NCBI GenBank assembly: GCA_019057865.1
Contig: JAHLWP010000046.1
Span: 1 to 25,775 of the forward strand
Direction: 5' to 3'
DNA: 25,775 bases
DNA from: Promethearchaeota archaeon
GTDB taxonomy: Archaea; Asgardarchaeota; Lokiarchaeia; Sigyniarchaeales; SOKP01
Part shown: positions 1-25,775 of the stretch, in pieces
Numbering within the stretch: position 1 is the first letter of the stretch
How the letters are laid out: each line of letters starts with the position of its first letter
Position numbers and translations under genes: made by a program
The notes under the pieces: generated by a model
What the model saw: only the letters and a program-made list of their open reading frames with translations
The model's database searches: none
What the model was told of the DNA's origin: nothing

Positions 1-1
1 T

Positions 2-799
2 TTCTCTTTCGATGTTTATTCCACAAAAGATTGTACGTATTGCGCCAATTAGTTCATTCCCTCCTAAAAGAGAGAATTTTGTATGATGAAAATTTGAACT
101 AAGATGAGATTTGAATACCTTAGAGATATTTTGTATGGTTTGAACTAGATTGTTTATCGTTCTTTTAGTTATGATTCCCCTTTTCTGTTCAAAAACACTG
201 AAATAAATAGATGTCTCATTGTTAATACTGTTAGTAAAGTCATGTTTTTGATAAAATATTGGCGTTTGGACTACTTGATATGAATATTTAATATTTGCGT
301 TATATAATGCTTTCAGAAAGTGATTTAAAGTAGGGTGGACATTCTCTGGTAATATTTTAACCTCAAATATTCGAGTAGAAAGGATCAATGAATTTTTCTT
401 ATTAATTATTAAAAGAGTTTCAAGATCAGATTCTAAAGTCAAAAAAATTAAATCTTTATGTGGATCTGTTCTATTTAACCCTTGAATTCTCATGAAAAGA
501 TTATTGAAAAATTTAAAAACATTTTCATAAAATAATAACATTAATAGTAAAGCTAACGCAAAAACTATGTAATTAATTTGTGGAGAAATTGTTATAATAA
601 AAAACAATATAGTAAAGATTAAAATCGCCACAAACATAATCTTGTATTTTATTTGCTTTGGATTAATGTCCCTATGGAAAGGATTAACTGTCCATATATC
701 CAAATAACTGCTAGAATCTTCTTCCTCATCTGAGAGGTTTTCCTTACTTTTCTTATCAAATTTCTTATCTTTCAAATAATCACGATATTTTACACTCAT
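2..799 (-). CDS. Membrane protein, partial (runs off left edge): two adjacent TM helices followed by a soluble alpha/beta region
   Basis: Not in the ORF track. Manual translation from ATG at 799 is open to the window edge (MSVKYRDYLKDKK...IMFVAILIFTILFFIITIS-PQ-INYIVFALALLLMLLFY...FEVKILPENVHPTLNHFLKALY...YSYQVVQ...LLGGNELIGAIRTIF). Confidence 0.75.
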   Translation of the reverse strand, partial: MSVKYRDYLKDKKFDKKSKENLSDEEEDSSSYLDIWTVNPFHRDINPKQIKYKIMFVAILIFTILFFIITISPQINYIVFALALLLMLLFYENVFKFFNNLFMRIQGLNRTDPHKDLIFLTLESDLETLLIINKKNSLILSTRIFEVKILPENVHPTLNHFLKALYNANIKYSYQVVQTPIFYQKHDFTNSINNETSIYFSVFEQKRGIITKRTINNLVQTIQNISKVFKSHLSSNFHHTKFSLLGGNELIGAIRTIFCGINIERE

Positions 800-971
800 T
801 TTAAACAACTCTTTTTTACTTTTAATTCAATTAATTTGTTTATATTTAAATGAAAAAATCTAATATTTTATACTAAAACCTTTATTTAATCATCGCTGAA
901 CCTCATTTATACCTACTTTTATAAGATCTTCTAAAAATCATTATTCTTAATTTATATTTTATTGCTTTCCG

Positions 972-2000
972 TCAAAAATTTCTTCTTGATTTTTTTATTT
1001 TTAATAGTTGCTTGCGAATAGCCATAATATATCCTAATACTTCACTGTTATTAGGTAGCTCTTTCAAGGCTCTTTTGTATGCTATTAAGGCAAGTTCTTT
1101 ATACTTAATTTTATCCCAATAACTCCCTAAAGAATCGAAGATCTCACCAATTCGAGACCAATTATTTAATAATTCATATAAAAGGTTAACTCCTTTTTTA
1201 TAATTAATAAAAAAATGATTTTTTCTCCAAATACGGAATTGTTTGATAGGAAAAACCTTATAAGCAGCCAATAATAATTCCCAGCATTCAGGATCATTAT
1301 AAAACTGGAATATAACATATAAAAACTGTGAATTATATTTTGAATTTAAATAAATGTTATCGATGAAAATAAAATCTTTAAGATCTTCCAAATTGATCTC
1401 TCTCTGATAAAAAGTCAGTTCATTTAAATATTCCTCGGCAATTATTTCAATCTCTTCTTCATTCAAATACTTTAAATATCCAACTGCTATCAGATATTTA
1501 CCAGCAAAGGATCTATCCAATAATCTTTTTGCAATTTCTTCCTTGAATACTTTTTTAGCAATAGGGTCTCCTACTTTAGTTAGTCCTTCTAATAATGGAA
1601 AAGATAAACTACTATGGAGAAGCCTTGTATCATAATTATTTTCTGCCCATGCTTGAAGATTTGAGCAATGTGCCCAGAATTCTGTTTCAGGGTCAATATT
1701 AAATTCATAAATAGGGTATTGTTCTAAAGATCGATCTAATCTCTCTGTTGCCTCATCAATAGATTTAATATCGTCAAAAGAACTAATATTAGCAACTGGG
1801 ATATTTAACATTAAAAATTTGCATTGTCGAAATCTTTTCTTGTTTATATAGATATATGTACGATCAAAAAGCTTACAAACAGTAATGAACTCATTTATTT
1901 CAAATGTTTTTATCTTCGGGTCGATTCGAGCAATGTGATTGCCAAAATTGTTTTTAAAACACTCTTTTATTTTTCGGTCATTGCGATTCATTTTAATCAA
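972..2000 (-). CDS. Lokiarchaeal conserved-domain protein (N-terminal domain usually seen on Loki LRR proteins) with a C-terminal TPR-like helix pair
   Basis: Motif PETEFWAHCSNLQAWAENNYDTRLLHSSLSFPLL...VGDPIAKKVFKEEIAKR, recalled from expanded Lokiarchaeia families. The C-terminal LGSYW...ELALIAYKRALKELPNNSEV has a TPR pattern. Confidence 0.7.
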   Translation of the reverse strand: MIKMNRNDRKIKECFKNNFGNHIARIDPKIKTFEINEFITVCKLFDRTYIYINKKRFRQCKFLMLNIPVANISSFDDIKSIDEATERLDRSLEQYPIYEFNIDPETEFWAHCSNLQAWAENNYDTRLLHSSLSFPLLEGLTKVGDPIAKKVFKEEIAKRLLDRSFAGKYLIAVGYLKYLNEEEIEIIAEEYLNELTFYQREINLEDLKDFIFIDNIYLNSKYNSQFLYVIFQFYNDPECWELLLAAYKVFPIKQFRIWRKNHFFINYKKGVNLLYELLNNWSRIGEIFDSLGSYWDKIKYKELALIAYKRALKELPNNSEVLGYIMAIRKQLLKIKKSRRNF

Positions 2001-2536
2001 TATAAAATAATCTCTTTATATTTAAACAAAAAAATGTAAATCACCAATTATCATCTTTATCATTTTTCATTTATAAAGAAAAAAATCCGCTTGAATGAAA
2101 ATTTTTTCTTTAAATAATACTATTTGTTATGTAAATTTACTAATTCGCTTGTATTTTTTATCTATTATATCTTAGGTAATATAACATTATAAATATTACT
2201 GTTAGAACGAAATAAGATAATATAATTTTTTCAATATCCTATATAAAGGAAAAATTTTAACACGATAATTTAGATCTCATATTTAAAGAAAAAATCTTCT
2301 AATCATTTTCTAATTTTAGGATAAAGATCTTTTTCCTTTTTTAAACTCATATCTTCAATACTATAAAATTAAGTAGATTAACTTTTATTGTAATATCTGA
2401 GTATATATCTCACTAACCTTAAAGATTTAACTATAGATGAGGATAATTTTAACAAAAAATTACTAGTTCAAATTAAAAAAGAAAAAATTCGTGTAGTAAA
2501 GTGTCTTTTCTGTAATAAATTATGCGAAAATCTTCG

Positions 2537-3058
2537 TTAATATTTCTTCCAATTACATTTATCACAAAAAATATCACTTTGTATAAGTTTAGAACCGCAT
2601 CTCGGGCAATTTGGATATTTAAAGAGATATTTTTCAACATTTTGAAGTCTAGAAGCAATTTTATTTGTCCAATGATGAACTGGTTTTTCTGGACCTGTAA
2701 TTATCATATTATTACTTGTAGTTTGGTCATGAATTATTCCATAAGAATCCACATTAAATTCAAAAGGTTCATGTTCCATTCTTGCATCTCTATATAATTC
2801 TATACCTCCAACCCGAAATCCACTATAATTAGGATCATAATTTCTGAGAGGATAAGGAGGTCCCTTATATCCACTTGCATAAACTTCACATTTCTTATTT
2901 TTAGTAAGACCTGTTAAAAACTTAGGAATTGCATCTTTTTCTAACTTAATTGGAACGCAACTAGGGGTCATAAAAGTTTTAAATTCATCTCGAGAAATTA
3001 TTTTTGGACGTTTTTTTTTTATTCTTTTCATAAAATAATAAAATTTCAATACTTTCAA
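2537..3058 (-). CDS. Hypothetical protein with C-terminal zinc ribbon
   Basis: C-terminal CPRCG-x9-CDKC (CPRCGSKLIQSDIFCDKCNW). The real start may be the ATG at 3031. Confidence 0.7.
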   Translation of the reverse strand: MKVLKFYYFMKRIKKKRPKIISRDEFKTFMTPSCVPIKLEKDAIPKFLTGLTKNKKCEVYASGYKGPPYPLRNYDPNYSGFRVGGIELYRDARMEHEPFEFNVDSYGIIHDQTTSNNMIITGPEKPVHHWTNKIASRLQNVEKYLFKYPNCPRCGSKLIQSDIFCDKCNWKKY

Positions 3059-3076
3059 AAAATTCTTTACAATTTA

Positions 3077-3229
3077 TATGCTGTAACTGAAATCCCCTTA
3101 GCCAAAATTATCGCAGGGTTCAATCCTGAGAATATGGGTGAGCACTTTGACCAAAAAGTCGTAGATACGGGATTTGATACCTTACAGAAAATTAAAAAAG
3201 GAATAACAACATATCAATCACTTTTTTGA
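3077..3229 (+). pseudogene. Possible C-terminal gene relic, no clear start
   Basis: GC-richer patch in AT-rich DNA that reads YAVTEIPLAKIIAGFNPENMGEHFDQKVVDTGFDTLQKIKKGITTYQSLF-stop. Confidence 0.3.
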
Positions 3230-3328
3230 GTACATCATTTATAAAACAATAGCAACCTTCAATCAAAAAAATATCTCAATTGATATCATTTTTACTGACT
3301 GCAAAACCACTACTTTGTAATTCTCCAA

Positions 3329-3514
3329 CTAAATGATATTTCCAAGCTCCTCTGTTATCATAAGGTATATAAGCAATTCCCAGTAAATCGGTCGGCATTT
3401 CAAACTCTTCGTGATTTTAATTCTGCTATTAATATAATCATTAATTTCCTTGACAAGAAGGTGATTTTCGAGACTTTTAAAATTATCCCATAAATCAATA
3501 ATGATTTCTATCAT
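3329..3514 (-). CDS. Small hypothetical protein or gene fragment
   Basis: 61-aa ATG ORF on the same strand as its neighbours; no motif. Confidence 0.3.
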   Translation of the reverse strand: MIEIIIDLWDNFKSLENHLLVKEINDYINSRIKITKSLKCRPIYWELLIYLMITEELGNII

Positions 3515-4163
3515 TTTTTAACCATTTCTAATTTATTTTTCTTCTAGCTCCTTTAGATTTTTGTTAGCGGTTCAGTATCAACTATTATTTTTGAACTTTT
3601 ATTTACCATGTGCAATTACAAATTGCTATTTTTTTTCAAGGATATGAATAATCCAATATTAAAAATCTTGAAATCTGTTATAAGATTTGTTGAAAAATAT
3701 AAAATAATATACCAAATAAATATATTTAAGATATTTAATTCTTCTTTCTTTAGGTAAAGTCATAATATATTCAAAATTTTCCAAAACCTAAAGATGTCTT
3801 GAATAAAAATTATTTATATAAAATAAGATATTTTATTATAAACTATTTTAAATTATTTCAATAAGTTATATTATCACTTTTTATTACTCTTTAGAAATTA
3901 GTCTTGGTGAGGATTAATTCCGAATTGGACACTTTTAATAGATCTCAAAGTTATTTTTATTTTTAAAACACTTTTTATTGCGATTGACATCAGAAATCAC
4001 ATTATACTATAATTTATTTAGATTGCAAGTATTATTTAATATTTTTAACTTTAAACTCTCATATTAATCAAATTACTTTTTTTAAATAATAATGATGATT
4101 TATTATTATAAAATAAGCCCCTGAAAGAAATAAGACAATATATAATTGGGTTATTAATTCTAT

Positions 4164-4373
4164 TTATTTAAAAAGTTTGAAGAAAAAATACCAAAAAATT
4201 AAATCATCTAAATTGAGGGAAGGATTATTAACAATATCCTTCGCTGGTTCTTCTAATAAAGGATTCTGGCATGTTTTAAAAAATACATTGTTATTTCTGA
4301 TATAAGGTTTAACTGGAGGATTACATCCCTTTAAAATTCCTTTTATGATTAATTTTTTAATTACTTCACTCAT
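4164..4373 (-). CDS. Small hypothetical protein, possibly truncated
   Basis: 69-aa ATG ORF with AT-rich promoter-like DNA upstream; no motif. Confidence 0.4.
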   Translation of the reverse strand: MSEVIKKLIIKGILKGCNPPVKPYIRNNNVFFKTCQNPLLEEPAKDIVNNPSLNLDDLIFWYFFFKLFK

Positions 4374-4508
4374 TTTTATCTATTTTGATGATTGTTTTTT
4401 ATTTTTTACTAAAAAATATACTACCTTCTTTAAATATTTAAATTTAGCGATATTAAAGAATTAGAAAAATTAAAGTTTTCAATAAAATGAATTACATAAT
4501 TAAATTTT

Positions 4509-4817
4509 TCATATTAACAACATCGATGAGCTATTTCTCAGCATTGGAATTTTTAAACGTTCATCATATAATCTTTCAAATAAGGATGCAAGAAATTCTT
4601 GTTTTCCAAATTTTAAAAAATGATCAACAAAATATTTTATATTAGTTTCCTTATCTTCTAGTAATTTCATCCAAGCGTGAATTTTATATCGACTAAGAAT
4701 ACTTAAATAATAGCTCAATAAGTAGATATTAAATAATTTTGATTGAATTGGAATATCTGATTTTGTTACTCCAAAATCTTTTTGAAATTGGGATTTTACT
4801 CTACTATATTCTTTCAC
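4509..4817 (-). pseudogene. YaaC-family protein, C-terminal fragment
   Basis: IYLLSYYLSILSRYKIHAWMKLL...YFVDHFL matches the YaaC C-terminal pattern (Y-L-L-x-Y-x-L-S-x-L-x-R-Y-x4-W-xx-L-L). It is only 102 aa, so the N-terminal part is missing. Confidence 0.6.
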
Positions 4818-4854
4818 CCAAAAATAATTCTTTAGTATATCTAATAAACTAAAG

Positions 4855-5758
4855 TTATAAAACTTTAAGAACCTCTAAAAAAGAATCCAATTCTGCTTTA
4901 GTAAAAAGCAGAGTATTATATAATTTTTCTATTTCCTTTCTTCGAGCGAGAGCTATTATATATCTTTCACCTACAACATAATCACAATATGGAAGGGGAA
5001 AACAAAAACTATAGATATCTTGTAGATCATGAGAGGTTATTGGATGGTCGGGGATTTCATCCAATCCTAGATGGGGTAAGTAGTATGTATATAATAATGG
5101 TAAATCTTGAAGAACTTCCATAATCCGTCCCATCCCTTCACTAAGTCTAAGTATAATAGGAGAAATTCCTTTCGTTAGACAGATTAAAGCTACTTTTTCA
5201 GTTATCATATTCGTAAGAAACTGGGCGATGCCTAACTTTTTTTTATATATTTTATCTTTGAGTTTAAGACCTTCTTTTCTAATCTTTTCTAATTCTTTTA
5301 TGGTCTCTTCTAAAATACTTTCTTGGTATCCATCTTTCATTAGAAAAAATTCTACAAACGCCTTTTTACTCTTAAGATGGTTAAACAGTGCATTATCAGC
5401 TTGCTTTTTAATACTCTCAGGGATTTTTTTCTTTATAGTGACTTTAGGAGGATTTCCGTCACTAATTAGATATGATATCCCCTTACCTATTGCTCTCTCT
5501 AATATCAATTAGGTCTTCCCCCAATTCTTTTCTAATAATATTATCTACTTCAAAATACTGAATATAAGGAAAGGGAATGAAAGCATACATCTTTGATGGA
5601 GAAAATACGAATTCTGCAAATTGTTTGACACGAGTATCATCGGCAACCTTTCTTGCTTCAACGACATTTGTGAGATTAATAACTATTATCAATTTATCTT
5701 CTTTGGTAAGTCGTTGTAATTCAGCTAATATATCTGTGCTTATTTCTTCTCTAAAACT
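4855..5758 (-). pseudogene. Frameshifted PIN-like domain protein
   Basis: The upstream frame (SFREE...LIIVINLTNVVEARK...DLIDIRE) joins the downstream frame (RAIGKGISYL...SHDLQDIYSFCFPLPYCDYVVGERY) across an (AG)4 tract at 5493-5500. The DxxD...PYCDxxxxE tail is typical of a PIN-like family. The 5' end is also broken by a stop at 5759-5761. Confidence 0.6.
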
Positions 5759-5836
5759 TCAAGGGTACTTAAGACCGCTAGAGGTTCTTAAATATTTTAT
5801 CTAAAAATGAGGTGTTCTTTTCTGAAGTCCTTCTAA

Positions 5837-6364
5837 TTAATGGTTTCGGCAATGATAATAGTAACAATCTTCGCCTGGAATTATAATATTTAGAATTTGC
5901 CTTATTACATTTATCCCAATATTTATTTCCATTAAAGACCAGTAATCTATTTGACAAGCAAATCCTATTTTAGATATGAATCTTGAATCAAAGAGTTTAA
6001 ATTCAAACTCTTCTACGGATACTAAAGTTGTTATTTCCTCATTTCTATAAGTTAATTTACTCCTCCATTCAATTCTAATATGTTTTAATTCTTTTTTGAA
6101 TTGCCCAAGAAAGTGAACACCAAGAGAAAGATAATCTGTAAGATTTCCCGTATCTAATAACACATATGTTAAAGGTATTTTTCCAAAGCGATGACCTCTA
6201 ATTTCCAAATGTGTAGGTGTTTTAAAACTTTCATTAGTAGAGGTTTTAAAACTCTTCCATTCATTTTTTACTCTTATTTTCAGATGCTTTATATTAAATT
6301 TGAGTTTATCTGTAGATTTTAATACCCTTGAAAGGTTTTTTATATCTTCAATATTAAGAGTCAT
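5837..6364 (-). CDS. Retropepsin-like (clan AA) aspartic protease
   Basis: Catalytic motif VLLDTG, plus downstream INIGINVI matching the hydrophobic-hydrophobic-Gly psi-loop motif. Confidence 0.65.
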   Translation of the reverse strand: MTLNIEDIKNLSRVLKSTDKLKFNIKHLKIRVKNEWKSFKTSTNESFKTPTHLEIRGHRFGKIPLTYVLLDTGNLTDYLSLGVHFLGQFKKELKHIRIEWRSKLTYRNEEITTLVSVEEFEFKLFDSRFISKIGFACQIDYWSLMEINIGINVIRQILNIIIPGEDCYYYHCRNH

Positions 6365-6379
6365 TTTTATAAAATATTA

Positions 6380-7015
6380 TTATTCAAAAAAGATTAAATC
6401 ATCTTTTAATAATTTTCCTTCTTGTATTCTTTTTTCTAATTTATCATAAATAGCTTTTTCATCCTTTGCATGTGCTAATAATTCGAAACCATCTTCAATT
6501 TCTTTGTATACAATTAGATCGTTGTTATACTCTAATTTTTGCTTACGAATCCAATTCATTCTATTTGTAAAATCATTATCATCTTTAAATTTAGTATTAA
6601 TATCATCTAAAATAATACAGTTAGCTAATTTATTTTCTAGAGTTCCTATTCTTCTCTTCATTTCATATTCCAAATTTTCAAGATAATCTCTTTGTTCTTT
6701 TATCTGTTTTATGAATTTATTTCTCTCCTTATCATATTGAGTAACTGTTTTTTTCAGTGTAAATAATTCTTCTTGCAGTTCTCTTGTATTAACGTGATTA
6801 GCAAATGGTTGATTTATAAAGATTTGATTAAATATTTGATTCATTGAAATTCCATAATGTATTTGACCATTCAAATATTCATTTAATACCGCTTTTAATT
6901 GGTTAAAGTCTTTCAATTTCTCTTCTTTTCTTTCCAATTCCTCAGTCAAATCAGATACCATTTGGCATCCTGCACAACCTCTGGTTTTTAAAGAACTGAT
7001 ATTTTGAAGATCCAT
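6380..7015 (-). CDS. Coiled-coil protein with a C-terminal DUF5678-like domain
   Basis: N-terminal CAGC and heptad-rich middle. The C-terminal YNNDLIVY...ELLAHAKDEKAIYDKL resembles DUF5678, which typically precedes archaeal retropepsin genes; the next gene is 15 nt downstream. Confidence 0.5.
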   Translation of the reverse strand: MDLQNISSLKTRGCAGCQMVSDLTEELERKEEKLKDFNQLKAVLNEYLNGQIHYGISMNQIFNQIFINQPFANHVNTRELQEELFTLKKTVTQYDKERNKFIKQIKEQRDYLENLEYEMKRRIGTLENKLANCIILDDINTKFKDDNDFTNRMNWIRKQKLEYNNDLIVYKEIEDGFELLAHAKDEKAIYDKLEKRIQEGKLLKDDLIFFE

Positions 7016-7016
7016 C

Positions 7017-7820
7017 TTAATCCTCTACTATAAACAATTTTAATACATTATTAATTAAATCTAAATTATCCCTTAAATTTGATATTGTTTTATTTGTAAA
7101 TTTAATCTTAAAATTTAATCCTTTATAGTTTTTCCTTTCAATGAATTCAATCTCTTCTATTCCTAATGAAGATTTTTGAACTTCAAATTCTATTGATGTT
7201 AAATATAATTCTCCAATTTCGTCAGTAAATTCTTTATTAAGGTCAATTTTTCTCCTAAATCTGAAGTTTTTATCTTGTAACATATTAATGTCATTGGATA
7301 TTCTCAAAAAACTACACATAATTGCATTAAAATTACTATCATTAGAATCATCTATCTTTTTAAGAATTTCTCTAAAATTGGATTGATTAAAATATTCATA
7401 GAGATTTGTTAGTTCTGCATTTTCTATTAAGGTACACTCATACTTCATAGAACATTTTGGTGTTTTGAACTTATCTTCAATTTCTTTTGGTATTTCTTTA
7501 TAATATTTTATTCGATTATTTATCTTTTCTAGTTCTTTTTCACTATTTATATTAACTTTTTGACTTTCTAATTCAGTTATAATTTCTTGGTTTCTCTTTT
7601 TTATGCCATCTAAACTTCTAACATTGATATCAATGTCAAATCCAATAGGAGGTAAAAGTTCTTTCTTATGAAAAGAAAACATATCCTTTTCAATTTTTTC
7701 GGTTTTATCAACAAATTCTTTTTTTTTTATAAATTCCACGATATTCTGGTGAAATTTTTCAGAGTTTTCTAATTCAAATTCTGTACATAGGCAAATTCGA
7801 GATCTTTTCTTTATTTCCAT
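7017..7820 (-). CDS. Hypothetical protein, first gene of a 3-gene unit
   Basis: 267-aa ATG ORF; its stop lies 1 nt before the next ATG. Confidence 0.75.
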   Translation of the reverse strand: MEIKKRSRICLCTEFELENSEKFHQNIVEFIKKKEFVDKTEKIEKDMFSFHKKELLPPIGFDIDINVRSLDGIKKRNQEIITELESQKVNINSEKELEKINNRIKYYKEIPKEIEDKFKTPKCSMKYECTLIENAELTNLYEYFNQSNFREILKKIDDSNDSNFNAIMCSFLRISNDINMLQDKNFRFRRKIDLNKEFTDEIGELYLTSIEFEVQKSSLGIEEIEFIERKNYKGLNFKIKFTNKTISNLRDNLDLINNVLKLFIVED

Positions 7821-8271
7821 TTTTGCATTCTTTTTTTCTATGGTATATTGTCTATATAATTTTTTATCCTAATAATAAATATCTCCATTTTTTAAATATT
7901 ATGTTAAAAATGAAAAATAATTTCAGTAAATAAGGATTAGAAAATAAATATCAAGTTATATGATGATTTATTGGTATATTCTGCAAGCTTAGAAACATTG
8001 GTTTAAATAATATTTTATTTATTCTTACCCAGCGATCAATCCATTCACCAATGGTCTCCTGGAGATTGGGTGGTGGGTGTAATGGAAGATATAAAGCAAC
8101 TCAGTCCAGAATTTATTTAGTTTTAAAAATTTAATGAATGTATTATAATTCATTAATAAATATTGAATGTATAAATATTCATGTGTTTAATAAAACAAGC
8201 AGATTAATACAATATCATTGCTTGTCTTCAATTCATTTGGAAAGAATAATAGTTAAAAAATCAATCAATTG

Positions 8272-8651
8272 TCATTTTTCTTGATGTGTAATTTTCTCTT
8301 TCCATTTCTTTGCAAGTAATTGAATTACCGTGCAATATATGTAGTGATTTTCGTCTAAACATTCAAATCCCCCCGAACTGCCATCGGGTTTCATACATTT
8401 TACGATTCGTGTTTGTGGTTCGCAATGTTTAATCTTCTCCTCGATGGTTTCTGCCTTATTGAACGCATCAAAATCTGTAACCGTATTGAAAAATATTTCT
8501 CTGCCATCACCTTGATATCTTTCGCAATTCTCGAAATCTTTGCATAACAATATTCATATCCACAAACGGGACACTTTTCTTCTTTCTCATTTATGATATT
8601 TTTGGCTTCTTTAATTTCATCTTCTTCATTCATTTCTTCTATATCTTTCAT
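8272..8651 (-). pseudogene. Cys-rich (metal-binding) small protein split by a 1-nt frameshift near 8551-8555
   Basis: ORF 8400-8651 gives MKDIEE...KCPVCGYE and ORF 8272-8550 continues LLCKDFENC...C...C...C...H..C. Adding one A in GAATATTG fuses them as CPVCGYEILLCKDFENC. Confidence 0.5.
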
Positions 8652-8704
8652 AAAAATTACTTATTCATTAATTCATTTATAAATATTTTTAATTGAGTGT
8701 GGAA

Positions 8705-8772
8705 ATAAAAAGTTCCCTTTGAAAATTAGTTGCAGTAAAAGGTTCCTTAAGAGGTTGTAAAATGTTCCTTAA
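8705..8772 (+). repeat. Three direct repeats of RTAAAAnGTTCCYTWW
   Basis: ataaaaagttcccttt (8705), gtaaaaggttccttaa (8735), gtaaaatgttccttaa (8757); spacings 30 and 22 bp; preceded by TGT at 8698. Confidence 0.7.
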
Positions 8773-8814
8773 CTAATAATCTAAAATTTAATAGGTTTTT
8801 TCATTCCTATACTT

Positions 8815-8897
8815 AAATATGACTATATTTTACCCAAGATATAACTATGTTTTAACCACAATATGACTATATTTTAGCCAAAATATGACTATATTTT
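8815..8897 (+). repeat. Four tandem 22-bp repeats with an internal palindrome (AAAATAT-GACT-ATATTTT)
   Basis: aaatatgactatattttaccca / agatataactatgttttaacca / caatatgactatattttagcca / aaatatgactatatttt, starting at 8815, 8837, 8859 and 8881. Confidence 0.9.
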
Positions 8898-8963
8898 CTT
8901 ATATTTATTGTAATATTTCATAAGTTATCTTCTAGGAATCAAACTCAAAAAAATTTAGCACAG

Positions 8964-9281
8964 GTGGGCTTCCTTGAACCAGTAGAATATGAACAATCTA
9001 AACATATCTCTCATGAGAAACCACTTCCAGAAAGAAGTAAAGTATTAGATTTAGGTAAAGATGCATTTCAAGAGGGGGATAAAAAAGGAATTATTGGAGA
9101 ATTTGATATTTGTTATCTTGAAGGCAATAGAAAGAAAACAGGGATGTGTTATCAAACATTTTTTAATTCTGAAGCAGTAAGAATGATTGAACTATATTTA
9201 AAAGAAAGAGAAAACTTGAATAAAGATTCTTGGTTATTTGTCAATATTAAAGCAAATAAAAATGGCAAATATACCAAATGA
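8964..9281 (+). pseudogene. Tyrosine recombinase/integrase internal fragment
   Basis: ICYLEGNRKKTGMCYQTFFNSEAVRMIELYLKER...DSWLFV matches the catalytic-Lys hairpin, helix and LF patch of tyrosine integrases. The box I Arg and the HxxR/Tyr motifs are absent. Confidence 0.7.
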
Positions 9282-9486
9282 ATATAAAAATGTTATTTTA
9301 AAACTTATATAGCTTTTCAATAGTGATATTGAGGGTTTTAATTAACTAATTCAAGCTGCTTATCTTCTTCATGCAACCATGTCTTATATTGCATCTGTTG
9401 CTAAATTTAGAAATTTTTGTTGAGAGTAATTATTAGCGAGGAATATTGTGTTCAGAGTTCTCAAAATCACCAATATTAGATATTTA

Positions 9487-10968
9487 CTATAAATACACTC
9501 GAAAATTATAATTTAAGATTTCATTGTGCCACTCTAATAAATATTCTTGTTCAACTCTTCCATTATCTAATATAAAAGTAGCTAAATTTTCTAATTCAGA
9601 ATTTTTGGAATTACAAAATTCTTTAATAGATTTTAATTGGCTTTCAGGAACGGGTCTATAAGGGAAGGATAATTCTGGAGGTATTTTTATTATTTTAATA
9701 TTGTCTACTTCTAAATTGTTTATAATTTCTCTATAGATATTACAGCCCCCAAGATCATAATCTACCCATAGAAAATAATTAGCTTCAGGTTTATTTCTTA
9801 TAATATCCATAAGAATTTTCTTTCGAAAATACCCAGAAATACCCATTCCTTTTATAAAGATAAGTAGAGCATTATTCGTGTTGACCCAATTATCTAATAC
9901 CAATTGAGCGAAGACAGCGTAATTTTCGATTAATAAGACGAGATTACCTCTAAAATTTATTTTTTTTATATTTGTGTAAGATAAATTAGAAAACGAAACT
10001 GATGGACCACCAATTTTAATAGAATTACCATCTTGCATTTGTAAAATTAGTTCACCTGAAAAAGTAAATGAATCTAAAGCTAGAATTAAGCCAAGATCGT
10101 CACAAATTTTCCCAGAAAATTTTTGTATAATAGAATTAATATCATTTGAGTATTTATCAAGAATTTTTGACGGGTCTTCTTTAATCATGATTGGAGAATT
10201 TTGAAATGCCCTTGCTGATACTTCTCGTAATGTTAAATTGTCTCTATAAATTTGATACCATGTACATAGACCATATAGTATTATCAGGTATTTTGGGGGA
10301 TTTATTGCTGAATTTTTCGGAATAATAGACGATTTTTCTAATGTATTCCACATTGGATCATTTAACTCTAACCCTTTTAACTGATCTTCTAATAAGTTGT
10401 ATAATATTCTTTTATTTTCATCATATAGCTTAAGATTTTTCTTATCGAGTGTTTGTAAAATAAAATCTTTACCCATCGAAATTTGCTCTTCAACACTTAG
10501 AAACCCTATTAAATTCTTAATCTTCTTTTTTCCTAGATCTGTTAAAAGAATGTAGTTTTTTTCTTTATTTGATTTTTGAACAACAAGTGTTTTTTTTAAA
10601 ATTAGTCCTTTTTGAATAAAACTGTTAGTTATCTCATCAAATTTTATATCTTGATACTTTGCTTTTAGTTTTTTATTCCAGATTTTTTCATTAATTTTAT
10701 CATTCCATAAAGAAGTAAAAACTGATTTCAAAAATTGGAGATCAATATCTTTTAATTTGTAATCCTTAACAGGAACAATACACCTTTTTATTTTTTCTTC
10801 TTTTCTACGCCTCCCCCATGTGTTTTTATGATATTGGCATTCTTTTACTTCATAACTATGAAATATTTGATATGGTCCCTCTGTTGTCTTATACTCTTTC
10901 TTAACATACTTAAACAACTCTGCAGAACAATCACATGGTTTTTTATCAATTCTGTTTAATGGCGTCAG
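9487..10968 (-). CDS. jetD: Wadjet JetD-like (DUF2220/Topo VI-A-related Toprim) nuclease
   Basis: LLIENYAVF (Toprim Glu), IKGMG, LWVDYDLGGCNIY (DxD), C-terminal RVEQE, and LREVSARAF...DPSKILD. The track starts at TTG 10917, but the frame is open to CTG 10968, which has GGTGA 5 nt upstream. Confidence 0.88.
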   Translation of the reverse strand: MTPLNRIDKKPCDCSAELFKYVKKEYKTTEGPYQIFHSYEVKECQYHKNTWGRRRKEEKIKRCIVPVKDYKLKDIDLQFLKSVFTSLWNDKINEKIWNKKLKAKYQDIKFDEITNSFIQKGLILKKTLVVQKSNKEKNYILLTDLGKKKIKNLIGFLSVEEQISMGKDFILQTLDKKNLKLYDENKRILYNLLEDQLKGLELNDPMWNTLEKSSIIPKNSAINPPKYLIILYGLCTWYQIYRDNLTLREVSARAFQNSPIMIKEDPSKILDKYSNDINSIIQKFSGKICDDLGLILALDSFTFSGELILQMQDGNSIKIGGPSVSFSNLSYTNIKKINFRGNLVLLIENYAVFAQLVLDNWVNTNNALLIFIKGMGISGYFRKKILMDIIRNKPEANYFLWVDYDLGGCNIYREIINNLEVDNIKIIKIPPELSFPYRPVPESQLKSIKEFCNSKNSELENLATFILDNGRVEQEYLLEWHNEILNYNFRVYL

Positions 10969-13837
10969 TTAAATCACCAGCCTTTTTTACTTCTTGATCA
11001 AAATTGATTAATGTTATTTGAGACTCTTTATTTTGATTTTTCCAGATTTGAATAATATTTGGAAAGATTCTAATATATCCAGGTGTAGGAGTATAAGGGG
11101 AAATACATATTAACTTTTTTTCTGGTAAATGTTTTTCAATCACTAAAGCTAAAAGTTCTTTATGATCATCAGCAATGTTTTGATCAAATTCATCCCATAC
11201 GGAGAAAGATGAAGAAGATTCAGCCAAAATAGACATTTCAAAGGCAATGGAAGCCCTAAGTCTTTCACCCTTGCTAAAATTTGAATATTCAATTGGATCT
11301 AAAGAACCACCAACAGTATTAGATACATTTATACTTAGTTGATAATCACCTTCGATTTCTGTTTCATTGAATTTTAATTCTCCATCTAAATTGAGCCCTA
11401 TCATTATAGATTTATAACGCTTACTTACTATATCCTGCCATTTTAAAAGTTTGTCTTTTAAATTTGATACAGTGATCAGAAATTTATTTTGACATTCATC
11501 TTTCTCAAATTCAAATTGGTGATTTAAATCATCTAAAGTCTGAATATTATTCTTAGTATCCTCATAAAGCTTTACTATTGATGAATCTACATCTTGATAC
11601 TGGTCTAGTGCAGACTCAGTTTTTAAAATTTCATTATTAAAATATTCTACATTTTCAACAGGTTTTTCAATTTGAGATAATATCTGATTAGCTTCTTTAT
11701 TTATTCCCTTATACTTATAGTTATCATCGATTGTATAATTTTTAACAAGACAGATTGATTCATTTTCGAACTCAATACTTTCTAATATGTTTACTCTCTC
11801 AACATAGTTATTAAAATCGTCGGCTAAATTATTCAATTCTAATATCAAAGAAGTTAATTCTTGATTATTTTCCTCAATTAAATTCCTTTTTTCCTCTATA
11901 TTTCTTTTAGATCTTTCAATATCTTCATTTAGACGCTCAATATTTTGTTGTGGAAATGAAAGTATGGAATGCAGTTCATCTAATCTTTTAGAAGATTCTA
12001 TTTTTTCTTTTTCAAATATATCAATTTCAGTCTCTTTATTTTTTAAATCTATATATTCAAGTTTTTTATTAACAAGTTCTAGCATTTGCTTTTTTTCTGA
12101 GATTTCAGATTTTAGTTTTGTAATTTTATTATTTAAACTCTCAATGTGTTTAACTATTCTATTTTTTTCTTTTTCTATAGCTCCTTTTCCGATCATATAG
12201 CTAGTGTCAGTAAAATAGAATTTTCTTTGAGAATAAATATTGTAAGTATATCCATCTTGACAAAAGATTTTTGAATATGGTGCTTGAATTAAGAATTGCT
12301 CTTTTTCTTTAACTGAATTAGCAAAGTAAAGCCCTCGCATCATTAAGTCCATTAAATCCTCAATAGTTTCAAAGGAAAATAATTGAGGGCATATTTCTAT
12401 TATAGAAGACCAATCTCTTAATCCTTTTTTTCCTTTTAAAACATATTTCTTTCTCGGACTAAGAATTATTGCATTAGATTTTAAATCTCTATTTAATTCT
12501 TCAGCTAATCTACCATCTTCTTCTTTTACTACTATTCCAATTTTATTATGTGCCAAAATGTTTTCTATGTAATCATGCCATATATCTGTTCCCTTTTTAA
12601 ACTCCAACGTCTCAAACAGTAATTCAGATGAGATATTTTTTTCTCTAAATCTCTTTTGAATTTTAGAGATATAAGCCGGTATAACAAATTTTTCATGTTC
12701 TATCTCTTTTAAGTTTATATTATAATCTTTTAACTTTTTTTGCAAATTTATCTTATTAGCTTTTAATTCTTCTAACTCTTGCTCTTCTTTTTTCTTCTGC
12801 TGTTCAATTTCAATTTGGTTAGAAATTTCTGAGACTGAAACTTTTAGAGTATCCAAATATGAGATTACTGCTTCATAGCTCGTTGTAAATTCCCTTATTT
12901 TATATTTCAAATCATCTATTTTTTTAATTAGCTCCTTTTTCTCAACCTGTTGGGTTTGAAATTTAGTTTTTATGTTTGAAATTTTTTGAGTGATTGATTT
13001 TATTTCATTTCTCAATTTTTCAATCTCTTCAGATAATTTTTCATTATTTTCATAAATAGAAAAAAATTTCTCCTCGATCTCATTAAAATAATTGAAAGTA
13101 TTATGGATTTTAGCTTTAATTTGATTTAGCTTTAATTCAGCTAAAATTTTTTCAAATTCTTTTTTTTTCTGAAATCTTTTATACGTTCCTTCAATGGTTT
13201 GGAATTTTAGATGTAATTCTCTCAATCTTTTATTCGCATCTTCAAGTTTTTTATTTGCCTCATTGAGCTCATTTCTTGCAGTGCTAACTTTGTCTTTATA
13301 TTCATCTATCCCTATAAACCTTGAAACTGCATTGTATCTTTCTTTAGGAGATTTTTGAGTCCATATGACCGTCTGTTGATCATCAATAAATATTAATGGA
13401 TCATTCCAATCACCAAAATTTTTTAATTCTTCTTTTGTGATTCTTCGTTCTTCCCCCCTAATTTTAATATATTTTCTGTTCCTTTTCTTTTTCCCTTTAA
13501 AAGCCTCTAAACCTATAATAACTTCTTCATCAATAGGATATTGATTCAAAGCATCTGGACCTGTATTTAAAACAGTTAGTTCTATTTTTGCGTGATTTTT
13601 ATAGACTTTTCTTTTAACACCTCCATCATCAATTTCTTCAAAAGTGAAAAATTCATTATCACGCTCAATTTTTCTACCTAATACATACTGAAGAGCATTT
13701 AATATATGTGTTTTCCCAGATCCACTACTGCCAGTGATATAACATCGATCCATCAAATCTCCGAACGTTATGATTGTATTTTTATGACTTCCAAAATTCT
13801 GAAGAAAGATTTTTGTAGGTATTGGAAACTTACTCAT
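10946..13837 (-). CDS. jetC: SMC ATPase (JetC/MksB-position subunit) with Smc5/6-like head and hinge
   Basis: LQNFGSH, Walker A GSSGSGKT, Q-loop DDQQ, two long coiled coils around a hinge (LFETLEF...WHDYIENIL...IVV), signature FSKGER, Walker B VWDEFD, CISP. Probable ATG at 13837 with GAGGAGGGAG upstream. Confidence 0.88.
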   Translation of the reverse strand: MSKFPIPTKIFLQNFGSHKNTIITFGDLMDRCYITGSSGSGKTHILNALQYVLGRKIERDNEFFTFEEIDDGGVKRKVYKNHAKIELTVLNTGPDALNQYPIDEEVIIGLEAFKGKKKRNRKYIKIRGEERRITKEELKNFGDWNDPLIFIDDQQTVIWTQKSPKERYNAVSRFIGIDEYKDKVSTARNELNEANKKLEDANKRLRELHLKFQTIEGTYKRFQKKKEFEKILAELKLNQIKAKIHNTFNYFNEIEEKFFSIYENNEKLSEEIEKLRNEIKSITQKISNIKTKFQTQQVEKKELIKKIDDLKYKIREFTTSYEAVISYLDTLKVSVSEISNQIEIEQQKKKEEQELEELKANKINLQKKLKDYNINLKEIEHEKFVIPAYISKIQKRFREKNISSELLFETLEFKKGTDIWHDYIENILAHNKIGIVVKEEDGRLAEELNRDLKSNAIILSPRKKYVLKGKKGLRDWSSIIEICPQLFSFETIEDLMDLMMRGLYFANSVKEKEQFLIQAPYSKIFCQDGYTYNIYSQRKFYFTDTSYMIGKGAIEKEKNRIVKHIESLNNKITKLKSEISEKKQMLELVNKKLEYIDLKNKETEIDIFEKEKIESSKRLDELHSILSFPQQNIERLNEDIERSKRNIEEKRNLIEENNQELTSLILELNNLADDFNNYVERVNILESIEFENESICLVKNYTIDDNYKYKGINKEANQILSQIEKPVENVEYFNNEILKTESALDQYQDVDSSIVKLYEDTKNNIQTLDDLNHQFEFEKDECQNKFLITVSNLKDKLLKWQDIVSKRYKSIMIGLNLDGELKFNETEIEGDYQLSINVSNTVGGSLDPIEYSNFSKGERLRASIAFEMSILAESSSSFSVWDEFDQNIADDHKELLALVIEKHLPEKKLICISPYTPTPGYIRIFPNIIQIWKNQNKESQITLINFDQEVKKAGDLTDAIKQN

Positions 13838-14504
13838 TTGTGTTATCTCCCTCCTCCTCATTTTTGATTGAATCAGAAAGATTCATCTGTCTGCTTTTTG
13901 TTCTAATTTTCGCTCTAATTTGTAAGTAATTCTCGGGTAAAAATGATTCAAAATGAATATCATCATAGTCTTCATGGATTATTTGTTCAAAAATGTCTTT
14001 AAGCATTTCTGTAGATATACATGCCTTTAAGACAGCTGTAGGTTGATAGATTTTTATGCCATCTTTATCAATTTCTCTTATCCATCGATTACGTTTTAAT
14101 TCTCTTAAAATTCCTCTCACCTCGTTAGCATTTATGCTGGTTGATTGGAGTTTTTGTTCTAATACATCAAAAGTAGGACCATTTAAAAATTCAAACTCAT
14201 GAAGAAGAATTATGCAAGCAAGTGCTATTGCTTTATTAGAAATTGCTCTTCTTTTTGACTCATAAGCATCAAGATTTATTATAATTGGTACAATTTTCTC
14301 TTGAGTTTGTACAAATTGTAAGATTCCTTCAAAATATCTATTAGCTAAAGTAATAAAATTATCAATTTCTTGGGTGTTAGAAAAATTCAATAATTTTGAA
14401 TTTATCCCTATACCATTTGAGGTCCCTTGAAGGATTATTGAAATTTTTCTCATTGTTTCTTTATCTAATCCAATTTTATCAATATTAAATAATTTTTTTT
14501 GCAT
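13830..14504 (-). CDS. jetB: Kite (tandem winged-helix) subunit, JetB/MksE-like
   Basis: 224 aa, between kleisin and SMC. The C-terminal wHTH pattern AIALACIILL...EVRGILRELKRNRWI...YQPTAVL resembles DUF4194/MksE. Confidence 0.65.
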   Translation of the reverse strand: MQKKLFNIDKIGLDKETMRKISIILQGTSNGIGINSKLLNFSNTQEIDNFITLANRYFEGILQFVQTQEKIVPIIINLDAYESKRRAISNKAIALACIILLHEFEFLNGPTFDVLEQKLQSTSINANEVRGILRELKRNRWIREIDKDGIKIYQPTAVLKACISTEMLKDIFEQIIHEDYDDIHFESFLPENYLQIRAKIRTKSRQMNLSDSIKNEEEGDNTNE

Positions 14505-15865
14505 TAATCTCCCTCAATTAATTCATCACTAATTATATTATATTTCCTAGTAGTAAAATTTTCAATATGCCTTTTCAAATCTTTAATTGCATGAAATTCA
14601 TCTTCAATATGAATTTTGTTTTCCATCGATAAAGTGTAAAACATTAAAAGATTTTCTAGAAAAGTGCGTGGATTTCTATTTCTAACAATACGATAATCTT
14701 GTGCTGGATTAAATTTTACGGCCTTCTCTAATAGAGTTTCTTTTAATGGGATAAGATCTGATTTTTCAATAAGGTGTTCAATAAATGATATTTCTTCTAA
14801 AATAGAACTTGGAGACTTAGGTAATTCCTCAAACTCAGGATCTTCTACTTTTCTTAATACGTTGATTAAAGCTCTTTTTATATAATAAGAATTTATTTTC
14901 ATTGGAAATTGTACTGGAATAGCACAAGAATTACATTCAAAGAATAACTTTTGCCAATCTATCTTATCTAAATTTGTTAAGATAAAATCCTCCATTTTAA
15001 TAAATGGCTTTTCTAATAAGATTCCTTTTGATTTAGCTAACCTTAAATCGTATTTAGTTGAAGCTAAGTTCAATAATTGAATAATAGTGTCCAAAAGATG
15101 CATACTTATCTGAACATGATGTTGAATAGTTATCTCAGAGTCATTTAGGTCATCTCTATTTTGAATTTCTAATACCTGATCCATTAATTTATAGATTTCT
15201 TTAACATAATCATCAAATTCGGGATCTTCCAAGATAGTGTTGCCTTGTCTTTTTAAATTTTCAGAAAGATCTTTTAACGCATTAACAAGCCCGTATACCC
15301 AGCTTAATTCCAAACCATATTGCTCAAAATTAATAAAAGACCGGATCATCTCAACCATTACAAATAAATCCTCAAATACACCATAACGTTTCATTGCTAT
15401 TGTTTCTAATTTAAGTTTTTGATAATTATGAACGAGAAATTTACCCATCGAGGTAAGTCTAAGAATTTCATTATTTTCATTTAAAGGATTTAAAATTGAT
15501 CTACCTATAAGATTTGATAAAATATTATCAAACTGCTCCCAAGAAAGAGATTCAATATCTTTACAGTACCCTTCAAAGACTTTATATTTAGATAAGTAAC
15601 CCTCAGAGCTTCTTTTCATTCCAATATAGAATAAAATTTTCATAGCTGTGTTTAAATCTTCTGGAGTGTGAAATTTATCTATGTTTTTTCCAAAAGATAA
15701 TAGCATTTTATCAGCAGCTTTAGATTCTTGTGATTCACAAGACATTACTTCTTCGTGGCTTATTTTTGGAATTAATTTTTTGAGGCTTTTTTGAGTATCT
15801 TCAGAGAGAAAAAATTGATTCTTCTTATTTCCGAATTTCTCTTGTTTTTCAGTATTTTCTTTCAT
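14504..15865 (-). CDS. jetA: Kleisin subunit, JetA/MksF-like
   Basis: N-terminal wHTH (FDNILSNLIGRSIL...LRLTSMGK), helical middle region, and C-terminal TFLENLLMFYTLSMENKIHIED resembling the kleisin C-terminal wHTH. Size and position match jetA. Confidence 0.65.
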   Translation of the reverse strand: MKENTEKQEKFGNKKNQFFLSEDTQKSLKKLIPKISHEEVMSCESQESKAADKMLLSFGKNIDKFHTPEDLNTAMKILFYIGMKRSSEGYLSKYKVFEGYCKDIESLSWEQFDNILSNLIGRSILNPLNENNEILRLTSMGKFLVHNYQKLKLETIAMKRYGVFEDLFVMVEMIRSFINFEQYGLELSWVYGLVNALKDLSENLKRQGNTILEDPEFDDYVKEIYKLMDQVLEIQNRDDLNDSEITIQHHVQISMHLLDTIIQLLNLASTKYDLRLAKSKGILLEKPFIKMEDFILTNLDKIDWQKLFFECNSCAIPVQFPMKINSYYIKRALINVLRKVEDPEFEELPKSPSSILEEISFIEHLIEKSDLIPLKETLLEKAVKFNPAQDYRIVRNRNPRTFLENLLMFYTLSMENKIHIEDEFHAIKDLKRHIENFTTRKYNIISDELIEGD

Positions 15866-15868
15866 CCT

Positions 15869-16585
15869 TTAGTTTTCCTCCCCTAAATTCCGTTCTAAAT
15901 GAAAATATTTTAGTTTATAGAATTTTTCTCCGTTAGATCTAACATAATAATCCAATAAACCCCTGTCTACTAATTCATTCAATCTATTCCGCATTTTTTG
16001 ATCATAAGTAGAGATTGATTTGTCCCAACCTGGAGCTTCAAGTTCCCGTATAAATACTTTAAGGTTCATAGGATCGTTCTTTTTATCTACAAATTTTTCC
16101 AGAATTTCCAAATCTATAAGATCTAAATTCATATAGTTTGGAATAATTACATAATTAAATGATGTATAATTATAATCTAAAATTTCGTATGGGTGCAATA
16201 TATACTTATCTGAATTTAAGCCATCTCTCAAGAGAATTGTATGTAAATGATACTTCAAGGGGGTTAAATTAAGAAATATCTGCCAATCTTCATAAGCTTC
16301 TTCTAATTTTTGCCTTAAGAATCTAATGTTTCTAATAATTTCAGGATAATTTAAGGATATAAAGAATTCTGTGGTTTCTCCTTGATAAATTAATGGAAGA
16401 GTACCTTTAAGTTGTTCAATAACCTCTATGTCTTTTTCTTTATTGAAAATTAAGTATGTAATCTTGTCAACTTTTTCATTCTTAAATATTAACTGTCGAA
16501 TTCTCGAAAAATGAACCAAGGATATATCAGATTTTTCTTTATACTCATGATTAATAGGAATCAACTCTAATATGCCCCGATTCAT
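15869..16585 (-). CDS. CARF-like Rossmann domain + winged-helix protein (Csa3/DUF6293-like regulator)
   Basis: Alpha/beta N-domain with VDKITYLI and QIFLNLTP (cf. CARF 'D-x-v-x-l' and 'i-x-v-N-l-T/S-G-G'), then a C-terminal wHTH LDLIDLEILE...RNRLNELVDRGLL...GEKFYKL. Confidence 0.55.
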   Translation of the reverse strand: MNRGILELIPINHEYKEKSDISLVHFSRIRQLIFKNEKVDKITYLIFNKEKDIEVIEQLKGTLPLIYQGETTEFFISLNYPEIIRNIRFLRQKLEEAYEDWQIFLNLTPLKYHLHTILLRDGLNSDKYILHPYEILDYNYTSFNYVIIPNYMNLDLIDLEILEKFVDKKNDPMNLKVFIRELEAPGWDKSISTYDQKMRNRLNELVDRGLLDYYVRSNGEKFYKLKYFHLERNLGEEN

Positions 16586-16588
16586 ATC

Positions 16589-19201
16589 TTACACCTCTTT
16601 ATAACACCAATCCTCAAATTTATCCAATCTATTGACTTTAATCTTCAAATTTCGCCGTACTGGTTGTAAGATGTTAGCATTTGGGAAAATTTCTCTTATT
16701 TTTTGGAATTCTTCACCCTGTCTAGTCTTATCAGTATCAACCTTTAAAACGATTATCCAAAATAGATCTTCACTATAGTTTTTAATTGCTTCGAAAAACC
16801 TTTGCTTGGAATCATAGTCAAAACGGTCAGTTGTCTCATCAATGACAATAAGACCGTTGAATAGTTTTGCTAATGCAACCATTATACCCAAAGCTATGGC
16901 CCCTTGCTCCGAACCGCTGGGCATGTCATCTGCTATATCTATCACCTTTCCATCTATTGTTATTATCTTTGGTTTCAAGTAAATCTTACCACTCCTATCC
17001 ACGAATTTCTCAAACTTTAAGAACCGCTCTTTAGTGATTTCTTTATAGAAGCGTTCAGCATATTTAATGATTTTATTCATTACTTGTTCTTCAATCTCAT
17101 CTAGTTGAATGTTACTTTTTATTTGAGCACAAATAATTTGTATAGAGGGGATGATGATATCTTTCAATGTTTCATTTAACTCAATGTCCTTACATAGTTT
17201 TTTATACGTTTCTTGGTTCTCTGAAAGGAATTCATTAAAATTGTTAACAATTTCTAAGAATTCATCATTAATCCTAATTTTTTGTTCAATATACAATTCA
17301 AATTCCTTAATCGATTCGATGAGTGATTTAGCCTCATCCATCTTGAACTCTATTTCTGAACCTTCATCCTTTAATTCCTCTTTAAAGGCACTTTTAATTT
17401 TTTCAAGAAGTCCATTAATTTTTTCAAAGCTAGTCTCTGTAGTTTTCTTTTTTGAATGCTTGTTAATAAACTTCCGTGCCATTGTCTTTTGTTCCGATAT
17501 TAACTCATTCCAAGAATCTACAGTCTCCTTGGTGCTGACAACTTTTTTTAAATAGTTTTCAAAATCATTTAGGTGTTGGATTAATACAGGCTCGATTTCT
17601 TTAATCTTTTTCAATGATTCTTCAAGATCTTTTAATTCTGAAATACTTTCTTCAATCTGTTTTGATAACTCTTTAACAATTTCCTCAGCCATCTCTTCAT
17701 CGTCATCTTCAGTTAATACAGGGAGAAGATTTCGATCCATATTGAGGGGGTTATTATTATTGATGTATTCTTTCAATTCTGACAAGGACATGTATAGCAT
17801 TAACAATTTATTTCCGGTTGAATCAAATCCTACTTTTCCATAAAGATTAAAGATTTCATCTTCATTAGTAAATGAAATTGGATTTTTTATTCTCATGAGT
17901 TGTGATTCTCGGCGCAGAATGGCATTTGTAACATCTTTTTCTTCAATATTATGCTTCGAAAGTATCTTTTTTCGTTTAGAATATAGTGTAATACCTTCAT
18001 TAAATTTCTTTATATACTCGTTGATTTTTTCAGGTATTTTCAATATTTCCTCAATTTGCTTGACAAAGTCCAAATTAAATCCATCTACTAAATCCTTTAC
18101 CTCATCATTAAAATACCTTGAAAAATCAATGCTAATCTCTTTTATTTCATCACTTGGAGGATTAATTTCAATTTCTCGATGAAATTGGGATAACTTAGCG
18201 AATAAATCTTTAATTGCTTTAACATCCTTATAATAAGATTCCACTATTTCTTCTACTTCCTTTAAATCCATTGAATTCAATAAATCTTCTAAATCCTTGT
18301 ACTTTTCTTTCTTGTTAAAAATATTGCTCTGTAATTTTTCTGCTGTTTGCTTATAACCTTGATATTCTTCTTGGTCCTTTTTAACAGTTGATTTGACCAA
18401 TTTCAAGATTTCTTCATAATTATTATCCAGCTTTAATATCTTGATTAAATCTTCATATTCAAGTTTTCCATCACTATATTTACAAACTGCTTTCAAATCA
18501 TCTATAAAACTTGCATGCTTATTGTATATTTTTCCCTTCTGAGATTCAAGCTTTCCAATAGCTTTGGAAGTATAATTATTAATACTGTCAATCGCATCAC
18601 TCTTGTCCTTTAGATCTTTATGTAAAATGTCTTTAATAGCTTCGTAACCACCACCCGTAGTTCCAAATTTTTCACTAGCATTTTTAAATTCTTGAATGTT
18701 TTCAATAGCTATTAAGCGGTCGATGATCTCGGGATGAAGTTTAATTTTTTTAAGCTCTTCAGGTAAAATATCAATTGAAGTGCCCTTGCTCAATATCTCC
18801 GTACGAGGAATTATATCAATACCATTTTTACCCTCAAATACTAATTTCTTTTTTGTTTTTGGTAAAGTTTTGTAATCTTGAAAACTCACATTGGATCTCT
18901 GAAAGGTAACATGTTCTTTTGTCTTGGTTATCTCTCTTGTGAGCCTATATAATATACCTTTGAAAGTAAATGTCAATATGATCTTCCCATTAGTCCCATC
19001 AACCAAAATATGCTTCAAATCAACTCTGTTTCTTGGTCTAAATCCATTAAACACATAATTAAAGCATTTAATTAAAATAGTCTTACCCTCTCGATTATAA
19101 CCATAAATAATCACTAAATTTGAGTCAAATGGTATTTTAGCGGTCATACCTGAAATATTTTCTATTTGTATATTTATAGGTCTTAATGAGCTAACTGTCA
19201 T
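16589..19201 (-). CDS. rad50: Rad50/SbcC-like ABC ATPase lacking the CxxC zinc hook
   Basis: Walker A GYNREGKT, long coiled coils, signature PSGSEQ, Walker B/D-loop VIDETTDRFD; directly downstream of mre11 (ATGA overlap). Confidence 0.82.
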   Translation of the reverse strand: MTVSSLRPINIQIENISGMTAKIPFDSNLVIIYGYNREGKTILIKCFNYVFNGFRPRNRVDLKHILVDGTNGKIILTFTFKGILYRLTREITKTKEHVTFQRSNVSFQDYKTLPKTKKKLVFEGKNGIDIIPRTEILSKGTSIDILPEELKKIKLHPEIIDRLIAIENIQEFKNASEKFGTTGGGYEAIKDILHKDLKDKSDAIDSINNYTSKAIGKLESQKGKIYNKHASFIDDLKAVCKYSDGKLEYEDLIKILKLDNNYEEILKLVKSTVKKDQEEYQGYKQTAEKLQSNIFNKKEKYKDLEDLLNSMDLKEVEEIVESYYKDVKAIKDLFAKLSQFHREIEINPPSDEIKEISIDFSRYFNDEVKDLVDGFNLDFVKQIEEILKIPEKINEYIKKFNEGITLYSKRKKILSKHNIEEKDVTNAILRRESQLMRIKNPISFTNEDEIFNLYGKVGFDSTGNKLLMLYMSLSELKEYINNNNPLNMDRNLLPVLTEDDDEEMAEEIVKELSKQIEESISELKDLEESLKKIKEIEPVLIQHLNDFENYLKKVVSTKETVDSWNELISEQKTMARKFINKHSKKKTTETSFEKINGLLEKIKSAFKEELKDEGSEIEFKMDEAKSLIESIKEFELYIEQKIRINDEFLEIVNNFNEFLSENQETYKKLCKDIELNETLKDIIIPSIQIICAQIKSNIQLDEIEEQVMNKIIKYAERFYKEITKERFLKFEKFVDRSGKIYLKPKIITIDGKVIDIADDMPSGSEQGAIALGIMVALAKLFNGLIVIDETTDRFDYDSKQRFFEAIKNYSEDLFWIIVLKVDTDKTRQGEEFQKIREIFPNANILQPVRRNLKIKVNRLDKFEDWCYKEV

Positions 19202-20619
19202 TTTCTTACCTCCTTTTCAAAACTACTGTCTATAATACTTATAATGTCGGTGTTTTTCCAATCTTTTTTCAATATTTCATTAAATTCAGGTAATAATATA
19301 TTGATTATGTCAGCAGCATAAACCTTTATGTTCTTGGCCCCTTTTTCGAAAAAGAAATTATGGTCTTCTTTTCTCATTTTATTAATAATTTTCTTCACCT
19401 GGTCTGATAAAAGGAAGATCTTCATCTGGTCAAGCCTTTTAACAATGTCTTCAGCTTGTTCTAAAGTCCTTGCAAAAACACCATCTAAATTTAATATTTC
19501 TGTTCCATCAGGAGCCTCAATATCCAAACTCGGAGTCGTTAAATCCTTTTTTCTGATATCAACGATTTGAACATCTGGAACCTCGTTTGATATCACTTCT
19601 AATATGTTGTTGATTTCAAAGGGTAGAAGAGATCCTAGATTACCAGTTAAAATTGGGATGATAATGAGCGATTTAATATTTTGTTTTCCAATTATCTGTT
19701 GTTTTAAATTCTCAACGATTTTTCTCCATTCGTTCTCAATTATAACCAAGTCTTTATCAGTAACATCATATAATAATGAAACGGCAGGCATAGTCGAAAG
19801 AAATGGAATAAAACCAATTTTTAATGTATCTGTATCAAGTAACAGATATCCATGTGGTTCTTGTAAGTTAGCACCTTTCTTCTTCAATTTTCTATCTATG
19901 TATTCGTATTTTTCTATTAGTCCCTCACGAATTCCAATCCAAGTAGGCATGGAAGCCGGTACGAGAATAACATTATTGAAACCATCAACTTTTGTAATAT
20001 AAGTATGTTCATGACCATTCAATACCAAATTGAAATTCTTGGAAAGTAACTCAACGAGCTCCTTACTAATACCAACATCCTCACCACGCCTGACCATGTC
20101 TATGTGTAGAAGCATAATATTCTTATCTTTAGCTACTTTAGCTGCTGCTTGACAATATTCTTTTATCTTCAATTCTTTTGTTCGATGATTCTCCTTTTCT
20201 TGAATATTTCCAAACCAAAACCTGACTCCATCTATAATCAACGGTTTTTCAAATTTACTTGCTGCCGGATCAGCATATCTTTTAGGATTTGTCATAAGAA
20301 AGTGAAAATTTTTAGCTGTCTTTGAAATCAAATGGAGTATGGCTTCATCTTCATGGTTACCTAATAATGCATACCATGGGATATTTGTTGATTCTATGAT
20401 TTCTGTAATTGGAATTTGCTGTTTTGAACCCTCTACATGACTAATTGGATGTCCTTTATTTGTAAATTTTTTATCGAAGAAATCTCCTAAGACTAATATA
20501 GCTACTGGTTGGTGCTTCAATATTTCAGTAATAAATCGTGAAAACTCATCTATCTTGTTATAATCTGGGTGATAAGCATGGATTAAATGGGTATCAGCAA
20601 TGATTGCAATATTACTCAT
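19198..20619 (-). CDS. mre11: Mre11/SbcD-like metallophosphoesterase nuclease
   Basis: All five motifs are present: ADTH, GDFFD, GNHE, LLH, GHEH. Probable ATG at 20619 with GAGGT upstream. Confidence 0.88.
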   Translation of the reverse strand: MSNIAIIADTHLIHAYHPDYNKIDEFSRFITEILKHQPVAILVLGDFFDKKFTNKGHPISHVEGSKQQIPITEIIESTNIPWYALLGNHEDEAILHLISKTAKNFHFLMTNPKRYADPAASKFEKPLIIDGVRFWFGNIQEKENHRTKELKIKEYCQAAAKVAKDKNIMLLHIDMVRRGEDVGISKELVELLSKNFNLVLNGHEHTYITKVDGFNNVILVPASMPTWIGIREGLIEKYEYIDRKLKKKGANLQEPHGYLLLDTDTLKIGFIPFLSTMPAVSLLYDVTDKDLVIIENEWRKIVENLKQQIIGKQNIKSLIIIPILTGNLGSLLPFEINNILEVISNEVPDVQIVDIRKKDLTTPSLDIEAPDGTEILNLDGVFARTLEQAEDIVKRLDQMKIFLLSDQVKKIINKMRKEDHNFFFEKGAKNIKVYAADIINILLPEFNEILKKDWKNTDIISIIDSSFEKEVRK

Positions 20620-23053
20620 CTTCAATACCTCTGATTTTTAGTATTTCGTCAATAGCATCATCTGGTACATTCAAAAGATTTGCTATTCTTCTGAATTCTT
20701 CCTGAACATCTTCATCAAAACCTCCCGGTCCACCCCATATCTCTTCGTCCCATAGCATCTTTTTCACTTCTACCTCAAAATGGTTCACTTTCATTGGTAA
20801 TGGTAAATTCCTCCCAACAAGTTTTTGAAATCCAACAGCAATCCCTACATCAGCATATTTAACGAAATCATCATATGGACCTAAATCAGAAGGTACATTC
20901 CTAAATAAGATCTGTCTCATTGAATTAACTGGTAAACCCATTGCAATCATCCACCCTAATTGAGTTAAAAGTGTTGGGTCTAGTCTAATAATATTTTGTA
21001 ATACTAATCCAATTCCAATTCCAAATTTCCTTGCTCGAACTTGTATCTGATTAAATAATTCTATTTGAGCAGATGCTTTTCCACTCAATAATGCTGTAGC
21101 TTCCTCTATAATAAAAAGACAAGGAGTAATATTTGGTTCAAACCCTCGTCGTTCTCTTTCATTAACAAGATAATTTAATAAAATTCTCTGGATTAGTAAT
21201 TTTACTTCGGGAGGTAATGAAGATTCATCTATTATTAGAGTCTCTCCACAATCAGCGCAGTGTAATGCGAAATCAACTAAATTATAATCATCATTTAAGA
21301 TCATTCCAATATGATTATTTCCATCCATATAAGGATTTCCTTCCGAATCTTCCCTGAATTGTCTTATTGATTCAAAGTAGTTAATTGACTCATGAATAAT
21401 ATGTCCATTTTCGTCATGACCACCCCAATTGAATATCAATCCAAGATATCTTCGGTTATTTAATAAAAATTCTCTCAGGGCTCTTACAGCGGTATCATAT
21501 GAGGTCCTTTGGAAGCCATATTCATCACGTCTATCATGATCAAATTTTAAAGGTCGTGTAAAGAACCAATTCACAAAATCTATTGTTAGCCTAAATTCGT
21601 TAAAACCCTCAGGTCTTAGTTCTGGATGTTCACGTAAGTAATAGTGTCTTAAGTATGCTGGAATTACTCCATAAGCCACTTTTGTTTCTAATTCTCTTAT
21701 GATCTCTCGAATTGGAATAAAGGATAGTGGAATTTTCATTGGTCTTGGCTCAATAAATCTAAAGTCACTTGGTACTTCTGAGTCTTGGTCTGCTTCTATT
21801 CTCATGCCTACATCAATCAAATGGATCATTGATGTCTCATCTCTATGACAAAACTTCATAGCCAACATTGCAAGATCAAGACCCCAATCCTTTGGTTTTA
21901 AACACTTCACATATTCACCCACATCATCAAAGAGAATAATACCTAAACGAGTCCATTCTTCTAAATAATCTTGTTCTGTTAAATGTCTTAGCCTTAATTT
22001 TTCATACTCGAAAATCATCTCCTTCAATAAGTTCCCCTTACCAGCCCCCGAAATGGCAACCAGAGCAAAATGAATTAACTCATTTCCTTTGAGGACAATA
22101 TTATATGGAGAATTAATTTGAGGAATTTCTCCAATGGGAATTTTTACATATGTATTATCAAAATTAGAATACAATCTATTTACAATCTCCTGAACTCCTG
22201 ATACTGAACCTTCCATTCCGACTCTTAAAGGACTTACACTAGGACTTGGTATATCATTTTCAATAACAAATAATAAATCTATTACAGCAATTTCATGTAG
22301 TTCACTTATAACACCAAGAGTTTGTTTATTATCCTCATTAAAACAAATAAGATCTCCATATTTAAGCTCTCTATTTTTAATAAATGCTTTGATATTTGCC
22401 ATTTTATTATCTAAGATTAAGGCTTGCGCGTTATCATTCATAAATTCTTTAAGTGTTTCTAAATAATCTGTTTGATCGTTTAAATTGTTTTTATCTCCGA
22501 TTTCCACTAAAGTTCTGAGAATCTCTTTTCGAAGTTGTTCATTATTTAAAATATAATTTTTGAAAAAATTGGTATAAATTCTTATAAACCTCTTAAATCT
22601 TTCTGATGAAATCGTTTCTGCTACTAATTTTAAATGCATAAATCTATATTTTTTCCAAATATTAATTAGATCTTCATCTACAACTTTAAAGACATCAAGT
22701 AATAAAGCTGGAACCGCATTTTCATTTACTAAAATTGCATTTCCTAAAAAGTCTGAAAGAGAAGATTGTAAGATAAAATTTTTAGCTGGATTTAATATAA
22801 TTTCTCCTTCTGAACTAAGATAGGTTAAACTAGGCAAATCAGTGTTAGGTGCGATTAGTTTCTGTTCATATATTAAAAAAATATTATCATTTTCATCTCT
22901 TACATATATTGGCATTGACTGATCTAAGGGATAAATAGGAGCAGGAGCTTCATTCTTATCAAGAATTATTTGTGAAGTGAAATTGTCTAATTCATTTATT
23001 ATTCCGACCTTAATTCTTTTTGTTCCTTTTCTTAATTTTTTATTTTCGACCAA
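20612..23053 (-). CDS. herA: HerA-family (FtsK/HerA) ATPase/DNA translocase, divergent and enlarged
   Basis: Walker A AISGAGKG, FDDVGEY (HerA D-x-x-GEY), Walker B IIEEA, arginine finger RARKFGIG, sensor LQN...LD, and HAS-barrel-like YGDLI...LGVI. TTG start with GGAGGT upstream. Confidence 0.88.
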   Translation of the reverse strand: MVENKKLRKGTKRIKVGIINELDNFTSQIILDKNEAPAPIYPLDQSMPIYVRDENDNIFLIYEQKLIAPNTDLPSLTYLSSEGEIILNPAKNFILQSSLSDFLGNAILVNENAVPALLLDVFKVVDEDLINIWKKYRFMHLKLVAETISSERFKRFIRIYTNFFKNYILNNEQLRKEILRTLVEIGDKNNLNDQTDYLETLKEFMNDNAQALILDNKMANIKAFIKNRELKYGDLICFNEDNKQTLGVISELHEIAVIDLLFVIENDIPSPSVSPLRVGMEGSVSGVQEIVNRLYSNFDNTYVKIPIGEIPQINSPYNIVLKGNELIHFALVAISGAGKGNLLKEMIFEYEKLRLRHLTEQDYLEEWTRLGIILFDDVGEYVKCLKPKDWGLDLAMLAMKFCHRDETSMIHLIDVGMRIEADQDSEVPSDFRFIEPRPMKIPLSFIPIREIIRELETKVAYGVIPAYLRHYYLREHPELRPEGFNEFRLTIDFVNWFFTRPLKFDHDRRDEYGFQRTSYDTAVRALREFLLNNRRYLGLIFNWGGHDENGHIIHESINYFESIRQFREDSEGNPYMDGNNHIGMILNDDYNLVDFALHCADCGETLIIDESSLPPEVKLLIQRILLNYLVNERERRGFEPNITPCLFIIEEATALLSGKASAQIELFNQIQVRARKFGIGIGLVLQNIIRLDPTLLTQLGWMIAMGLPVNSMRQILFRNVPSDLGPYDDFVKYADVGIAVGFQKLVGRNLPLPMKVNHFEVEVKKMLWDEEIWGGPGGFDEDVQEEFRRIANLLNVPDDAIDEILKIRGIEDE

Positions 23054-24278
23054 TTCTCATTAACCTCCATTTGGTAATATCTTTAACATTTCTACCTAAT
23101 TTGTGTTTATCTGGTTTATTTTTATTATAAAAAGCAAGTATAATGGAAAGGAGCTCTTCTTTATACATATTGCAACATGTATGTGCCATAGTAAGTGAAA
23201 TCGAATGACTCTTTCCCAGTATCATTTCTAAACATATAATTTGATGTGCTAATTCTGATGTTAGAGCAGGAGAATATCCTATTCTTATCCAAGAAGAAGA
23301 TATATAAATCCATTCTCCCTCAATTAATTCTTTATAGCCCCAAGTAAAATAATGAAACTTTAATTCATTCCAAAAGTTATTATAATCATCCGGTTTGACC
23401 TCAAATATAGGGGATGGAATTGCTATATCATCTATCCATGCTTCCAGAAGATCAAAATCAGTAAAAAATTTATCTTTTAGATTTTTACTTAATTCTGCTA
23501 AAAATGGCAACTTTATATTTTTTAATTCTTCTTTCTCTGAAATTAAATTAATTATTTCTTTTGCTCGATTATCCACCGAATTTATTGCTTCATCAAGTTC
23601 AGAGGCTAAATTTTGGCTTACTGCTCTCAGTTTACTTTTATGGGACACAAAAATAACAGGGAGTTTGTATTTTTTTATGTCATCAAAAATTAATTTTAAA
23701 TTATCTAATAAATATTTACGAATCTCATTACTTAATGTAGGTATTGATTTTATGAATGTGAATATTACCGGTAAATCTAATATTGCCACAGCTATTTTAT
23801 CTGGAAACACTTCCCAAGGTTTATAAGAATCACCTTGTAATTGGCACCCTGATTTGTTAAATGGACAATTGCTACAATTTAGCGTTTTAAATTTCCTAGC
23901 AAGTAACACACACAAAGCAAATCTTATTTCTAAAATAGTTCTAATGCTTGAGTGAGATAACCGATCTCTTCCTTCAATGACAAATCTTTGGTCATAAGAC
24001 ACAATATCTGACTTTAAGTTCTCTACTCCCCATATGACAGCACTAGCTCCAATTAGAATTGGGGATTCTACCTCGTTATTTGATACTCTTGCTGTGGTTC
24101 CATCTGTTCCAACAAGACAATATTTTTCTGCTAAATTCTTAATGATTGTGGGTGATAGCAATGTCTTTTCGGTTGGTCCTAGGGAAATTCTACCATTCCA
24201 CATATGATAATGAATTTTAAGAATTTTGAAAATTTCCTTTAAATTTTCCTTTGTTAAATCAATTTTAGTACTAATCAT
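23040..24278 (-). CDS. nurA: NurA-family 5'-3' nuclease (RNase H-like fold), divergent
   Basis: VGTDGT (NurA DGS motif), ILDLP (second Asp), VSHKS, and C-terminal SLTMAH (cf. PLxxAH); immediately upstream of herA. The probable start is ATG 24278 rather than 24380. Confidence 0.75.
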   Translation of the reverse strand: MISTKIDLTKENLKEIFKILKIHYHMWNGRISLGPTEKTLLSPTIIKNLAEKYCLVGTDGTTARVSNNEVESPILIGASAVIWGVENLKSDIVSYDQRFVIEGRDRLSHSSIRTILEIRFALCVLLARKFKTLNCSNCPFNKSGCQLQGDSYKPWEVFPDKIAVAILDLPVIFTFIKSIPTLSNEIRKYLLDNLKLIFDDIKKYKLPVIFVSHKSKLRAVSQNLASELDEAINSVDNRAKEIINLISEKEELKNIKLPFLAELSKNLKDKFFTDFDLLEAWIDDIAIPSPIFEVKPDDYNNFWNELKFHYFTWGYKELIEGEWIYISSSWIRIGYSPALTSELAHQIICLEMILGKSHSISLTMAHTCCNMYKEELLSIILAFYNKNKPDKHKLGRNVKDITKWRLMRIGRK

Positions 24279-24302
24279 TTGATGATCAAGATCTTTTTTA
24301 CC

Positions 24303-24310
24303 TTTATAAA
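24303..24310 (-). promoter_or_regulatory. Putative TATA box for the nurA-to-jetD operon
   Basis: TTTATAAA lies 25-32 nt upstream of ATG 24278, the spacing expected for an archaeal leaderless or short-leader transcript. The AT-rich background lowers specificity. Confidence 0.4.
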
Positions 24311-24796
24311 TATAATGTAAAATCTGATTTGGTTTATACCATAAAAGTATAAACCGGCAAAATGTATTACATTTGTACATAAACTCTGATTTAATTGATG
24401 CTTTTATATCTTATCGATAATAATGCAAGATATAAAACGTTCTTGACTGATTACAAATATCGAAATATTTCTAATTCTTAAATTATGCTACTTTTTTTAA
24501 ATAATAAGCTTTTATTATTCTTTTTAGCAAACATAATCTTTCTAATTCTACAGAATAGATTACTATACTTATCTATTGGCATATTTTTTACTGATTCCTT
24601 ATGATTATTGAGAAAACATAATTTAATAATTGAATTATTAATCAGCAAATTATTAATACCGGATTTTTTTGAGATTATTCCTTATATTCCTAATTTTCTT
24701 AAATTTTCAAGAGCTAGATTTTTTCCTAACTCTAGTCTACCAACTCATTTTAATTCAATTATTCAGGTATAAAAAAAGTCAAATTTATTAATTAAT

Positions 24797-24841
24797 ATTT
24801 ATATCATAATGTGCAATATAATGTAACATTGTGATATAAAT
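24797..24841. promoter_or_regulatory. 16-bp inverted repeat (operator) overlapping the abiEi start
   Basis: atttatatcataatgt (24797-24812) and acattgtgatataaat (24826-24841) are 15/16 complementary with a 13-nt spacer. Confidence 0.7.
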
Positions 24842-25469
24842 GAGTTCTTCACTTTTAATGAAAAAATTACATCTCACCGGTAAGAAATTTGTAACTTCTG
24901 ATGGAATTAAGTTATATTGTAACACACTTAATTTAAAATATGTAGATACGATTCGATATTTAATTAGACAGAGATATCTTGTTAGAATATTCAAGGGTAT
25001 ATTTTATGTGAAAAATTTAAAAGAGATTAAATATGGATCAGTAAAATATAACCATTTAGAACTTGTAGCTAATGGGCTAAAACTAAAAGGAATAGAAAAG
25101 TGGTATTTTGGTCTATATACAACTTTAAAATTAAATAACACCACACATGAATATTTTACAACAGAATACGTAATCTCTGAGAATTTTTATCGAAATAAAC
25201 CAATTACGATTAATAATCGCAAGTTTAAATTTCATAAATTAAAAACCTCATTACTCAATTTTGGAATAGTTGAAAATAAATATAAGTTCTCGGATTTAGA
25301 AAAAACTTTCTTAGATTTAATTTATTTAGGTGTGTATTCTAGCAAACCAAAAGTAAAAATTTTAATGGATATAGTAGATTATTCAGATAATTTGTCAAAA
25401 ACAAAAATTAGAAAGTATGCCACAAATTACCCTAATTCTGTAAAAAAAATAATAGAAGAGATAAACTAA
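24840..25469 (+). CDS. abiEi: AbiEi-family (type IV TA antitoxin) wHTH transcriptional regulator, orphan
   Basis: N-terminal wHTH with LVRIFKGIFYV, then WYFGLYTTL and FG...SDLEKTFLD, the pattern typical of AbiEi antitoxins. Confidence 0.75.
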   Translation: MSSSLLMKKLHLTGKKFVTSDGIKLYCNTLNLKYVDTIRYLIRQRYLVRIFKGIFYVKNLKEIKYGSVKYNHLELVANGLKLKGIEKWYFGLYTTLKLNNTTHEYFTTEYVISENFYRNKPITINNRKFKFHKLKTSLLNFGIVENKYKFSDLEKTFLDLIYLGVYSSKPKVKILMDIVDYSDNLSKTKIRKYATNYPNSVKKIIEEIN

Positions 25470-25581
25470 AAGCATTTTTTACTAATAAATAGAATCTGTT
25501 TTTATAACAGGGAAATAATCCAAACCATTATTGCTTTATTTCTCTTTTTCAGTAATCTTAAATCAAATTACTTTATTTGTA

Positions 25582-25773
25582 TCATAATTTAGAGAGTAGG
25601 TTATCCACATTTTCTTCAATTTTACTCTCATCACGTATATAAGTAGCCAACGACTTGGTGACAGGTTTCCAAATATCTCCAAAATCAGTCGTGGCATTGA
25701 AGTATCCATAAAAATAAGGATTAATAATAAAAGTATAATCCAAATAAAAAATTTTGATACGTATGAAGAATTT
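25582..25773 (-). CDS. 3' end of a convergent hypothetical gene entering from the right edge
   Basis: Open frame ...IINPYFYGYFNATTDFGDIWKPVTKSLATYIRDESKIEENVDNLLSKL-stop (TGA at 25582-25584). Confidence 0.55.
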   Translation of the reverse strand, partial: KFFIRIKIFYLDYTFIINPYFYGYFNATTDFGDIWKPVTKSLATYIRDESKIEENVDNLLSKL

Positions 25774-25775
25774 TT

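Follow-up and report, generated by a model that had tools for sequence, protein, structure and literature searches.

The window analysed here, a whole stretch of 25,775 nucleotides, is the entire contig C33 of a Promethearchaeota (Lokiarchaeia) genome, G000, which has 4.26 Mb at 29% GC and belongs with G095 to one genus. Nine open reading frames, all on the minus strand, run through it from 24278 to 9487. They make up two separable modules, a nurA-herA-mre11-rad50-CARF cassette and a divergent Wadjet, and their features, with those of the region 5′ of nurA, are as follows.

24331..24355, no strand: palindromic operator GGTTTAT-N11-ATAAACC, conserved in cassette loci, the predicted binding site of the CARF-wHTH protein
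24303..24310, minus strand: archaeal TATA box TTTATAAA, 25–32 nt 5′ of the nurA ATG, its position conserved across cassette loci
23040..24278, minus strand: divergent NurA-type nuclease of 412 aa with a four-cysteine insert (language-model features, invariant residues)
20612..23053, minus strand: long HerA ATPase/translocase of 813 aa (Pfam DUF87 1e-6, PADLOC HerA 1.5e-10)
19198..20625, minus strand: Mre11/SbcD-type phosphoesterase nuclease (Metallophos 8e-15)
16589..19201, minus strand: hook-less Rad50/SbcC-like ABC ATPase of 870 aa (SMC_N, LmuB 7e-11, Rad50_Halo 0.004)
15869..16585, minus strand: Csa3-like CARF plus winged-helix regulator, the fixed fifth gene of the cassette (structure model, Foldseek)
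14504..15865, minus strand: JetA/MukF-type kleisin (Foldseek on a model of pLDDT 67)
13830..14504, minus strand: kite-like protein in the JetB position (atlas leads, complex model)
10946..13834, minus strand: SMC ATPase of 962 aa in the JetC position (SMC_N 1e-13, SMC_prok_B 2e-20, PADLOC JetC1 5e-14)
9487..10965, minus strand: JetD-like Toprim nuclease with an N-terminal CxC...CxxH zinc finger (PADLOC JetD1 4e-11)

In the order nurA to jetD, the gaps at the junctions are −14, −14, −4, +3, +3, −1, −5 and −20 nt. The preliminary description had taken these for nine real and tightly packed genes on one strand, and the open reading frame list and the narrow range of the gaps (−20 to +3 nt) bear this out. 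The start that it gave to jetD, CTG at 10968, is probably not the right one. In relatives the jetD ATG lies within the final codons of jetC, and the window codon homologous to it is ACG at 10965, the codon next after that CTG; one 92–95%-identical relative also has ACG there. A non-ATG start at this ACG is probable, the alternatives being the CTG at 10968 and a TTG at 10917, the use of which would delete the conserved zinc-finger CxC. The supposed AbiEi relic nearby is an intact open reading frame (24840–25469), and the integrase and PIN relics also mentioned were looked for and not confirmed.

HMM recognition of HerA, Mre11, JetD and both ABC ATPases is mostly weak. Recognition of NurA comes from ESM language-model features (0.95, the ten best family matches all being NurA) and from the invariance of D59, E117, D168 and H366; it has no match in Pfam, profile-profile comparison with other NurAs found none either, and a PDB HMM search with the NurA alignment gave nothing significant. 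The Walker A, Walker B EEA and RARKFG motif of HerA are conserved (ten loci), and motifs I–V of Mre11 are all intact and conserved in 10 loci. The Rad50-like protein has a conserved Walker A, PSGSE signature and Walker B. The zinc-hook CxxC is absent from all of its 870 aa, as is the H-loop histidine, and judged by its sequence it is Rad50-like, the lack of the hook excluding canonical Rad50. Every relative of the window HerA that was read with its context sits in a nurA-herA-mre11-rad50-CARF set. In trees, gene 5 clusters with nurA and herA (the window with L034) while mre11 and rad50 cluster with L039/L028, and this difference in grouping shows that mre11 and rad50 changed hands as a block.

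The fifth gene is present in all 11 distinct cassette loci. Its model (pLDDT 81) has Csa3 2wte as best Foldseek match (E 9e-5), alignment to Csa3-cA4 6wxq gives a VIA Z of 11.3 (rmsd 9.5, 175 aligned), and the modelled architecture is that of CARF plus winged helix; a PDB HMM search with the gene-5 alignment gave nothing significant. That the product is a Rad50 subunit is rejected by its position in trees, away from mre11 and rad50. Its grouping with nurA and herA instead fits gene 5 being the cassette operon's own regulator, as we infer. The likely target is the palindrome, which the preliminary description had overlooked, found 75–83 nt 5′ of nurA and beside a TATA box in all 10 of the cassette loci that have this region, with 0–2 mismatches in 8 loci and 4 in the other 2. 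The window operator is the best match in the 4.26-Mb genome (25.2 versus 19.4 for the second) to a profile that includes the window site itself, and scans of the regions 5′ of the other resection operons and of jetA genes detected no such operator. The nurA transcript is predicted to be leaderless. (A sigma-70 promoter scan gave chance-level results, the sigma-70 model not being applicable to archaea.) The five genes together with the operator are the conserved unit of the locus. In Sulfolobus islandicus, Csa3a binds and activates the herA/nurA promoters (PMC5587795), and in both cases a CARF-wHTH factor goes with herA/nurA promoters in a setting of immunity. Unlike that factor, the window regulator is encoded inside the operon, and Cas1, looked for in G000, was not found.

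The Wadjet module comprises four adjacent genes arranged A-B-C-D (kleisin, kite, SMC and Toprim nuclease), an order which is conserved in relatives. For the JetA model, Foldseek ranks 1–3 are E. coli JetA (8as8_E with E 7e-4; range 7–8e-4), followed by MukF and type II JetA; the alignments to E. coli JetA are full-length with low TM, and the model identifies JetA as a MukF-like kleisin. JetB has no HMM match in Pfam or PADLOC, and its atlas leads are all below 0.9 (MAGE 0.83, DUF4194 0.79). It is modelled on the middle segment of JetA (286–325) at 0.72 versus 0.00 for the best control, a value which may stem from resemblance to kleisin-kite pairs of solved structure. [The mark of 0.72 is attained by 58 of 80 solved pairs and by 2 of 110 mismatched ones, with a partner pLDDT of at least 66 and run agreement on at least 1% of contacts.] PDB HMM searches with the JetA and JetB alignments gave nothing significant, and comparison of their profiles with those of type III JetA and JetB gave no match. 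The head motifs of JetC (Walker A, FSKGE signature and DEFD Walker B) are intact; its profile scores highest with archaeal Smc and yeast Smc6, with no JetC-named chain among the best 60 PDB matches. The catalytic IEN and DYD motifs of JetD, which supply the Glu and DxD, are conserved, and its Pfam JetD_C score of 19.1 bits is under the cut-off of 22.

PADLOC models place the window Wadjet in none of types I, II and III: its JetC and JetD give weak matches to several types. It shares with Wadjet types I–III (JetABCD, MksBEFG) the gene order, the JetA fold, the JetD catalytic Glu and DxD, and a kite modelled on the middle segment of the kleisin. Unlike them, it has a JetA and JetB that match no PADLOC model, a short SMC of 962 aa and an additional zinc-finger/winged-helix N-terminus on JetD, and the family to which it belongs is usually behind a resection operon and swaps its effector. 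Among JetDs linked to the cassette or another resection operon, the 7 that were fully read all keep the Toprim Glu and DxD. Three lone JetDs were also fully read. The one in L093 keeps the Toprim motifs and those in L048 and L064 have lost them, Toprim being replaced in L048 by a Ser/Thr kinase domain (Pfam 7e-43) and in L064 by a domain with an RxxxxH motif that is HEPN-like by eye (PDC-M34B 5e-6). It is suggestive that the resection operon accompanies cutting versions of JetD, though the counts of effector against linkage are too small for statistics.

Replacement of the JetD nuclease by kinase or HEPN-like effectors also counts in favour of an alarm, in which the hook-less ATPase would detect DNA ends that the Wadjet or an invader has produced and unleash Mre11 and NurA on host DNA, with abortive infection as the outcome. 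Lamassu offers the parallel. It is described (PMC12663957) as a derivative of DNA repair machinery, its Rad50/SbcC-like ATPase works in a defence setting, and LmuB is the best PADLOC match of the window protein. However, that match is weak and confined to the N-terminal ATPase stretch, LmuA and LmuC were not detected by PADLOC, and the window ATPase, unlike that of Lamassu, is accompanied by Mre11, HerA and NurA in the gene set and order of an ordinary resection operon. An alarm of this type is very improbable.

NurA, HerA, Mre11 and Rad50 proteins are the textbook factors of end resection, and the four functions are present in one operon in Sulfolobus, Pyrococcus and Thermococcus, as in the window, where the catalytic motifs are retained. 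The window set differs from those operons in being accessory and rare, in its 813-aa HerA, in a NurA that carries a Cys4 insert and stays under the family cut-offs, in a Rad50 lacking both the zinc hook and the H-loop histidine, and in having a Csa3-like gene and operator of its own. A separate resident nurA-herA-mre11-rad50 set is located in the same genome at G000:C68. (The genome also has a canonical SMC at C80, and at C57 an SMC followed by two ScpA/ScpB-sized genes; tblastn with the nine window proteins against their own genome found no paralogues, and a single-protein pattern scan of its contigs with the window HerA found nothing.) Mre11 of the C68 type is in 47 of 161 genomes of the class, several with a shared neighbourhood, and that of the window type in 2 of 161. 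The view of the preliminary description that this is an accessory paralogous set is upheld by these two observations, and a vertically kept housekeeping or resident operon is rejected by them.

An accessory set could still serve repair, either by resecting accidental chromosomal cuts made by JetD for homologous recombination or by replacing a resident operon that is missing or broken. The resident rad50 at C68 is split by a frameshift near 29758, which is either real or an assembly error, and with the C68-type query no resident-type Mre11 was found in G095, G038 or G048. Its absence is, however, the baseline, since at E 1e-40 the same search also found none in 114 of 161 class genomes. Rarity, mosaic composition, the lack of a hook, linkage to CARF and location in islands also count against a repair safeguard, which we consider improbable.

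The pairing of the two modules is recurrent but not obligate. The cassette is followed in 6 of its 11 loci by this Wadjet family (the window, L034, L028, L039, L052 and L036/37, six lineages), in one (L044) by a type III Wadjet as called by PADLOC (JetA3 9e-43, JetB3 2e-11, JetC3 5e-52), and in 4 by other genes, namely a Cas4-like (PD-(D/E)xK)-HerA pair plus MBL, DinG, UvrD and GmrSD. Viewed from the other side, the window Wadjet family has 14 loci: 6 are behind the cassette, 3 behind other nurA-herA-mre11-rad50 operons (L054, L051 and L049, the three being named also Loki_b32, L051 and CR_4), and 5 are without a directly upstream resection operon (L048, L064, L093, and L056 and L058 on short contigs). 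One of these five, a 93%-identical relative, keeps only a remnant of gene 5. Where the modules are linked, the resection genes are always first, on the same strand and 3–188 nt from the Wadjet.

The partners are not all orthologous. The Mre11s of the three other operons give no BLAST alignment with that of the window, their Rad50s and HerAs are weakly alignable at most, and only the L051 NurA is clearly related to the window NurA (31%). The Loki_b32 operon, which is behind a short Argonaute system, has a canonical NurA and a hooked Rad50. The window JetC is nearer to the Loki_b32 and L051 JetCs (66%) than to those of the cassette-linked L028 and L039 (36–38%), and monophyly of the cassette-linked JetCs is rejected (AU p 2e-5). 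The window family is present in 5 of 400 genomes of the phylum, in 4 of them directly behind a resection operon, and no Wadjet was behind any of 10 common resident operons sampled. As the counts are small and the loci related (defence genes also cluster anyway), no test statistic is claimed for the pairing. The halves had been expected to co-occur in other genomes, and this they do, even with non-orthologous partners. The idea of one defence system fares well as to recurrent co-occurrence and fails as to an indivisible nine-gene unit, each half also being found alone or with exchanged partners. An obligate nine-gene system is rejected, since 4 of the 11 cassette loci and 5 of the 14 Wadjet loci are without the partner module.

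Such exchange would fit two independent defences under one inducible promoter, with the cassette acting against linear or broken DNA, the Wadjet against circles, and the Wadjet being one of several passengers. The variable slot behind the cassette supports this, as does BREX behind a Loki_b32-type operon (BREX or unrelated genes are behind the Loki_b32- and CR_4-type operons in 3 of 5 readable cases), and the loci lie in defence islands, among restriction-modification, Gabija-like and Argonaute genes. However, Wadjet is the commonest passenger of the cassette (7 of 11), and it is behind four resection lineages, three of which lack the operator, so that the promoter alone cannot explain the pairing. 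Shared regulation of independent defences is a possible account, though an unlikely one.

What is known of each half suggests how they may act in sequence. JetABC is a DNA loop extruder; once it has stalled, as happens on small circles, JetD can make a single double-strand cut. DNA ends are opened by Mre11-Rad50, and HerA pumps DNA through NurA. RecBCD and AddAB are generally not known from archaea. JetABCD cuts circles and spares linear DNA, a linear plasmid evades Wadjet, and the products of JetABCD are eliminated by RecBCD in vitro (bioRxiv 2022.10.04.510915). HerA-NurA of Thermococcus kodakarensis cuts both strands, leaves no overhangs and has been proposed as a destroyer of foreign DNA (PMC12977600). 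On this background, and with the reciprocal pairing of non-orthologous partners, the fixed order and the Toprim motifs of the linked JetDs in its favour, the reading ranked above shared regulation, repair and an alarm is a relay in which the Wadjet turns circles into linear DNA and the cassette then destroys the ends, which we regard as having an even chance of being right. A single transcript from the nurA promoter, with the Csa3-like CARF protein on the palindrome in control, would supply both modules. The Wadjet would linearise the invader, and the cassette would degrade the linear product ahead of religation, doing what RecBCD does to JetABCD products in vitro. Together the two swappable modules would form an accessory anti-plasmid or anti-virus locus. 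The cassette is probably a general end-destroyer able to serve other cutters as well, in which case the coupling is functional without being obligate, and the halves need not touch each other.

The locus would work like a Wadjet plus an end-degrading helicase-nuclease. A fuller proposal is two-step, regulated Asgard immunity, in which a new, effector-swappable Wadjet linearises and a co-transcribed, CARF-controlled HerA-NurA/Mre11-Rad50 paralogue destroys, the pairing having been assembled several times independently; as a whole this is put somewhat short of an even chance. In literature outside subscription journals, no paper was found that combines Wadjet, HerA and NurA, nor one that combines Wadjet, Smc5 and Asgard, and within that scope the earlier impression of an undescribed architecture is supported. 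The locus is a real, modular and apparently undescribed variant. It touches on the fate of a plasmid after the single cut by Wadjet in cells without RecBCD or AddAB, and on the question, raised in PMC12977600, of a repair or an anti-invader role for archaeal HerA-NurA, and makes both testable with one construct. It also supplies a candidate regulator-operator pair, and an Asgard Wadjet lineage with swappable JetD effectors whose A and B subunits are missed by PADLOC models.

As to origin, the operon does not stand out in tetranucleotide composition (rank 52 of 239), which lends no support to recent distant transfer. No relatives of JetC were found in viral contigs or PLSDB plasmids, the Loki_b32 NurA has no plasmid match, and the CR_4 HerA has four plasmid matches only, weak and haloarchaeal. 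A weak JetD-like match in G056 is outside a Wadjet context, and a match in G047 is on a 1.8-kb contig.

In a profile search of the PDB, the SMC in the JetC position of the window operon (10946-13834) matches best the heads of archaeal Smc (2e-20), along with Smc6 from yeast (4e-19), and no chain named JetC is among the best 60 PDB matches of its profile. Kinship with Smc5/6 is possible. A TP/SP switch without the His occurs in JetC too. The source genome (G000) has a second SMC of 1164 aa with a pair of short ScpA/ScpB-sized genes behind it (G000:C57:4650-9326), and another, of 1481 aa, is encoded on its contig C80.

In two lone Wadjet-like loci of relatives, which have no resection operon directly upstream, the Toprim of JetD is replaced, by a Ser/Thr kinase in one (L048:12634-14364, G135:C290) and by an RxxxxH HEPN-like domain in the other (L064:12903-14288). 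The N-terminal zinc-finger/winged-helix part of JetD is retained in both, and on sequence these loci are Wadjets with putative swapped effectors. Unrelated CARF regulators of the Csa3/HFX_2341 type repeatedly adjoin lone Wadjets and other resection operons:

L058:236-1206, CARF regulator
L056:1948-2754, CARF regulator
L093:6537-7298, CARF regulator
L095:4696-5598, CARF regulator
L099:4454-5251, CARF regulator

A decayed remnant of gene 5, the Csa3-like CARF-wHTH gene of the window cassette, persists in L058.

Next to resection operons of Loki_b32 and its type, a short Argonaute with a REase-type partner is immediately 5′ of nurA-herA-mre11-rad50-Wadjet on the same strand (L047:7793-10708, G095:C21), and at L094:5847-17699 (G098:C30) such an operon has BREX brxA-brxB-brxC behind it.

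The repair operon with the common Mre11 type, to which the resident set of the source genome belongs, looks patchy across Lokiarchaeia, because a class-wide search (E 1e-40), counting that Mre11 type alone, found it in 47 of 161 genomes (14 of the 40 of high quality). The resident rad50 is divided in this assembly by a frameshift, real or an assembly error (G000:C68:28589-30678); in most relatives it is a single ORF of ~700 aa, and the G142 copy is split as well.

The window also has an intact AbiEi-family gene (24840-25469, + strand; PADLOC 1e-47), with no partner gene up to the contig end, and a 63% paralogue of it is on contig C86. At 972-2000 and 4509-4817 are an ORF family present in many copies, for which the genome has five or six paralogues, and a YaaC-like fragment.
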